Origin: Promethearchaeota archaeon | GTDB lineage: Archaea > Asgardarchaeota > Lokiarchaeia > Sigyniarchaeales > SOKP01 | Reading direction: 5' to 3' | DNA length: 64,000 bases | Assembly: GCA_030603385.1 (NCBI GenBank) | Contig: JAUVXW010000005.1 | Location: 92,568 to 156,567, forward strand | Shown here: piece after piece, positions 1 through 64,000 of the stretch | How the letters are laid out: each line of letters opens with the position of its first letter | Position numbering within the stretch: the stretch's first letter is position 1 | Made by a program: the position numbers and the translations under genes | The notes under the pieces: generated by a model | Seen by the model: the letters and a program-made list of their open reading frames with translations, nothing else | Database searches by the model: none | What the model was told of the DNA's origin: nothing

Positions 1-1
1 A

Positions 2-463
2 TATGCCATTGATATTTCTCTCAACGCATGTGAAATTATGAAAAAGATAGGTATTAAAAATGTTAGATGCTTGATAGTTTATGATTTAGATGAAAGAAAT
101 TTTAACACGATATTATTAATGGGAAGGGCTATTGGATTTGTTGAGGATTTATTAGGATTAAAGAAATTTTTGAACTTCTGTAAGAGTTTACTAACCCCAG
201 ATGGATATATCTTATTGGATTCATTAGATGTACGATCAACCACAGTTCCAGAACATTTAGTATATCAAGAGAGAAATCAAAAATTAGGACGTTATATCGG
301 AGTAATAGGGCTTCAAATGGAATATAAAGGTAAGTTAGGGGAAAAATTCAAACTCTTACATGTTGATCCTCAAACATTAAAAGAGTTTGCTAAAGAAACG
401 GGTTGGTCATGTGAAATTTTGAATAATGAAAATGGAAATTATTTAGCTAAAATCTTCAAATAA
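2..463 (+). CDS. class I SAM-dependent methyltransferase, 5'-truncated by window edge
   Basis: Frame is open from position 2 (YAIDISLNACEIMKK); post-motif segments FNTILLMG and LLTPDGYILLDS are typical of class I MTases. Confidence 0.7.
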   Translation, partial: YAIDISLNACEIMKKIGIKNVRCLIVYDLDERNFNTILLMGRAIGFVEDLLGLKKFLNFCKSLLTPDGYILLDSLDVRSTTVPEHLVYQERNQKLGRYIGVIGLQMEYKGKLGEKFKLLHVDPQTLKEFAKETGWSCEILNNENGNYLAKIFK

Positions 464-468
464 CTTCT

Positions 469-990
469 TTATTTCTTTAATTCTTCAATGATTTGTTTTT
501 CTAGACCTCCAGCTTTAAGAAGATTTAAAAGAATTGGGTGAACTTTTGTTCCTTTGAATTTTTTACCAGTAGTTAAGTTTGAGGCTTCCGCATTAGGAAT
601 ATTAATTTCAATTTCGTCTCCCGTCTTGAATTCCTTAGAAATATCATTAATTTCCAATAGAGGGAGAGCGAGAGCAAATGAGGATCGATAAAAAATCCTG
701 GCAAACGATTCCGCTATTATAGCAACAATTCCTTTTTGTTGAAGAATTGAGGGTGCTGTTTCTCGACTTGAGCCACAACCAAAATTTCTACCTGCTACAA
801 TGATATCACCATCTTGCACTTTATATGCAAAATCCTTGTTGATCGTTTCACAAGTATGTTTTGCCATTTCTTTTGGATCATTTATATATTGACTAGGTGA
901 AATGGCATCAGTATCAACATTATCAGGAAAAACCCAAACTTTTCCTTTTAAAACATCGCTATATTTTTTATCTTTTCGTGAAATTTTCAA
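469..990 (-). CDS. leuD: 3-isopropylmalate dehydratase/homoaconitase small subunit (LeuD/HacB family)
   Basis: DNVDTDAISP, AGRNFGCGSSRE, AESFARIFYR motifs; substrate specificity (Leu vs homoaconitate) not resolved. Confidence 0.85.
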   Translation of the reverse strand: MKISRKDKKYSDVLKGKVWVFPDNVDTDAISPSQYINDPKEMAKHTCETINKDFAYKVQDGDIIVAGRNFGCGSSRETAPSILQQKGIVAIIAESFARIFYRSSFALALPLLEINDISKEFKTGDEIEINIPNAEASNLTTGKKFKGTKVHPILLNLLKAGGLEKQIIEELKK

Positions 991-997
991 TCACCTT

Positions 998-2266
998 TTA
1001 AAAATCTCTTGGATCTGTTATCTCTCCTTTTAATGCAGAAGCAGCTACGGTTGCTGGCGATCCTAAATAAACTTTTGAATTAATACTTCCCATTCGACCC
1101 TGAAAATTTCTATTTGAGCTAGATATACATGTTTCACCCGGAGCAAGAATTCCTCCTTGACCTCCAAAACAAGCACCACAACTAGGATTTGTAATAATTG
1201 CTCCTGCATTTATTAAAATTTTAAAAATGCCCGATTTTGATGCTTCTAACCAAATCCTTTTTGAAGCGGGTGTTACAATCAATCGAACATCTCTATGAAT
1301 TTCTTCTCCCTCTAATATCTTTGCAGCTATTTCCAAGTCTTCATACCTTCCATTTGTACAAGATCCTAGAAATGCTTGGTTAATTTTTGTACCTTCTACA
1401 TCAGAAACAGTTTTTACATTATCTATTGTATGTGGGCAAGAAACTTGAGGCTCTAAATCGTTAACTTCCATTTCATAAATCTTTTCATATATCGCATCAT
1501 AACCAGGTTTTACTAACTTGAAGGGTTCTTTAGTTCTCTCTTTAATCCAATGAACCACTTTCTGATCAGGAACTCCAAATGCAAATTTTGCTCCTAATTC
1601 TAAGGCAAAATTAGACATTGTCATTCTTGAGGCAATACTTAATTTTTCCATAGTTTTTCCAGTAAATTCTATTGACTTATAACTAGCAACTTCAGCCGTA
1701 TAATCTCCAGCAATTTTGATGATAATATCTTTACTCATCACATTATGAGGAAGATTGCCAGAGATATTGAATTTTATAGTATGGGGTATCTTAAACCATA
1801 ATTCTCCCTTCAAGTATGCATAAAAAAGATCAGTATTCCCAACACCACAACTTGCTGCATTGAAAGCCCCATATGTTGTTGTATGGCTATCTCCTCCTAC
1901 TATTAGCATACCTGGTCTGACATGACCTTTTTCAGGTAGAACTTGATGACAAATACCTTCTCTAATATCATAAAAATTAGCTATTCCTTGCTTCTTTACA
2001 AATTTTCGAATCAAATCATGAATAGCAGCCCATCTTTCGGTTGGAGCGGGATTATAGTGGTCAAATAATATTACAATTTTATTTGGATCAAATACCTTTC
2101 TTTTCTTCAAGGGTTTAATTTTGTTAAAATCTAAAGAAACCTTTGCTGTACCAAAATGGCTCATAATCAGATCGATTTTTGCATTTATAATGTCCCCCGG
2201 TTTGATGTTATTTTCTGAAAGATTATGTGCTAATAAAATTTTTTCTGCAATTGTTTTTCCAATCAT
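998..2266 (-). CDS. leuC: 3-isopropylmalate dehydratase/homoaconitase large subunit (LeuC/HacA family)
   Basis: GICHQV, GDSHTTTYGA, FLGSCTNGR, CGACFG, SNRNFQGRMG aconitase-family motifs. Confidence 0.88.
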   Translation of the reverse strand: MIGKTIAEKILLAHNLSENNIKPGDIINAKIDLIMSHFGTAKVSLDFNKIKPLKKRKVFDPNKIVILFDHYNPAPTERWAAIHDLIRKFVKKQGIANFYDIREGICHQVLPEKGHVRPGMLIVGGDSHTTTYGAFNAASCGVGNTDLFYAYLKGELWFKIPHTIKFNISGNLPHNVMSKDIIIKIAGDYTAEVASYKSIEFTGKTMEKLSIASRMTMSNFALELGAKFAFGVPDQKVVHWIKERTKEPFKLVKPGYDAIYEKIYEMEVNDLEPQVSCPHTIDNVKTVSDVEGTKINQAFLGSCTNGRYEDLEIAAKILEGEEIHRDVRLIVTPASKRIWLEASKSGIFKILINAGAIITNPSCGACFGGQGGILAPGETCISSSNRNFQGRMGSINSKVYLGSPATVAASALKGEITDPRDF

Positions 2267-2353
2267 TTAATAACATCTAATAAGAATTGTATAAAATTAA
2301 TTATTCCACAAAATAAATAAAATGCAATTTTTCATATATTTCTCCAAAATGAT

Positions 2354-3781
2354 TTATTTTACATACGTTGAAGCGATTTTATCTAACTCGTTCTGAAGTG
2401 ATACTTCAATAGGTTTTACAGGAGGCTTATCAAGTAATTTAGTAGCTTCCTCTTTTGCCCTTTTTCTCGCTGATTTGGATCCCTGTTTTCTCCATGAATC
2501 CCGAGTCATTCTGTCTATTATTGGGCTTGGAAGAAACAGTTCTTTTCTAAAATATTTCAAAGTAGATGGGTGAGAAAGTAATTCTTCTTTATCTTCATAA
2601 TCTTTTAAAATTTCTGAAGCAAATGGTGTCCCATAATCCTCAATTCCCTTAATAAACCTTTGTACCATACCCACTATTTCATTATCAATTATTAATTTTT
2701 CTATACTTTGAGTAGATTCGAAGTCAAGCATTCCTGGACCTGAAATCATATTAATCCCTGCGAGACCCCCAAGCAAAGCACCCATTCCTGCTTCAAAGCC
2801 AGCCTGACAATCAGGAATTTTAGAGTCACTGAGCGACATATAAGCGTGTGTTGGTAATTTTAAGAATTTGCCCATTTCAACATCTCCAAGATTAATCATC
2901 ATTGTTTCAATAGCACCCATTGGAGTTGTCCCATATTTCATATCAAATACAGCAGGAGAACCACCCCAAATTAATGGAGCTCCTTCCTTTGCTAATTGAA
3001 CAATTACTACTCCTGCAAGGCATTCAGCACAATGTTGAGTAATAGAGCCAATCAGAGTAATTGGAGCACTCGCTCCCGCTAATGGCATTGACACAAATTC
3101 AGAAGGTATCATGCTTTTTGCAGCATCAATTAGTGATTGTGTAGTTAGATCAGACCATTTTAACGGTGGACTGGGACAAGCATCAAATATAGCTAATGGT
3201 TTTCGAGCTAAATCATCTTCCGAGGTTCTACATGCTAATAAGATCTCTTTCATAATAGAAAAACTTTCTTTTCTAAATGTCCCGGTCACTATTGGTTTAT
3301 AACAATTGGATAATGCTAAATATAAACGATGCCAATCTTGAGCATTATTCGGAACATCTTGATAGATCAATGCTGTGCTTTGAGCATCAATATATTTTAA
3401 TTGTTCAACAACCTTAGAAAATCGAATAAAATCTTTAGATTGTCCATCTCTTATTTTTCCGGTATTTTCGTCAAGTATGAAAATAGCAGCTGAACCAGGA
3501 TCAAAATGAACTTGATCATCTCTTAAGGTAATATGCTCCTCTCCATCTCTATCGAATAGGGTAATTTGATGAGGAACCGAATCTAAGCATTTGTCTATCA
3601 AATCTGGGGGAAGTAAATAACGCGCACCCCCATGATTTAAACCTTTTTGTTCAAACATTTCGATTGCTTGCTGATTTTCAATGAAAACTCCTTGAGTTCC
3701 TAAAATTGATTTGGCTTCATCTAATATTAATTTCTTGTGTTCATCATCTAATACGTTAATTTTTGGTCTTAATATTGGCAT
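2354..3781 (-). CDS. trimethylamine methyltransferase (MttB) superfamily protein, non-pyrrolysine type
   Basis: MPLAGASAPITLIGS, GAPLIWGGSPAVFDMKYG, SDSKIPDCQAGFE motifs; no in-frame amber codon. Confidence 0.85.
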   Translation of the reverse strand: MPILRPKINVLDDEHKKLILDEAKSILGTQGVFIENQQAIEMFEQKGLNHGGARYLLPPDLIDKCLDSVPHQITLFDRDGEEHITLRDDQVHFDPGSAAIFILDENTGKIRDGQSKDFIRFSKVVEQLKYIDAQSTALIYQDVPNNAQDWHRLYLALSNCYKPIVTGTFRKESFSIMKEILLACRTSEDDLARKPLAIFDACPSPPLKWSDLTTQSLIDAAKSMIPSEFVSMPLAGASAPITLIGSITQHCAECLAGVVIVQLAKEGAPLIWGGSPAVFDMKYGTTPMGAIETMMINLGDVEMGKFLKLPTHAYMSLSDSKIPDCQAGFEAGMGALLGGLAGINMISGPGMLDFESTQSIEKLIIDNEIVGMVQRFIKGIEDYGTPFASEILKDYEDKEELLSHPSTLKYFRKELFLPSPIIDRMTRDSWRKQGSKSARKRAKEEATKLLDKPPVKPIEVSLQNELDKIASTYVK

Positions 3782-3805
3782 ATAATTACCTTTTTATTTG
3801 TATTT

Positions 3806-4696
3806 TTAAATTAGATCAATAATTTTTCGAATTTCGCTAATAGTCTCAGGTGTCGTACCACAACAACCACCTACTATTTTTATACCTAAATTTATCATTT
3901 CTTGAATATCTCGAACAAATTCTTCAATGGGTTGATCATAATATGTCTTAGTACCTTCTATCCTCGGTTGTCCAGCATTAGGTTTTACGGAGATTGGTAT
4001 ATCCGTCATATTGACAGCTTGTTTTACTAAATCTAGCATTTCACTCGAACCAAGTGTACAGTTCGCTCCAATTACGTCTACATTTTCATTTTCTAACGTA
4101 TTAATACATTTTTCTAAAGAGTCTCCCATTATTGTGAAGAATCCTCTCTTTGTTTTTTTATATGTTATTGAGGCAATGATAGGTTTATTTGAGACCTCCT
4201 TTACTGCCCGAACAGCACTTAGCATTTCTTCTAAATCTGAAACGGTTTCAATGTGAAACAGATCAACTCCTTTTTCTAATAATTTTGTCTGAGTAGCAAA
4301 ACTAGAATACCATTCTTCACTTGAAGCATTTCCTACTGGTGGACGAAATTCACCAGTTGGACCAATATCACCAACGACTAAACGTCCTGGAGGACATGCT
4401 TTTTGAATGTTACCTAACGCTTTTTCTACAATTTCATTAATTCTTTCCTCAAGGTTGTGAATTCTTAAATTTAAGGGTGTTGAGCCAAAAGTATTTGATT
4501 GGCACATATCTGAACCTGCATCATAATAAGATTTGTGAATTTCTACAATCGTATCTGGTTTTTCTATATTTAACATATCTGGAACCTTCCCTGGTTCTAA
4601 TCCCCTTTTAATAAGTTCACTTCCAAAACCCCCATCAAAGAGCACAATCTTCGAATCATCTTTTAACCAATCGTGAAATAACATATGTCTCTTCAC
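3806..4696 (-). CDS. homocysteine S-methyltransferase domain protein (MetH N-terminal-like)
   Basis: LFDGGFGSEL, GANC, KPNAG, GGCCGTTP Zn-binding motifs. Confidence 0.9.
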   Translation of the reverse strand: MKRHMLFHDWLKDDSKIVLFDGGFGSELIKRGLEPGKVPDMLNIEKPDTIVEIHKSYYDAGSDMCQSNTFGSTPLNLRIHNLEERINEIVEKALGNIQKACPPGRLVVGDIGPTGEFRPPVGNASSEEWYSSFATQTKLLEKGVDLFHIETVSDLEEMLSAVRAVKEVSNKPIIASITYKKTKRGFFTIMGDSLEKCINTLENENVDVIGANCTLGSSEMLDLVKQAVNMTDIPISVKPNAGQPRIEGTKTYYDQPIEEFVRDIQEMINLGIKIVGGCCGTTPETISEIRKIIDLI

Positions 4697-4713
4697 TTCT
4701 CTATATTATATTT

Positions 4714-5370
4714 TTATTTATTAAGTAAAGATTTAACTAATTTTACAGCATCTATAGCATTTTCTGCGAATCCATCAGCGTTACATTCCTTAACCCATGA
4801 ACTTGTTACTGGAGCACCTCCTAAAATAACCTTGAACCTATTAAGTAAATTTCGTTCCTTTAAAATTTCAATGATCTTTTTCTGGCCAAACATAGTAGTT
4901 GTTAAAAGTGCAGAAACTCCAATAACATCTACTTCTTTTTCGATTGCGAAATCAACGATTTTTTCAGCAGGAATATCAGCACCTAAATCAAAGACTGTAA
5001 AACCATAAGCTCTTAGCATTGTACCAACAATAGTTTTTCCGATAGAATGAATATCTCCCTCTATTGTAGCAATTACGACCTTTCCACGTGAAATTCCCTC
5101 AGAACCTTCCTGTAGATGAGGAATAAGCAAATCTAAACAATTTTGCATAATTTGTGCCCCTCTCATTAATTCCGGGAGGAAATACTCACCTTCTTCCCAT
5201 AATTCTCCGACTTTTCGAATACCTGCCGCATAACCTTTTTCAACGACATCCATTAAATTCATCTTATCATTTATTGCTTTGTTTGCTAATTCTATTGCTG
5301 TTTCTTCATCTAAGTTAACAATAGAATCTACCATATCTTTATAACTCTTTTCATGAGACAATAGCATCAC
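4714..5370 (-). CDS. methyltransferase cognate corrinoid protein (MttC/MtbC-like)
   Basis: B12 cap (GEYFLPEL) plus DIHSIGKTIV, SALLTTT, GGAPV B12-binding motifs. Confidence 0.9.
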   Translation of the reverse strand: MMLLSHEKSYKDMVDSIVNLDEETAIELANKAINDKMNLMDVVEKGYAAGIRKVGELWEEGEYFLPELMRGAQIMQNCLDLLIPHLQEGSEGISRGKVVIATIEGDIHSIGKTIVGTMLRAYGFTVFDLGADIPAEKIVDFAIEKEVDVIGVSALLTTTMFGQKKIIEILKERNLLNRFKVILGGAPVTSSWVKECNADGFAENAIDAVKLVKSLLNK

Positions 5371-5512
5371 TCTAAAAATGTAGTTAAATCATAAAAATTA
5401 TTATTTAATTTCATCAAGGAAATAAGAAAAACCTTATTGTTAAATAGAAAAAAATATTTGTTAACCTTCCTTTTAGATTTTAATAATAGATATTAAGAAT
5501 ACAAGTGATTTA

Positions 5513-6865
5513 ATGTCAAAGAAATTTTCAAAAGAACCACTTAGAGGAATGAAAGATTATTATCCTTCAGATTTGAGGGAATATAACTGGATTATTGATA
5601 CATTAAGAGATGTGGCAGAGAGATACGGCTATGAAGAATATGAAACACCACAAATAGAACCCATTGAAATTTTTGCTGCAAAATCTTCTCAAGAATTAGT
5701 TAATGAACAATCCTTTATTGTAGAAAAGAAAAAAGGCGAGAGACTTATTTTAATCCCAGAACTTACTCCTTCTTTAGCTCGAATGGTGGCAAAAAAAAGT
5801 CAAGAACTTAAAAAGCCTATTAGATGGTTTTGTATTCCAACATGTTTCAGATATGAAAGACCTCAAAGAGGGCGCCTTAGAGGATTTAAACAACCTAATT
5901 TCGACATTTTAGGTGAAGAGAGTCTTTATGCTGATCTTGAAATATTTAATATAATTATAGACATCTTCTCTGAATTTGGAGCATCCCCAGCGCAATTTCA
6001 GATTTACTATAACAGTCGACGTTTCATCGATTCAGTTCTTACCATTATACTTAAAATAAGTGAAGAGAAATTACCTTTAGCTTACAAAGTACTTGATAAA
6101 TCTGATAAAATGGAAGAAGATGAATTTGATAAGTTCTTATTTGACACGTTTCAGAATGATGTAAATAGACAAGGTATATTGAAACTGAAAGATGCGAAGA
6201 GTATAGATGAGGTGTTGAAGCGATTTGATTCAATTCCTGATGAATTTTTTGATTCTGAGGGATATCTTGAGTTTATTAAATTTGAAAAGCTACTAATGGA
6301 GGCGGGCATATCTGATTACTGTACTTTTTCTTCAAGTACAGTAAGAGGTCTTGATTATTATACAGGAATTATTTACGAAGTGTTTGATACTGGAAAAGAG
6401 AATATAAGAAGTATATTTGGAGGGGGAAGATATGATGACCTTCTATCATTATTCTCAGATGAGAAAATTACAGGTACTGGATTTGGTATGGGGGTCTATA
6501 TGCTTTCTTTATTTCTAAGATCATATAATTTAATCCCTGAGGATATCGCAGAGAAAGACTATTCAGATACAATTTATATAGCATCTGTAAATGAAGATGT
6601 ATCCATATATGCAATTGAACTTGCCCGTATCATACGAGAAGACGATTTTCCATGTATTATAGATTATAGATTTAAAAATCTAAAAAATCAATTAAAAAAG
6701 GCAAATGAATTAGGAGTCTTGGTCACCTTAATTGTTGGACCAGATGAAATGGAAAAGAATCGAGTAACTATAAAAAATATGGTCTCAGAAGAACAGAAAT
6801 CAGTTTATTTCGAAGATGTTATTGATGAGATCTACTCTATTCTTGATGAACTGGAGGAGTCTTAA
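5513..6865 (+). CDS. hisS: histidyl-tRNA synthetase
   Basis: RGMKDYYP, PELTPSLAR, FRYERPQRGR, VRGLDYYTG, GGGRYD; C-terminal anticodon-binding domain. Confidence 0.95.
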   Translation: MSKKFSKEPLRGMKDYYPSDLREYNWIIDTLRDVAERYGYEEYETPQIEPIEIFAAKSSQELVNEQSFIVEKKKGERLILIPELTPSLARMVAKKSQELKKPIRWFCIPTCFRYERPQRGRLRGFKQPNFDILGEESLYADLEIFNIIIDIFSEFGASPAQFQIYYNSRRFIDSVLTIILKISEEKLPLAYKVLDKSDKMEEDEFDKFLFDTFQNDVNRQGILKLKDAKSIDEVLKRFDSIPDEFFDSEGYLEFIKFEKLLMEAGISDYCTFSSSTVRGLDYYTGIIYEVFDTGKENIRSIFGGGRYDDLLSLFSDEKITGTGFGMGVYMLSLFLRSYNLIPEDIAEKDYSDTIYIASVNEDVSIYAIELARIIREDDFPCIIDYRFKNLKNQLKKANELGVLVTLIVGPDEMEKNRVTIKNMVSEEQKSVYFEDVIDEIYSILDELEES

Positions 6866-7282
6866 TTCAATCGATAACATTTTAATTTTGATTTTAAGAT
6901 AATATAATAAGGATAAGCTACTTATGTAACTTTCAATAATAAAGAGACTTAAAGCCTTAATTTTTTAAAATCTATTGCTAATTTTAAATCTTCACTTTCA
7001 GAAATAAATGAGAAAAGTGGGTTCAGTTAGGTAAAGAAAATGAATTAGGAAGGTTAGAAAAGTATAGAATTGGTATAGAATTAAAATCTATTTAATTTAA
7101 ACATGCAAGTTATTTTCTGATTATTTATCTTGATTTCTATTATCTGATTACTAATTAAAACTATAGATTGATTTCATTTATTTTTAAAGATAAACTCTCA
7201 TACTATATATATTTTCCATTTAAATTTGATCATAATTGTGCTATTCTCAAAAACGTTTTAGATTTCTTTCTATAATTAGTTC

Positions 7283-7648
7283 TCAAATTAGGTATTTTTT
7301 CTCTATATTTTTATATATTTCATAATGGGTGAATTTTCCTTTCTTAACACCAAAAATTAATCCTGCTTGTTCTAATATTTTTATATGATGAGAAATTGCG
7401 GGTTGAGATAAATTTAAAATTGCTGTCAACTCGCATACACACATTTCTTTTTTTCCTATTAAGTTATAAATTAAAAATCTAACTTTATTTCCCAGTGCTT
7501 TAAAATAATTAACTTTTTCATTAAAATTTCTTTTAGATAATATTTCATCTTTATTTCTTTCTAAATCTTCAATATATTCATAAATATCCCTATCTACTCC
7601 AAAGCATTTAATTAAACTTTCTATTTCTTTTTTGTTCTTTAGATCCAT
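7283..7648 (-). CDS. ArsR/SmtB family transcriptional regulator
   Basis: FKALGNKVR, EMCVCEL, SQPAISHHIKIL. Confidence 0.9.
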   Translation of the reverse strand: MDLKNKKEIESLIKCFGVDRDIYEYIEDLERNKDEILSKRNFNEKVNYFKALGNKVRFLIYNLIGKKEMCVCELTAILNLSQPAISHHIKILEQAGLIFGVKKGKFTHYEIYKNIEKKYLI

Positions 7649-7813
7649 ATTTAAATATCAAAATTGTTTTTTAAATGGTTAAAAGATATAGATTACATAA
7701 AAATTTTCTATTTCTATGTGCAATCTATTATTTTATTTTACCAAATCTCTTCATAAATCTATGATAATAATTTTTTTTATTTTTTTAATATTGTATTTTT
7801 CAGATATTATTTG

Positions 7814-8257
7814 TCATACAAAATTAAATAATTCAAAGAATTTTTCAAAATTCTGTACATATTTCTGAAATTGTTCTTTAATTAATTCATAATGAGTAAA
7901 ATAACCTCTTTTTATACCTCTTATTATTTTCATGCGTTCAAGTATTTTTAAATGATGAGAAATTGAGGATTGTGCTTTATCTAGAATTGCTTCCAATTCA
8001 CATACACAATAATCTTTATCATTTAACAACTGCACAATTTTAAAGCGGGTTTCATTTCCTAAAACATTGGAGAATCTCGTAAGATCTATTATACTTTTAT
8101 TTTTATTTAATTTAATACCAATTTCTCTTAAGGTTTTAAAATAAGGTTCTATATCTTGATCTTGAAGATCAAAACATAGTTTCAGACTATTAATTATTTC
8201 AGCTTTTCTTTCGCTTTTAATTTGTATCACTTTCAAAATTTTACATATCGTATTCAA
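7814..8257 (-). CDS. ArsR/SmtB family transcriptional regulator (paralog of 7283-7648)
   Basis: LGNETRFKI, YCVCELE, QSSISHHLKIL; start codon uncertain. Confidence 0.88.
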   Translation of the reverse strand: MNTICKILKVIQIKSERKAEIINSLKLCFDLQDQDIEPYFKTLREIGIKLNKNKSIIDLTRFSNVLGNETRFKIVQLLNDKDYCVCELEAILDKAQSSISHHLKILERMKIIRGIKRGYFTHYELIKEQFQKYVQNFEKFFELFNFV

Positions 8258-8383
8258 TATTTATAATGAACAAATCTATAAAAATATATTTAAATTGAAT
8301 TTAGTCAAAATAAATCGAATTATTTAAATTTAGATAATCATTTTCAAGTTATAATACATAATTAAAACAAAAAAAAATAAAAA

Positions 8384-9445
8384 ATGAGTCAAAAAGAGAA
8401 AAAATTAGGTGTCTTCGAGAAGTTTCTTCCCATATGGATTGCCTTATGTATAGTGTTTGGAATTTTTCTTTCTCAGGTTGTCCCAGGTATAAGTGAGGTT
8501 ATTGATGCTTTACAAATTGGTGGGATCTCAATACCTATTGGTATATGTTTATTTCTAATGATGTATCCTGCAATGTTGAATCTTCAAGCATCAGAATTGA
8601 AAAAATTGGGGAAAACCCCCAAACCGATTATACTAACTCTTTTTTCAAATTGGATTATTGCACCATTTGTTGGATTAGCGATGGCGCGAATATTTTTACA
8701 AGGAAATGAGCAATTAATAGTAGCAATTATACTTCTTTCAAGTTCACCTTGTACAGCTATGGTTTTAGTTTGGGGATGGCTCGCAAAGGGAAATCAAGAA
8801 CAAAATGTGATTAATACTAGTCTAAATACGGTTACCATTATTTTCTTATACGTTCCAATGGTAACATTATTGACTGGGATTCAAAATATTCCCATTAATT
8901 GGGTTCTTCTACTAATATCTCTATTTTATTTCATTGGTCTTCCCTTAATATTAGGAATAATTACGAAAAAAATAATTATTGCAAGAAAAGGAGAAAGTTG
9001 GTTTTATGACACTTATGTCCCTCTAGTTGGAAAAATTTCTATAGTTGCTTTATTAACAACGTTAGTGGTATTATTTTCTCTAAATGGAAAAGCGTTAATA
9101 AATAATCCTAATCTATTATTACTTGTTTCCGTCCCACTCTTAGTGGGCTTTGTAATCGTATTGGGCTATAATATTCTAATAACTAAGATTTTTAAATTGA
9201 AATATCGGCAAGCAATAATTACAGTTATTATTGGGTCGTCCAGCCATTTCGAGATTGCAATTGCAACTGCTATAGCCTTATATGGGATTGGTTCAATAGC
9301 AGCTTTAGGAACTACAATGGGATTATTTTGGGAAGTTCCAGTAATGTTATCAATGGTGTATTTAGGAAGATACTTGGGTAAAATTGGTTTCTGGAAAGAT
9401 TATAAAGAAGCAAATGAAGTCTATGGAAAACGTAATAAAGAATAA
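8384..9445 (+). CDS. acr3: Acr3 family arsenite efflux transporter
   Basis: MMYPAM, SPCTAMVLVW (catalytic Cys), SHFEIAIATA, WEVPVML; about 10 TM segments. Confidence 0.92.
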   Translation: MSQKEKKLGVFEKFLPIWIALCIVFGIFLSQVVPGISEVIDALQIGGISIPIGICLFLMMYPAMLNLQASELKKLGKTPKPIILTLFSNWIIAPFVGLAMARIFLQGNEQLIVAIILLSSSPCTAMVLVWGWLAKGNQEQNVINTSLNTVTIIFLYVPMVTLLTGIQNIPINWVLLLISLFYFIGLPLILGIITKKIIIARKGESWFYDTYVPLVGKISIVALLTTLVVLFSLNGKALINNPNLLLLVSVPLLVGFVIVLGYNILITKIFKLKYRQAIITVIIGSSSHFEIAIATAIALYGIGSIAALGTTMGLFWEVPVMLSMVYLGRYLGKIGFWKDYKEANEVYGKRNKE

Positions 9446-9511
9446 TTCAATAGGAATTTAATATAAATTAAAATTTTTTTATTTATTAAAATCAACAGGG
9501 GGTGAGTAGAG

Positions 9512-9976
9512 TTAAAAAACTTAAAATTTAAAATATCTATTCCGATAAAAGGTCTACAAAGTGGAAAGTTATATGATATCAAGGCAAAGGATGATGCAAA
9601 TTTTATTGAAGCTTTGGCATTAGTAGATAAAAAAGAGATGGAAAGTTTGAATAAACAAATATTTCCTCTCTATGAGGGATATATCCATAATTATCTTCAA
9701 CTATTTGTAAATATAGAAGATGAGGTTATTTATGATGATGTCGGCTTATCTCCATATGCTCCTGACGAGGAAGGTCTTTATCGAAAATTCAACCCAATAA
9801 GGGAAAATATCCATTTCAATTTATATCCTGACACGATTATTGATTTACAACAAGATGTTGGATGTTGATGAGAAAAAGTGAAAAGTAGATTAGACTTTGG
9901 TAAATTTAAAACAATAATTCGCACAAAATATGGTAAAAATAATGAATATTTTGCACATTATTTCAAAAGTAAATAA
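9512..9976 (+). CDS. candidate selenoprotein with G-C-U-U motif (ORF track gives only 9614-9868); start codon uncertain
   Basis: Frame is open from 9506 after an SD-like GGGGGTGA (9498-9505). TGA TGA at 9866-9871 follows a Cys codon, the frame stays open 34 more codons to TAA 9974-9976, and a SECIS-like element follows immediately. Confidence 0.6.
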
Positions 9977-9983
9977 ATAAAAA

Positions 9984-10066
9984 AGGAATAATTAAAAAAA
10001 TTGAATGAAATCTTTTAAAAAATGCTAGTGAAAGATGAACAATAGGATTGCGTCCTATATATTCCT
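9984..10066 (+). ncRNA. SECIS-like element (second copy)
   Basis: TTGA-ATGA-A-[ATCTTTTA]-AAAAATGCTAG-[TGAAAGAT]-GA core at 10001-10038; side hairpin ATAGGAT/GTCCTAT 10042-10058; closing helix AGGAATA 9984-9990/TATTCCT 10060-10066; closely matches the element after mvhD. Confidence 0.7.
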
Positions 10067-10109
10067 AATTATTTTACAATTTTTAAAATCCATAAATTAT
10101 TATAATTAG

Positions 10110-11150
10110 ATGAAAGAAATTCAAAATAAATCTTTAATCTATATAATAGAGAATAGTAATGATGAAAATAAGAGGTATAAGTCATTAAAAGCATTACAAA
10201 ATGATTTTAATTGTACAAATAGAGGTTTTACATTTTTAGAAAACCTTTTAATCTCAGATTTAAATCCAAAAATTCGTAAAAAAGCTGCAGAGGTTCTGGC
10301 AGAATATCATTTTCCAAAAGCACTACACCCGATTAAATGGGTATTACAAATTGATAATTCTCTAAACTGTGTAATAAAATATATAGAATTAATAAAAAAT
10401 TATAATAAAACATTTCTTAATCTTTTTTTAATCAATGAAATCGAGCATTATGTAAGTAAGTATAAAAATTTTCAATCAAAACTAGCAAAATGTAAATTTT
10501 ATAAAAATGATCTTAATGATTTGATTGAAATTTACTTGAATTATAAAGTTTTAAATAATTTAATAATAGTTTTTTCAAATCTAAATAACGAGAATAAAAA
10601 TGTTATAATACAGGAAGGAAAAATAAAAAAGTTAGTGCTTACAAATTATAAAATAAAGAACATTAAAGATATTGAGGGATTAGATATGCTAAAACATTTA
10701 GAGAATTTAAACCTAAGCTTTAATGATATCTCTGAAATTAATGGGCTAAATGGTTTATTAAAATTGCGGAATTTAAACCTTTCTCATAATAAGATAACTA
10801 AAATTGAAAATCTTGAAAATCTTACTGAGTTAAGTTCACTAAATTTAGGATTCAATAAAATTGAGAAAATAACAGGTTTAACAAATAAAAAAAAATTAAA
10901 AAATCTAAACCTCTTGCACAATAAGATTATAGAATTCAATGGTTTAATCCCGCTTCAATCATTAGAAACTATTAATTTATCAAAAAATTTAATTTCTGAG
11001 ATAAATGATTTAGATAATTTTATAAATTTGAAATATCTTGATTTAACCCTAAATAACATACCAGATATAAGTAAATATGATAAATATAAGAAAAAAATCA
11101 GCCTTATAATCTATGGAAATCCCTTTAATACCTATGATCCTGGTCTATAA
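10110..11150 (+). CDS. HEAT-like N-terminus + leucine-rich repeat protein (SDS22-type LRRs)
   Basis: FLENLLISDLNPKIR; repeated LxxLNLSxNxIxxIxxL. Confidence 0.85.
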   Translation: MKEIQNKSLIYIIENSNDENKRYKSLKALQNDFNCTNRGFTFLENLLISDLNPKIRKKAAEVLAEYHFPKALHPIKWVLQIDNSLNCVIKYIELIKNYNKTFLNLFLINEIEHYVSKYKNFQSKLAKCKFYKNDLNDLIEIYLNYKVLNNLIIVFSNLNNENKNVIIQEGKIKKLVLTNYKIKNIKDIEGLDMLKHLENLNLSFNDISEINGLNGLLKLRNLNLSHNKITKIENLENLTELSSLNLGFNKIEKITGLTNKKKLKNLNLLHNKIIEFNGLIPLQSLETINLSKNLISEINDLDNFINLKYLDLTLNNIPDISKYDKYKKKISLIIYGNPFNTYDPGL

Positions 11151-11273
11151 AAAATTTTTTTATTAAAATCTATAATTCCTCGTATTTAATAATATAAATA
11201 ATTTTAAAAACAAGGTTTAAATTTAGAATTAATATATTTTATTTATTTATAATCAAATAAAATCTATTTTAAA

Positions 11274-11612
11274 ATGAATTCATTCAAAAAACGAGACTAC
11301 TATGAGGTACTGGGTATAGGTCGAAATGCCACTAAAATCCAGATCAAATTAGCATATCGACGACTGGCAAAAAAGTATCATCCTGATAAGAATAAAAAAG
11401 ATCTAAAAGCAAAAGAAAAATTTATTGAGATTCATGAAGCATATGAAATTTTAAATGATCCAGAACGAAGAGCACATTATGATCATTTAGGTTTCAGCAA
11501 GATATTTTTTGATAAAGAATCTAAATCAACTCATTCAAATACAGATTTTAAAGATTATGATTTTGGGAGCAATTTTGTAAATTATATTTCTAAATATTTT
11601 AAAGGAAAATAA
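11274..11612 (+). CDS. J-domain-only protein (DnaJ domain)
   Basis: DYYEVLGI...[12 protein letters not shown]...F.EI.EAYEIL; no zinc finger or C-terminal domain. Confidence 0.9.
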
Positions 11613-11690
11613 ATTTCTTATAGCAGTTTTTAGTTTTTGATTAATTATGTTATAATCCTTTTTTTTAAGAAAAAGTTTTAAAATTATATA

Positions 11691-12167
11691 TTAATTTTCA
11701 TCGAATTTATCAATGTCAAGACCTTGTTTCTTTAATACTTGAAGTACAGACTCAATTACCTTTCTTATATCCTCCTCTTTAATTTCGCTTAATTTAGGGA
11801 GATTTTTAAAAGTATTGAGATCATTTAAATTCATACGTTGCTTAGGGATGATATCTTGGACTGAAATAATCAAATCTGGTACAATACTAAGATGTTTATA
11901 TATTGTACTTGCACAGGCTGTATTACATCCGATAATAATAAGAATAAAGGAATGTTTGAGATGATTTTTAGTAATTTCAACTAATTGTTGTTTTTCTAAT
12001 AATACATTTTTAAGAAAAATAGTGGAGCATGTCATTGAGCTAATAGAAGCTATTTTACTTTTCTCTGCCAATCGTATTGCGACCTGTCGTGCTAATTCAC
12101 CATGATATTCTGAACCTGAACATGTTATTAAGACAATGTTTTCTACCTGGATTTCCTTTTTACTCAA
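11691..12167 (-). CDS. DGC-domain (putative Zn-binding) protein
   Basis: ITCSGSEYHGELARQVA...C...IIGCNTACA, same pattern as 14513 and 14936. Confidence 0.65.
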   Translation of the reverse strand: MSKKEIQVENIVLITCSGSEYHGELARQVAIRLAEKSKIASISSMTCSTIFLKNVLLEKQQLVEITKNHLKHSFILIIIGCNTACASTIYKHLSIVPDLIISVQDIIPKQRMNLNDLNTFKNLPKLSEIKEEDIRKVIESVLQVLKKQGLDIDKFDEN

Positions 12168-12168
12168 A

Positions 12169-12462
12169 TTAAATCAAACCTTTTGCCTTCAATATTTCTG
12201 GTAGCTTTTTCTTCAGAGCAAATGAAGTCGTAACGATTTCATTTCCATCAATAACTATACTATTACCATGCAAATTCAATCTTCTTGCTTCTTCAGAATC
12301 TAAATTTTTTGTATCGAATGATATATACTTATTATAGGGTGTAATTACCTGAAAAACGAGATTCATAAATCTTTCCCATTGGCAAGCGCATACATTTAAA
12401 GGTACATAAATTTCTACTTTAAGTTTATTTTCCTTTTGAACTTCACTTTCTTGTTGACTCAT
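12169..12462 (-). CDS. small thioredoxin-fold-like protein with CAC motif
   Basis: EIYVPLNVCACQW ... SIVIDG; loosely ArsD/thioredoxin-like. Confidence 0.4.
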   Translation of the reverse strand: MSQQESEVQKENKLKVEIYVPLNVCACQWERFMNLVFQVITPYNKYISFDTKNLDSEEARRLNLHGNSIVIDGNEIVTTSFALKKKLPEILKAKGLI

Positions 12463-12477
12463 TTTAACACCTTCATT

Positions 12478-12798
12478 TTATATTTTTTGCTGGAGTTCTA
12501 CAATTTTTTTAAATTTTTCATTTCTTTTAATTAAATTATCTACTATTGCCAATAACTTGAAAATTTGGGTATCTTTTACTTTAAACAATTTTTTATTTCC
12601 TTCCCTTCTACTTTCAAGGATATCCGCTTCAGTAAGAGTTTTTAAATGTCTAGATAATGTAGATTGAGTTTTATCAAACACTTTTTCAATGTCGCAAACA
12701 CAAATCTCATTTCCATGCCTTAGAAACTCTAAAAGTTTTAATCTAGTTTCATCGGAGAGAGCTCTTAATAAATCCAATCTTAAATTTTCAAGTTTCAT
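12478..12798 (-). CDS. ArsR/SmtB family transcriptional regulator
   Basis: RALSDETRLKLL, EICVCDI, TQSTLSRHLKTL, SRREG. Confidence 0.92.
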   Translation of the reverse strand: MKLENLRLDLLRALSDETRLKLLEFLRHGNEICVCDIEKVFDKTQSTLSRHLKTLTEADILESRREGNKKLFKVKDTQIFKLLAIVDNLIKRNEKFKKIVELQQKI

Positions 12799-12805
12799 AT
12801 TTTTT

Positions 12806-12832
12806 TATGCATTTATGCGTATTAATACATAT
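12806..12832. promoter_or_regulatory. possible ArsR operator (imperfect inverted repeats)
   Basis: TATGCAT-TT-ATGCGTA (12806-12821) overlapping palindrome GTATTAATAC (12819-12828), just upstream of arsR in a divergent intergenic region. Confidence 0.3.
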
Positions 12833-12932
12833 ACTTATAAACGAATTTTCTATTTAAATCTTGTGTTAATAGTAATTAAACTAAATTAAAATTGAGATAA
12901 TAAGTTCAAGATTAATAGATGGTGCTAATAAA

Positions 12933-13319
12933 TTGAACAATACAAAAAAAGAAATTGGATTCATTATGTGTGTTTGTACTGGAAAATGCCCTGGATTTGC
13001 TAAAATGGATATATGGGATTTTATTAATCGTATAAGAATTGAACTTCCTGTAGAATATGGATTTATTCATCCTCAATTGTGTGAAGAAGATGGCGATAGA
13101 TTTTTAGATGATTATTTAAGTTCTGGTCGAAAATATATGGTGGCAGGATGTGCTCCAAACATGCAATATAAGTTATTTAGAGACGCTTTTAAGAAAGCAG
13201 GATTAGATATAAAAACAGATTTAATTCCCTTGGATATTCGCGAAATGACTACAGATGAAGCTGTTAATTTAGTTGAAAAGAGCCTGGAGAAATTAGAGGA
13301 GGATATTAAAAATGAGTAA
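12933..13319 (+). CDS. stand-alone HdrA N-terminal-domain-like Fe-S protein
   Basis: MCVC...QLC...VAGCAP...F...GLD...LDIRE aligns with the HdrA N-terminus at 25832 (ICQU...SLU...VSCTP...F...ID...ANIRE). Confidence 0.7.
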   Translation: MNNTKKEIGFIMCVCTGKCPGFAKMDIWDFINRIRIELPVEYGFIHPQLCEEDGDRFLDDYLSSGRKYMVAGCAPNMQYKLFRDAFKKAGLDIKTDLIPLDIREMTTDEAVNLVEKSLEKLEEDIKNE

Positions 13320-13614
13320 GAGTTATGATGCTGAAAAAGAAACGTTTATGGGAGTTCCAAGAAAAAAGATTCCCTGGTGGCCTATAATAGATTATGATAA
13401 ATGCAACTTTTGCATGGAATGTGATAAATTTTGCCCACATAATGTATATGCAAAGAATAATGATGAAAAACAACAGCTAATAGTTAAAAATCCATACAAT
13501 TGTGTAGTATTTTGTCGTGCGTGCGCTAAGACTTGCGCTCCTGATGCTTTATCATTCCCAGATAAGCGGGAAACGACTAATCTAATAAAGAAGCTTAGAA
13601 GTGAAAATAAGTAG
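13312..13614 (+). CDS. 2x[4Fe-4S] ferredoxin family protein
   Basis: CNFCMECDKFCP and CVVFCRACAKTC. Confidence 0.9.
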   Translation: MSKSYDAEKETFMGVPRKKIPWWPIIDYDKCNFCMECDKFCPHNVYAKNNDEKQQLIVKNPYNCVVFCRACAKTCAPDALSFPDKRETTNLIKKLRSENK

Positions 13615-13626
13615 ATGTGATGCATA

Positions 13627-14511
13627 ATGGATAAACAGTTATGTGTTTTACCTTGCAACGGTCTAGATAAATCACTAGGGGTAATTGCGAGAGCAGTAGC
13701 ACTTAATCTAATTGAAAAAAAACTTGATTTTAATTTAATTTGTCCAGTTTTGCTGAATACGGGCGATGAGAAATATGAATCTAATTTAAGAGAATCTAGA
13801 ACTATTGTAATCGATGGTTGTATGACTAGATGTGCTACAAAACTAATCGAAGAACGAAATCAAAAAATTTACAAACGAATATTTATCCCCGATATGTCAA
13901 AAAAATTAAAAATAAAACCTGGGACGAGTTTAAAATTGAGTGAAAATGCCAAGAAATTAGCTGAAATGATTGCTAAGGGGTTTTTAGAAGAACTAAAAGT
14001 AAGCGAAAAAGAAGATATAGTTATCGTAGCTAAGACAGAAAGGATGGATTTTTTTGATATTACTGTGGACAAATTCTATTTTCAAGTTCCTAAAGAGGGA
14101 TATTTCTTCAATGAAAACGATTGTTGGATCAAACCAGATAGTAATAGAGCTCTAATTGGTATTACAGATTATCTGCAGAATCAGTCAAGTGATATAATGT
14201 TTGTAGAATTACCCGAAATTGGTCAAGAAATTGAACAATTCGATGATGTTGGTTCTTTTGAATCTGTTAAAACAGTATTGCAATTAATATCTCCTGGTTC
14301 AGGAAAAATTGTTGCTGTCAATAAAGCGTTAGAAGAACATCCTGAATGGATGAATCAGGATTGTTATCAGCAAGGATGGTTTGCAGAATTAGAGTTAAAA
14401 GATTTTGAGGAGGATAAAGAATTACTTATGGATGGTCCAGAATATTTTGAATATATGAAAGAAAAAATATTAAACGAAAAGGAATTATTAGATAAAGAAA
14501 AAGAGGATTAA
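13627..14511 (+). CDS. DGC domain fused to glycine-cleavage-H-like lipoyl carrier domain
   Basis: N-terminal LPCNG...ICP...IDGCMTRCA; C-terminal IGITDYLQ...FVELPEIG...ESVKT (lipoyl Lys)...PGSGKIVAVN..L...PE.MN.D.Y..GW. Confidence 0.85.
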   Translation: MDKQLCVLPCNGLDKSLGVIARAVALNLIEKKLDFNLICPVLLNTGDEKYESNLRESRTIVIDGCMTRCATKLIEERNQKIYKRIFIPDMSKKLKIKPGTSLKLSENAKKLAEMIAKGFLEELKVSEKEDIVIVAKTERMDFFDITVDKFYFQVPKEGYFFNENDCWIKPDSNRALIGITDYLQNQSSDIMFVELPEIGQEIEQFDDVGSFESVKTVLQLISPGSGKIVAVNKALEEHPEWMNQDCYQQGWFAELELKDFEEDKELLMDGPEYFEYMKEKILNEKELLDKEKED

Positions 14512-14512
14512 G

Positions 14513-14935
14513 ATGAATGAAAAGAAAGTTTATATTGTTCCGTGTAGCGGAATTGGAAAAGTTTTTGGAAGCATTGGTAGAAAAACAGCATATATAGTCG
14601 TTAACGAATTAGCGAAGGATAAGACCACTTTAGAATGCTTACCTTTAATAGTAAATGGTAAAAAGGAAGTCATTGAGGCAATAAAGGAAAATAAAGTAAT
14701 CGCCTTAGATGGCTGCCCCTTAAAATGTTCTTATAATGATTTAATGGAAGCTGTTGGAAAAGTAGATGCTCAGTTTTTGACTACTGATATTGTAAAGGAA
14801 AATAAAGATTTAAAACCAGAACCTTCAATTATTCCAGTTGGAGAAAATACTAAGCAATTGTCGATAAAATTAGCAGAAAAGGTGGCTGCTGAAGTTGATA
14901 AATTATTAGAAGAAAACATGGAGAGGGACGATTAA
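14513..14935 (+). CDS. DGC-domain (putative Zn-binding) protein
   Basis: PCSGIGKVFG...ECL...ALDGCPLKC. Confidence 0.8.
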   Translation: MNEKKVYIVPCSGIGKVFGSIGRKTAYIVVNELAKDKTTLECLPLIVNGKKEVIEAIKENKVIALDGCPLKCSYNDLMEAVGKVDAQFLTTDIVKENKDLKPEPSIIPVGENTKQLSIKLAEKVAAEVDKLLEENMERDD

Positions 14936-15355
14936 ATGAAAAAAAAGGTTGGAATTATTGCTTGTAGTGGTGAAAAATTAGTTGGAGGCACTTTAAGTCG
15001 CGCAGCTGCGAGAATAGTTGTTGAAAAATTACGACCAAATAATACGATTATTTTATGTCAACCCTTATTTATGGCAGGTGGGTTAGAAAGGCATGGTGGG
15101 CAACAGGAGAGGGACTTTGCAAAAAATCATCCAACGATAACAATAGAAGGATGTGAAGAGGAATGTGCTAAAATTGCTGTTGATAAGTATAGTGGTAAGC
15201 CTGCAGCAACCATATATATTCAAGAGATTGCGGAAACATATCCTGAACTAAAGCCAAAATCCCGTGAAGATTTAGGAGAGGATGGTATGAAACTTGCTGA
15301 AATAATTGCTGAAGAAATAGCGAAAAAAGTGGATGAATTATTTCAAAGTAAATAA
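14936..15355 (+). CDS. DGC-domain (putative Zn-binding) protein
   Basis: ACSGE...LCQP...IEGCEEECA. Confidence 0.75.
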   Translation: MKKKVGIIACSGEKLVGGTLSRAAARIVVEKLRPNNTIILCQPLFMAGGLERHGGQQERDFAKNHPTITIEGCEEECAKIAVDKYSGKPAATIYIQEIAETYPELKPKSREDLGEDGMKLAEIIAEEIAKKVDELFQSK

Positions 15356-15395
15356 TAATGAATTGATAAAAATTAAAATTTTTTAGAGTATTTAA

Positions 15396-16121
15396 ATGGA
15401 AAGGGATAAAAGTAAAATTAAGATTGGAATTGTATCTGATGGAAAATATGGTGAAAGAGCTTTTGAAAACACTAAAAAGCATTTTGATGTAGAATGGATA
15501 TTAGTCCCAGATATCCCTCCAACAGTTATGTTAGATGATGACCTTTACTTTGATATCCCGGAGTGCGAGCTTTATTTATCATATGTTCGGCATCCAGATA
15601 TCATTTTGGAACTAGCTGGACTCCAAAAACCATTAATCTTAGGCATAACACCTGGTCTTGGTTTATTAAAGCAAGCTAGAAATATTAATCCTAAAGTAGT
15701 TGGTCCTCGAACCATGTGTTCTTTAGAACCGTATACAGGAATTCCAGAGATTGATACTTTCGCAAAATATTTTGGAAAACCTCTTTTTGAATTAAATTTA
15801 GACAAGGAGACGAAAATTTTAAATGTAACGGTTTTAAGATCATCCCCATGCGGCTCCTCAGCTGTGGGAGCAAATTTCATGTTAAATAAAAAGTTAAGTA
15901 AAAAAATTTTTCAGGATTATGCTTTAATAGTATGTCATGAATGTAGAGCTCCTCGTTTTGGTCATACTTGCGATAAAGAAGTATCAGGAATCATTCACAT
16001 TCTTTCCTTTATAAATTGTATTGATCCTGAAAAAAGATCCATGTTCAATAATGAGTTGCAAGAATTTATTAAAAATTTGAATCAAGAATACAAAAATAAA
16101 ACTGAAATGAAAATATTGTGA
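15396..16121 (+). CDS. DUF166 family protein
   Basis: GIVSDGKYGERA, HPDI, MCSLE, FGKP, VLRSSPCGS, CRA. Confidence 0.75.
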   Translation: MERDKSKIKIGIVSDGKYGERAFENTKKHFDVEWILVPDIPPTVMLDDDLYFDIPECELYLSYVRHPDIILELAGLQKPLILGITPGLGLLKQARNINPKVVGPRTMCSLEPYTGIPEIDTFAKYFGKPLFELNLDKETKILNVTVLRSSPCGSSAVGANFMLNKKLSKKIFQDYALIVCHECRAPRFGHTCDKEVSGIIHILSFINCIDPEKRSMFNNELQEFIKNLNQEYKNKTEMKIL

Positions 16122-16316
16122 AATAAAGTGAGAGAAGGATTACAGATTTTATATGATTATTTATTAATCAATTATCCAAAATAAAAAGTCGAGAAACTTA
16201 TTCAGGGCATTTCGAATCCTACTCGATACAGTTGGATCGTGGAGGAAATAAAAGACTGTCTAAAAAAATTGAAAACACACACAAATCTAAATTTACCTTC
16301 TAATTTTCTGTTATTT

Positions 16317-17120
16317 TTATTTGAATTTTTTTTTCATCCTCATCATTTTAGGAACACCACCTGATTCTGAGAATCTCTTCGGCATCGTTATCCTATGTAA
16401 TAAATAGTTTAAAGTGAATAATACTAAAATCCAGACAATTAAGATAACTAGACTTAGTTCGATTGGAATTAGATTGCTTTTATCAATATTATTTCTTAAA
16501 AGTTCAGTTAAAAATATAAGTGGTGATAAAAAATAGATGAAAGTTACGATAAGAGGGACTTTACTAAGAGGAATGAAAATTCCACTAATAAACAAAATAG
16601 GGAATTTTACTAAATTCACAGTGACCATTACATCGGACGTCATATCAGTGGGATTTGCTGATATTAAAAGCCCTAAGAGAGAGCCAAGTATTGCCATTAA
16701 TGAAATTCTAATGAAGATCAGTATCATCGGCAGAGTAGAAGTTATCAATATGGGGAAGAGAATTAGAAAAATTGTCGTAATAATTGAGGTAACTATGACG
16801 GAATATAATGTGGATGCGATAAGGATGCAGAAAAGTATTTCATTTAAAGAAAGTGGAGCACTTAGTAGTCGTTCCAAGGATTTTTCACGTGTTTCTATGG
16901 GTAGTATTACAAGACTAACTGCTGTTGAGGTAAAAAACGATGTCATTGCGATGATACCAATATATATTTGATTTAGAACCAGATCTCTTCCAAGAATCCA
17001 AGATAGCACCATAAAAAAGGGAAACATTAATCCAAAGATTAAGACAGGTCCCTTTTTCACCTAGAGTGTTAGATTCTTTTTTGATAACATCCAAATGTTT
17101 CTTATACTGTTATATTTCAT
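16317..17120 (-). pseudogene. ABC-2 type transporter permease, interrupted by in-frame TAG at 17061-17063
   Basis: ATG 17120 gives MKYNSIRNIWMLSKKNLTL*VKKGPV; LERLLSAP and FISGIFIPL permease motifs. Confidence 0.7.
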
Positions 17121-17200
17121 ATTGCATCCCTCTTATTAGATTTTGAATCTTTTTCTATTAAATGAATAAATACATCTTCTAAGGCGGTTTCCTTATTTTA
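17117..17200 (-). pseudogene. C-terminal remnant of ABC ATP-binding subunit
   Basis: LEDVFIHL motif ends in a TGA overlapping the permease ATG; there is no room upstream for the ATPase domain. Confidence 0.55.
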
Positions 17201-17359
17201 CGTTGTACGTTAAAATATTTGGATGCTGAACAACCTAATCAATAACCAGCTTTATATTTTTAGCCTTTCTTACAAAAAGCCATATTGTAGATTTATCGAC
17301 TAAAGATTAGAAGTCATATTATAAATAATAATAAAAAAAAAGTAAATTTAGCTTATTTT

Positions 17360-17656
17360 TTATATGTTGATAATACTATCATTTGCTAAAACGATATCAA
17401 TGAGTTCTCCATAATCCTTCAATTCTACATTATCGAAGACAACTTTATTTAATCCACGAATATTGACATCATCTTTACATGCAATTACTTTTATCCCTTG
17501 ATTTAGCGCGTCTGATGTTTCTTTCACGGTTTTATTAGCTAAATAAACTGCATTTTGTAGTAAACATATGGTTTTATCATCTTCTTTATTCTCTAAAACA
17601 AGCTCCAATCCTGTTTTATCTTGACTAGTTATAAAATAAACTATTTTTTTCCCCAT
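17360..17656 (-). CDS. DsrH/TusB family sulfur relay protein
   Basis: CLLQNAVY, KDDVNIRGL, DYGELIDIV. Confidence 0.85.
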   Translation of the reverse strand: MGKKIVYFITSQDKTGLELVLENKEDDKTICLLQNAVYLANKTVKETSDALNQGIKVIACKDDVNIRGLNKVVFDNVELKDYGELIDIVLANDSIINI

Positions 17657-17668
17657 TTTTTTTCCCTC

Positions 17669-18013
17669 TTAAAATGTAATTGCTAAATCACAATCTGCGA
17701 GTATTTTTAGAACCTCATCGTGTTCTTTTACACTCACATCTTCAATCAAATCGTCTGTAGAGAGAGCTCGGTCATCAAGAGATTTTTTATCGATAATTAT
17801 ATCTAAGTCAATACTTTTTAGAAAATCCATATGTGGTTGATACATAGTTTTATCAACGTCTTTTATAAAAGCAAATACCGCATCATTAATTACTAACGTT
17901 ATTGGCTCAAAATCACCACTAACAGCGACAGACATTCTTAACCCTTCAACAGGATATAAAGTTCCATGAGGTGGTTGCTTTAAAATTATAATTACATTTT
18001 TTTCTTCCGACAT
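17669..18013 (-). CDS. DsrF/TusC family protein
   Basis: QPPHGT..VEGLR, DAVF, SLDDRAL. Confidence 0.85.
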   Translation of the reverse strand: MSEEKNVIIILKQPPHGTLYPVEGLRMSVAVSGDFEPITLVINDAVFAFIKDVDKTMYQPHMDFLKSIDLDIIIDKKSLDDRALSTDDLIEDVSVKEHDEVLKILADCDLAITF

Positions 18014-18027
18014 TTATTTTTCACCTT

Positions 18028-18399
18028 TTAAGAAACCACAATTAATTTATCAGTAAGCTCAATTATCTTAGCTAAGTCAGGGGTTCCCGCTCGTTTAATA
18101 TCCGCATCACCACATTCTTTTCTATCTAAGCAATTCTTCATGGTACCTCTTACAAGTAAGCATAAATTACACAACCTTACTACGGCGCCTTTATCGAGGA
18201 TTTCTCTAAAGCCCTCTTCGATATTATAAATGCCTTCTATTTTTTTCTGATTACGCAAAACTGCATTCACCGCATCCATATAGCAAAAAATCCGAACATC
18301 ATGACCTTTATCTAAAGCAGCATTAGCTAGTTTACACACAGTTTCAGCTGCTTGAGTTTGATATGGCCCAGAAAAAAATAAGATACCTAATTTTGCCAT
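18028..18399 (-). CDS. DsrE/TusD family sulfurtransferase
   Basis: GPY, AALDKGHDV.IFCYMDAV, LCNLCLLVRG. Confidence 0.88.
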   Translation of the reverse strand: MAKLGILFFSGPYQTQAAETVCKLANAALDKGHDVRIFCYMDAVNAVLRNQKKIEGIYNIEEGFREILDKGAVVRLCNLCLLVRGTMKNCLDRKECGDADIKRAGTPDLAKIIELTDKLIVVS

Positions 18400-18417
18400 C
18401 TGATTTCATCTCTTATA

Positions 18418-19476
18418 TTATTTCCGCATAAAAAGTAAATAAGCCATCAACCAACAACCTAGGATAATGAATGCACCAGATAATAGGCTTCCGAGAGAAA
18501 GCTGTGGAAAACCGCTTAAAATGTTACCTATATTGCATCCCATAGCTATGATTGCTCCAATTCCCATCGCTAATCCACCAATAAATTGAATCAAGATAGT
18601 TTTTGCCTGTTTAGGGGTTCTCAACTTGAATTCTTTTGCAATAATCGCACTAATAAAAGCACCAATAACAATCCCTATTACTAACCATGTTTCCCAACCT
18701 AATGCTGAATTAACACCTGTATTCCAGAATTTATTCCAGCCGACCCAACCACCTGTAATCCCTAAAGGATAATTTCGACCAGCTGCCGCTGAAGTCACAT
18801 AAGCAAACAATGCTATTATTCCTATTGCAACTGCAGTTACAGCCCAATGCCATCCTTGTTTGAAAGTTTTTTGCCCAAAATTGGAAAAATCAAGCATGGG
18901 TTTATTTTCTCTTTTTTTTGCTCGTAATTCACGCCATATCCAAAAATAAGCAATTAAAGCAATTCCTGCTATACCAATGATTAACATAAATATTGGTGTG
19001 AGATCTCCAAAAAGTGTAAGTGCAGTGTTATCTGAGTAGGTAATTTTTGTACTATCTTGTAATTCTTTAGCTATGGGGTTAAGTGCTCCAACTTTCGTAA
19101 AATAAGCACCACCTGCAAACCCTAATAAAGCAACTAGTGAACCCATCATACCTTCTCCTACTCGATATGTAGTTCCACTTGCGCATCCAGCGGCTAAGAC
19201 CATTCCGACTCCGAAAATTAACCCTCCGATAATGTTAGCACCCCATGCAAAATGCTTAGGATTTAAGGTAATTATGTCCGCAAATGACATTATTGCAAAA
19301 CCTAACATTGACACAAGTATTGCTAGTGCTACTGATTTTGCTAATTTGTACTCTTTTAATAATATAATATCTCTAAAAGCAGAATTCATGCAAAACCTTC
19401 CTCGCTGTAATACAAATCCAAAAATAATTCCTAAAATTAATCCAGGAATTAACGCATACTCTATATCTATTGCCAT
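18418..19476 (-). CDS. YeeE/YedE (TsuA-like) thiosulfate/sulfur-selenium transporter
   Basis: QRGRFCM, LAAGCASG, AMGCNIG: the three conserved Cys motifs. Confidence 0.9.
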   Translation of the reverse strand: MAIDIEYALIPGLILGIIFGFVLQRGRFCMNSAFRDIILLKEYKLAKSVALAILVSMLGFAIMSFADIITLNPKHFAWGANIIGGLIFGVGMVLAAGCASGTTYRVGEGMMGSLVALLGFAGGAYFTKVGALNPIAKELQDSTKITYSDNTALTLFGDLTPIFMLIIGIAGIALIAYFWIWRELRAKKRENKPMLDFSNFGQKTFKQGWHWAVTAVAIGIIALFAYVTSAAAGRNYPLGITGGWVGWNKFWNTGVNSALGWETWLVIGIVIGAFISAIIAKEFKLRTPKQAKTILIQFIGGLAMGIGAIIAMGCNIGNILSGFPQLSLGSLLSGAFIILGCWLMAYLLFMRK

Positions 19477-19489
19477 TTTTTCTTTTCAC

Positions 19490-19723
19490 CTATTTTATTT
19501 TAACTAATATTTTCCATTCAGAAGCTCCAACTTTGTCAGTTGAAAGAACTTCATTTCCCATTGATTTCATTGTTTCAGGAATTCTTTCTGCTGAAAGAGG
19601 ATAATCTATCAAGATTTCTAGAACTTCTCCTGAATTCATTTTTTTAGCTTTCCTCTTACTTTTGACATCAGGGTAGGGACAAACCTCCCCTCTACAATCT
19701 AATGTTTCTGTAACATCAACCAT
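19490..19723 (-). CDS. TusA/SirA/YeeD family sulfurtransferase
   Basis: LDCRGEVCPYP motif. Confidence 0.92.
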   Translation of the reverse strand: MVDVTETLDCRGEVCPYPDVKSKRKAKKMNSGEVLEILIDYPLSAERIPETMKSMGNEVLSTDKVGASEWKILVKIK

Positions 19724-19761
19724 TTTTTTTCACTTTTTTATACTTTTTTATCAATTTTTAG

Positions 19762-19982
19762 TTACAATTTGTAAATTGATAAAATAAACAATATTAAGAA
19801 ATTTATAAAGATTTCTTAATATTGAGTATGGTGGTAAAAGTAGCGTATATATCTAGTAATATATCTTTTTTAAATCTTTACATTTCTTAATGTATTCGTA
19901 TAAATTCACTTACAAAATGTAACATCATAATCAAAATTTTGAATATAAGGGATCCATTAATAAATTATATTACAATTTGTAA
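19762..19982. promoter_or_regulatory. three palindromic operator copies TTACA-WWW-TGTAA
   Basis: Copies at 19762-19774, 19910-19922 and 19970-19982 between divergent tusA and Lrp/AsnC genes. Confidence 0.7.
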
Positions 19983-20011
19983 CTTAAATAAAAAGAAATT
20001 CTTATGGAAAA

Positions 20012-20620
20012 ATGGATGAAATTAAGCAATTTAAAAAAATTTTAAAGCTAGATAAAATGAACATTGAAATTTTCAAGTCTTTAACTGAAGATGGAAAGAT
20101 AAATTATTCAAGAATCGGAAAAAAATTTGGTGTATCTCATGTTGCTATAAAAAACCGGTATGAAAACCTAATAAAAAAAAATATTATTAAACCAAGCCTG
20201 TTAGTTAATTTTTCAAAGTTAGATTTCAAATTAGCAATTTTATTATTAGAATTAGAAACTGAGAGTCATGACAAAATAAAAGATACCTATTCTAAATGTC
20301 CCAGAGTTTTATTCTCTTTTAATTTAATAGGTGAATATAATCATCTTTTAGTATTTTTTGCTGAAAATTTAGGAACTATAGAAACAATTTTTAATTCCTG
20401 TATGCTATATAATTTGAAGGGTGTGAGAAAGTCGAATATCCTAATATTTGGAAGTTTAAAAGAGGATCTCTTTTTACCTTTAAATTTATCTCAACTTGCC
20501 CAACAAAATGAAAATACTCCATGTGGAACTTGTTGCAAGTTTTGTAAATCTTTTATTCAAGGTCAATGCATTGGTTGTCCAGCATCAAAATATTACAAGG
20601 GACCATTAAAAATAATCTAA
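20012..20620 (+). CDS. Lrp/AsnC family regulator with Cys-rich C-terminal extension
   Basis: HTH (YSRIGKKFGVSHVAIKNRY), RAM domain (GEYN), tail PCGTCCKFCKSF..GQCIGCPA. Confidence 0.85.
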   Translation: MDEIKQFKKILKLDKMNIEIFKSLTEDGKINYSRIGKKFGVSHVAIKNRYENLIKKNIIKPSLLVNFSKLDFKLAILLLELETESHDKIKDTYSKCPRVLFSFNLIGEYNHLLVFFAENLGTIETIFNSCMLYNLKGVRKSNILIFGSLKEDLFLPLNLSQLAQQNENTPCGTCCKFCKSFIQGQCIGCPASKYYKGPLKII

Positions 20621-20716
20621 TTCAGATAAAAAATTGTTTATTTAAACAAAAAAATTAAACCTTTAGGATTAAAACCTATATATTTTTTGTTAGGTAAAGC
20701 TGTTTTTACTTTTTTG

Positions 20717-21436
20717 TTAAACGTTTTTATTTTTTAATCTTTTTTTCTTTACTGCTCGAATCTTATACAATTCAACATATAAATGACGACCCATTATCTT
20801 CCTATATTTACATTTCACTACTCCTTTTTGTATTAAATCATCAGGTATGCTTTCTTTTGTAATTATTCCCTTATTATCATCTTTTTTATGAACATATTCA
20901 TAAATCCATAAAGGAATCTTTTTTGCAGTTCCATACCCTAATTTATCATATACTAAATCGATAAATTCCTTTCTATCTGTACCTTGAATTTCACACGAGG
21001 CATTGACAAGTTTATTAATCGCTAATTGCCCTGGTTGAAATTTATTATATATTTTTTTTACTTCAACATTGTAATTTTTGACAGATGGAGAGTTATTGCA
21101 TTGTTCAACAATAGCATCCCTCAGTATATTAGTAAATTTTTTGCTTAATTTTAATACTCTATAAACTTTTACGACTCGAGAATTACTATCCACTAACACT
21201 AATTTCAGCTTTTTTGGATAATTTTTCTGTAAATTTATTTGATTCTTATTGTGTTCTATTTCTTGATAGAGACAATTTGAATATGTAACATCACTCCAAT
21301 CCAAATTTCCGATTTTAAATACAAGAAAAATTACATGTGGTCTTACAATAAGTTTAAGTATTATTTTCCCTGATTTATATGCTTTAATTTCTTGTTTTGT
21401 TGGATATTTCATACCAACAATTAGATTACTATTCAT
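20717..21436 (-). CDS. hypothetical protein
   Basis: 239-aa ORF; frame is open about 25 codons further upstream; no recognised motif. Confidence 0.55.
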   Translation of the reverse strand: MNSNLIVGMKYPTKQEIKAYKSGKIILKLIVRPHVIFLVFKIGNLDWSDVTYSNCLYQEIEHNKNQINLQKNYPKKLKLVLVDSNSRVVKVYRVLKLSKKFTNILRDAIVEQCNNSPSVKNYNVEVKKIYNKFQPGQLAINKLVNASCEIQGTDRKEFIDLVYDKLGYGTAKKIPLWIYEYVHKKDDNKGIITKESIPDDLIQKGVVKCKYRKIMGRHLYVELYKIRAVKKKRLKNKNV

Positions 21437-21608
21437 GTAATCTAATTCTATAAAATTTTTATACCAAGGAAGGTTCCTATGAATTTCTTCAATTGAATTA
21501 TCCTCTATTATCCATCACTTTCTAGGCTCTATATTAAATGAGTAATATTCATTTAAATAATGGCAAATCTGATGCTTTTTAGCTTAGAATATTATACTCA
21601 TTTATAAT

Positions 21609-21623
21609 GTTACAAAATGTAAC
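21609..21623. promoter_or_regulatory. fourth copy of operator GTTACA-AAA-TGTAAC
   Basis: Same palindrome as at 19762-19982, about 100 bp upstream of 21721. Confidence 0.65.
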
Positions 21624-21720
21624 TTAAATGCTTAATATTCTTACAAATTAATAAAATATAAATTTAGATTTAAATTAAATATTTTTATATAATACTAATT
21701 ACAAATATGGTTTTGTAGTT

Positions 21721-22050
21721 ATGAATGTGTCCTTTTCAAATAAAGCAAAGGAATATACTAAAAAAAAAAGAATTATCAATCTTTTAGTAAAAATTTCATT
21801 TTTTACACAAGGTTGCATTCATATTTATGAACCCAAATTGGAACCAATTCCAAATGATAAATTAGGAAATTTTCAGAAAAATAAAAGACTTGTAGTTAAT
21901 GGAATTAATATATATTTCTCAGATCAGTATATAGAGACATATAACACCCAAAAAGAGCTCTATATAGATTTACAGAAATTCCCAAAACAAAAACTTATAT
22001 TGAAAAATCTCGAGCCAATTATAATTCAGACATGCAAATTGGATAAATAA
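21721..22050 (+). CDS. hypothetical protein, loosely HesB/IscA-like fold
   Basis: MNVSFSNKAKEY...TQGC...P...VNGINIYF pattern. Confidence 0.4.
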   Translation: MNVSFSNKAKEYTKKKRIINLLVKISFFTQGCIHIYEPKLEPIPNDKLGNFQKNKRLVVNGINIYFSDQYIETYNTQKELYIDLQKFPKQKLILKNLEPIIIQTCKLDK

Positions 22051-22075
22051 ATAAGAACAATTAAAAACCCATAAA

Positions 22076-22747
22076 ATGTCAACAGAAGATAATAACTTGA
22101 ATCAAAATACTGAAAATCATAGAAGAGTGCACTATAGGCTCGTCCGTTATAAAAAAGTACCAAAAAGTTATAAAAAATTTATAAATTTATCTATCGTGAT
22201 TTTCCCTGTTAGTATAATACTTGTTTTTTTAATTTCAGGAGGAGTTTTTGAAAATATGTTTAATGAGGGGGAGCCTAATACCACCACGATCCCTGATAAC
22301 CCTACTGAACCTCCCACGGAACCTTATCAGTCCGATATAACTTTAACAACAATTTATGGTCAAACAATTCGATTAGCAAATCATCAAGGCAAAGTAGTAA
22401 TTATATTCTTTTTTGGCACTCACTGCCCTGGATGTCCAGAACAATCTAGTATTTTAGCAGATATAGATAATATTTTCACTAGTAATCAATTATATATAGT
22501 TCCAATTTGTCTTGATACGACTGCTGATACATCTAATAGTGAATTAGATGATTGGTTAGAAGGATATAATCCTAATTGGCCAATTATACGGGATAATGTT
22601 CAATATACCTATGCAAGTTATTTTAATATAGCATACAAGCCAACTGTGAAAATATTAGATAAAAACGGAAATATTGAAGCTACCATGGTGGGTCCAGCAC
22701 AGGGTAGTTTCAATAATATTAAAACAGAAGTGGATGCCTTATTATAA
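22076..22747 (+). CDS. membrane-anchored TlpA/ResA-like thiol-disulfide oxidoreductase
   Basis: TM segment, P/T linker, GKVVIIFFFGTHCPGC, PT..ILDKNG. Confidence 0.88.
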   Translation: MSTEDNNLNQNTENHRRVHYRLVRYKKVPKSYKKFINLSIVIFPVSIILVFLISGGVFENMFNEGEPNTTTIPDNPTEPPTEPYQSDITLTTIYGQTIRLANHQGKVVIIFFFGTHCPGCPEQSSILADIDNIFTSNQLYIVPICLDTTADTSNSELDDWLEGYNPNWPIIRDNVQYTYASYFNIAYKPTVKILDKNGNIEATMVGPAQGSFNNIKTEVDALL

Positions 22748-22771
22748 AAATATAACTCTTAAATTTTAAAA

Positions 22772-23494
22772 ATGATTGATCCTGGATTATTTTTCATCTC
22801 AATTGGTGGGGGAATATTGTCATTTTTAGCACCTTGTAATATTGGTACACTACCAACATTTATAGCATATATTCAAGGCCAAACAAATACAAGTAAAAAG
22901 GCAATATTCATGAGTTTGGCATTTTCGATTGGTTTTATTGCAGTATTTACTATTATTGCATCTCTATTTATTGTTATTTCGGGTTTTATACAATATATTT
23001 TTTGGATAAAAATGATATCTGGTATCGTTATAATGTTAATGGCATTTTATCTTTTCTTCAGCAAATTTAGTAAAAAAGATCTTCAAAATTACAAACCAAC
23101 ACAAATTGAGGAGAAAAATTTAAAGAATATTTATGGTATTAAACATGAAAAAAAAGAACATCAAGGAATTTTAGGTGCAATAATTCTTGGATTTTCTATG
23201 GGTTCACCTTGGATCGCCTGCATTACACCAATATACTTATCCATCGTTACCATTGCTATGAATCAAGAAACATTTATTTTAGGATTTTTATTATTTTCTT
23301 TTTACGCGTTAGGATTAATGATACCTTATATTCTTATAGGAGCCGCATTAGGAATAATTAACCAGCGCGTAATTGTTAAATTCATTAAAATCAGTTCATG
23401 GCTACAAATAATATTTGCGCTTATATTAATTTGGATAGGAGCTGAATTTTTTCTATCAGCATTTGGTATTGGGGGGTTGTTACCTTTTATTTGA
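22772..23494 (+). CDS. ccdA: CcdA/DsbD-like membrane electron transporter
   Basis: GGILSFLAPC..P and W..CITP; six TM segments. Confidence 0.85.
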   Translation: MIDPGLFFISIGGGILSFLAPCNIGTLPTFIAYIQGQTNTSKKAIFMSLAFSIGFIAVFTIIASLFIVISGFIQYIFWIKMISGIVIMLMAFYLFFSKFSKKDLQNYKPTQIEEKNLKNIYGIKHEKKEHQGILGAIILGFSMGSPWIACITPIYLSIVTIAMNQETFILGFLLFSFYALGLMIPYILIGAALGIINQRVIVKFIKISSWLQIIFALILIWIGAEFFLSAFGIGGLLPFI

Positions 23495-23519
23495 GTTTTT
23501 AAGGTGTTCTTTTAAATAT

Positions 23520-24072
23520 TAATGTTAACATAATTATTGCTTTTGTTTCTGGATTAACTATCGGTGCTATTCCATGTATTTTATTAATGGTTAGTGCTTT
23601 TAGTAGATTACTCGTTTAAATAGAAGAAAAATTAAAATTTATAGAAATCACTATGGGGTTAATCTCTGGTCTAATCTTTGCTGATACTCGAATCTCCACA
23701 TTTTTTTTATTTTTCAGTCCTCTTTTAGATGAATTTTACTAATATAGGTATTTTTTTTCGTGTATTTTAATTTTTATAGGGATCTGGCAAATATTTGAGT
23801 ATAAAAAAGAAAGAAGTACGATATTTGGAACTCCTAAAGGTAAAGAGCGTAATAAAAAACTTTATTAAAAAAATTCTGCATTATATGCTTTTCTAGTAGG
23901 AATCTTATATATTATTATCAAATTACCTTGTTTTGGAGGAGTTTATTTAGTGCCAATATATCAAATTAATACCAACGCCTCACTTTATGTATTTATCATT
24001 ATTTTTTTAGTAGGTGTGTTTATTCCGATAATAACCATTCTTATTCTTCTTAAATTTATAGAACGTAATTAA
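23520..24072 (+). pseudogene. degraded second CcdA-like gene
   Basis: AFVSGLTIGAIPCILL and IKLPCFGGVY segments broken by TAA stops (about 23617 and 23740) and a frameshift (about 23850). Confidence 0.65.
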
Positions 24073-24259
24073 GAATCTTAAATGGAAGAATAATAATTTT
24101 AGTTGCTTTTTATTTATTAATACTTGATGATTTAATTAATATATTCTTAATTTAAAAAATGAAGATCTATGTACAAGTTAAATAAACTTAAAAAGGATAT
24201 CTGGTATGGAATTTCCAAAAAAGAAATACATTTAAAATACACAGATAATATGAAGAATT

Positions 24260-25180
24260 ATGTATTTTATTGAACACCTAATTCAATTAATCAAAGAAAA
24301 AAGAAGCGTAATCTCCATGGGATTAGATCCTAGAATGGATAAGGAAGGTGAAATCCCCCAATATCTTATTAATGAAATAGATAATCCCGATAAAATAATT
24401 TTAGAATTTAATAAAACCTTAATTGATAATACTTATGAATTAATCCCTGTTATTAAACCTCAGATTGCCTTTTACGAAAAATATGAAGCTCTAAGTGCTT
24501 TAAAAGAAACAATTAAATATGCTCACAATAAAGACCTATTAGTAATACTTGATGCAAAACGAAATGACATCGGTTCTACTTCAAAGGCTTACGCCTATTC
24601 GATGTTTAAAATTTATGGTGCAGATGCATGTACAATAAATGCATATATAGGTATTGATGGAGTTCAACCTTTTCTTAATTATAAAGAAAAAGGAATATTT
24701 GTTCTTGTAAAGACATCAAACCCAAGTAGCTCTGATTTTCAAGATTTATTCAGTACTAAGATAATAGGTATATCTAATGATATTTCTGAATATAGATGTA
24801 GTGAGCAAATTCTAAAAAGAAACTATATCTTAATGACTCAATTGGTTCAAGATTGGGCATCTGGTCTAGCTAAATTTTCAGATTTTACTAATCTGGGGGC
24901 CGTTGTTGGTGCAACATACCCTATAGAATTGAAAAAGATTAGAGAAATTATAAAAAATTCATTTATATTAATTCCTGGTTATGGTACCCAAGGAGCTCAA
25001 GCAAAAGACATTAAATACGGATTCTATGAAAATGGATTAGGAGGGATAGTTAATTCTTCACGAGGAATAATTTACGCTTATAATAAGAAAGAAAAATATA
25101 CTCAACATGATTTTGGTAAGGCAGCTAAAGATGAGATTATTGAAATAAATAAGATAATCAACAGAGAAATCGGTATATAA
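24260..25180 (+). CDS. pyrF: orotidine-5'-phosphate decarboxylase
   Basis: GLDP, KPQIAFYE, ILDAKRNDIGST, KTSNP, GAVVGAT, LIPGYG.QG, NSSRGII. Confidence 0.95.
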   Translation: MYFIEHLIQLIKEKRSVISMGLDPRMDKEGEIPQYLINEIDNPDKIILEFNKTLIDNTYELIPVIKPQIAFYEKYEALSALKETIKYAHNKDLLVILDAKRNDIGSTSKAYAYSMFKIYGADACTINAYIGIDGVQPFLNYKEKGIFVLVKTSNPSSSDFQDLFSTKIIGISNDISEYRCSEQILKRNYILMTQLVQDWASGLAKFSDFTNLGAVVGATYPIELKKIREIIKNSFILIPGYGTQGAQAKDIKYGFYENGLGGIVNSSRGIIYAYNKKEKYTQHDFGKAAKDEIIEINKIINREIGI

Positions 25181-25195
25181 TGGAATATAGGGATT

Positions 25196-25636
25196 TTACA
25201 TAACATTCCCAATATTGCTAAATATTAAAACATTGGCTCCAATAATTGGACCCAAAATTAATAATGTTAATATGAATGAACGTGCTAACCCTGGTTTATG
25301 AATAATATTTATAAGATTTAGAACTAAAAAAGTGGAAAAAATAACGGATAATCCTATTAACCCTCCATCAGTTTCATAATAACAATCATCCCCCATACAT
25401 TCCATCTCAAATAAAAACATATCGAGAAGCATGGGAGTGCTTACGAATAAGGTTACCCCATATAGGATAAGGTAACTTATAGCAACCCATTTAAAATTGG
25501 TTTTCGATTCAGCTTTAGTAATAGCTAAACCAATCTTTAGAATAATAATACCGCCAAATATCATAATAGCAGCGATAATGAAAGGTCCAAATTTCTCCAT
25601 TTCCGTTAAATTATCTTGAAAAAACATAAATATCAA
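25196..25636 (-). CDS. hypothetical membrane protein
   Basis: About 4 hydrophobic segments. Confidence 0.6.
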   Translation of the reverse strand: MIFMFFQDNLTEMEKFGPFIIAAIMIFGGIIILKIGLAITKAESKTNFKWVAISYLILYGVTLFVSTPMLLDMFLFEMECMGDDCYYETDGGLIGLSVIFSTFLVLNLINIIHKPGLARSFILTLLILGPIIGANVLIFSNIGNVM

Positions 25637-25831
25637 TTATTGATTAAATGTATTTGTAGATTTTAACAACTAAATTTATTTTTAAAATGATTTTTAACTC
25701 ATAATATTATAAAAGATATAAGAAACATTTTTGATTTAAATTTATTTAATTAAAATAGAATATTTACATTTTCAATAAATATATTATATTATAATGGAGG
25801 CAATTACAAAAATAGAAAGGTAAGATATGCA

Positions 25832-27814
25832 ATGGTAGAGACAAAAAGTGATACTATTCAAAAAGACGATGACATTCCAAGGATTGCTGTGTTTATATGC
25901 CAATGAGGTTTAAATATAGCAGAAATAATTGACACAAAAAAATTAGGAGAATTCACAAAAACTCTTCCGAATGTAGTTGAGGCTATAGACTATATAAGTT
26001 TGTGAACTGAGCCTGGAGCAGAGTTTATAAAGGAAAAAATGATTGAAACCAACGCAAATAGACTAGTGGTTGTTTCATGTACTCCAAAAACCCACGAACC
26101 CGTCTTTAAAAGCGTATTGGAATCAATGAATATAGATCCATCTTATTTGGAATTTGCTAACATACGTGAGCATTCTAGCTTTGTGCATAGGCAAGATAAA
26201 ATAGGTGCCCAGAAAGTTGCTGAAGACGCTACTCGATCTGCTGTCGCAAGAGCTGCAGTCTTAGAGAAGATCTTAATTAAAGAAGTTGATATAACAAAAA
26301 AAGCTCTTATAATTGGTGGAGGAGTTGCGGGATTATCTGCGGGAATCGATTTAGCTGAAGAAGGATTCGAAGTATATTTAGTAGAGAAAAAACCTACAAT
26401 AGGTGGCAAAATGGCACAATTAGATCGTACTTTTCCTACAGATGATTGTAGTATATGAATATTAGGTCCTGTTATGCTTCAAGCTGCGAGGACTCCAGGG
26501 CTGAATCTATATACATATAGTGAAGTAGAGGATGTACAAGGATTTGTCGGGAATTTTACTGTAAAAGTTCGTAAGAGAGCACGATATGTAAATAATGACT
26601 GTAATGGTTGTGGAGCATGTTGGGAGGTATGTCCTGCTTATGGATACAATGAATTTAATGAAGGATTAGATTCAAGAAAAGCTATATATTCGGCATTTGC
26701 ACAAGCAGTTCCTTCACTAGCTCAAATTGATATGGATAGGTGTATAAAATGTGAGCTTTGTAAGGCTGCGTGTGAAGTAGATGCGATTGATTTTGATCAA
26801 AAAGATGAAATAATAGAAATAAACGTAGGATCGATTGCTGTTGCTACTGGTTGGGACGAATTTGAGCCACCAACTGGATATTTAGGTTATAATAAATATC
26901 CAAATGTAATTACACAATTAAAACTTGAGAGAATACTTGCACCAAATGGCCCCACTCTTGGACACCTTGTACGGCCATCAGATGGGAAAGAACCAAAAAA
27001 AATTCTATTTATTCAATGCGTAGGATCTAGAGATTTAAATATGAATACCTACTGTAGCTCTGGTGTTTGTTGTATGATCTCAATAAAGAATAGCAAATTG
27101 ATTAAACAACATTCCCCTGATGCTAATATTACTGTAGCTTATATGGATATGAGAGCAGCAGGCAAAGATTACGAAGAATATTTTACACTTTCACGAAAAG
27201 AAGGTATAAAATACATTAGAACGAATGTTAGCAGGATAAAAGAAGATCCAAAAACCCATAATCTTAAAATTGTCATGCAAAATACATTAAGCTCAGGGGG
27301 GTTAAAGGAACTAGAATTTGACATGGTTGTACTCTCAGCAGCAATGGTGCCCGCAAAAGGAGTAGAAAGTATTCAAAAACTATTAAAACTTGAGATGAGC
27401 CAAGATGGTTTTTTTAAAGAATTCCATGCGAGATTAAATCCTATTGACACAAAAATACCGGGTATAGTCCTTTCAGGGGCGAGTCAAGGTCCAAAATCGA
27501 TTGTTGAGTCTATTGCCCATGGACGAGCAGCAGCATCTTCATTAGCTCGACTTATGGGTAAAGATAAATATCGAATACTTTTAATCCGAGCGGCTGTAGA
27601 AGACAAGGATAAATGCGCAAAATGCGGGTTATGTGAATTAAATTGTCCGTATAATGCCATAACTATAAACGATGATGGTGCTGAAGTAAATGAGATACTA
27701 TGCAGAGGTTGTGGGACTTGTTTGGCTAATTGCCCTTCAGAAGCAATTACCTTGAGATACTATAGAGAACCTCATTATGAAAAACAAATCGACGCAATTT
27801 TGGAGGAGATTTAG
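25832..27814 (+). CDS. hdrA: heterodisulfide reductase subunit A, selenoprotein (660 aa; Sec25, Sec58, Sec209)
   Basis: One frame from ATG 25832 with TGA at 25904, 26003 and 26456, each at a conserved Cys site (FICQUG, SLUTEPG, FPTDDCSIUILGP); FAD motif IIGGGVAG, ferredoxin inserts, QCVGSRD. Confidence 0.93.
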
Positions 27815-27827
27815 AGGGGTGGATGAA

Positions 27828-28301
27828 ATGGCTAGTGAGTCAAATAATGATATTAAAATTTTAGCTTTTCTCTGTTGGAAATGAGGTTATGGAGCAGGAG
27901 ATATGGCTGGAACAATTCGTGCTCAATATCCTGCAACATTAAGACCTGTCAGAATAAATTGTACGGGAAGAGTAACACCCTCTCTGATGATGAGAGCGAT
28001 AGGGAAGGGAGCTGATGGTGTAGTCGTGGGTGCTTGATATCCTGGAGAATGTGATTATGAAACAGGTAATTTAGTTGCTGAGAGAAACGTACAATATGTA
28101 AAAGAAATTTTAAAAACAACAGGTATCTCTCCAGAGAGAGTACAAATGTTTCATTGCAGTGCTGCTGAAGGACAAAAATTTCAAATTGAAGCTACAAGAA
28201 TTTCAGAAGTAATTAAAAATTTAGGCAATAATCCCATTAAGGATTCAAAAAAATCTAACATTAAATCTAATGATCCAGTAGTTAAGAAAAAGAAAAATTA
28301 A
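27828..28301 (+). CDS. mvhD: MvhD/VhuD/FlpD [2Fe-2S] subunit, selenoprotein (157 aa; Sec19, Sec70); absent from the ORF track
   Basis: ILAFLCWKUGYGAGDMAG..R.QYP..L...RINCTGRV...GADGVVVGAUYPGECDY..GN...PERV...CSAAEG; TGA at 27882 and 28035. Confidence 0.93.
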
Positions 28302-28302
28302 A

Positions 28303-28369
28303 CCGATTGAATGAATCTTATGAGAAAATATTAGTCATATGATGACAGACCATATTGTAATGGTTTCGG
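28303..28369 (+). ncRNA. SECIS element (eukaryote-like, lokiarchaeal type) serving hdrA-mvhD
   Basis: ATGA 28311-28314, stem ATCTTATGA/TCATATGAT, A-rich loop GAAAATATTAG, GA 28344-28345 (AUGA_AA_GA kink-turn core); side hairpin GACCAT/ATGGTT; closing CCGA/TCGG. Confidence 0.8.
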
Positions 28370-28591
28370 CTAATAATAATTTTTAATAAAGTTAATATCA
28401 ATTAATTTGTACTCATTTTTTCATAATTATAATCTTATTAAAATTTCCTTTAAGAAATTTCATTTAAGAGTTAAGTAAAAAGAAATTCAATAATAATTTT
28501 TATTTAAAACATTAACCAATCCAAAAAATACTCATTCATAAAGAAAAAAAAAAAATTGTTTTTAATTTAATAATAAAAAATCGTTAATTAT

Positions 28592-29032
28592 CTATTCTTT
28601 GCCAATAAATTTATCAACAGCAAATGCTCCAATGCCAATAATCCCAGCGATAATAATGAAGATGCCTCCGATGGGTATTGCATCCTCTGTTGCTTCCAAA
28701 ACAAGGGCTAAGATTGGAAAGATTAACATAGCAATTCCAGATAGTATATAGATTAACCAATCCCACTTCCATTCCATACCTTTCCATGTACTAATACCTA
28801 TTAAAAATAGGGCTGCAATTGACATACATGTTAAACCAAATGTCCATAATTTTAATCCATCTCCAGCCCAAGCATCTACAGGATCACCCGCATATTGTAC
28901 GTAGCCATTAAGCCATCCGTAAACATCAATACCAAATGACTCGACATAACCCCATGGGACTAGTATTCCAATAAGAGCTAAAATTGCGGCTATTAAGGCA
29001 TAAAGCCAAGCGTCTTTCTTAAAATCTACCAT
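28592..29032 (-). CDS. hypothetical membrane protein
   Basis: 4 TM segments. Confidence 0.65.
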   Translation of the reverse strand: MVDFKKDAWLYALIAAILALIGILVPWGYVESFGIDVYGWLNGYVQYAGDPVDAWAGDGLKLWTFGLTCMSIAALFLIGISTWKGMEWKWDWLIYILSGIAMLIFPILALVLEATEDAIPIGGIFIIIAGIIGIGAFAVDKFIGKE

Positions 29033-29606
29033 TTTTTTTTCACACTCTTTATTTAAATTATAATTGATTTTCGTAAATTATTTTGTTAATTTCTTCTTTC
29101 TTCTCAAAATATTTAAATTTTATCTAAAAAACTCCTTTATTAATTTTTCAAAATAAAATATAATAAAAGAAATCTATTCAATAAAATAATTGAATCCTTG
29201 ATCTTAGCATAAATTGGTAATGATTTTAAATTGGTTTATCCAAACTTATGAATTTCTATAAAAAGATATACGAAATTTGAATATTTTCCACTTTTTTATG
29301 AGCATATTAAGGTTTTAATAAGGAGCTAATAATAACAAAATGTAATATTAATAAAAGCAGATTATAATAAATCATATCGTTACTCTAATAACAAAATGAG
29401 AATTAATTACTCAAATATTTTCTAATTTTAAATAAAAATTTATCATAAATCACCATCTTGTTCAGAACTTTTTAGGATTTGAATCCTATTCATAATCTAA
29501 TTAAAAGTAACTAGATGTTTTTATACTTGTTCTCCCCTTATTTTAATCAAATTTCAATTTAATTGAAATTGGTATATAATCTCTAAAAAAAATAAAGTGG
29601 TTATTT

Positions 29607-30350
29607 ATGGGAGAAACTGATAAATTAGTTCGGTTTGATGAAGAAACCTCACCATCTAAATTCATTGCACTCATCGGAGTTCTATTTATGATTTTCGAAG
29701 CTATTGCTTTTTTTTATTCCTCAGACCCTGAATCAATTTTCATACTATATGGTATTTTTGAAATATTATTCGCTGCGGTGATCTTTTTATCACTAAGTCT
29801 TATTGGTTTGTGGAAAATAAAAATACCATACTTTTGGTGGCTTTTACTTGTTTTCGGTTTACTATTAGTAATCTTTGACGTTTTTGCTGCGGATAAGGGT
29901 TTTGTATTCCGTTTTTTATTCATATTTGATTTTAACTATTTTCCTGCAATCCTAATTCTATTCGCAGGTCTATATGAATTGCTTCAACAGAAAAAGGAAT
30001 GGAAAGCTTCAATGATTCTAACTCTTGTTGGTGCTGGTTTTGCTATATACGACTGTATTTTAGTATTCAGTTATTATGGAGACCCCAACTGGGGCGATAA
30101 AGATGGACAATTCTTTACATTTGCATTTTTTGGATTAATAGCCGTAATAATTTTATTACTAACAATTCAAGATTGGGTTGATATTAAAATACCTTTTACA
30201 TGGTGGGGACTTTTTGCGGTTGGATTTATCATATTAGCTATGGTATCCCCGCTTGCGAATGTATATGGACAAAGTGAAGATTTTGCTGCAGCTGGTTTTG
30301 GTGGTGTAATTCTTTTAATCGCGTTTATATTGCATTCAAAGGATTATTAA
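29607..30350 (+). CDS. hypothetical polytopic membrane protein (internal duplication)
   Basis: About 8 TM; KIKIPYFWW and DIKIPFTWW repeated. Confidence 0.65.
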   Translation: MGETDKLVRFDEETSPSKFIALIGVLFMIFEAIAFFYSSDPESIFILYGIFEILFAAVIFLSLSLIGLWKIKIPYFWWLLLVFGLLLVIFDVFAADKGFVFRFLFIFDFNYFPAILILFAGLYELLQQKKEWKASMILTLVGAGFAIYDCILVFSYYGDPNWGDKDGQFFTFAFFGLIAVIILLLTIQDWVDIKIPFTWWGLFAVGFIILAMVSPLANVYGQSEDFAAAGFGGVILLIAFILHSKDY

Positions 30351-30456
30351 ATTTATAACTAAATTTTTTTTTTTTTAAATCGTCTAATTCTTTGCTTAAT
30401 TTTTAATTTTAAAATTAATTAATAGAAATAATATCATTTATCTTAGTGAGATTAAA

Positions 30457-31755
30457 ATGGTCAAAGACATCGAAAAACAATTCAAAAAAGCTGAGAAACT
30501 CTATAAAGCTATGCAGTATAAAAGAGCAGCAAAACTATATGATTCTGTAGGGGATTCTTATTTAACTCTAGGCAATTTTGAACTTGCTAGAGATTGTTAT
30601 TTTGATGCTGCGAAATGTTGTATGAACGAGGATAAATATTTAATTGGAATAGATTTCTTAAGAAAAGCGGGAAATGCATCACTAATTCATAATCAGGTTT
30701 TAGAGGCCAATCAATTCTTTAGAGAAGCCGTAAAATACATCCCTAATTTAAGAAGTACTTCGGATCGAAATCATTACTTCATTTTATTCTCATGCTTATC
30801 ATACCTATGTTTTTTCGTTAAAGGAGAACAAGAGGAAGGTCTAAAATTAGTTAAAAAAATAAAAAATTATGTCGATGATACTTATTTTAAAGAAAATCCA
30901 TTAATTCGTCTTATTACAAATTTAACTATGGTAAGAAAAGAGAAAAATGAAAAATATGTTGAAAGAATCAAAAAAGATTTTACTAATTTAAAGTTTCGTG
31001 AAGCTGAAACCCATCTTGTAAAACAGGCATTAGTAATAGCAAAAACTTATACCTCATTAATTATCAATTTAAATTTCGATAAAGAAGTTTACACTACAAA
31101 TGAACCAATTAATTTATCATTGAATATCGATACAGAACCTTTATTAGAAATTTCAAAACAAGATTTTTATAATTATGATTTGAAAGAATTAAAAATATCT
31201 AAAATTGGGATTACACTTTCTGATAATCTAACTTCTCCGAAAAACCCCGAACTTCCAATTTTGATAGAAGTAGGTCAAAAACGGCGGATTAACCTTTTGA
31301 TAAAACCTCATTTTCAAATGGAAAATCCTTTTGTTGGGCCGATTTTGATAACAGCTGAATTGAATGAGAATTTAATTTTTATGTATGAAATCTCTCAACT
31401 TTTAAAGCCAAATTTAATATCTCCTCCCCCTTCACTAGAAATTTCCATAAAAAATTTAAGACCTCCCCTTATCGATCAAACTTTTCCACTTGAAATCCTA
31501 ATTGAGAATAAAAGTCAGGGGGATGCGCTTAATCTTAATATAGACGTTGAATTTCCCGAACAAATCAAAGTAATGAGAGGTACGTTAAAGAAACAGATAT
31601 ACTCACTAAGATCAAACGAAAATATCAAATGGGAAATAAACCTTAAACCCACTGAAGCAGGAGATTATATAATTAAAGTTATCAGCAAGTTTAATGATCC
31701 TGATCAGAATCTTATTGAAGATACTAAAGAATTCCCATTATCTATAAAATTGTAG
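30457..31755 (+). CDS. TPR/alpha-SNAP-like helical N-terminus with C-terminal Ig-like (BatD/CARDB-like) domains
   Basis: YKRAAKLY...GNFELARDCYFDAA helical repeats; beta-rich C-terminus LEILIENKSQGDA...LKPTEAGDYII. Confidence 0.5.
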   Translation: MVKDIEKQFKKAEKLYKAMQYKRAAKLYDSVGDSYLTLGNFELARDCYFDAAKCCMNEDKYLIGIDFLRKAGNASLIHNQVLEANQFFREAVKYIPNLRSTSDRNHYFILFSCLSYLCFFVKGEQEEGLKLVKKIKNYVDDTYFKENPLIRLITNLTMVRKEKNEKYVERIKKDFTNLKFREAETHLVKQALVIAKTYTSLIINLNFDKEVYTTNEPINLSLNIDTEPLLEISKQDFYNYDLKELKISKIGITLSDNLTSPKNPELPILIEVGQKRRINLLIKPHFQMENPFVGPILITAELNENLIFMYEISQLLKPNLISPPPSLEISIKNLRPPLIDQTFPLEILIENKSQGDALNLNIDVEFPEQIKVMRGTLKKQIYSLRSNENIKWEINLKPTEAGDYIIKVISKFNDPDQNLIEDTKEFPLSIKL

Positions 31756-31816
31756 ATAAATTACATTAATCAATTTCTTTATTTAAGGTAAGAAGCATAA
31801 GAAAAATTTAAAAAGA

Positions 31817-32968
31817 TTATATTAATATTGGTTCTTTATGATTGTATGTTACTTTTTCACACTTGTCTTTCCCGATTATTATATCATCCTCTAATCTTAT
31901 CCCCCATTCCCCTTTCCAATATAAACCCGGCTCACTTGTGTATACCATATTTTCTACAAGCTTTAATTCATCAGATACTTTCCAACTAACTCTAGGGCCG
32001 ATATCATGCGCTTCAAAACCGAGTGAATGTCCAAAACCATGAAAGAATAATTTTTCATGGTCATAACCTTTTTCTGCTAAAAATTCACGACATTTTATAG
32101 CAGGAAGATTAGCTGGAGTATTATCAACAAAATATTTATTTGCAATTTCTTTCGATTCATAAAGAGCAATATAAGCTTTAAGAAAATCATCAGACGGCTT
32201 TTTACCAACCCAAAGAGTCCATGTTATATCAGAACACATTTGGTCGATTTGTAATCCTGTATCTATTAATAACACCCCTTCCTCAATTTTTTTCTCAGAA
32301 GTATTATGGTGAGGATCGGCTGAATGAGCCCCAGAACCTACGATTGCAGGAAATGATGGTCGACCTAATTTCATGTATCTACACTCTATTTCTGCTTTTA
32401 CATCATTCTCACTCATTCCTCTTTTAATTAAATCTGGGAGTGTTTCCAATATTTCAAGAGTTGCTTTACAGACATTCCGTAGATCCTTTAACTCCTCTTG
32501 ACTTTTTACACTTCTCAATCCATATATGATTGGTGCTGCTGAGAAAAATTCTGTTTGTGGGGCTAGTTCTTTGACAGAAAAATAATCACCTGCCCTGATA
32601 TAATCCGCAAAAGGAGTCCCTTTTTCATTAAAAATATTTTCTCCAAAATTCAGTGCGATTCGAGGTTTGTTAATGATAGATTTTAATTTAGGTACTAATT
32701 CTTTTAATGAATTATATGATTCTACCTTTGATTTAATATTCATGCTTTCTAATGAGCGTTTGATCATTGGTGCTTCCATTTCAACAGCAAGAACTTTATG
32801 TTCACCATTTGCTGCTACATAAATGTAATGTCGAGCATGAGACCCTACTCCTAATAAAAAACGAGAATTTACATCGCTGTCCTCATTACAGATTATTAAC
32901 CAACCATCTCCATTTAATTCACGTAATATTTCTTGTGCTCTTTCAAATTTATTCATATTACCAAACAC
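31817..32968 (-). CDS. Xaa-Pro aminopeptidase (M24 family)
   Basis: PHH, DTG...SDIT, HGFGHSLGFEAHD, EPGLY, GIRLEDD. Confidence 0.92.
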   Translation of the reverse strand: MFGNMNKFERAQEILRELNGDGWLIICNEDSDVNSRFLLGVGSHARHYIYVAANGEHKVLAVEMEAPMIKRSLESMNIKSKVESYNSLKELVPKLKSIINKPRIALNFGENIFNEKGTPFADYIRAGDYFSVKELAPQTEFFSAAPIIYGLRSVKSQEELKDLRNVCKATLEILETLPDLIKRGMSENDVKAEIECRYMKLGRPSFPAIVGSGAHSADPHHNTSEKKIEEGVLLIDTGLQIDQMCSDITWTLWVGKKPSDDFLKAYIALYESKEIANKYFVDNTPANLPAIKCREFLAEKGYDHEKLFFHGFGHSLGFEAHDIGPRVSWKVSDELKLVENMVYTSEPGLYWKGEWGIRLEDDIIIGKDKCEKVTYNHKEPILI

Positions 32969-33278
32969 TAAAATTTATTTTCTTAATTTTATCTAAATAT
33001 TATCATACTTATTTTAATTTTGATTTTTCGTCCCTATTTAATCTATTTCTGGTACAATCTAATTATTAGGGCAATTTGTAAAGTATTTTAAACATTTATT
33101 GCAATGTTCATATCTCACACAAAGATTAGAATTGATACTAATTGGAAATGACGTATCATTCAACTGCTAATTGTCTTAAAGAATCTATTTAAATTATATT
33201 AACAAATTACTTTCTTGTAAGCTGCATTGCCGTCTGCTTTTTACCTATATTGTTTAGAATTCAAATTAATAATATAGG

Positions 33279-33470
33279 TTAATTTTTTAACTTCGCGAAG
33301 CAATCTTCACAAAAAAAAATCCTTCGGATTTTAGTAGCATCCCAAACCATATGACCTGACTTATGCTTCGTTTCACAACCCCAACACAGCTTAAATACTT
33401 TAGTATCAACAAAATATTCGTTTGTCGCATTAAAAGTATCGTCTTTTATTATTTCTTTATAACTTTTCAA
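33279..33470 (-). CDS. small putative zinc-binding protein
   Basis: CWGC ... CEDC. Confidence 0.5.
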   Translation of the reverse strand: MKSYKEIIKDDTFNATNEYFVDTKVFKLCWGCETKHKSGHMVWDATKIRRIFFCEDCFAKLKN

Positions 33471-33676
33471 TTTGTATACATCTCAATTTTATAATGATTT
33501 TGAATAGTTATTCATTATTTATAAGCTATATAATAAGTATCTACATACCAATTTAAGTATTTTGAATATTTATTCAAAACAAAATCTCAAGCAATTCCAA
33601 AAGAAATTAAAACCCTACGCTTATTATTAGACAAATTCTTTTAATAAGTACATAATAATATAAAAGTTATTTAAAA

Positions 33677-35245
33677 ATGAAATTATCAGTTAAAGAAATC
33701 AATTTTGAAACAGGAAATACTAAAAATATTGTTTTAAACATTAAAGATGCACAAGAATTAGGACAAAAAGCAGGAGAGCGTATATTTATCAAAAATCTGC
33801 ATTCTAAAACTATAGAAGATAAATTTTGGACAGCTATTATACAAATAGATTATTCAAGCACAATAGTAAAATCCGGTGAAATTGGGATCTTCTTAGATAT
33901 ATTACGAGAAAAAAAGAGTTTGAAAAATAGCATTATGGTATCTGTGAAACCAGCTGATCCACCTGAATCTTTCAAATTTATTCAAAAGAAAATTAAAGGA
34001 AATAAGTTGAAAAGTGAGGAAATTAATGCTATTATCTCTGATGCAGTTTCAGGGTCATTATCTCGAATTGATCTAGCAGCGTTTATCACAGGAGTCTCTA
34101 TTATCGGAATGGATAAAGAAGAGATGACAGCATTAACCTTAGCAGAAACTAAGAGTGGGGAGATATTTTATTTCGGGATGGATGTCTATGATAAGCACAG
34201 TACAGAAATTTACATTTAGTAAGTTTTGCTGATTGGTGGCGTCCCAGGGAATAAGGTTTCTCTTATTATTGTTCCAATTGTAGCAGCAGCGGGCCTAACT
34301 ATTCCAAAATCTTCAACCAGAGCAATAACATCACCTTCAGGGACGGCAGATTCAATGGAAGTATTAGCACCAGTTGCATTTAACCCAAATGAACTAAATG
34401 AAATCGTGTCTAAAGAAAATGCATGCATAATTTGGGGTGGAGCGCTTGAAACCGCGCCAGCAGATAATATTTTAATCGAGATTGAACGACCTTTACATAT
34501 GGATCCAGTAGGCCTTATGATTCCTTCAATACTCACTAAAAAACTTTCATTAGGTGTTAAAAAACTTGTTCTTGATATCCCTGTTGGAGAAGGCACTAAA
34601 TTTCCAACTCCCGCTAATGGAAAACAATTTGCTTATTTATTTAAAGAAATTGCCGCTAATGTAGGAATTGAAGCAGAATGTGCATTAACATTAGCTCATC
34701 AACCAATTGGCCATGCTGTAGGACCAGCGATAGAAGCAAGGGAAGCTTTAAATTTACTAATGGATTATTCTGCTGGACCGAATTCTTTGGTAGAAAAATC
34801 TACTGATTTAGCCGGAATTATTCTTGAAATGAGTGGAAAAGCTCAGAAAGGTATGGGTCAAAGTCTAGCGAAAGATATTCTGCGTTCTGGTAAAGCTTAT
34901 GAGAAAATGAAAAGAATTATTGATGCTCAAGGTGGTAATCCTGATATAAAATCTGATGAAATTGAGCTTGGACCATATATGAAAGAATTTTTTGCCGCAA
35001 AAGAAGGATATATAGTCGAAGTAAATAACTCAATAATAAATCAAATAGCAAAAACAGCTGGATGTCCTAGCTCGAAGAGTTCTGGTGTGGAAATAATAAA
35101 AAAACAAGGAGCAAAGGTAAAAGAGGGAGATATTGTTTTCAGGATTTATTCTCATAGCCAATCCAAACTAAGAAAAGCAGAAAAAATCTACAATTCTACT
35201 GGTGGCCCAATTCGTCTTGGAGGAATGATCATCGAACGTATTTAA
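33677..35245 (+). CDS. AMP phosphorylase (thymidine phosphorylase family), split by a 30-nt candidate intron; spliced product 512 aa
   Basis: Both ORFs are in the same frame; DKHS|GGVPGNK motif interrupted; SSTRAITSPSGTADSMEV, QPIGHAVGPAIEARE; N-terminal domain typical of AMP phosphorylases. Confidence 0.88.
34204..34233 (+). other. candidate BHB/BHL (tRNA-endonuclease-type) mRNA intron
   Basis: 4-bp helix CAGT/GCTG, 3-nt bulge ACA, 9-bp inner stem GAAATTTAC/GTAAGTTTT; contains in-frame TAG TAA; removal restores DKHSTGGVPGNK. Confidence 0.72.
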
Positions 35246-35305
35246 ATTTTTACAGACATTTCAGCAAAAGTTTATTTTAAAATTTAATTTTTCTAAAATA
35301 ATTGT

Positions 35306-36796
35306 ATGCCCCTAACCCCAAAAGCAATTTATAAGGATTTAGTAAATAAGGATCTAGATAAACCATTTGCGATAGAACTGTTGCTAACTCTTATAGATAA
35401 TGCAGAAAATGTTGAAACACGTATAGAAAGCATTAAAATATTGAATAATATTCAAGTTGAAGATGATAAGACCTTTAAATTCTTAGAACATCTATTGATT
35501 TCCGATCTAAATGAAGAAGTAAGAAATCAAACAATTTTAGTCATAAAGAATCATTATTTAGATAGGGCTCTTGATCCTATGATATGGGCTCTTGAACATG
35601 AACGAACGCTAAAATGTTTGATTTCAATTATATTAACTATAGGTGAGATTGATACTGATGAAGCCAAATCTGTTTTAATTAAAAAATTAAAGAAACTCAA
35701 TAAAAAGGAAGGCTACTATATTTTAAAACATCAATTCGCAAAAGATACCATAGGAAAAATTCCAAATACGGAACTTGCAGAAATTATAATAAATTACTAT
35801 ACTATTTCATTTTTAAAAAAAACCTTTGGTCATTTTAAATTTAAAAATAACGAATTCGGGCGGATCACTGAATTAGATTTATCCAATGTTGAAAGATATA
35901 ATTCTGGTTTAAATAAATTAGAAAATTTTCTTGAATCAATCTTATCCCTAAAAGATCTTGAAAAATGTGATTTACGATTTAATCACCTAACAAAAGTTCC
36001 CGAGATTTTAAATAAATCAATTGAATATCTAGATTTAAGTTATAATAAATTAGTAAATCTACCTGATCTTCACAATTTCACAATACTTAAAAGTTTGAAT
36101 TTAAAATCAAATAGATTGAGAAATCTTCCAGACCCCATAGGTTCACTTTTATCACTTGAGTATTTGAATCTAAGAAATAATATGCTAAAAACTCTCCCTG
36201 AATCAATAAGTTTTCTGTCTTCACTGAAAGTTTTAGATTTACATGGAAATAAATTAAACTCTATAACTGCAAATCTAAATAAATCAATAAGAGAATTAGA
36301 GTTAGGTTGGAATAATTTTGAGATAATTCCAAATGGTATAAAACTTCTATTATCATTGGAAAGGTTAGGATTAGGTGGTAATAAAATAATTAATTTACCA
36401 GATTGGATTGGAAGGTACAATTCACTTAAACAATTAGATCTATATGATAATCAACTAATTAAAGTTCCAGAATCACTAGGATCACTTGAATCTTTAGAAA
36501 GATTGAACTTAAGAAATAATCAATTAAATGAACTTCCTTCTTCATTATCCAATTTAAAATCACTTAAAAATTTAAACCTAAGTTGGAATAATTTTAAAAT
36601 TCTCCCAGAATGGATTGGATCACTGCCTCTATTAGAAGAATTAAATCTGTGGGGTAATCTACTTGAGATTGTTCCTGAAACAATTGCTTCACTTTCCTCA
36701 TTAAAAATATTGGATTTGAATTTCAATAAAATTGAGGAAATACCACCATTTTTAAAAGAATTAGAACAAGAAAAAGGGCTTATTATAAAAATTTAA
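35306..36796 (+). CDS. HEAT-like N-terminus + LRR protein
   Basis: FKFLEHLLISDLNEEVR; many LxxLNLxxNxLxxLPxSIGxL repeats. Confidence 0.88.
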   Translation: MPLTPKAIYKDLVNKDLDKPFAIELLLTLIDNAENVETRIESIKILNNIQVEDDKTFKFLEHLLISDLNEEVRNQTILVIKNHYLDRALDPMIWALEHERTLKCLISIILTIGEIDTDEAKSVLIKKLKKLNKKEGYYILKHQFAKDTIGKIPNTELAEIIINYYTISFLKKTFGHFKFKNNEFGRITELDLSNVERYNSGLNKLENFLESILSLKDLEKCDLRFNHLTKVPEILNKSIEYLDLSYNKLVNLPDLHNFTILKSLNLKSNRLRNLPDPIGSLLSLEYLNLRNNMLKTLPESISFLSSLKVLDLHGNKLNSITANLNKSIRELELGWNNFEIIPNGIKLLLSLERLGLGGNKIINLPDWIGRYNSLKQLDLYDNQLIKVPESLGSLESLERLNLRNNQLNELPSSLSNLKSLKNLNLSWNNFKILPEWIGSLPLLEELNLWGNLLEIVPETIASLSSLKILDLNFNKIEEIPPFLKELEQEKGLIIKI

Positions 36797-36822
36797 TCAA
36801 AATTGTTAAGGATTGAAATATA

Positions 36823-37071
36823 TTGACTAAAGAAAGCATCATTGAAATAAAAATTAATGAAGAAAATTGCACTGGCTGCATTATATGCAAATTGTGGTGT
36901 TCTTACATTTATCATAACATTTTTAATCCCTCAAAAGCAAATTTAGAAATTGAAGAAAGGTATGGATTAACTCCTAAAATAGTTTTTCTAGAGACCTGTC
37001 ATCATTGCGGACAATGTGTCCAACATTGTCTTTATGGGGCATTAGAATTAAAGGAGATTATTGAACAATGA
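36823..37071 (+). CDS. 4Fe-4S ferredoxin (AOR-associated)
   Basis: CTGCIICKLWC and CHHCGQCVQHC. Confidence 0.85.
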   Translation: MTKESIIEIKINEENCTGCIICKLWCSYIYHNIFNPSKANLEIEERYGLTPKIVFLETCHHCGQCVQHCLYGALELKEIIEQ

Positions 37072-38975
37072 AATGGAATGGATACACTGGAAATATTCTA
37101 CATGTGAATTTAGCAGATAATAAGACTAAAATTACTAACCAAAAAATTAATGATGTTAAAAAGTTCATAGGCGGGTTTGGAGTAAACATTAAACTCGCAG
37201 CAGAATTAATTAAGCCTAATATCCCTCCATTTAGTTCTAAAAACTATATCATAATAGGAGCAGGACCATTAGTTGGTACAATTACCCCGGGTTCCTCTCG
37301 AACTGTAGGAATAAGTAAATTTCCAGCAACAGGAGCAATTGGATATTCATGTGGGAGCATGAGCTTTGGATTCCAGTTGAAAAATGCTGGGTTTGACCAT
37401 ATTATTATCTCAGGTAAAGCAGAAAAGCCATCTTATATATTGATTCAAAATGATCATGTTGATCTCCAAAATGCGCAAAAAATTTGGGGCATGGACATTA
37501 TTGATTCTACAAACTTTTTACAAAAAAAGTATAAAGATTGTAGTGTAATCGCTATGGGACAGGCTGGAGAAAACCTTGTATATAATTCTTTAGCACTAAT
37601 AGATAAAACATCAACATTTGGACGAGGAGGCCTTGGAGCAGTTATGGGATCTAAAAATCTTAAAGCAATTGTGGCACGAGGAACGCAAGGTGTTTCAATA
37701 GCGCATCCTAAGGAATTCAATAATTTATACTCAAAACTTTTTGAACGTATTCGAACATATCCCCAGAGAAAATCTTGGATTGATTTAGGAATGCTAAGAA
37801 GTTTACCCGTTGGGATGCTTTTAAAAGTTAAGGGTCAAAAAGAAAAAGCTCACCAATGTAGTGAATCTGAATATTTAAAAAAGTTGAAAAAACGTCGAAT
37901 AGCTTGCCCCTCTTGCCCTATGGCAGATAAAGATATTCTTGAACTTAAAGATGGATGCTATTCCGGATTAATAAATTATACTTCTTCAGTTATAAACCCT
38001 CTCCTAATGTTTACACTTGAAGGATTAAAAAATATTAATGAAAATATTAAATTTTTTGACCTTATTAATCGGTATGGACTGGATGCATTAAATATTACAG
38101 GCTTATTTGAATTTTTAGATAGAATGTATAAAACAAAGATTTTAACAGAACAAAATACTGGGATAGATTGGAAAAATGAAATTAATAGTATGATTAAGCT
38201 AATTGAAATGATTGTTTTTCGGAAGGGGTTTGGAAACATTCTAGCAGATGGCTGGGAAAAATTGGGTGAAAACTATGAAAATATTATAGATAGAATGATT
38301 ATAGTAAAAGGTCTAGATATAGTATTTGAACCTCGACTTATGAGGTTAGGAACGATGGAATTTGAACAAGTTGTAAATCCTAAAGGTGCACATGTTGCTT
38401 CTGGAGGGTCACCTACATATGCAGGTGCTGGAGTATCAACTGAAAAATTTAAAAACCATTTTGATCGAATGGGAATTCCAAAAGAAGCGATTAATAGAAT
38501 ATTTTCACCCTCAATAAAAGAAATGGTAATAAATGTTGGTAGAATAACAAAGTATTCAGAAGATTGGTATACCATTTTAAGTTCTTTAGGTATCTGTGCA
38601 AGGGCTCAAATAAACCGTTTCTGGAGTCTTGAATCAGCTACCAATTTTTATAATGCAATTACTGGAATTGGCCTGAATTCCGAAGAAATAAGGAAAGCTG
38701 CTGAACGTTCATGGAATTTACTTAAAATTTTAAATATGAGAGAAGGTTTCTCTCGAAATGATGATAAATTTCCTAAAGAATGGTTTAAACCTTTAAAATA
38801 TGGGAAAAATTATTTCCCATTCAAGGATTTCTTTGGAGAAATAACAATTAACGAAGAAATTGCTAACCAATTGCTTGATGATTATTATGAAGAGCGTGGG
38901 TGGAATAGAATTGACGGAAATCCAACTGAAGAAAAGATAAAAGAACTAGATTTGGAAGTCTATATAAATAATTGA
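37068..38975 (+). CDS. aldehyde:ferredoxin oxidoreductase family tungstoenzyme
   Basis: GY.G.IL.VNL, GPLVGT, GQAGENLV, GRGGLGAVMGSKNLKAI, YGLD, LDDYYEERGW. Confidence 0.9.
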   Translation: MKWNGYTGNILHVNLADNKTKITNQKINDVKKFIGGFGVNIKLAAELIKPNIPPFSSKNYIIIGAGPLVGTITPGSSRTVGISKFPATGAIGYSCGSMSFGFQLKNAGFDHIIISGKAEKPSYILIQNDHVDLQNAQKIWGMDIIDSTNFLQKKYKDCSVIAMGQAGENLVYNSLALIDKTSTFGRGGLGAVMGSKNLKAIVARGTQGVSIAHPKEFNNLYSKLFERIRTYPQRKSWIDLGMLRSLPVGMLLKVKGQKEKAHQCSESEYLKKLKKRRIACPSCPMADKDILELKDGCYSGLINYTSSVINPLLMFTLEGLKNINENIKFFDLINRYGLDALNITGLFEFLDRMYKTKILTEQNTGIDWKNEINSMIKLIEMIVFRKGFGNILADGWEKLGENYENIIDRMIIVKGLDIVFEPRLMRLGTMEFEQVVNPKGAHVASGGSPTYAGAGVSTEKFKNHFDRMGIPKEAINRIFSPSIKEMVINVGRITKYSEDWYTILSSLGICARAQINRFWSLESATNFYNAITGIGLNSEEIRKAAERSWNLLKILNMREGFSRNDDKFPKEWFKPLKYGKNYFPFKDFFGEITINEEIANQLLDDYYEERGWNRIDGNPTEEKIKELDLEVYINN

Positions 38976-39032
38976 AGCATTAACAAAATAAAACCAGTAA
39001 TTTAAAAAGCTAAAATCAATTTTTTTAAACTA

Positions 39033-40391
39033 ATGGAATTAACACCTGATAAAATCTATAAAGACTTCTTAAAAAATAATTTAGATAAACCCTCTGCTAC
39101 TAAATTATTATTTTCTTTAATTGAAAATAGTGAAAAAGAAAAAGTTAGGGCTGACTGTATTAAAGAGCTGGATCGTATTGAAGCTAAAGACGGTCAAACT
39201 TTTAAATTTTTAGAAAATTTACTTATTTCTGATTCTAGTGAATTAATTAGAAAATCTTCGGCGGTTACTTTAAGGAATAACTTTTTAGATAAAATTTTCG
39301 AACCAATGAAATGGGCTCTTATTCATGAGGAATCTCTTTCTTGTTTAAACACAATTTATTTAACTTTAATTAAGATTTTACATAATTTTGTTATTAATCC
39401 AGATCCTTTAGTAAAATCGACTTTATTAACAGAAGTTAAGAAGATTAGAAGGAAAGAGTTTAAATTGGGATTTGAAATTTTATGTGAAACTAAAGAAATA
39501 GATACTTTTACGAAAAAAGATCTAAGTGAAATACTCATCAACTATTTTACAATTATATTTTTAGAAAAATCTTACTGGAGATTAAAATTTAAGGTGGAAA
39601 ATTGCACAATTATTGAATTAGATTTTATATTTAAAGGCTTAACGAGTTTACCTGAGGCGATTAAACATCTGACTCATTTGAGAACATTAATTCTGAGATA
39701 TAATCAATTAACCCAACTCCCTGATTGGTTAGGATCTCTATTATCTCTTGAAGAATTAAATATTAATGTAAATAATTTGAATGAACTAACTAGTTCAATT
39801 GGAATGTTGAGTTCCCTTAGAGAATTGTTATTATGGAAGAATGAACTCACTTATCTTCCACATACAATTGGGAAATTATCATCTTTAGAAACCTTGAATT
39901 TAAGGCTAAATCAACTAAAAGTATTACCAGAAACTATAGGAAACCTATTTTCGTTGAAAGAATTAAACTTACATGATAATCAATTAATACATCTCCCAGA
40001 GTCATTTAAAGGACTTACCTCATTAGAAAAACTCAATTTAAGCTGGAATAACATTGGAATATTACCAGATTCTTTAGGATATCTTCCTTCACTTAAATTT
40101 TTAGATTTAGAAAGAAACGAGTTAGTTTATCTTCCAGAAAGCATTGGTTACCTTTCAACTTTAGAGTTTTTGAATTTAAGTGATAATAAACTAAGAAAGA
40201 TCCCAGAGACTATTGGAAATCTTACTTCCCTTCACTATTTAAATTTATCAAGAAATGAGTTAGATTCCATTCCTGAATCAATAGGATCACTAAATTCATT
40301 AAAGGAATTATATTTAGGAGAAAATAATATTAGAGTGATTCCTAAAAACCTAAAACGTTTAGAACACAGCGAATTGAAAATTCATTTTTAA
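39033..40391 (+). CDS. HEAT-like N-terminus + LRR protein (paralog of 35306)
   Basis: MELTPDKIYKD..FKFLENLLISD; LRR repeats. Confidence 0.88.
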   Translation: MELTPDKIYKDFLKNNLDKPSATKLLFSLIENSEKEKVRADCIKELDRIEAKDGQTFKFLENLLISDSSELIRKSSAVTLRNNFLDKIFEPMKWALIHEESLSCLNTIYLTLIKILHNFVINPDPLVKSTLLTEVKKIRRKEFKLGFEILCETKEIDTFTKKDLSEILINYFTIIFLEKSYWRLKFKVENCTIIELDFIFKGLTSLPEAIKHLTHLRTLILRYNQLTQLPDWLGSLLSLEELNINVNNLNELTSSIGMLSSLRELLLWKNELTYLPHTIGKLSSLETLNLRLNQLKVLPETIGNLFSLKELNLHDNQLIHLPESFKGLTSLEKLNLSWNNIGILPDSLGYLPSLKFLDLERNELVYLPESIGYLSTLEFLNLSDNKLRKIPETIGNLTSLHYLNLSRNELDSIPESIGSLNSLKELYLGENNIRVIPKNLKRLEHSELKIHF

Positions 40392-40407
40392 AAATGACTA
40401 CCTTTAC

Positions 40408-42171
40408 TTATTGGGTCTCGTACAATTCTCTAATTTCTTGTACTGTTGTGATGTCTTTTGGTCCTTTTTCAGGTCGCATACGTAAGTAAACAGGGAATCT
40501 CATAGAATAACCTAAAGTGACAAATCTTTCACTAATTGTAATCTCATCACCAGTTATCTCTATTACTACTTCTGGTTGAAGCCATATATCCGGTGTATCT
40601 TCACATATAACATTACTGGATCTTTTATCGACTATATATTTTTCCATATCATTAGTTAGAGATTCTGACAACTCATCAGTTAAACCTGAAAAAAAGCGAG
40701 TAAACGCAACAAATTTATCTGTTTCTGGGTCATAAACTGCACCTATATATGTCCCCAATACTCCTGTTCTTCGACCCTTTCCATAAAAGGCTCCTATTAA
40801 AACAACATCTACAGTATCTTTTAATTTCCCTCCTTCTAAACTTTTCAATTTAAGCCACTTATAGCCACGATTTCCTGCTTGATAAATCGAATCTTCTTTA
40901 ATTGATTTAGCCATTATTCCTTCATTTCCTTCTTCTCCGGCTTTATTGAAGAATTCGAGTAATTCATCGATGGAATTTATCAATTCAGAATTAACTAACC
41001 TTAGTTCATCTCTTTCTTCAACGATTTCTTCAAGTTTTTTCCTACGTTCCGGAAACGATTTATCTACATATGATTCATTGCCAAATTTTAAAAGATCAAA
41101 TACAAATAAACATACTGGAACTTCTTTTAAAATCTCTTCAACATCATATTTCCTTCTTCTTTGGCTTAATACTTGAAATGGAAGCATTTTTTCATAAACG
41201 TGATCCATCGCAACGACTTCTCCCTCAAAAATCACATTTTCTGCCATGATACTTTCTCTTACTGCCTGACAGACATCAGGATATTGTTGCGAAATATCAA
41301 GTAAACGTCGTGAAAATAACATAATGTTATCCCCTTTTTTATGAATTTGAAGCCTTTCTCCATCTAATTTATATTCTGCTATAAATGGGACTCCTAATCT
41401 ATTAATGAACTCAGTATAAATTTCTCGTGAAGCAAGCATACTTAGAATAGGTGTACCAAATTCTATATCTATCCTTCTTACTTTTTTTAAACCATGTTCT
41501 GCTAATACTTTTGAAATTTCACCTAAATCAGGATACAAGCTATAAGCTTTTTCAATAATTTCTTTGTTTTCTCTCATACCAGTGAAAGCAAGAGCTAAAC
41601 CCTCTATTATTGTTGTTGACTGAACGCCAACCCTTAATGTAGAAGTTATAATTCTCAAGAGATATTTAGTTTCTAAAGGTGAACTTCTTCTCATTAATCC
41701 CCTTAAAATTCCTAATTTTATATCATGTGAGCCTGCACCTTCAGTTAAAGCAATTTTTCTTAATTCAGAATATAATTCAGAAATCTCTAGAGATGATTTC
41801 GATGCCTCATCACTTTGATTATAATCAAATAATGATTTTTGCTTCTTTTTTTTTGATAGAATTAATTCTGCAGCGGCTCCTATATCCCCTTGCTTCACTA
41901 ATACTTCTTTAATTCTTTTACCTTCTATTCCGGAGTGTACAGATAATGCTTCAACGATCATCTTTTCAGCTATTCCCATTTTTGGGAATTGTTTTATGTT
42001 AGGGGTTAATTGGCCTTGTAAAAGATAAATAATTTTATCCAAGTCTTCGAAGTCTTTTCTTTCCTTGATATCTCTGAAAAAATTTGATAGTAGATCAATC
42101 ATTTCAAGTCTTTTTGCTGTTCCCTCAAGTTCAGAAAATAAATTAGCTAAGTATTTGAATTTCATAAACAA
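40408..42171 (-). CDS. lig: ATP-dependent DNA ligase
   Basis: EYKLDGERLQIHK, FEGEVV, FDLL, EGIMAK, WLKLK, RFP. Confidence 0.95.
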   Translation of the reverse strand: MFMKFKYLANLFSELEGTAKRLEMIDLLSNFFRDIKERKDFEDLDKIIYLLQGQLTPNIKQFPKMGIAEKMIVEALSVHSGIEGKRIKEVLVKQGDIGAAAELILSKKKKQKSLFDYNQSDEASKSSLEISELYSELRKIALTEGAGSHDIKLGILRGLMRRSSPLETKYLLRIITSTLRVGVQSTTIIEGLALAFTGMRENKEIIEKAYSLYPDLGEISKVLAEHGLKKVRRIDIEFGTPILSMLASREIYTEFINRLGVPFIAEYKLDGERLQIHKKGDNIMLFSRRLLDISQQYPDVCQAVRESIMAENVIFEGEVVAMDHVYEKMLPFQVLSQRRRKYDVEEILKEVPVCLFVFDLLKFGNESYVDKSFPERRKKLEEIVEERDELRLVNSELINSIDELLEFFNKAGEEGNEGIMAKSIKEDSIYQAGNRGYKWLKLKSLEGGKLKDTVDVVLIGAFYGKGRRTGVLGTYIGAVYDPETDKFVAFTRFFSGLTDELSESLTNDMEKYIVDKRSSNVICEDTPDIWLQPEVVIEITGDEITISERFVTLGYSMRFPVYLRMRPEKGPKDITTVQEIRELYETQ

Positions 42172-42261
42172 TCATAAAATTGAAGATTTTCTTGTAAAAT
42201 CTTATTAAATATAAAAAAGATAATAATAAAAATTATATTAGTTTTGAGTGTTTTGAGACTC

Positions 42262-43110
42262 TCAAATGAGTTTTGATAATTCAATAAATTTTTTTTGAAT
42301 TGCTGTCTTGATCTTGGGGTCAATCCGGTTGAAAGAATTTGCTGAAAAATTAATTTTGCTACCTTCCTTCAATTGAAAAGTACAGATTGGACCATCCATT
42401 TCTTCAACAGAATAATTCCCATCTTTCTTCTTTGAAATCCAGATGTCATCAAAATGTTCCAATATAGCACTAAATACAAATGCAATCTTTGCATTTGTAG
42501 CCAAGCTTGCTTTTGAAACTTGTATAGCAGGAATTGGTTTTGCAGCTGGTTTTATTGAAGGTAAAGGTTCTGCTTCATCATATTCAGAAGCAGTATTTGC
42601 TGATTTTACTGATGTAGGTGCTGGTTTTGAAACTGTAGGTGTTGGTGCTGGTTTTGAGACTGGTTTTGAGACTGCATGTGTTGTTACTGGCTTTGTCTTA
42701 ACTTTAGGTGCTACAACGGCTGGGCTAACAGCACTAGCTTGAAATGTAACAATAAAATTATCTAATTCAGTAAATTTTCTATCTAATAAAGCCAGTAGTT
42801 CTTCATTCATTTGAGTATCATCTGGAACTTTTCCTACTTTTCTCGCGTCTATTTCTTTTAATACTTTAATATCCCGCCCAATAATACTTCTACCTACAGT
42901 ATAACCGTGTCCTTTTAGAGACTCTGCTTGCCTTAGGGCTGTTCTTCGAGCAACTAATCCTTGCTGAACGCCATGCCATAAATAAAGTGATTCTGAACTT
43001 TCATCTAAAACTATTATTGAAGTATCTGGTAAAAAATAATCTTTACCCCATTTAATTGGAAAAATTTCCCCACCGGGTCTTGCGTTGAACATAAGAGCAA
43101 AATCTGTCAT
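42262..43110 (-). CDS. gelsolin-like domain protein with P/A/K/S-rich linker
   Basis: SIIVLDE...LYLWHG...R.ALRQA gelsolin-repeat pattern; SKPAPT repeats. Confidence 0.6.
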   Translation of the reverse strand: MTDFALMFNARPGGEIFPIKWGKDYFLPDTSIIVLDESSESLYLWHGVQQGLVARRTALRQAESLKGHGYTVGRSIIGRDIKVLKEIDARKVGKVPDDTQMNEELLALLDRKFTELDNFIVTFQASAVSPAVVAPKVKTKPVTTHAVSKPVSKPAPTPTVSKPAPTSVKSANTASEYDEAEPLPSIKPAAKPIPAIQVSKASLATNAKIAFVFSAILEHFDDIWISKKKDGNYSVEEMDGPICTFQLKEGSKINFSANSFNRIDPKIKTAIQKKFIELSKLI

Positions 43111-43324
43111 TGGTTAACATCTTTAGTTATTATTTATAATATTCACGAATCTTTTGCTATAAATAAAATAGTGTTAATTAATTTAAAAATTCAGTTTTCG
43201 AAAATAATTTTTAGATATAACTTCTAAAAAGATTTAACATCGATAATGACTGTTAACTTAAGATTAAAGATTACAATTGTTTGAATGATTAAATTCTTAA
43301 ATTTACAATGTTTATTGATTTTAA

Positions 43325-44305
43325 ATGAGTGAAAAAGTGTTAAAACTAACAATTCCTAAAGGGAGCCTACAAGAAGATATAGCTTCTTTCTTCGAAAGAG
43401 CTGGTTTAAAGTTAAAGTTAGTATCAAAAAGAGATTATCGACCATCAGTGGGAGATCCAGAAATTTATATTAAATTATTGAGACCACAAGAAATACCAAA
43501 TTATCTAATAGGAGAAAATGAATTTGATCTGGGGATTTCGGGAATTGACTGGGTTAAAGAAACAAAAGCAGATGTTGAGGTATTATTAGATCTAGAGATA
43601 GGAGCTGTTTCAATAGTTCTCTGTGCCCCAAATAATTGGGAAAATATATATAACCTAGATGATATTCTCCAAAAATTTTATAATGATAATAAAGTGTTAA
43701 GGATCTCGACTGAATATTTAACGTTATCGGTTAATTATTTAAAAGAAAATAAGACTTACAAAAAACTCTATGGTGATATCATTCCATTAGTGATCACCCC
43801 ATGGAGAATATGGGGAGAAAATGAAAAAGTCAAAATATTCCTATCATTTGGAGCTACAGAAGCTAAACCTCCTGAAGAAGTAGATGTGATAATTGATAAC
43901 ACCTCCACTGGCACAACAATCAAGGCTAATAATTTAAAAATCGTAGAGATTATTGATACATCAACAGCAGTCTTAATAGCCAATAAAAATGCGTTAAAAG
44001 ATGATTGGAAGCAAGAAAAAATAAAAGATATTCTTGTTTTGTTAAAAGGTGTTATAGAGGCAAGAAAGAAGCTTCACATATTTATGAATGTTAGAGAAGA
44101 AAATTTAAATAAAATTCTATTAGAACTTCCTGCCTTAAAGCGTCCAACAATTTCTAAATTAGCTGGAAGTGAAGGATGGTATGCCATAAATACGATAATT
44201 AAAAAAGATGAATTTTTAGGTTTAATTCCGATTTTAAGAAAATATGCTCAAGGATTAGTTGTTCACGAGCCTCGTCAAATTTTACCTCTTGAAGATGTAC
44301 GATAA
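43325..44305 (+). CDS. hisG: ATP phosphoribosyltransferase (long form)
   Basis: IPKGSL, LRPQEIP, DLGISGIDW, GATE, TGTTIKAN, PTIS. Confidence 0.93.
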   Translation: MSEKVLKLTIPKGSLQEDIASFFERAGLKLKLVSKRDYRPSVGDPEIYIKLLRPQEIPNYLIGENEFDLGISGIDWVKETKADVEVLLDLEIGAVSIVLCAPNNWENIYNLDDILQKFYNDNKVLRISTEYLTLSVNYLKENKTYKKLYGDIIPLVITPWRIWGENEKVKIFLSFGATEAKPPEEVDVIIDNTSTGTTIKANNLKIVEIIDTSTAVLIANKNALKDDWKQEKIKDILVLLKGVIEARKKLHIFMNVREENLNKILLELPALKRPTISKLAGSEGWYAINTIIKKDEFLGLIPILRKYAQGLVVHEPRQILPLEDVR

Positions 44306-44310
44306 TCATT

Positions 44311-45624
44311 TTGATTAATATGAATACTTTAAAAGTTATCAATTCTGATCAAATAAACGAGGAAACTATATATAAATATATCCCTCGTACAGAGACTCAA
44401 TTAGAATTAATCAGAGATTCTGTAATTAAGATTATTCAAGAGGTAAAAGAAAAAGGGGATAAAGCTCTAATTGAATTCACCCATAAATTTGATAAAGTAA
44501 AATTAACTAAAAGAGAAATTCAAGTATCAAAAGATGAATTATCTCAAGCTTATGACCAAATTGAACCTACTTTACTTCATGCTATACATTATGCAAAAGA
44601 AAATCTTATTAAATTTAATAAAGCTCAAAAACGAGATGACTGGACTGTTGAAATATCAAAAGGAATTGTCGCTGGGCAAATCTATCGTCCACTCGAAACA
44701 ATTGGAATCTATGTTCCAGGTGGTAAAGCATTATATCCTAGTACGGTTCTGATGATCGCTGCTCCTGCTTATGTTGCAGGAATAAAAGAAATTATTATGT
44801 GTTCTCCACCACAAAAAAACAAAAAAATTGCTCCTGAGGTTTTAGTTGCTGCTAATGAATTTAAAATAGAAAAAATCTATAAAGTAGGTGGTGCACAAGC
44901 CATTGCTGCTATGGCTTATGGCACAGAAATTATTCCAAAAGTTCAAAAAGTAGTTGGCCCTGGTAATATATGGGTTAATGCAGCAAAACAAATTCTTTCA
45001 AATATTATCTCGATAGATGCACCCGCAGGACCTTCAGAGATTTTAATTATTGCTGATGAATCTGCAGATCCAAACTATGTAATAGTTGATTTTATTTCTC
45101 AAATTGAGCATGATCCTGATAATGTAGGAATTTTGGTTTCTGATTCAGAATATCTGATTAGTCAAATAGAAAATTCGATTGATAAATATGTTTCCCAATC
45201 AATGAGACGTGATATAATAGAGAAAGCATTGAGAAATAATTCAATACTAATTAAAGCTAAAGACATTGAAGATTGCATAAGAATTAGCAATTTAATTGCC
45301 CCAGAACACCTTGAAATTTTAGTTGAGAATCCAAATGGACTATTAAAAGAAATTACTAATGCTGGTGCCATATTTCTTGGACCTTATTCTCCTGTATCTT
45401 TAGGAGATTATTGTGCTGGAACAAACCATATCCTCCCAACAGGGGGAAGCGCTAAAAAATATTCTGGTTTAAATCTATATGATTTTTTAAAAACAATTGA
45501 TGTGTTAAAATGTGAAATAGAGGGTTTAGAAAAACTCAGTGAGGCAGCAATTAAATTAGCTGAATATGAAGGATTATTTGCTCATAAAAGATCAATCGAA
45601 GAAAGATTAAAAGATAAAGATTAA
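44311..45624 (+). CDS. hisD: histidinol dehydrogenase
   Basis: GIYVPGG, YPST, GGAQAIAA, GPGN, AGPSE, QIEHD, APEHL, GTNHILPT. Confidence 0.95.
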   Translation: MINMNTLKVINSDQINEETIYKYIPRTETQLELIRDSVIKIIQEVKEKGDKALIEFTHKFDKVKLTKREIQVSKDELSQAYDQIEPTLLHAIHYAKENLIKFNKAQKRDDWTVEISKGIVAGQIYRPLETIGIYVPGGKALYPSTVLMIAAPAYVAGIKEIIMCSPPQKNKKIAPEVLVAANEFKIEKIYKVGGAQAIAAMAYGTEIIPKVQKVVGPGNIWVNAAKQILSNIISIDAPAGPSEILIIADESADPNYVIVDFISQIEHDPDNVGILVSDSEYLISQIENSIDKYVSQSMRRDIIEKALRNNSILIKAKDIEDCIRISNLIAPEHLEILVENPNGLLKEITNAGAIFLGPYSPVSLGDYCAGTNHILPTGGSAKKYSGLNLYDFLKTIDVLKCEIEGLEKLSEAAIKLAEYEGLFAHKRSIEERLKDKD

Positions 45625-45709
45625 ATTTAATTAAGTAAATACATAAAATATTAATTTAATAAGAAAAACAATAGTATACATAGTTTTAAAATTACAAAAG
45701 GTTGATTAA

Positions 45710-46795
45710 ATGGAATTAAATGAATTGCTGAGAGAACACCTAAGAAAATATTCAGCATATGAACCTGGTGAACAACCGATGGAAGATGGCTGGCTTAAAT
45801 TAAATACTAATGAAAATCCCTTTCCACCAATTCCCGAAATATTAAATGATATAAAAAATGCTGTTAATGAAAAGATCAGACTTTACCCTGACCCTACTTC
45901 CTTTGAATTACGCAAAGAAATTCTAAATGTATTATTACGAGATAAAGATACATTGACAAATAGGAATTCAATATTTATTGGAAACGGTTCTGATGAAATA
46001 TTTGATGTAATTTTTAAAATGTTTATTGACCCCGGGGATGAAATCGTTATTTTCTATCCATCTTATGGATTATATAAAGTATTAGCCACACTTTATAACG
46101 CTAAAATTACAGAAATTCAATTAAATGATGATTTTTCTATACCAGATTCAGCATTTAACGCAAAAGGTAAACTTATGTTTATTAATTCACCAAATAATCC
46201 TAATGGAAAATCATATGGCAATGCAACAATTTTAAAATTGTGTGGAAGCTTCCCTGGCGTTGTAGTTGTTGATGAGGCTTATGGGGATTTTTCAACCCAA
46301 ACAAGCCTTCCCTTATTAAAAAAAGTAAAGAATTTGATTGTAAATCGATCATTTTCCAAAAGTTTTTCAATTGCCGCGTTGAGAATGGGTTTCGCGTTGG
46401 CTGATCCCGAGATTATAAAAGAAATGAATAGAGTTAAATTACCATATAATACAAACTATCTAGGACAAATTGCCGCTCTATCATGTATTAAGCATAGTAA
46501 TAAAATTTTTGAAAGAAACAAAAAAATCATAGAGGAAAGAAATAGGTTAACTGAGGAATTAAATAAATTTAATGGAATTAGCGTTTTACCTTCGGATTCT
46601 AATTTTATTTTTATAAAATTTGAAGACAAATCTAAAACCTTAAAATTTGTGTGGGATTTAAAAGAAATGAAAATACTTGTTAGACACTTTAGCAAACCTG
46701 GTCTCTACAACTATATTCGGCTAACAGTTGGTATGGAAGTAGATAATAATAAGTTTATTGACGCTTTTCAGAAGATTGCAGACAAATATTTATAG
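45710..46795 (+). CDS. hisC: histidinol-phosphate aminotransferase
   Basis: LNTNENP, GNGSDE, SPNNP, VDEAY, RSFSKSF (PLP Lys). Confidence 0.93.
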   Translation: MELNELLREHLRKYSAYEPGEQPMEDGWLKLNTNENPFPPIPEILNDIKNAVNEKIRLYPDPTSFELRKEILNVLLRDKDTLTNRNSIFIGNGSDEIFDVIFKMFIDPGDEIVIFYPSYGLYKVLATLYNAKITEIQLNDDFSIPDSAFNAKGKLMFINSPNNPNGKSYGNATILKLCGSFPGVVVVDEAYGDFSTQTSLPLLKKVKNLIVNRSFSKSFSIAALRMGFALADPEIIKEMNRVKLPYNTNYLGQIAALSCIKHSNKIFERNKKIIEERNRLTEELNKFNGISVLPSDSNFIFIKFEDKSKTLKFVWDLKEMKILVRHFSKPGLYNYIRLTVGMEVDNNKFIDAFQKIADKYL

Positions 46796-46861
46796 TGAAT
46801 AAAAACTAAAATATTTAAAATTTTAATTTAATAATTTTATTAATACCAAAATTTAGGCGAG

Positions 46862-48052
46862 TTGGTAAAAATACCCCGTACTGTATTTCCTTTAGATAAA
46901 GCAATAACTAAGGTTGAATGTCAATTTTGTGGATACAAAATTTCAAAACCTTTTCCTAAGGATCAACTATGCCCTAAATGTGGTAGATTTTTAGCCATCT
47001 TACATGATATAACAGCCGAAGAGAAAGAGAAAGTTCAACCTAAACAGTTTGAGACTAAAACCACTACATTATCTTCAAAATTGCAAGGTAAAGTAAAAAT
47101 AAAAGAAAAATCTTTAAGTATCTCTTTAGAGAGTGAGAAAATCCAATTGAAGAAAGGTGAATATGTAAAATTACTTGGAATCACCTCGATTGATAGGACT
47201 CAGTTATATTGTAGTAATAAAAATTTAAGATACTTACTAGAATTAACGAATAATTTAGATTTTATAGCTACAGGTGTGTTAGGTGGAGTCCTTGATAAAA
47301 TGCTTCTAATTTCTGTAGAACAAAATACTGAAGAAAAATGCCAATTCTATGTTAAAAATGATATCATCTATATAATCTATGGTAAATTCCCGGATAAAAA
47401 AGGAAAATGGCTTCTTGAGCAAATGTCGAATAATTACTCTGAATTAGTAAGAGGTAAAGATGTTAATAGCTTAGATAAATTAGAATCATATCAAATTGAA
47501 AAAGAATTCAAACGACGCACAAAATTTATTCTTACTGAATATCTTAAATTACAAGAAGTATTTTCTGATCAAGAAATACCGTACGTTGAAGACACTATTC
47601 GAATTGACTATTTGGGTTTATCTTCTATGTCAATTGGAGTTATTTCATTATTAATAGGAGAGGATTTAAATGTTGAACTGCAAATAGAAGTGGATAGTCC
47701 AGAGGAGGAGAAAGAGATGAAAGAATCAATGTTAACAGCAAGAATCGAAGCTATTGCCGCAAACACTCAAGGAAATACTGGAGCATTCCCTCGCTGGATA
47801 TCTGTAAAACTCGGATTTCAAAAATATAGATTTTTAACATTTAAAAAATATCAAAATGATTACTTCCTTTCATTACTTTCTGAAGGGAACTTAAGAAAAA
47901 TTGATCAAGTTGAAGAAATATTTGAGCCTAAAATTAGTAAAGTAACCCAATCAACTTTTTCTGGGAATTTGAAACCCTTTAATGTATTGAAATTAAGTTT
48001 AGAAGAAGATTTAGCTAAAAGAAGAAAATTCCCACCATTTACGTTTGCTTAA
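46862..48052 (+). CDS. hypothetical protein with N-terminal zinc ribbon and possible roadblock/longin-like domains
   Basis: CQFC...CPKC; alpha/beta pattern downstream. Confidence 0.45.
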   Translation: MVKIPRTVFPLDKAITKVECQFCGYKISKPFPKDQLCPKCGRFLAILHDITAEEKEKVQPKQFETKTTTLSSKLQGKVKIKEKSLSISLESEKIQLKKGEYVKLLGITSIDRTQLYCSNKNLRYLLELTNNLDFIATGVLGGVLDKMLLISVEQNTEEKCQFYVKNDIIYIIYGKFPDKKGKWLLEQMSNNYSELVRGKDVNSLDKLESYQIEKEFKRRTKFILTEYLKLQEVFSDQEIPYVEDTIRIDYLGLSSMSIGVISLLIGEDLNVELQIEVDSPEEEKEMKESMLTARIEAIAANTQGNTGAFPRWISVKLGFQKYRFLTFKKYQNDYFLSLLSEGNLRKIDQVEEIFEPKISKVTQSTFSGNLKPFNVLKLSLEEDLAKRRKFPPFTFA

Positions 48053-48070
48053 GAATATATTAAAATTATA

Positions 48071-48091
48071 CTGAGGAGATTTTCTCTTCAG
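48071..48091. terminator. hairpin between convergent genes
   Basis: CTGAGGAGA-TTT-TCTCTTCAG. Confidence 0.3.
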
Positions 48092-48280
48092 CAATTTTAA
48101 TGATTTAGAAATAATAAAAAATATAATAAGTGTTTACAATTGCTCGATACCTAGAAATAAATTCTGTGATTTCACGCATTAATGATATAATTAATAATAT
48201 TAAACCTAATGATTTTCCTCCACTAACTCGAGTTCTTTTAAAAGATTCTTACACAAAATTAGAATAAAAATAAAAAGAAT

Positions 48281-49612
48281 TTAATCTTCTATTAATGCGG
48301 TTTTACCACTACCCCATACTCCAAGTGCGATCCCTAATTCTTTGTGTTCTTTAGCAACTTGTTTTACATTTTTTCCTTGCATAACAGCATCAATTGCTTG
48401 TCTAAATGCTTTAGCGCCAGATGTTGGACCATCAGGATGACTATGAATACCACCACCACTACCAATTAAAATATCATTACCGGCTTCTTTCATACATTTT
48501 TCAACCATTCCAGGTGTAATTCCTCCACTGGGCATTGGTAATGTTGGTTTGATATGTTGAAATGGAAATCGAAGTGCTTTAAGATTCTGCTCATATCTCT
48601 CATCTAATATCTCGGCTTTTCCATAAGGTGCAGGAATTACAACTGTATCAGCACCACAAATTCGTGGTAATTTTGCAAAAGTTAGCATACTAGTCATTCC
48701 TGTCCATATCCCCCCAAAGTAAGTCCCTCCAAAATCCATATGCCCTAAAATAGGAACTTTTATTGATGGATCTTCGGCAATTTGTCTTAGAGCTTCAAAT
48801 CCAGTAGTTAAGTAATTTATCATTAAGGCATTGGCTCCTAATTCTATCATCTTATCGGCGTATTCGAACATTTCCGGGAATTTAGTGGTAATATTTATAG
48901 TGTATAATGTTTTTTCTCCTTTTTCTGAGTCTGCTCTATCAACAGCTTCCATAACTTTTACAATTCTTTCTTCTAATCTATTAAAAGAAGGGTTTGATAT
49001 TAATTCATCATCTTTTACCACATCACAACCACCAACGGCAGCTTTGTATACTAGATCTGCCGCAACATCTGCTGTATGCCCTGTACAAGGCTTTACCATA
49101 TTGTTTAAAAGAGGACGTTCTGGTACATTCATTAATTTTCGTAAACCATCGATCCCAAACTTAGGTCCTTTAAAATCCTCTAACCATGCTTTAGGGAAAG
49201 CCAGATCTACTAATTTTAATCCGTGTGTAATGCTAATATTTCCAATAACTGTTGTAAAAAGCATTGGTATTCCCATTCCTTTAATATTTATAATAGGAAA
49301 CCCGATTTGTACAAAATAAATTCGTTCCTTAATATCTTTAGGCACCACATATTCTATGTGAGGCAATTCATATACTCCAAGCACTCTTGCTACATGATGT
49401 TTTCTAACCTCTTCTGTCTCAGCAGGAACTCGAACCCATGTTCCTGTTGATTGTTCGATTGCCACGAATCTAGAGAGATAGTTAACATTTTGTCCCTTAG
49501 GGCGTTTTATAATATAACTTGCAATAATATATTTTTCTAAATCTATACCGTCTAAGCCAATGGCTTCTGGAGTATCTAAATATTTTTCACAGCTAGGAAA
49601 GTTTTTATCCAT
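48281..49612 (-). CDS. RuBisCO-like protein (form IV)
   Basis: EQSTGTW, VKDDE and PSGG retained, but VKPCTG (second Lys lost), GHMD instead of HRA, and the His before loop 6 is absent. Confidence 0.88.
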   Translation of the reverse strand: MDKNFPSCEKYLDTPEAIGLDGIDLEKYIIASYIIKRPKGQNVNYLSRFVAIEQSTGTWVRVPAETEEVRKHHVARVLGVYELPHIEYVVPKDIKERIYFVQIGFPIINIKGMGIPMLFTTVIGNISITHGLKLVDLAFPKAWLEDFKGPKFGIDGLRKLMNVPERPLLNNMVKPCTGHTADVAADLVYKAAVGGCDVVKDDELISNPSFNRLEERIVKVMEAVDRADSEKGEKTLYTINITTKFPEMFEYADKMIELGANALMINYLTTGFEALRQIAEDPSIKVPILGHMDFGGTYFGGIWTGMTSMLTFAKLPRICGADTVVIPAPYGKAEILDERYEQNLKALRFPFQHIKPTLPMPSGGITPGMVEKCMKEAGNDILIGSGGGIHSHPDGPTSGAKAFRQAIDAVMQGKNVKQVAKEHKELGIALGVWGSGKTALIED

Positions 49613-49726
49613 TTTAATTTCACATAATTAGTTTATTGATTGTTCTAATTGAGATTAATACTAATCAACTCAAAAATATTTTGATATTAAGAAAAAAATA
49701 AAAAATAAGAAAATTTTAAAATTTAA

Positions 49727-50842
49727 TTAATCTTTCACTTTAGCTTCTGCTTTTTGCGCTGCTTTTAAATTTGTATACGTGTTTTCAAGTACAGTCAAGT
49801 ATTCAATTAAAACTTGATCAGCTTTTGATTTTTGTTCATATACTGTTTTAATAACATTCATTAGATATTTTGGGAACATTAAATCTAGATGAAAATCAGA
49901 TAGAAGCGCATAATATTCATTGCCTCGTTCATCTTGGAAGACTTGTATCAATTGAGTATCCCAAAGCATCTTTAATACATCATCGAGGTCTTCTACCCCT
50001 TTCTTTCTAAGTTTCTCCAGGTCATTCTTAGTAACAACGGCAGTTCTTAATAATCTTATTGTTTCATAAACTTGTGGATTGGTAAGAACATCTAATATTC
50101 TGAGATTATCTCCTTCTGAGGGTTGATAATTTTGAAAATATCTTCGAACATCAGTTTTATAATTTTCAACAAGTTGAGAAGGTAAACCTCGATCTGCTGG
50201 GTCTCTTAAAATAATCGCTGGTGGCACGCGCATAAGGACAATATCTTTTATCAAGAAAATTAGTTCAGAAGGCATACCTTTTACTGATGCTTCTTTGACT
50301 ATCTCACGTTTAATGAGTTCCATTAAAACACCTTCGACATCAACAAATCCTTGTTTATATCTGTCTTTTAGCCAAATCATCAGTTCTGATTTAGAGACTA
50401 CACCTTCATCCCTTAAACGCTTAATTATCATACGTTTTATTTCATCTTGATATGTAAGCGCAAGTCGTTGCTCAGTACTTAAAGTGGGATACACTGATAA
50501 TCGTCGGAATAGCGTAGGGATCATTTGGAGAAATGCATCATCTTCCAAATTTGTTAGTATAATTCTAGAAATATCTATTAATCCTTCTTCGTATGCATCT
50601 GGATCATCATCAAGATTCAAGAGTAGAAGAACATAGAAGTTTTTCTCTGGTCCAGTGTAGTATGATGCAATATTTAATGAACCAATCATTAAACTAATCA
50701 TCCCTGATTCTCCGCTATATTCATGGGTGCTATAAACTTGCATTAGTGTTTTCTCAGTTAATACAATTTCTTCTGGGTATTTAGATAATATTTCAGTACC
50801 TGCCCTGTCATCCCATCTCATTATAACTAATCCAATTGGCAT
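49727..50842 (-). CDS. longin/uDENN-like domain protein (paralog A)
   Basis: GLVIMRWDDRAGTEILSKYP resembles the uDENN/longin start; strongly similar to 56432-57541. Confidence 0.55.
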   Translation of the reverse strand: MPIGLVIMRWDDRAGTEILSKYPEEIVLTEKTLMQVYSTHEYSGESGMISLMIGSLNIASYYTGPEKNFYVLLLLNLDDDPDAYEEGLIDISRIILTNLEDDAFLQMIPTLFRRLSVYPTLSTEQRLALTYQDEIKRMIIKRLRDEGVVSKSELMIWLKDRYKQGFVDVEGVLMELIKREIVKEASVKGMPSELIFLIKDIVLMRVPPAIILRDPADRGLPSQLVENYKTDVRRYFQNYQPSEGDNLRILDVLTNPQVYETIRLLRTAVVTKNDLEKLRKKGVEDLDDVLKMLWDTQLIQVFQDERGNEYYALLSDFHLDLMFPKYLMNVIKTVYEQKSKADQVLIEYLTVLENTYTNLKAAQKAEAKVKD

Positions 50843-53800
50843 TTATTCTACACCTCCTTTAAGATCTTTAAATTCCCCTGTCGTTTCGGGTAAAGTTTTC
50901 TTTTTCTTACCCTCTAAACCTAATACTTTCTGCAAGGATAACCCAAGCATTTCCCATCTGTCTCCTAATCTTTTTACCATGTATTCTTCCTTTGAAGGAT
51001 ACAGTAGTGAATCTGAGATAGACTTTTTACCTTTGATGTCTTTCTTCATTTTCTTCGCTTTTTTAACGAATGTAGGTATTCTAGCTTGTTGTACTGTCCG
51101 ATAAATAGCTAAACTTGCAGTCACAGCGACAATAGCACCGATAATCATTAAGAGGTAGAAGGTTGGGAATCCGAATGTTTCATGCATGTTAACAACAATT
51201 GTTATTGGCTTTGTTAAAGTAGAGAAATATTGCATTTCAATAGTAAGTGTTGCAGTAAATGTTGCAGGAATAAAGAACGCATCAGCGATTTTAGGAAAAT
51301 CTACTAAGGTATATGTTCCATCTCCATTATCTTCAAAATCATAAGTAGTTTCTTTAAAGGTGATAGATACATTTGCTCCGATAACTGGTACTGAACTATT
51401 TAGATCCGATAGTATCAATGTAAATCGTAATGACTCTCCTGATTCTACTTCAGTTTTTTTTGAAATGGTTCCTTTAAATTCATCTGGCCATTCAATATGA
51501 AAATTTCTTTTTTGAATGGTTAAAGAAATTATAGCAATTCGATGTTCATAATTTAGCTTATCTAAAGTCACTATTATTGAATATTCCCCATCAAGACGAG
51601 TCCTTGTATCAAGATCTAAGACAAATTTATTACCTACTGTTTCAACTAATTCTCCAGTTTCCGTCGTGCCTGGAATGGGCTCTCCATTTTCAAGTTTTTG
51701 TAAAAGATAACTTTGCTCATCTAAATTAGAAATTGGATTTGTACTAAATACGTCTGTATATTCAAATGTAAAAATAATTTCTTCAAAAATAAGAATATCT
51801 TCAGAAATATACAGTAACCCAGAAGATTCATTTATCTTTGTTGGTCTTGAGATAATATTAACATATATGAAACTTTCAATTTTCGAATAGTTTTCATAGC
51901 TTGCAGTTATATCAAATCTATATTTCCCAACATTTGTAGCGAGGGAAGTATCTATACCAAAGGTATAATATTCCGCTATCGGACCAGGTTCTAGCGAACC
52001 TGAACCATAATCCCACTCGTAAGTGAATGTGTCAGGTGCTAAAGCTGTGTTTGTTATATTGTCAAAAAATCTTGCTGATATATTGACGAAGTACCCATAA
52101 TAATCTGAAATTTCATAATCGAGTCCTATATTTTTAGGTAATTCATTAGGCATTGAAGTGTAATTGTGTAATGTTAGACCTGTAGGTTTAGCGTATAAAG
52201 TAAATCCAAAATATACTACCTCAGGATCATTCCAAAATGCTTTATACCCAGAAACCAATACGTAATAGAATTCAGAAACATCTCCGGCAGAAAGAAAATT
52301 TGAGTTTATTGTTATGGTAAAGTTACCTGTCGGCCCTGATGCATGAGTCATTGGCTGCTCAAAAATTGTTTGTCCAAATTTCGTATATACTGTCCAGGTT
52401 GCTGATGTTACAGAGGCATTTCGGTACCAATCACCGTACCAGTTTTCTCCCCCATCATCTGAAGTTTCATAAAAAACCCAGAAAGACATATTTTCACCCC
52501 AATTTACGGTAGAATCCCCATCATATGATGTAAAATTAGCTATTCTATCCGTAAAGTTCAAGTCTAATTGAAATACAAGAGAAGATGCCTGATCTAATGA
52601 ATAGTTATACCATGTAGTATAACCTGGAGGTTTGGGTTTATCTGAAGTGTTGACTATAAAGGTTTGTTGTAAACTAACAATCCATAACGTAAAGTTATAA
52701 GTCTGTCCGGTTTTATACCAAAATCCAAATTCTTTAGTCAGATCTCCATATGCGTATCCCGTAGTATCTGTTTCCAAATCAACTATACCCGTTCCCATTG
52801 TATCTTCAACTTTTATAGTAACTCCTGTTACAGTTTCCATACCTGTGCTGTCTATTACTAGTATATCTAATTTAGACATAGCTACTGTTATATTTTCCTG
52901 ATAGATCCCTTGACCTAGACGATTAATAACACTTTCATTTAAAGGAGTAGGATTTTGTACTATGTAGTCTTCATTATCATAGAATAATGTATAATTATAA
53001 CTTGATTGGTTTATCCAACGAAAAGTTGCTGCCCCATTGGAATCTAAGATAAGTTTTTCTAGTACTTCGCTGCTCCCAGCACTAACATTTATGTACCCAT
53101 AATTGAATGGATCTCCATCCAAATCATCAACTTCAAAATCTATTGTCCATAAGTCAGCAATTACAGTAGTGTCCACAAATAAGCCTTTAAATTCTAATTC
53201 ACCGCCAACTGCACTACTATCATATACAACATTTTCATATAAACCAGAAATTAATGTATAATTGACAGTTATATTATATTTACCAAATATAACTCTACTA
53301 AAAACAGCTTCCCCATTTGAATCAGTTAGAATAGAGGTGATACCACTCATATTTAATATTTGAGTACCGTTCCATAACGCTACTTCTGCGCCAGGAACTA
53401 GTCTATCATCAACATCTTTAACAGTGATTGTTACTGTAGCAGCGCGCTCAACTTCACCAAGTAAATCTATGTCTAATGGATAAGAATTTGCTAACCACTC
53501 TATTTCGTTATCTGAAAGTGCATAATCAAAATACCTAACATCATCTAAAGCCCCCTCAAAATAATGATTATTTCTTGCACCATTCCAAGTAGTTGCTTCA
53601 GAACCATCTCCTATAAAACCAAATCTAGTCTGACCGACATCTCCAACTGGTATTAAATTCCAAGTGTTCACTTGTGCATCCAATGAACCATCCACATAAA
53701 CTTTTTTATCAAACTCCAATGAATAATCGAACGTTACTACGCAATGATGCCAAGCAGCAGGAATATCTTCATCAATATTTGTACTCCCAGTAAAATCATT

Positions 53801-54718
53801 AGTACCCCCATTATATGAAGTATCGAATTCAACATGACCATCAGTTGCTCGATATCCTGGAGTTCCAGCAGCGAAGGTAAAATACTCAGATCTATCAAAG
53901 TCAAGTATGGACCATCCCCCCAGATTTAATCCTATTTTCACCCAAGCTGAAGCTGTGAATTGATAAATAGGTCCTGTTAGAGTAGTAGCTTGATAAGCAG
54001 CATCAGGAGAATTAAATGACATATTTAATGCAATAAATTCATTTCCACCATCAAAATTAAGTGCATAATCTCCTTGAACTCCCTGAATATAATTGTTATC
54101 ATCCATATTTACAAAAGTTCCGTGATATTTATCGCCTATCGAATCATATGCCATAGTTCCAGAACCTTCTTCGAATTCCCATCTAGCAATGCCATCTGGG
54201 CAGTTATCCATGTAATAACTTGTAGCAGGGCCCACAGTACTGTTTCCATAATAGAGAAATGTGTCATATTCTATAGATCCTGCGGTAGAGTTTGACTCAA
54301 ACCAGACAGTTGCCAGATCTGTGCTTGAAAAATCTTTTTTTATGTAATAATTTCTTAAAATTCCATTTTCCACAATTCTAATGTCATCTAAATCATCTTG
54401 CAAATGCCCAGAATCATATAAGTTTTTCCAATTAAATTGAATTTTAATTATATTATCAGTTAGATTATAATCTCCCGGATTCGTAATGTTAATGCATTGT
54501 CTCCATTGATAAGATACATTCCACCAAGAATCTTCACCAATCCCATTACTTAAAACTGGTAGTATAAATCCTCCTTTGTCAGTATCCATTTCATCATTAA
54601 TATTATTCACTGAATTACTAGGAATTAATGGAATAACAAGCAAAACTGAACTTACCGTTAGGATCAACAAGAAACATATTGATATCCTTTGTTTAAACTT
54701 ATTATGTCTCGTTATCAT
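50843..54718 (-). CDS. large cell-surface protein: DUF2341 + LamG + Ig-like repeats + TM + cytoplasmic tail
   Basis: N-terminal hydrophobic segment, WWNVSYQWRQCINITN/DDIRIV, WHHCVVTFD...YVDG...GALDDVR, many N-x-S/T sequons, C-terminal TM. Confidence 0.8.
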   Translation of the reverse strand: MITRHNKFKQRISICFLLILTVSSVLLVIPLIPSNSVNNINDEMDTDKGGFILPVLSNGIGEDSWWNVSYQWRQCINITNPGDYNLTDNIIKIQFNWKNLYDSGHLQDDLDDIRIVENGILRNYYIKKDFSSTDLATVWFESNSTAGSIEYDTFLYYGNSTVGPATSYYMDNCPDGIARWEFEEGSGTMAYDSIGDKYHGTFVNMDDNNYIQGVQGDYALNFDGGNEFIALNMSFNSPDAAYQATTLTGPIYQFTASAWVKIGLNLGGWSILDFDRSEYFTFAAGTPGYRATDGHVEFDTSYNGGTNDFTGSTNIDEDIPAAWHHCVVTFDYSLEFDKKVYVDGSLDAQVNTWNLIPVGDVGQTRFGFIGDGSEATTWNGARNNHYFEGALDDVRYFDYALSDNEIEWLANSYPLDIDLLGEVERAATVTITVKDVDDRLVPGAEVALWNGTQILNMSGITSILTDSNGEAVFSRVIFGKYNITVNYTLISGLYENVVYDSSAVGGELEFKGLFVDTTVIADLWTIDFEVDDLDGDPFNYGYINVSAGSSEVLEKLILDSNGAATFRWINQSSYNYTLFYDNEDYIVQNPTPLNESVINRLGQGIYQENITVAMSKLDILVIDSTGMETVTGVTIKVEDTMGTGIVDLETDTTGYAYGDLTKEFGFWYKTGQTYNFTLWIVSLQQTFIVNTSDKPKPPGYTTWYNYSLDQASSLVFQLDLNFTDRIANFTSYDGDSTVNWGENMSFWVFYETSDDGGENWYGDWYRNASVTSATWTVYTKFGQTIFEQPMTHASGPTGNFTITINSNFLSAGDVSEFYYVLVSGYKAFWNDPEVVYFGFTLYAKPTGLTLHNYTSMPNELPKNIGLDYEISDYYGYFVNISARFFDNITNTALAPDTFTYEWDYGSGSLEPGPIAEYYTFGIDTSLATNVGKYRFDITASYENYSKIESFIYVNIISRPTKINESSGLLYISEDILIFEEIIFTFEYTDVFSTNPISNLDEQSYLLQKLENGEPIPGTTETGELVETVGNKFVLDLDTRTRLDGEYSIIVTLDKLNYEHRIAIISLTIQKRNFHIEWPDEFKGTISKKTEVESGESLRFTLILSDLNSSVPVIGANVSITFKETTYDFEDNGDGTYTLVDFPKIADAFFIPATFTATLTIEMQYFSTLTKPITIVVNMHETFGFPTFYLLMIIGAIVAVTASLAIYRTVQQARIPTFVKKAKKMKKDIKGKKSISDSLLYPSKEEYMVKRLGDRWEMLGLSLQKVLGLEGKKKKTLPETTGEFKDLKGGVE

Positions 54719-55313
54719 TTTTATTTCATTCGTTTTTAATTTAAATTTAGTTATATTATTGATTTTTTAAATAAAGGTTTTCAATAATAATACTAATTTT
54801 TGTATTTAATTTTTTATCTTTGTGTCAATAATTGATTTTGCATATCAATCTTAGAATTGTTATTTTCTCTTTAGCATTTTTATGCATTAGTGGACAAAAT
54901 ATTCTATAATTACTATTAAATTTTATATAACAATATTAAGATTTTTGCTGCAAAAACGTTTAATTTCGCTTTAATCATCAAAAATTTGGATAAAAAACCT
55001 CAGATTCTTCTATTTTTAAAAAATTCCTGAATGTAAAATTAATCGTTTTAAATGAAATAAACCAACTCTGTTATTAAGTATGAAGAATCTAAGTTTTGAT
55101 ATAACTATCAAAAAGAATTTATAATGTATTTTTACTTTGAATAGTTTAACTACTTCTACCCCTATATCACACGTTTTCTAATTCCTAAAGATTTAAATAT
55201 TTTAATTTAGATTGAAGATTCAAGAAATAATTTCAAAATTTTATGTTTTCTAAATAAATGGAAAATTAGCTTTTCTTTAGACTCATGATTTCATAATATA
55301 GAGGTACTAAAAC

Positions 55314-56348
55314 ATGTTAAGACAAGTCTACATTTTGAAAGACGATACAATATTGTACAACAAGAATTTCGGAAAATCAATGTCAATAGAAGATTTTCAA
55401 AAACTTTGTCAAGAGATTGTTGAAGAAGCTGAAAAAGGAACAAACTTAGACAGCTACGACTTTTTCAAATATAAAATCGTATATTCACGAGTGAAAGATG
55501 AAGGATTGATGTTCATATTCATTACTGATATAAACGATGAAATAAGGAGGTCTAAGGATGAGTTGGAAAAATTAAAAAAAGAATTTTTAGAAACGTTTGG
55601 AGATAGCTTAGAGAATTTGGATCCCGCACTTATGGAGATATTAGACCCTATAATAGATACAACACATAGAAATCTTAAAACAAAAATATCTTTAGTGGGA
55701 TTTTCAGGGGTAGGGAAAACAACAACAACTAAATTAATCTGTGCTGATGAAATTCCTTCAGTTCATATTCCTACTATCACTGGGAAAATCTCAACTGTTA
55801 AAATAGGAAAACTCTATTTCCATCTATGGGATTTTGCGGGACAAGAACAATTTAGTTATTTATGGAATGATTTTATTCTTGGTAGTGATGCTGTACTTAT
55901 ACTAACAGATTCCACATTAGAAAATGTAGAAAAAAGTAGATTTTTTATTGAGTTAGTGAAAGAACATGCTCCTTATGCTCATACCGCTATAATTGGGAAT
56001 AAACAAGATTTACCTGAGGCCTTAAGCATTGAAAAAATTCAAGAGATTTTAGGTTTAAAAACTTATTCAATGGTTGCAATAGATTCAGAAAACCGCGTTA
56101 AAATGATACAGATTGTTGCAGATATTTTAGAAATTAGTACTGATGCATCACCATTGTTAAAACCCTTATTTGAAAGAGATCAGCTAATTAATAAGGCAAG
56201 AACTTGTTTGGAAAATGGTGATATAGCCCAAACTGCGGATATTTTCGAAAAAATATCAGATTTATGTCTTGAATTAGGAGATGATTTCCTTTACAAGGAG
56301 TTTTATGAGAAAGCAAAAAAATTGAAGGGTTATTTAACAAATCTATAG
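55314..56348 (+). CDS. small GTPase (Arf/Rab-like) with N-terminal longin-like and C-terminal helical domains
   Basis: G1 GFSGVGKTT, G2 PTIT, G3 WDFAGQE, G4 NKQD. Confidence 0.9.
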   Translation: MLRQVYILKDDTILYNKNFGKSMSIEDFQKLCQEIVEEAEKGTNLDSYDFFKYKIVYSRVKDEGLMFIFITDINDEIRRSKDELEKLKKEFLETFGDSLENLDPALMEILDPIIDTTHRNLKTKISLVGFSGVGKTTTTKLICADEIPSVHIPTITGKISTVKIGKLYFHLWDFAGQEQFSYLWNDFILGSDAVLILTDSTLENVEKSRFFIELVKEHAPYAHTAIIGNKQDLPEALSIEKIQEILGLKTYSMVAIDSENRVKMIQIVADILEISTDASPLLKPLFERDQLINKARTCLENGDIAQTADIFEKISDLCLELGDDFLYKEFYEKAKKLKGYLTNL

Positions 56349-56431
56349 TATAAAATTCTTTTATACGACTAGAATCTCTCCATAAATTAAGACTAATAAA
56401 AAAAAATAATAAATAAATATTAAAAATAGAT

Positions 56432-57541
56432 TTAATCTTCTTTTTCTTCTACTTGAATTTTAGTTGGTCGGTAGGTATCATCAAGTACATTTAGATATTC
56501 AATTAGAACTCCATTTGATTTTGATTTTACTCCATATTGATAAATTATTGTTTTTAACATGTATTTAGGGTATATCAAAGAATTATGAAAGTCTGTAAGT
56601 AACGCGTAATATTCGTTTCCTTTAGCATCCTGAAAAACATGTATCATCTGATTATCCCATAATTTCTTTAATCCGCTATCGATGTCGTCAACTCCTTTTT
56701 TTCTAAGTTTCTCCAAGACATTTTTTGTGACTATTGAGATTCTAAGTAATTTCAAAATTTCATAAACTTGAGGATCCGCTATTACATCCTCTAGAATTTT
56801 AAGATTGTCGTCATCTGATGGGCGATATTTTTGGAAGAATTTCCTAACTGTTACATTGTATTCCTCTGCAAATTTTTCAGGCAGTCCTCGTTCAGAAGGA
56901 TTTTTAAGTAAGTTAATTGGCGGCCTTCGAATCATAAATAAATCATTTATAAGAAAGATTAATTCTGATGGCATACCTTTAACGGATGCTTCTTTTATTA
57001 TTTCTTTTTTAATTAATTCCATAAGAATAGCATCCACATCGAAAAAACCCTCTCTATATTGGTCTTTTAACCAGATTTTCAATTCTGATTTTGTTATTAC
57101 GCCTTCTTCTCTTAACCTGTTTATAATTAACCTATTCACATTATCAAGGTATGTAATAGCTAAACTTTGCTCTTCATTTAAATGAGGATATGTTGATAAC
57201 CTTTGGAATAAGAATGGGATCATTTCTAAATACACTTTATCTTCATAGTTTTGGAAAATCACGCGTGAAATATCAGATAATCCCCCTTCATATGTATCAG
57301 CATCTTCATCCAAATTCAAGAGCAGAATAATATATAGAGGTTTTTCTCTTCCAGTGTAATATGAAGCAATATTTAATGGCCCTACTAGTAAACTAATCAT
57401 TCCCGGTTCCCCTGTATATTCATGTGCTGCATATATTTGCATTAATGTTTCCTCACTTATCACAAGTTCATCAGGATATTTTGCAAGAATCTCTGTGCTT
57501 ACTTTAATATCCCATCTCATTATTACTAATCCAATTGGCAT
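56432..57541 (-). CDS. longin/uDENN-like domain protein (paralog B)
   Basis: MPIGLVIMRWD...ILAKYP; collinear with 49727-50842. Confidence 0.55.
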   Translation of the reverse strand: MPIGLVIMRWDIKVSTEILAKYPDELVISEETLMQIYAAHEYTGEPGMISLLVGPLNIASYYTGREKPLYIILLLNLDEDADTYEGGLSDISRVIFQNYEDKVYLEMIPFLFQRLSTYPHLNEEQSLAITYLDNVNRLIINRLREEGVITKSELKIWLKDQYREGFFDVDAILMELIKKEIIKEASVKGMPSELIFLINDLFMIRRPPINLLKNPSERGLPEKFAEEYNVTVRKFFQKYRPSDDDNLKILEDVIADPQVYEILKLLRISIVTKNVLEKLRKKGVDDIDSGLKKLWDNQMIHVFQDAKGNEYYALLTDFHNSLIYPKYMLKTIIYQYGVKSKSNGVLIEYLNVLDDTYRPTKIQVEEKED

Positions 57542-60500
57542 TAGACCCTTTCACCTCCTTCTTTACTAATCTTGTCTTTTATTGGTGATTTCTTGGTTTT
57601 TAAATCTTGTATTCCTAATGCTTCATCGATTGAAAGACCGAGTTCCTTCCAGTCATTTCCAAATAGTTTTGCTGTCATTTCTTCTTTTGTCGGAATTGAA
57701 AGTGTCTCTGAGATTTTCTTCTTTGATTTTATGTAGCCTTTGATTTTCCTGATTTTCTTAACATGTTTAGGAATTCTTGCTTGTTGTATGACTCTATATC
57801 CAACAAGACTTCCTACTACACCAATTACTGATGCAGTAATCAGAATGAAGTAGAATGCTGGCATTCCGGGAAATATTTCCTCCATCTCCACTGTAATAGT
57901 AATTGTAATTTCCTGCTTAGTGAAGTTAGCAGCTTCAATGTAAATTTTACCTACATATGTTCTTGCGGTAATAAATGTGTCAATATGACGTGTTTCTAAT
58001 GTTAAAATATATGTACCATTTACATTTAGATCCGGATTAAAATCATGATCAATACCTCTGAAATTGAGTTTAACTATTGCGTTTACTAATTCCACATCTC
58101 TAGTTTCATCCCATAAACTGATCTCAAAATCAATATCAGTTCCTTGTTCTATCTTGATTTGGTTGTTGCTTCCAAGTTGAGGAGTGTCAATTGTAGGAAC
58201 AAACGTTCTCAAGTTTATCACTAAATTAATAAAGGCGTTTTTTTGAACATAGTTCTCTTTTTTTAGTGTAACATACAAGAAATAGTAACCAACTGGTTTT
58301 AGTTCCGTTCTAAAATCTAGAGTATAAGTGTTATCTAAATTTTGATTTAATATTCCAGAACCGAAACTACCAGCAACTTTCGTTCCATTTTCATATAATT
58401 CCTCCCAAACAAAGGTAGCTATATTTAAATCACCAATAGTGTCATTCTTGATAAAATCTCGATAGTCAAAATCAAAATATTCTGGAACTTGAACATATAT
58501 AGGTGAGCTAATATAGACTAAATCTGCTATTTCGTTATTTAGTGTTGTTCTTCTTTCCAAAATATTAAGATAAACCAGAAAATCGGATTGCGTTTTGTAA
58601 TTTTCGAGAGACGCTTTAATACTAATTATCTTTAAACCAGAGCTCTGTGCATCGGCGGTATTAATTGTGAATGTATAATAATCACTATTTTGAGAATCAG
58701 AAAAGAAATTAACTGGATTAAGACCGATCCATTCATAACTTAGAAGTGCACTAGGTATGGGAGTTCCGGACTCATCAATTGAATATCTAACAGTGATATT
58801 TATAATATCATCATAATAGGCAGAATATGTTTTTGCTGGTAATTCCGCATATGAATCATAATCATGTGCGCTAATTGTAGTTGGTATAGCTTTTATTTTT
58901 ATCAGAAAGTTATGAGTACTTGGTTCGGGGTATCCTGGATATAGCCCTTCAATAGCAACCGTGTAGAATTTCGCGTCTCCTCCGGCTGAAAAACTACTTG
59001 AATCAACAGTTTTAGTAAAATTTCCATCCCCCGTGCCTGGTCCTAATTCTTCTGAATATTGAATTATATCTTCTCCTGCTTCCCTAATATATAACATACA
59101 ACTTGCGCTAGGATCTGTTATAGGATTCCAAGTATCCCCATTATCTTCAGTTATATAAAAACTTATTGAAAAGCTCATATCTTGACCCCATTGAATCTCT
59201 GCTGTACCAGAAGCGTTAAAGAATGAAGTAACATAACTGGTAATATTAGGTGTGAATATTTTAAAAATGAGATTAAATTCAATTGAAGATCCTCCATATA
59301 GTGTATAATTGTACCACTTAACACCATCACTGTCTGTAGGATGCCATTGATAAGGAGTTATATCAGTTACATTGAAATCTACATTAGTAACGTTGAGAGA
59401 ATTTATTGAAATATTGTATGATCGATCTTTTAGAAACCAAAATGGTAAATCGGTAATTGTTGTATAAGCATATCCGTCTCTATCTAAACGTGAAGTTAGG
59501 TTAACGATTGGTTGCTGGGTTTTGTTATCTAACACCTTTATTAAAGCAGGATAGGGAACTTTTACACCACTTTCATCTTTTATTACTCGTATATTTAATC
59601 TAGCTAAATGAGTTCGGTTGAATATGTACCAAGTTTCAGTTGTTTTTATATCAATGAGACCATCACATCGAGTAAAATTGATTCCATTAATTTTGAGTAA
59701 AAAACCATAAATTTCGTATTGTTCACTCTCCAACTTAGCATTTTCTATACTAGGAATGTCTAATTCGATGATATCACTATCTTCACCAGGACTATAACCG
59801 TCTTCAAAATAAATTAGATTTTCATTACCAATACCAGTTGAATTATCTTTATCAACATAATATACAGATATATTCGTAAGCTGATTAACCATGTTAGTCA
59901 AAGAAATATTGATTTTAATTATTTTCTTATTTCCAAATTCGGTTCTTGAGCCATTGGTATAAAATAGTTCACTGACTGAATAACTATTTGCTCCTTGCGG
60001 TAAAGTGTTAGTATTATTTACCCATATTGTATGATCCCTGAACTTTTCTCCATCTCTTGCATAAAGACTTCTACTAATATAAGATTCGTTCAATAGAAAT
60101 CGATCACCTACATAATCCTTATTTTCATAATAAATTCTGAAGTAATAATCAGAGGTATTCAACCAACGAAAAGTTGCCTTTCCATTTTGATCCAATATCA
60201 ACGTGTCTAATAAGTCACCACCAAAACTTTCATTAATTTCAATATATCCTAAATTCAAAGGTATTCCATCCCAATCCACAACTTCGAAATCGATAGTCCA
60301 AAGATTTGAAGTTAATGTAATAGTATAACTTGTTCCATTTAATTCCACCATTTGGTGTCCTACTACCGCTTCTCTACTCCCTAATGTATAATTTGCAGTT
60401 ATATTATATTCTCCATTAAGTAATTGAGAAAAACTTATTGATCCATTAAATATTGAAGTGAATCCTGAAGCTACAACAGTGCTTGAAGTTTCATCAATTA

Positions 60501-61953
60501 TAATAATATGAGCATTAGGGACAATATTACCATCAACATCTCTTGCATTAATGGTAATATCCGATTTTCTTGCTTGAATTTCATTGATTGAAGTTGATAA
60601 TGTATAATTAAATTTAAGATCGTCCACTTGGAAAAATGCTGATTTCTCTTTTTTCAATGTATTTGACTCATCACCCCATACTCCAAGTTCAAAAAAGATT
60701 TCTTTCCCTTCATAAGTAGATATATCAAAATTAAGATAACCAGTTAAATCTCCGTCAATACCGCCTCCTGCTTCATCCGAGTAAGTATCTACTACCCCTC
60801 CATGCCCAGGATAATCTATTAATTCTGTCTCAACATCCCATTTTTTTGCTGGATTATTATAATAGCAATATCCATCATAAGCTTCAAGATAATTATCATA
60901 ATCAATCTGAATTATATCATTATCATCATGATTATCAGGATCTATATCATAAACAGTATCTGAGCCATTTAGAAGCCTAATAAAATACCCATCCTTATTT
61001 ATTGGTCCCATATTTTTCGGTCTTTCGAATCTATGTGTTCGAATATTACGATATACTATTAATGAAATATCACCCCCTTCTACAATTGGAACTTTGAATG
61101 GATACGAAAATAGCGTACCGGCATAATCACTAACAAGAGAATCTGGTAAAGTGTGATCTTCAGCACCAAATTTATAAGAATATGTACCCCTAGCGACCCT
61201 ATGACCCCCATCCAAATTGTCTTCTAATTTATTAACAAAATATTGATAACTGGTTGCTGAACTATTATTAGGACTAGGGTTAGGATTGTCATTGTACATT
61301 ATGGTGTCAACGGGATTGTGGGAGAAATACCACCCAAATGGTTCAAATTTATCACTTGAATCAATGTCTAACTCAAAATCACCATTTTTTACCCATCCAA
61401 AACTTTCAGTTGGTTGATCAGATTCGGCATTTGTAGCCGTTGGATTCCCAAAATATAAATAAGTATCAGTTTCGGTGGTGCTAGCAGACATATTCGTATC
61501 AAAAAATACTGTAGCATAATTTGTGGTAGGATAGTCTTTTACGATATAATAATTACGCAAAATTCCGCTTCCCCCTGCCATCTCGACAATTCTAATGTCA
61601 TCCAAATCAGATTGCATTTTACCTTCAGAAACCAAATCTGCATAATTAAAAGACACATTTACAGCATAATTTTTGATATTATACGGATATGGATTAGTAA
61701 CATTAATTAACATTCTATATTCATATGAAGAATCCCACCATGGAGCTTTTCCAAATATACTTAAAACAGGATTATTGAATGCTTCACCATTATTAAAATC
61801 ATCAATTATACTGTTTTTATCGTTTAAATTCTCTCCATCAGCCTTAAAATTAGAAAGAATCGCTGAATTAATTGCCGAAAAGCTTGTCAGCATTACTACT
61901 GAAAATATAATTAAAACTTTTAACCGAAAATTAAGCCTTTTTTTAGAAATCAT
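57541..61953 (-). CDS. large cell-surface protein: DUF2341 + variable domain + Ig-like repeats + TM + cytoplasmic tail
   Basis: WWDSSYEYRMLINVTNP/DDIRIV; LWTIDFEV and YR..QQARIP..VKK tail shared with 50843-54718. Confidence 0.8.
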   Translation of the reverse strand: MISKKRLNFRLKVLIIFSVVMLTSFSAINSAILSNFKADGENLNDKNSIIDDFNNGEAFNNPVLSIFGKAPWWDSSYEYRMLINVTNPYPYNIKNYAVNVSFNYADLVSEGKMQSDLDDIRIVEMAGGSGILRNYYIVKDYPTTNYATVFFDTNMSASTTETDTYLYFGNPTATNAESDQPTESFGWVKNGDFELDIDSSDKFEPFGWYFSHNPVDTIMYNDNPNPSPNNSSATSYQYFVNKLEDNLDGGHRVARGTYSYKFGAEDHTLPDSLVSDYAGTLFSYPFKVPIVEGGDISLIVYRNIRTHRFERPKNMGPINKDGYFIRLLNGSDTVYDIDPDNHDDNDIIQIDYDNYLEAYDGYCYYNNPAKKWDVETELIDYPGHGGVVDTYSDEAGGGIDGDLTGYLNFDISTYEGKEIFFELGVWGDESNTLKKEKSAFFQVDDLKFNYTLSTSINEIQARKSDITINARDVDGNIVPNAHIIIIDETSSTVVASGFTSIFNGSISFSQLLNGEYNITANYTLGSREAVVGHQMVELNGTSYTITLTSNLWTIDFEVVDWDGIPLNLGYIEINESFGGDLLDTLILDQNGKATFRWLNTSDYYFRIYYENKDYVGDRFLLNESYISRSLYARDGEKFRDHTIWVNNTNTLPQGANSYSVSELFYTNGSRTEFGNKKIIKINISLTNMVNQLTNISVYYVDKDNSTGIGNENLIYFEDGYSPGEDSDIIELDIPSIENAKLESEQYEIYGFLLKINGINFTRCDGLIDIKTTETWYIFNRTHLARLNIRVIKDESGVKVPYPALIKVLDNKTQQPIVNLTSRLDRDGYAYTTITDLPFWFLKDRSYNISINSLNVTNVDFNVTDITPYQWHPTDSDGVKWYNYTLYGGSSIEFNLIFKIFTPNITSYVTSFFNASGTAEIQWGQDMSFSISFYITEDNGDTWNPITDPSASCMLYIREAGEDIIQYSEELGPGTGDGNFTKTVDSSSFSAGGDAKFYTVAIEGLYPGYPEPSTHNFLIKIKAIPTTISAHDYDSYAELPAKTYSAYYDDIINITVRYSIDESGTPIPSALLSYEWIGLNPVNFFSDSQNSDYYTFTINTADAQSSGLKIISIKASLENYKTQSDFLVYLNILERRTTLNNEIADLVYISSPIYVQVPEYFDFDYRDFIKNDTIGDLNIATFVWEELYENGTKVAGSFGSGILNQNLDNTYTLDFRTELKPVGYYFLYVTLKKENYVQKNAFINLVINLRTFVPTIDTPQLGSNNQIKIEQGTDIDFEISLWDETRDVELVNAIVKLNFRGIDHDFNPDLNVNGTYILTLETRHIDTFITARTYVGKIYIEAANFTKQEITITITVEMEEIFPGMPAFYFILITASVIGVVGSLVGYRVIQQARIPKHVKKIRKIKGYIKSKKKISETLSIPTKEEMTAKLFGNDWKELGLSIDEALGIQDLKTKKSPIKDKISKEGGERV

Positions 61954-62094
61954 AAAATCATCTATGTGAATTTTAAATTTATAATTTAAATTTTTAAAGA
62001 TATTATAAGAGAAGTTAAATAAAATATTATGCTTAATGATAAACCCTCATGAAATAATTGAATGATAATCCATCCGTTTTTCACGTAATTAAAT

Positions 62095-62736
62095 CTAAAA
62101 ATTACGATTCTTATTTAACAAAAGAAAGATTTTTCGCTTCTTTTGCCTATTCGGGTTATCTATGATGAAATTTCCCGAAAAATCTGTGTGTTTCACAATT
62201 ATTTTGCCAGTGTTGTCCATAATTTCTTTATTTTTGGGGTAAAATTGTATAACTACTCGTCCATTAGGCTTTAAAATCTTATAAAAGGATATTGAGAGAT
62301 TTTTTAGCATTGAATACATCATTTTATCTTTCAAATCTCGAAAAATCCATTGTAATGCAGAAATAGAAATAATAGCATCAAATGTATTTGGTTTAAAAGG
62401 TGGAAAACACATATCTGCCGTAATCGGATTTAATTCTTTTATTTCATAATAATACAAAAATTCTGGAATAATATCAAGTGCCACTATCCTATATCCTATT
62501 TCTTTTAAATATGTTGCGGCAAATCCAGGCCCACTACCAGCGTCTAAGATTAGGGCGTCCTTTTTTTTTATATCTAAAAGTTCTAAAGCTCTTATTGTTA
62601 TTTTTTCTTGAATTTTCATCATATTTTTGGAGGTTGCATACTGATTTAAGATGTCTCCTCTAAAATAATCTGAAACCTTTCCATATTCTTCTTCTGGTCT
62701 CTTCTTCTTTACATTAAAATTATATTCGGTGTTCAA
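62095..62736 (-). CDS. Bud23/WBSCR22-like SSU rRNA m7G methyltransferase
   Basis: RPEE...Y...IQ..IT.RALELL, ILDAG.G.G, FDAIISISALQW, QFYPKN, FSG...D.P...K..K.FL.L. Confidence 0.8.
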   Translation of the reverse strand: MNTEYNFNVKKKRPEEEYGKVSDYFRGDILNQYATSKNMMKIQEKITIRALELLDIKKKDALILDAGSGPGFAATYLKEIGYRIVALDIIPEFLYYYEIKELNPITADMCFPPFKPNTFDAIISISALQWIFRDLKDKMMYSMLKNLSISFYKILKPNGRVVIQFYPKNKEIMDNTGKIIVKHTDFSGNFIIDNPNRQKKRKIFLLLNKNRNF

Positions 62737-62890
62737 ATTAATTATTGTTTAATCAGTTAGTTTCATTATTAAATTAGATAGAACCTATTAAGTTTTAAAT
62801 AATAAACCAAAAATTTTATTTAATTCTAAATATTTATAATTTCAATCTATTTTAATTTTTGATTCTATGTTTTAGTAAACTTGACCTATT

Positions 62891-63193
62891 ATGTCTGAAA
62901 AAGAAGAAAAACTTGTAGTGAGGAAGGCAACCATAAGTCTTAGGAGAAAATACGGAAGAACTAAGCAAATTACTATTGTTGAACGAGATGCTTTTGTCCC
63001 AAAAAAACTTGAGAAAGAAATTAAGGAATCAATTCTAAAGAAAAAATCAATTTTAGCAACTGACATTGCATTAAAATTCGATATAAGAGTTTCAACAGCA
63101 AAATTATTGTTAAAGATATATGAAGAAGAAGGATTAATCAAACTTCTAGATCCTACTTTAAAACTTAAAATTTATATTCCCACTTCTCAATAA
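62891..63193 (+). CDS. rps25e: 30S ribosomal protein eS25
   Basis: Basic N-terminus plus winged helix IALKFDIRVSTAK.LL...EEEGLIK...IY. Confidence 0.75.
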   Translation: MSEKEEKLVVRKATISLRRKYGRTKQITIVERDAFVPKKLEKEIKESILKKKSILATDIALKFDIRVSTAKLLLKIYEEEGLIKLLDPTLKLKIYIPTSQ

Positions 63194-63331
63194 ACTTTTA
63201 ATTATAATTTCAAATATAATCTACTTATTTACTCTCCCTTGTTTGAAAGAGTAAGAAATTTAAGTTTGAGATGTTTTAAATTTCATAAGGATTTGTATAC
63301 GTCATCACATTTTAAATGAACTTAACATAAA

Positions 63332-63436
63332 GCAGATGTAGCCTAGCTGGTAAGACGCCAGCTTCGAGTATATTTCTCATCATTCGAGAAAGCTGGTGCG
63401 CGGAAGCGTTCGGGGGTTCGAGTCCCTCCATCTGCG
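63332..63436 (+). tRNA. tRNA-Ser(CGA) with 22-nt intron at 37/38 (63369-63390)
   Basis: Acceptor GCAGATG/CATCTGC, G73, anticodon stem CCAGC/GCTGG, long variable arm, T-loop TTCGAGT; TTCG pairs with intron CGAG; CCA not encoded. Confidence 0.92.
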
Positions 63437-63516
63437 TTATTTAAAACCAGAAAATGGTAATTTTTAGCCTAAATTGATAAAAGAATATGCTGAAAGATTG
63501 AAAATAGAATAAAATT

Positions 63517-64000
63517 TTATTGAATAATCTGTAATATCAGGTTTTCCATTTGAGGTTTAGCAGCTTCAATCTTATCTAAAAGCGTTACTGTACTTTCTAA
63601 GTCCTTTTCATCTTCTTCTATGATAAACAACAGATAAAAATCTAGATTTCCAAATTTAAGCACTTCAATAATACCTGAAAATCTTTCTCCATTGTCAAAC
63701 TTATCAGAAAATTCATATAGCATCCGATTTTCTGCAATAATACGTTTTTGCAGGTTTAAATAAATTTCATATATCTTTAATTTCTGAGTTAATTGTAAAT
63801 GTGGACGATAAAACTCTCCTAATGTTATTCCTTTAGAATCAAATAGAGATATTAAAATTGCATTATAATTCTTACTGATTTCTGTAAATAAATTAGATAC
63901 CATTTCCATTTTTTCAAATAACATTGATAAGCCACTAGAAAAAGCATCCATTACCGATTTAATATCGAAGATCGTTGTTTCAAAGAAAAATATATCAAAG
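63517..64000 (-). CDS. C-terminal part of Rag/Gtr-like GTPase with roadblock-like domain (runs off window)
   Basis: Frame is open to the window end: FFFETTIFDIKSVMDAFS resembles Rag G5 F.TSIWD.S...AWS, followed by ISLFDSKGITLG. Confidence 0.6.
   Translation of the reverse strand, partial: FDIFFFETTIFDIKSVMDAFSSGLSMLFEKMEMVSNLFTEISKNYNAILISLFDSKGITLGEFYRPHLQLTQKLKIYEIYLNLQKRIIAENRMLYEFSDKFDNGERFSGIIEVLKFGNLDFYLLFIIEEDEKDLESTVTLLDKIEAAKPQMENLILQIIQ

Follow-up and report, generated by a model that had tools for sequence, protein, structure and literature searches.

The window, i.e. the whole 64-kb stretch of Promethearchaeota DNA that was analysed (30% G+C), carries a short reading frame between acr3 and a structured RNA element (Table 1). 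Gene callers close this frame at the first TGA. The sequence-only reading of the window had proposed that it continues as a selenoprotein gene through G-C-TGA-TGA and 34 further codons to a TAA, with a SECIS element behind it, and all letters and positions of this proposal agree with the sequence: the frame 9512–9976 encodes ...QQDVGC, followed by TGA 9866–9868, TGA 9869–9871, 34 sense codons and TAA 9974–9976.

Table 1. Coordinates of the predicted selenoprotein gene, its SECIS element, its neighbours and the reference selenoprotein genes of the window
Feature	Position	Strand	Basis or remark
Second arsR, CVC motif	7283–7648	-	Pfam HTH_5
arsR-type regulator, CVC motif, divergent from acr3	7814–8257	-	Pfam HTH_5 (E 7e-15 and 2e-14 for the two arsR)
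acr3, arsenite/antimonite efflux permease	8384–9445	+	Pfam SBF, 4.8e-39; 66 nt upstream of the selenoprotein gene
Shine-Dalgarno-like GGGGGTGA	9498–9505	+	GGTGA(T) kept 6–7 nt before the start column in genus homologs
Predicted selenoprotein CDS	9512–9976	+	154 residues plus TAA; likely start is the non-canonical TTA 9512
TGT-TGA-TGA, predicted Cys117-Sec118-Sec119	9863–9871	+	Paired TGA in 32/32 aligned homologs
C-terminal tail, 34 codons, helical in the model	9872–9973	+	Conserved as protein; pLDDT 85–97
lokiSECIS, three-way junction	9984–10066	+	Fold; VhuD-derived model R1; covariation in homologs
Closing helix	9984–9990 with 10060–10066	+	Fold
SECIS core ATGA	10005–10008	+	Precedes the hairpin stem
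SECIS stem	10009–10017 with 10029–10037	+	Fold
SECIS loop, 11 nt	10018–10028	+	Fold
AA past the SECIS stem	10038–10039	+	Homologs read GA
Second hairpin	10043–10057	+	Fold
DGC-domain protein (11691–12167), p97 (12169–12462), arsR (12478–12798)	11691–12798	-	Pfam; p97 by model and thioredoxin matches
Reference selenoprotein genes hdrA (3 UGA) and vhuD (2 UGA, 27828–28301), single SECIS (28300–28372)	25832–28372	+

Directly past the SECIS lies a gene for a leucine-rich-repeat protein with an N-terminal HEAT-like segment (10110–11150, +), followed by a gene for a small DnaJ-domain protein (11274–11612); both are conserved only in a twin assembly at 97% identity. Divergent from the third arsR, an operon at 12933–16121 (+) holds genes for a 128-aa protein of unknown kind, a ferredoxin with 2x[4Fe-4S], a DGC-GcvH fusion, two further proteins with DGC domains and one DUF166 protein; it may form a redox module for thiols or lipoyl groups under the control of ArsR. 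At 63332–63436 (+) there is an Rfam tRNA match of 105 nt (42.3 bits), uncalled by ARAGORN, which is probably an intron-containing tRNA.

Reading frame, homologs and start codon

The evidence from the single sequence is weak, since at least 34 sense codons follow 6.4% of all stops in the 64-kb window (and 3 of its 68 TGATGA hexamers); the comparative data take the case far beyond chance. A six-frame protein search of 41 related genomes found the read-through protein in 32; 36 of the 37 matches contain exactly two TGA, and the alignments reach the end of the tail. Thirty-two copies were aligned, including a paralog from the same genome (contig C34) and members of three other taxonomic families of the order, down to 22% identity. 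TGA-TGA stands at the same place in all 32 copies, and TAA or TAG takes that place in none. The sequence behind it is conserved as protein: the tail is 31–45 residues long and has shared residues, R126, F132, G141 and Y150 being nearly or fully invariant and FAHYF common within the genus. There is no in-frame stop in 684 tail codons of 19 genus-level homologs, compared with 9% and 13% in the other two frames, and within the genus the differences at codon positions 1, 2 and 3 (0.25/0.21/0.36) follow the coding pattern. Thus, the homolog comparison supports the proposed read-through, the G-C-U-U product and the conserved tail.

When 400 genomes of the phylum were searched with a profile, the selenoprotein family was identified in 138, all of one class, and every one of the matches listed holds two TGA. 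Its carriers include the single-contig genomes G171, G032, G038, G006 and G023. The family is present in 117 of 134 genomes (~87%) of the taxonomic family to which the window belongs (f1), in 20 of 26 genomes of the other families of the class (f2–f7) and in 0 of 239 genomes from the rest of the phylum. In a search for related loci with the single protein, matches were found only in uncultured Promethearchaeota/Promethearchaeia MAGs. Among the 1.84 billion representatives of public protein sets, the family accounts for only 86 clusters, most of which end at the Cys; a few read through with TGA translated as Trp. Distant non-Sec relatives retain only the Cys, in the motif G-x-C-I/S/T-T/S-D/E-F/W-E. 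One non-Sec relative, with C-V-S in place of C-U-U, lies directly upstream of a NifU_N/IscU-like gene (L070 1274–2216), on an Asgard-like metagenomic contig that also bears an Arf-family GTPase gene; contigs of distant non-Sec relatives were otherwise too short to reveal their gene neighbourhoods. A genome-wide reassignment of TGA was considered and rejected, because TGA is the stop of 4 of the 36 long ORFs in the window, and in three homologs the family gene too ends in TGA, immediately at its SECIS.

Three possible starts had been named by the sequence-only reading, namely TTA 9512, GTG 9502 with a 1-nt slip, and TTG 9614, and only TTA 9512 stands up to the comparison, being aligned with the ATG or ATT of homologs. 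Its alignment column holds ATG in three distant homologs (L022, L023, L026), ATT, ATA or ATC in 17 members of the genus, always 7 nt past GGTGAT, GTT or GTA in two close orthologs, ACG in two distant members (distant members also use GCG at the same spacing) and TTA in the window gene and its 97% twin. The frame in the window has no ATG, GTG or TTG ahead of TTG 9614. Because of these start-column codons, the conservation among homologs of the 34 N-terminal residues ahead of TTG 9614, and the out-of-frame position of the GTG within GGTGA in the window gene and three other members, TTA 9512 appears to be the best-placed start. TTG 9614 was rejected because it would remove the conserved first two strands, and GTG 9502 because the 97% twin shares both the A-run and the in-frame TGA with the window, and because this GTG lies within GGTGA(T), the ribosome-binding motif kept among homologs. 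The selenoprotein family thus appears to be characterised by non-AUG initiation. The non-canonical TTA makes the level of expression uncertain; with a non-AUG start behind a good Shine-Dalgarno sequence, it would probably be low. The combination of GGTGAT and a non-ATG start may represent a conserved translational throttle in the genus.

The lokiSECIS element and the decoding machinery

The lokiSECIS (the Asgard type I eSECIS-like element) is known from the genes of HdrA-VhuD, VhuU, PrxL and SelD (Mariotti 2016, PMC4989117; Huang 2024, PMC11227280). It is defined by AUGA, a 9-bp stem, an 11-nt loop starting with adenines and ending with AG, and then GA, or AA in VhuU (Mariotti 2016, PMC4989117), and AUGA_AA variants have been confirmed (Huang 2024, PMC11227280). 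The element behind the new gene spans 8–90 nt past the stop and folds in three parts with -15.5 kcal/mol (z -2.8). Its claimed likeness to the SECIS behind mvhD (vhuD), at 28303–28370 within the stretch 28300–28372, is borne out, as both share the TTGAATGA flank and the architecture, and the 11-nt loops are identical at 8 of 11 positions. The homologs have elements canonical for the pattern of AUGA, 9-bp stem, 11-nt loop and GA, with the core reading TGAAAGATT-GA; the window and its 97% twin read TGAAAGATG-AA, and this variant explains the extra A that had been put down as a caveat. The window element can be drawn either with a 9-position stem that has A.G at its base and is followed by AA, or with an 8-bp stem and a bulged A, after which GA comes; the A.G stem base and the AA core are both within the published variation. 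In the genus the lokiSECIS forms part of a three-way junction, in which a closing helix (CCGA/UCGG behind vhuD) encloses the kink-turn hairpin and, on the 3' side of this, a conserved second hairpin whose sequence is nearly invariant in the new family (UAGGA-N5-UCCUA).

The new element was identified independently by a covariance model (R1) whose training set consisted solely of elements located behind VhuD genes, 22 in number, from related genomes. In the window it scored 67 bits for mvhD's own element and 23.2 bits (E 1.4e-4) for 9994–10053, with the next match at 8.9 bits. In 170 kb of homolog loci R1 matched at 22 loci, each time immediately behind the family gene, and gave no other match. 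On the whole 3.9-Mb genome it produced 10 matches, of which the 9 with at least 23 bits all lie behind UGA genes (HdrA/VhuD, two PrxL, a small membrane protein, the window gene and its paralog), while the tenth (18.9 bits) is not behind a UGA-containing gene; the E-value of the window family element rises to 0.0086 at this scale. The window element is a weaker variant (A.G base, AA), and its score is the lowest but two in its family. Across the family elements 96.6% of cells are paired and four pairs have changed on both sides, a level of covariation attained by 0 of 500 shuffles. Rfam at gathering thresholds reported no SECIS family in the window and missed the known mvhD element as well, so this negative result is uninformative.

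The genome encodes tRNA-Sec (63 bits) and SepSecS (391 bits), adjacent on contig C41, and has further UGA-bearing genes for HdrA, VhuD and PrxL. In the window hdrA and vhuD are 13 nt apart with one SECIS, after vhuD, which would have to serve UGA codons up to ~2.4 kb away, an arrangement described for HdrA-VhuD by Mariotti 2016 (PMC4989117). Another R1 match of 67.6 bits (G000:C20:5918–5987, L071) lies behind an ORF of ~77 residues with one UGA (...GGSSUAC...) and a hydrophobic helix, which looks like a small membrane selenoprotein absent from the published lists.

Taken together, the UGA codons that behave as sense codons, the coding tail, the lokiSECIS and the presence of tRNA-Sec, SepSecS and other selenoprotein genes indicate that both UGA codons at 9866–9871 are almost certainly decoded as selenocysteine. 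A genuine Sec-Sec selenoprotein is as well supported as sequence analysis allows.

Predicted fold, motif and genomic context

The AlphaFold2 model, built with a 26-sequence alignment, is confident (pLDDT 91.9, pTM 0.89) and consists of a β-grasp domain with a confidently helical tail that is predicted to pack back on it. Foldseek identified Urm1, SAMP1 and MoaD as the best matches, with target-normalised TM-scores of 0.6–0.7 (0.61–0.70 to Urm1 and SAMP1), and an exhaustive aligner (VIA) ranked CysO (Z 7.0) and SAMP1 (Z 6.9) first, with middling scores. The N-terminal β-grasp/MoaD-like domain suspected from the sequence is thus supported by the predicted fold and its matches; the scores establish a common fold of the model and these proteins, not a function. 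No sequence similarity to β-grasp carriers was found by Pfam, and a feature-based search of the ESM Atlas returned no usable match. In the model Cys117-Sec118-Sec119 lies just past the last strand, where the sulfur carriers end in Gly-Gly. Hence, the new family resembles MoaD, ThiS, CysO, Urm1 and SAMP1 in the β-grasp fold and in having the reactive residues emerge at the end of the last strand, but it has Cys-Sec-Sec followed by a conserved helical tail (34 residues in the window protein) instead of a free C-terminal Gly-Gly, and would therefore not be expected to carry out thiocarboxylate chemistry.

The Cys-Sec-Sec motif itself, as originally claimed, holds as G-C-U-U for the subgroup of the window protein (A) and for all distant families, but not for subgroup B of the genus, which aligns without gaps as D-U-U-A and has a conserved Cys at the start of strand β3 (DDC) instead. 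The Cys preceding the Sec pair is widespread and ancestral, though replaced in one subgroup of the genus. Judging from β-grasp topology, the β3-start Cys (residue 77) should come to lie beside the last strand's end, and every member would then retain one sulfur and two selenium atoms close together.

The association with metal(loid) genes extends well beyond the window. acr3, at 60–84% identity, adjoins the family gene in most loci, including those of distant families (L022, L029), and arsR homologs flank it in many; two distant members have both acr3 and arsR at their side. The arsR, p97 and DGC genes, which in the window lie downstream on the opposite strand, are co-operonic with the family gene in relatives, where the common order is arsR | acr3 - p97 - selenoprotein - YdjM-like membrane protein - HD protein; subgroup B shows the order acr3-p97-selenoprotein, and the genome G023 has arsR - p97 - DGC - selenoprotein. 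The p97 protein (VPL-x-x-C-x-C-E/Q-W) has no Pfam or NCBIfam family and shares an operon with acr3 and the selenoprotein in many genomes. Its model shows a thioredoxin fold, in which the invariant CxC takes the active-site position; in the paralogous locus (L021) it has an N-terminal Cys/Ser-rich extension. Another genus of the order has, in three genomes, a CDF cation-efflux pump gene directly upstream of the family gene, and a CDF gene also abuts one family copy in G005. The 5-kb surroundings of several distant members are free of metal genes, their neighbours being GH94, FAD/enoyl-CoA hydratase and CN-hydrolase genes. An HgcA-like methyltransferase was rejected as a part of the locus, because the PF03599 matches lie far from both family loci of the genome. 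On the whole, the neighbouring acr3/arsR or CDF genes appear to favour a role in metal(loid) binding or redox chemistry. Conserved synteny is likewise the ground for the suggestions that the gene would be co-transcribed with acr3 under ArsR control and that its product might be a chelator, chaperone or reductase.

The new gene shares with the known lokiSECIS genes the in-frame UGA, the architecture of the 3'-UTR element, and the genome with its decoding machinery, and differs in the adjacent Sec pair and in its occurrence in metal(loid)-efflux operons rather than in energy metabolism. Mammalian thioredoxin reductase has a C-terminal Gly-Cys-Sec-Gly redox arm; its neighbouring chalcogens can close an 8-membered ring through S and Se, and arsenicals and gold are known to target the arm with high affinity. 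Subgroup A and the distant members (not subgroup B) similarly carry Gly-Cys-Sec on a flexible segment, but with a second Sec in place of Gly, with the motif internal, and with no flavoprotein/oxidoreductase domain detected by Pfam. ArsD is a small cytosolic ars-operon protein which binds As(III) on three thiolates, including a vicinal Cys-Cys, and hands it to the efflux system; its fold is that of thioredoxin, its ligands are all Cys and the pump component that it serves is the ArsA ATPase. The C-U-U motif, or U-U with the relocated Cys, may be analogous to this three-thiolate site, whereas the β-grasp fold, the would-be S/Se/Se ligands and the pump (Acr3 or CDF) are different; no match to the ArsD domain (PF06953) was found by Pfam in the selenoprotein, and in fold it is the neighbour p97, with its CxC, that is closer to ArsD. 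Bacterial metal-linked selenoproteins modelled in NCBIfam include the double selenoprotein MbdU (CU motif) and SaoC (review, PMC13188914). These are bacterial, with the SECIS inside the coding region, and the new family has no sequence match in NCBIfam.

Possible function and significance

The overall explanation that we regard as the best, and to which we would give somewhat better than an even chance, is a Sec-Sec selenoprotein with a metal(loid)-binding and hand-off role. As to the function in particular, the protein may bind thiophilic metal(loid)s in the cytosol, primarily As(III)/Sb(III), a proposal whose chances we put at just about even or slightly below. The ion would be held by three neighbouring chalcogen ligands (S, Se, Se), and the selenoprotein would either keep it buffered or deliver it to the efflux pump encoded next to it, i.e. 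Acr3 in the window and CDF in another family of the order; p97, with its CxC thioredoxin fold, could act as a relay or as a reductant that keeps the Se-Se/S-Se site reduced. Against such a reading we count that the Gly-Cys-Sec arm with a thioredoxin-like neighbour fits a redox role equally well, that distant members lack nearby metal genes, and that non-Sec relatives have Cys only, one of them beside NifU_N.

The most serious rival is a genuine Sec-Sec redox enzyme, whose C-U-U arm would cycle between selenol and selenenylsulfide/diselenide, for instance an arsenate or other oxyanion reductase acting in place of ArsC with p97 as the electron donor. It would account for the identity of Gly-Cys-Sec with the redox arm of thioredoxin reductase, for the co-operonic p97 of subgroup B and G023, and for the missing arsC, which is found beside neither ars-like locus of the genome, PF03960 (ArsC) being undetected genome-wide; two LMWPc-type proteins encoded elsewhere in the genome are, however, possible Trx-coupled ArsC enzymes, association with a divalent-cation pump of the CDF type leaves a reductase without a role, and dwellers of anoxic sediments meet mostly As(III). 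We consider such an enzyme rather unlikely. A still less probable reading, which we rate as distinctly doubtful, makes the Sec-Sec protein a chalcogen carrier holding sulfane sulfur or selenide as a perselenide/selenotrisulfide on the C-U-U loop, for cofactor synthesis or for converting As/Hg to inert compounds with Se/S. Sulfur carriers (CysO, SAMP1, Urm1 and MoaD) are indeed the best structural matches, the reactive residues take the position of their Gly-Gly tail, and one non-Sec relative adjoins NifU_N, but a free C-terminal Gly-Gly is absent, the Pfam scans of neighbouring genes turned up no E1-like activating enzyme, and a structural Z of ~7 is middling and shows only a common fold.

The readings considered so far presuppose recoding. 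If instead the gene ended at the Cys with a tandem stop, the downstream frame and the hairpin would be due to chance or to a terminator. Tandem stops are common, runs of at least 34 sense codons follow stops in this AT-rich window at the frequency given above, and gene callers stop at the first TGA, as do most of the 86 clusters; but every homolog listed, down to the most divergent, has TGA-TGA and never TAA or TAG, the tail is conserved as protein and confidently folded onto the domain, and the independent model finds a SECIS behind the family gene in 22 further loci. This reading we regard as already refuted as far as sequence can go, with a negligible chance of being right. Between binding with hand-off and reduction, the association with pumps of differing chemistry (Acr3, CDF) and the retention of three chalcogens despite the moved Cys lead us to favour a binding/hand-off role analogous to that of ArsD, with a redox function involving p97 as a serious rival and the chalcogen carrier as a weaker one.

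As a more far-reaching and tentative proposal, which we hold to be possible rather than probable, the family could be a Lokiarchaeia-wide selenium metallochaperone on a ubiquitin-like scaffold, in which a Cys-Sec-Sec claw replacing Gly-Gly would capture As(III)/Sb(III), in certain lineages also soft divalent metals, and pass them on to Acr3/CDF with the CxC partner; the nearly universal non-AUG start would then throttle initiation to the slow pace at which two Sec are decoded.

The published Asgard selenoproteome comprises seven families (SelD, FrhA/VhuU, HdrA, FrhD/VhuD, PrxL, AhpF-N and DsbA-like), found by homology to known ones in more than 400 Asgard genomes (Huang 2024, PMC11227280; review, PMC13188914). 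The new family is on none of the lists of Mariotti 2016, Huang 2024 or the 2026 review, and Pfam and NCBIfam scans of the selenoprotein revealed no family at E up to 0.1, which upholds the initial impression that it falls outside the known archaeal selenoprotein families. A full-text literature search for adjacent or consecutive selenocysteines returned nothing comparable in archaea, and no publication was found on an archaeal gene in which tandem Sec-Sec decoding is obligatory. The family would thus be the eighth, lineage-specific selenoprotein family of Asgard archaea, of the de novo kind that homology-based catalogues miss, and its genes are cut at the first UGA in database annotations, with most of the 86 clusters affected. 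Since two adjacent UGA must both be decoded, it offers a natural test case for the efficiency and processivity of the eukaryote-like Sec machinery of Asgard archaea, and S/Se/Se chemistry on a ubiquitin-like fold would bear on the evolution of ubiquitin-like carriers.

What the first reader, a model, noticed from the sequence alone, without database searches (positions are those of the whole stretch)
34180..34244. tRNA-type (BHB/BHL) intron inside a protein-coding gene: AMP phosphorylase
Seen: the two halves (33677-34219 and 34226-35245) are in one frame. They are separated by exactly 30 extra nt containing TAG TAA, inside the family motif DKHS[T/I]GGVPGNK. The RNA folds as a central 4-bp helix C34198-T34201/G34228-G34231, a 3-nt bulge ACA, a 9-bp inner stem (34205-34213/34219-34227, 5-nt loop) and a second unpaired ATT. 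A distal exon-exon helix GGATGTC 34180-34186/GGCGTCC 34238-34244 closes it. Cutting after the second nucleotide of each bulge (the EndA rule) removes 34204-34233 and gives AGT ACT GGT GGC = S-T-G-G, a full 512-aa enzyme. Known: archaeal mRNA introns of this type are best known from crenarchaeal cbf5. Inference: this is an Asgard mRNA intron spliced by the tRNA endonuclease/ligase, possibly linking nucleotide salvage to RNA-splicing activity. Annotation pipelines would call it a pseudogene. The helix directly outside the 3' bulge is weak, so the motif is BHL-like rather than strict BHB.
Basis: partly seen in the sequence, partly recalled or inferred. Interest (0 to 1): 0.9.

Follow-up and report, generated by a model that had tools for sequence, protein, structure and literature searches.

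The report
tRNA-type mini-intron in AMP phosphorylase
The only AMP phosphorylase gene of this Asgard (Promethearchaeia) archaeon is broken inside its active-site motif by a 30-base insert shaped like a tRNA intron. Comparison with about 50 related copies indicates that the tRNA-splicing enzymes must cut it out of the messenger RNA, which the papers I could search report for only one archaeal coding gene (cbf5).

Summary
ORFs 33677-34219 and 34226-35245 are in one frame, separated by 30 extra nt (TAG TAA) inside DKHST|GGVPGNK. They match the AMP phosphorylase profile at positions 2-165 and 166-500, so they abut exactly.

The intron reading is strongly supported by comparison, although no RNA was seen.
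- **Distribution:** the insert sits at the same site in 35 of the 119 genomes of this family that have the gene, across 10 genera. It was not found in the 18 genomes with the gene from the three other families of the order.
- **Length:** it is 29, 30 or 31 nt long, so in some lineages only exact excision restores the frame.
- **Structure:** across 35 distinct variants the 4-bp central helix and the inner stem are 97.4% paired, and 10 of 13 pairs show compensatory changes. Synonymous exon sites covary with intron bases.
- **Selection:** all 21 same-genus spliced ORFs are intact at 512 aa, with dN/dS 0.065, the same as intronless orthologs.
- **Machinery:** the genome has one RtcB ligase, a catalytic EndA alpha subunit with the broad-specificity loop residues, and a beta subunit lacking the catalytic His.

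A regulatory link to nucleotide salvage is unsupported. This scan has already reported the same intron on other genomes. It is a new member of the cbf5-type kind.

The parts
33677..34203 (+). Exon 1 of AMP phosphorylase (175 codons + AC of the Thr176 codon): N-terminal domain and helical-bundle domain, ending ...DKHS-AC
   Evidence: ORF list. Pfam Glycos_trans_3N. NCBIfam TIGR03327 AMP_phos profile positions 2-165.
34204..34233 (+). 30-nt bulge-helix-bulge-type intron (A + 9-nt stem strand + 5-nt loop + 9-nt stem strand + 4-nt H' + AT), holding in-frame TAG 34217-34219 and TAA 34220-34222
   Evidence: Sequence. Absent at exactly this point in intronless orthologs, which read DKHSTGGVPGNK. Present at the same site in 35 family genomes.
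34234..35245 (+). Exon 2 (T of the Thr176 codon, then GGVPGNK... to stop TAA 35243-35245): alpha/beta catalytic domain and C-terminal domain
   Evidence: Pfam Glycos_transf_3 and PYNP_C. TIGR03327 profile positions 166-500.
34198..34201 (+). Central helix H, exon strand (CAGT: last base of the His codon plus the Ser codon)
   Evidence: Pairs with 34228-34231. 99-100% paired across relatives. Synonymous His and Ser sites covary with the intron strand.
34228..34231 (+). Central helix H', intron strand (GCTG)
   Evidence: Pair column 3/36 is U-A in 22 variants and C-G in 13, never broken.
34202..34204 (+). 5' bulge ACA; predicted cut between 34203 and 34204
   Evidence: Sequence. The bulge is ACA or ACU in all 49 copies examined. 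The cut rule (between the 2nd and 3rd bulge nucleotide) is as stated for cbf5 in PMC2738675.
34232..34234 (+). 3' bulge ATT; predicted cut between 34233 and 34234
   Evidence: Sequence. In relatives the bulge is AAA, AAC, ACT, AAT, AAG or ACA. Joining AC to its third base always gives a Thr codon.
34205..34227 (+). Inner hairpin h': 9-bp stem 34205-34213/34219-34227 with loop ATTTA 34214-34218
   Evidence: Predicted in every fold. 96.5% paired, and 8 of 9 pairs have compensatory changes.
34180..34186 (+). Distal exon-exon helix, 5' strand (GGATGTC)
   Evidence: Pairs with 34238-34244. 97.3% paired in intron-bearing genes against 81.1% in intronless ones, with the difference at synonymous sites. 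There are no double changes, so support is weaker.
34238..34244 (+). Distal exon-exon helix, 3' strand (GGCGTCC)
34166..34174 (+). Possible further outer exon-exon helix, 5' strand (pairs with 34248-34256)
   Evidence: Predicted only by RNAalifold. All its columns are coding and nearly invariant, so it is untested.

Best explanation
Window 34204-34233 is a 30-nt archaeal bulge-helix-bulge (BHB) type intron, of the relaxed 'BHL / HBh'' form, inside the single AMP phosphorylase gene.

Proposed mechanism:
1. In the pre-mRNA the last four exon-1 bases before the Thr codon (CAGT) pair with GCUG near the 3' end of the insert. This forms the 4-bp central helix.
2. A 9-bp intron hairpin stacks on one side of that helix. 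Longer-range exon-exon helices hold the other side.
3. Two 3-nt bulges (ACA and AUU) are left on opposite strands.
4. The host's heterotetrameric (alpha-beta)2 splicing endonuclease EndA cuts after the second nucleotide of each bulge, and RtcB joins the exons.
5. The product reads ...CAC AGU AC|U GGU GGC..., restoring DKHSTGGVPGNK and a 512-aa enzyme.
6. Unspliced RNA can only give a truncated 180-aa product, because every variant carries an in-frame stop or a frameshift.

Shown here: the insert, its conserved co-varying structure, intact and purifying-selected exons, and the presence of the enzymes.
Inferred: that EndA and RtcB are the enzymes acting on this mRNA, the exact cut positions, and that splicing occurs at all, since no RNA data were found.

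The intron is old. It is found across the family and has been lost precisely many times.
For: **Same site, many species.** The insert sits between AC and the third base of the Thr codon in 21 of 46 same-genus genomes that have the gene. It is also in 14 genomes of 9 other genera of the family, in metagenome contigs and in further public contigs.

**Length varies but the frame is always restored.** The insert is 29, 30 or 31 nt long. At 29 or 31 nt exon 2 is out of frame in the DNA and only exact excision gives DKHSTGG.

**Structure.**
- 97.4% of cells are paired in 35 distinct variants, and 10 of 13 pairs carry compensatory changes.
- Slid-partner controls give 31-48% pairing, and 0 of 500 shuffles reach the observed values.
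- In the central helix, the His-codon third base (C or U) covaries perfectly with the intron base (G or A): 22 U-A and 13 C-G.
- The helix is paired 4 of 4 in all 14 copies from other genera.

**Exons are alive.** All 21 same-genus spliced ORFs are intact at 512 aa. Median dN/dS is 0.065 among intron-bearing pairs at dS of about 1.4, the same as among intronless pairs.

**The exons abut.** Exon 1 matches TIGR03327 positions 2-165 and exon 2 matches 166-500. G000 has one copy of the gene.

**Machinery in G000.**
- Two EndA paralogues and one RtcB are present.
- The alpha subunit is most like *A. pernix* EndA alpha (3P1Z_B, E 8e-36). It keeps the catalytic Tyr, His and Lys. Its K55-P-R57 aligns with K44 and R46 of the Crenarchaea-specific loop, which confers BHL cleavage.
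- The second paralogue lacks the catalytic His.
- Published work finds (alpha-beta)2 EndA with this loop in Asgard archaea (PMC5829648).

**Cut register.** Cutting after bulge base 2 gives ACN (Thr) in every copy. Cutting after base 1 would give Ile, Lys or Asn at an invariant Thr.

**Precise losses.** The gene tree needs at least 8-10 changes of state. One intronless and intron-bearing pair is 96.4% identical in nt.

**Same build elsewhere in this genome.** Inserts with the same 30-nt architecture split rnhB (DEAGR|GP) and uvrB (YYDYYQPE|AYMP).
Against: - I found no spliced transcript, cDNA or circular intron.
- On the single sequence the BHB conformer is not the minimum-energy fold (-20.5 against -23.6 kcal/mol), and the fold z-scores are only about -1.9.
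- There is no helix directly outside the 3' bulge, so the motif is not a strict hBHBh'. Cleavage depends on a broad-specificity enzyme whose activity on this substrate is untested.
- RNAalifold prefers a register in which A37 pairs with U62, which would make the central helix 5 bp.
- The distal helix shows no double compensatory change and lies in coding sequence.
- The sequences compared are relatives, so the shuffle controls overstate significance.
Confidence: 0.88

Rival explanations
1. Split enzyme. The insert divides the gene into two separately translated polypeptides, 180 aa ending ...DKHSTEIYI and 339 aa starting at the in-frame TTG 34226. These assemble non-covalently, and the conserved hairpin serves stop-restart coupling.
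For: An in-frame TTG, GTG or ATG lies 2-4 codons before GG in most variants, and gene callers use it: 'MLKGGVPGNK', 'MLIGG...'. Both pieces are under purifying selection, which this model also predicts.
Against: - The break falls inside the invariant phosphate-loop motif DKHSTGGVPGNK and would add foreign residues on both sides of it.
- In L201 an in-frame TAG lies three codons before GGT GGA with no start codon between them, so the called product begins after the Gly-Gly.
- The TTG is explained by the structure: it is the end of the stem strand plus the first base of H'.
- Covariation between exon bases and insert bases, two 3-nt bulges at fixed distances, and repeated exact losses restoring DKHSTGG play no part in this model.
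Confidence: 0.05
2. Translational bypassing (ribosome hopping, as in phage T4 gene 60 or the yeast mitochondrial 'byp' elements). The ribosome takes off at Thr176, skips the hairpin and lands before GGT, so no RNA processing is needed.
For: It is a short insert with a hairpin and a stop codon soon after the take-off point. Both flanks are conserved, and a full-length protein would result.
Against: - Bypassing needs matching take-off and landing codons. Here the take-off codon is ACA or ACU, while the codon before GGN is AUU, AAA, AAC, AAU, AAG or ACA, which is mostly unmatched.
- The central helix that pairs exon bases with insert bases and covaries has no role in hopping.
- The architecture is exactly that of the host's tRNA-splicing substrate.
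Confidence: 0.03
3. Inherited pseudogene or assembly artefact. The 30 nt is a disabling insertion, or a mis-assembly, in a dead gene.
For: There are two in-frame stops. Annotation pipelines call fragments.
Against: - The insert appears in 35 independently assembled species genomes and in many metagenome contigs.
- Exons are intact in all 21 same-genus copies, with dN/dS 0.065 at dS of about 1.4, the same as intronless orthologs.
- It is the only copy of the gene in G000.
- RuBisCO large-subunit homologues, partners in the AMP pathway, are present.
Confidence: 0.01

Closest known systems
BHB-type intron in the cbf5 (pseudouridine synthase) pre-mRNA of Crenarchaeota (Watanabe 2002; Yoshinari 2006; Yokobori 2009, PMC2738675)
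   Same: - A short intron inside a protein-coding sequence, at a catalytic motif.
- A relaxed or unconventional BHB motif, with predicted cuts between the 2nd and 3rd bulge nucleotides.
- Dependence on a hetero-oligomeric, broad-specificity EndA.
- A patchy distribution explained by gain and precise loss.
   Different: - A different gene (AMP phosphorylase) and a different phylum (Asgard/Promethearchaeia).
- A stereotyped size of 29-31 nt built as 1 + stem + loop + stem + 4 + 2.
- No RNA or enzymatic proof here, whereas cbf5 splicing was shown by cDNA and in vitro cleavage.
Archaeal tRNA and rRNA BHB introns, including the many non-canonical tRNA introns of Asgard archaea (Marck and Grosjean 2003; PMC11291895; bioRxiv 10.64898/2026.10.13.758758)
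   Same: The same recognition motif (4-bp helix between two 3-nt bulges), the same enzymes (EndA and RtcB) and a similar size. Half of the motif is made of exon sequence.
   Different: The host RNA is an mRNA, so the exon half of the motif must also encode protein. Here it uses synonymous His and Ser codon positions. Excision must also restore a reading frame.
Unconventional cytoplasmic splicing of HAC1/XBP1 mRNA in eukaryotes (IRE1 cleavage, ligation by Trl1 or RtcB). This comparison rests on my own knowledge and was not tested here.
   Same: A small intron (26 nt in XBP1) is removed from an mRNA by a non-spliceosomal endonuclease, and in metazoa the ends are joined by RtcB. Removal changes what the mRNA encodes.
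   Different: The nuclease is different (IRE1, not EndA/TSEN) and so is the motif (twin stem-loops). That system is regulated by stress, and there is no evidence of regulation here.
BHB element in a Haloferax volcanii mRNA 5' UTR processed by EndA (PMC7714728; listed, text not read by me)
   Same: An mRNA as a substrate of the archaeal splicing endonuclease.
   Different: According to this scan's earlier notes it lies in a 5' UTR, not within a coding sequence, and the host has a homodimeric EndA.

Membership tests
Archaeal bulge-helix-bulge (EndA-type) introns | Central helix of exactly 4 bp between the two cut sites | tested here: met
   34198-34201 pairs with 34228-34231. It is 99-100% paired with 2 of 4 pairs compensatory, and 4 of 4 paired in 14 copies from other genera. 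An alternative 5-bp register (A37-U62) is possible.
Archaeal bulge-helix-bulge (EndA-type) introns | Two 3-nt bulges on opposite strands flanking the central helix | tested here: met
   ACA at 34202-34204 and ATT at 34232-34234. The spacing is kept in all copies even where total length is 29 or 31 nt, because the length change lies in the hairpin. In L200 the first inner pair is missing, so the 5' bulge may be 4 nt there.
Archaeal bulge-helix-bulge (EndA-type) introns | Flanking helices h (outer, exon-exon) and h' (inner) directly adjoining the bulges (strict hBHBh') | tested here: not met
   h' is present (9 bp, 8 of 9 pairs compensatory). There is no helix directly outside the 3' bulge (A.G mismatch, then at most 2 bp). 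The nearest solid exon-exon helix is separated by an 11 x 6 nt internal loop. It is therefore a relaxed HBh'/BHL form, not a strict BHB.
Archaeal bulge-helix-bulge (EndA-type) introns | Excision at the bulges yields a functional mature RNA | tested here: met
   Cutting after bulge base 2 restores DKHSTGGVPGNK and a 512-aa ORF in all 21 same-genus copies. At the junction it restores AC|N GG, which is DKHSTGG in frame, in the 29- and 31-nt copies. The two exons abut at TIGR03327 positions 165 and 166.
Archaeal bulge-helix-bulge (EndA-type) introns | Cleavage by EndA and ligation by RtcB shown on the RNA | not testable with these tools
   No transcript data were found. Only the genes are shown: EndA alpha and beta, and RtcB.
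Host enzyme able to cut relaxed (BHL) motifs: (alpha-beta)2 EndA with the Crenarchaea-specific (L1) loop | Two paralogous subunits, one catalytic (Tyr/His/Lys) and one structural, and a loop with the conserved Lys/Arg (K44/R46 of A. pernix) | tested here: met
   The C44 protein (198 aa) aligns with 3P1Z_B without a gap over the loop, with K55-P-R57 opposite K44-P-R46, and keeps Tyr, His and Lys. The C9 protein (200 aa) has Thr where M. jannaschii EndA has the catalytic His. The role of the loop is taken from PMC3241643. Asgard EndA type is taken from PMC5829648. Enzyme activity is not tested.
AMP phosphorylase (DeoA, TIGR03327; archaeal AMP/NMP degradation pathway) | Full-length match to the equivalog model above its cut-off, with the DKHS[T/I]GGVPGNK motif | tested here: met
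   The intronless ortholog P0002 (96% identical in exon 2) scores 568 bits against a cut-off of 535. The two exons of the window score 107 + 451 bits over profile positions 2-165 and 166-500. The closest solved structure is 4GA5/4GA4, E 3e-124. Enzyme activity is not tested.

The most novel reading that the evidence does not exclude
This intron is one instance of a lineage-wide class of stereotyped mini-introns of about 30 nt. They populate many protein-coding genes of Promethearchaeia; in this genome at least AMP phosphorylase, rnhB and uvrB carry one. Under this reading EndA/RtcB splicing of mRNAs is routine in the closest archaeal relatives of eukaryotes. Translation of these genes must wait for RNA processing. 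Introns are gained at new sites and lost precisely, most simply through cDNA of spliced RNA.
Probability: 0.55. Interest if true: 0.85.

Novelty: new member of a known kind. Interest (0 to 1): 0.7.

Why it matters
**What is new.** In the papers I could search, splicing of an archaeal protein-coding sequence by the tRNA endonuclease is documented only for cbf5 of Crenarchaeota. The 2009 paper says that no other gene had been confirmed. [quoted passage not shown] The comparative signal is unusually clean: 35 species genomes plus further public contigs (about 50 copies examined), three intron lengths, and covariation between codon wobble positions and intron bases.

**Consequences if the mRNA is spliced.**
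- Gene callers systematically mis-annotate such genes as fragments or 'hypothetical proteins', so Asgard metabolic reconstructions undercount intact genes.
- Translation of these mRNAs cannot simply be coupled to transcription.
- The repeated exact losses point to an active route from spliced RNA back to DNA, or to frequent allele replacement.

Each of these is directly testable, now that members of this phylum have been brought into culture (listed).

Tried and rejected
- **RNA evidence: none found.**
  - The protein search with exon 2 gave no 512-aa protein more than 96% identical to G000.
  - No 512-aa representative is 99% or more identical to any 339-aa split form.
  - The JGI metagenome scan gave 66 loci. 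The only near-identical intronless and intron-bearing pair (G020 and L113, 96.4% nt) looks like two strains, not a transcript.
  - Logan contigs carry no metadata that would tell RNA from DNA.
  - Ten clusters of split forms held one 512-aa member, and it comes from a MAG.
- **Genome-wide BHB plus ORF scans of G000: not informative.**
  - The strict scan recovers this locus, but most hits are tight gene junctions. A mirror-repeat null was useless because homopolymer runs inflate it (127 real hits against 458 null).
  - In a relaxed scan the splice-consistent frame class (56) was no larger than the two shifted-frame control classes (56 and 61). The scan therefore cannot count introns statistically.
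  - Of five candidates checked by Pfam, two were plain gene junctions and three were inconclusive.
- **Mobility: no support.** G000 holds no other copy within 7 mismatches of the 30 nt. A looser hairpin pattern returned only AT-rich noise.
- **Second intron in genus g12: rejected.** The shorter open frames (419-431 aa) are simply genes without the N-terminal domain, and their DKHSTGG motif is uninterrupted.
- **Pseudogene, artefact, split enzyme and ribosome hopping** were considered. The reasons against each are given under the rival explanations.
Full report
**1. The observation**

The window reads GAT AAG CAC AGT ACA GAA ATT TAC ATT TAG TAA GTT TTG CTG ATT GGT GGC GTC CCA from 34190 on. Two ORFs, 33677-34219 (180 aa) and 34226-35245 (339 aa), share one frame. 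The first carries the Glycos_trans_3N domain and the second carries Glycos_transf_3 and PYNP_C.

Against NCBIfam's AMP phosphorylase equivalog (TIGR03327) the first ORF covers profile positions 2-165 and the second covers 166-500. Nothing is missing or duplicated except the ten extra codons. Removing 34204-34233 gives a 1539-nt reading frame of 512 codons plus the stop.

On the single sequence the fold is unremarkable. The z-scores are about -1.9, and the bulge-helix-bulge (BHB) conformer is 3.1 kcal/mol above the minimum-energy fold. The single sequence alone would therefore not carry the claim.

**2. Relatives**

The window is contig C10 of a 3.89-Mb, 30.8% G+C assembly. Its relatives are MAGs titled Promethearchaeia or Promethearchaeota, that is Asgard archaea.

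Among the 54 species genomes of its genus, 46 have the gene. Reading the junction in each gives two classes:
- 21 carry a 30-nt insert between the AC and the third base of the Thr codon;
- the others read DKHSTGGVPGNK without interruption.

A search of 154 genomes of the order found the interrupted form in 14 more genomes from nine other genera of the same family. Counting G000, that is 35 of the 119 family genomes that have the gene. It was not found in the 18 genomes with the gene from the three other families searched.

In those 14 the insert is at the same site but is 29, 30 or 31 nt long, and its hairpin sequences differ widely. Two further public contigs carry 29-nt versions. Where the length is not a multiple of three, exon 2 is out of frame in the DNA. 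Only exact excision at the bulges restores DKHSTGG.

Metagenome contigs from marine sediments add more variants. One split form (P0193, KKN40153.1) is a record titled 'marine sediment metagenome', locus tag LCGC14_0736170.

**3. Structure**

- central helix: 100% paired, 2 of 4 pairs with changes on both sides;
- inner stem: 97.4% paired, 5 of 9 pairs with changes on both sides;
- distal exon-exon helix: 97.3% paired.

*Wider alignment.* On 35 distinct variants, including distant ones, 97.4% of cells pair and 10 of 13 pairs carry compensatory changes. Pairing drops to 31-48% when partners are slid by 1-3 columns, and 0 of 500 shuffles reach the observed values. The sequences are relatives, so the shuffles overstate significance. 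The slid controls and the number of distinct pair types do not depend on that.

*The most telling pair.* The first pair of the central helix joins the third base of the His codon (C or U, synonymous) to an intron base (G or A). It is U-A in 22 variants and C-G in 13, and is never broken. The Ser codon is always AGY in intron-bearing genes, but TCN in 9 of 25 intronless ones.

*Independent prediction.* RNAalifold recovers the central helix, the inner stem and the distal helix, and adds a further outer helix made of invariant coding columns. It also offers a register in which A37 pairs with U62, giving a 5-bp central helix. This is the main structural ambiguity.

*The weak side.* No helix adjoins the 3' bulge. 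There is an A.G mismatch, at most 2 bp, and then an 11 x 6 nt internal loop.

*The distal helix.* It is largely dictated by the coding sequence: it is 81% paired even in intronless genes. Synonymous sites nevertheless favour pairing in carriers. For example, the third base of the second Gly codon is C in 18 of 21 carriers against 2 of 25 intronless genes. Shared ancestry could contribute to that difference.

**4. The gene is alive**

After removal of the insert, all 21 same-genus genes give intact ORFs of 512 aa from the conserved MKLKVK start.

Median pairwise dN/dS is 0.065 among intron-bearing genes, at a median dS of about 1.4. Both exons give the same value, and it equals the value among intronless genes. 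G000 against its nearest carrier G019 gives 0.088.

G000 has a single copy of the gene. It also has two RuBisCO large-subunit homologues, one of them in this window at 48314-49156 on the minus strand. This fits a working AMP degradation pathway.

The closest solved structure to an intact ortholog is deposited as 'Putative thymidine phosphorylase' (4GA5/4GA4, E 3e-124). From my own knowledge this is the *Thermococcus kodakarensis* AMP phosphorylase. Its motif reads DVHSIGGVPGNK. A pseudogene or an assembly artefact is excluded.

**5. Machinery**

G000 encodes one RtcB and two EndA paralogues of about 200 aa each.
- The first is most like the catalytic alpha subunit of the *Aeropyrum pernix* heterotetramer (3P1Z_B, E 8e-36). 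It keeps the catalytic Tyr, His and Lys. It aligns without a gap through the Crenarchaea-specific loop, with K55-P-R57 opposite K44-P-R46.
- That loop, and K44 in particular, was shown to confer cleavage of BHL and misplaced introns (PMC3241643).
- The second paralogue has Thr in place of the catalytic His, as expected of a structural beta subunit.

This agrees with published surveys that find (alpha-beta)2 EndA with the L1 loop in Asgard archaea (PMC5829648; bioRxiv 10.64898/2026.10.13.758758). The host therefore has the kind of enzyme that cuts relaxed motifs in non-tRNA contexts.

**6. Cut sites**

The cbf5 work places the cuts between the second and third bulge residues (PMC2738675). Applied here, the 5' exon ends in AC and the 3' exon starts with the third base of the 3' bulge, which is U, A, C or G in different copies. 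The result is always ACN, which is Thr, the residue invariant in intronless orthologs.
- A cut one base earlier would give Ile, Lys or Asn, so it is excluded.
- A cut one base later would also give Thr, so the sequence cannot exclude it.

**7. History**

On a codon-alignment tree of 51 genes the intron is present in the earliest branches of the main genus clade. Intron-bearing and intronless genes are interleaved. At least 8-10 changes of state are needed.

Given its presence across ten genera with recognisably related architecture, the simplest reading is one old gain followed by many exact losses. Allele replacement by recombination is not excluded. One intronless genome (G020) and one intron-bearing metagenome contig (L113) are 96.4% identical in nt around the site, so loss or replacement is recent and continuing. 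G000 holds no other copy of this 30-nt sequence, so there is no sign that it is a mobile repeat.

**8. Rivals**

- *Split two-chain enzyme.* It would put foreign residues into the phosphate-loop motif. It fails in L201, where a stop lies three codons before Gly-Gly with no start codon between. It also gives no role to the exon-insert covariation.
- *Ribosome hopping.* It needs matching take-off and landing codons. Here they are ACA or ACU against AUU, AAA, AAC, AAU, AAG or ACA, which is mostly unmatched.
- *Read-through.* It is excluded because all 35 variants have an in-frame stop or a frameshift.

**9. Context in the same genome**

I checked two leads from this scan's earlier notes.
- The only RNase HII match is interrupted by one TAA. 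The sequence shows a 30-nt insert at C17:18136-18165 inside DEAGR|GP. It has central helix UGGU/ACCA, bulges AGA and AAA, a 9-position stem with one mismatch, and loop AUUUC.
- My scan also recovered a 30-nt insert in uvrB at C4:251907-251936. It has central helix CCAG/CUGG and joins YYDYYQPE to AYMPVSG.

All three share the build 1 + 9 + 5 + 9 + 4 + 2. My own genome-wide scans could not show statistically how many more exist.

**10. What is known, and novelty**

Full-text searches found tRNA-intron surveys of Asgard archaea and the cbf5 literature. They found no report of a BHB intron inside an Asgard protein-coding gene.

The mechanism is that of cbf5. The gene, the phylum and the stereotyped mini-intron form are new, so I class it as a new member of a known kind. 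This scan has already reported the same AMP phosphorylase intron on several other genomes, and other mini-introns in this genome. Those are AI notes, and I re-derived everything used here.

**11. Verdict**

Confidence that this is an EndA-type intron removed from the mRNA is 0.88. The missing piece is RNA-level proof.

Noticed in passing
window 63332-63436 (+): A tRNA gene (Rfam RF00005, 42.3 bits). ARAGORN finds it only when introns are allowed, and reads it as tRNA-Ser(CGA) with a 22-nt intron. Even with introns allowed, ARAGORN finds only 22 tRNA genes in the whole 3.9-Mb genome. Many tRNA genes are therefore probably hidden by non-canonical or multiple introns.
   Followed up: partly
G000 contig C17:18136-18165 (L208:1524-1553, +): The only RNase HII (rnhB) match in the genome is split inside GIDEAGR|GPVLGP by a 30-nt insert holding TAA. 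It has the same build as the AMP phosphorylase intron: central helix TGGT/ACCA, bulges AGA and AAA, a 9-position stem and loop ATTTC.
   Followed up: partly
G000 contig C4:251907-251936 (+): A 30-nt BHB-shaped insert (central helix CCAG/CTGG, bulges AAA and AAG) joins ...VSYYDYYQPE to AYMPVSGMFIEKD..., the classic UvrB motif. It has long open frames on both sides (321 and 1707 nt).
   Followed up: partly
G000 contig C26 minus strand (L203:451-482) and C55 plus strand (L204:283-312): Two further candidate mini-introns from my scan. A 32-nt insert follows the Walker B motif DEIDKAD of an AAA ATPase. A 30-nt insert lies near the start of a LURP-one-related (LOR) domain. The Pfam evidence was inconclusive: exon 2 of the ATPase gave no hit on its own, and the LOR match starts at profile position 32 in exon 2.
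   Followed up: partly
window 48314-49156 (-): A RuBisCO large-subunit homologue (PF00016, 167.6 bits, open frame 448 aa) lies 13 kb downstream of the AMP phosphorylase gene. A second, stronger match is on contig C27. It may be the type III RuBisCO partner of the AMP pathway, or a RuBisCO-like protein.
   Followed up: no
L011 (G020) and L113 (Ga0114921_10131345): An intronless gene and an intron-bearing gene are 96.4% identical in nt over 814 nt around the junction. This suggests presence/absence polymorphism of the intron at about species level.
   Followed up: partly
G065: C103 (L031) and C128 (L045): One MAG holds two AMP phosphorylase genes, one intronless (93% identical to G000 exon 2) and one with the intron (86%). 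With 9% estimated contamination this is probably a mixed bin rather than a true paralogue pair.
   Followed up: no
L223 (G077, genus g12) and three other g12 genomes: The AMP phosphorylase homologues of this genus have open frames of only 419-431 aa. The DKHSTGG motif is uninterrupted, and the gene simply lacks the N-terminal domain of about 85 aa.
   Followed up: yes
window 35306-36796 (+): The next gene downstream encodes a 496-aa protein with HEAT-like repeats followed by many leucine-rich repeats. The same neighbour follows the split gene in a Logan contig (L125).
   Followed up: no
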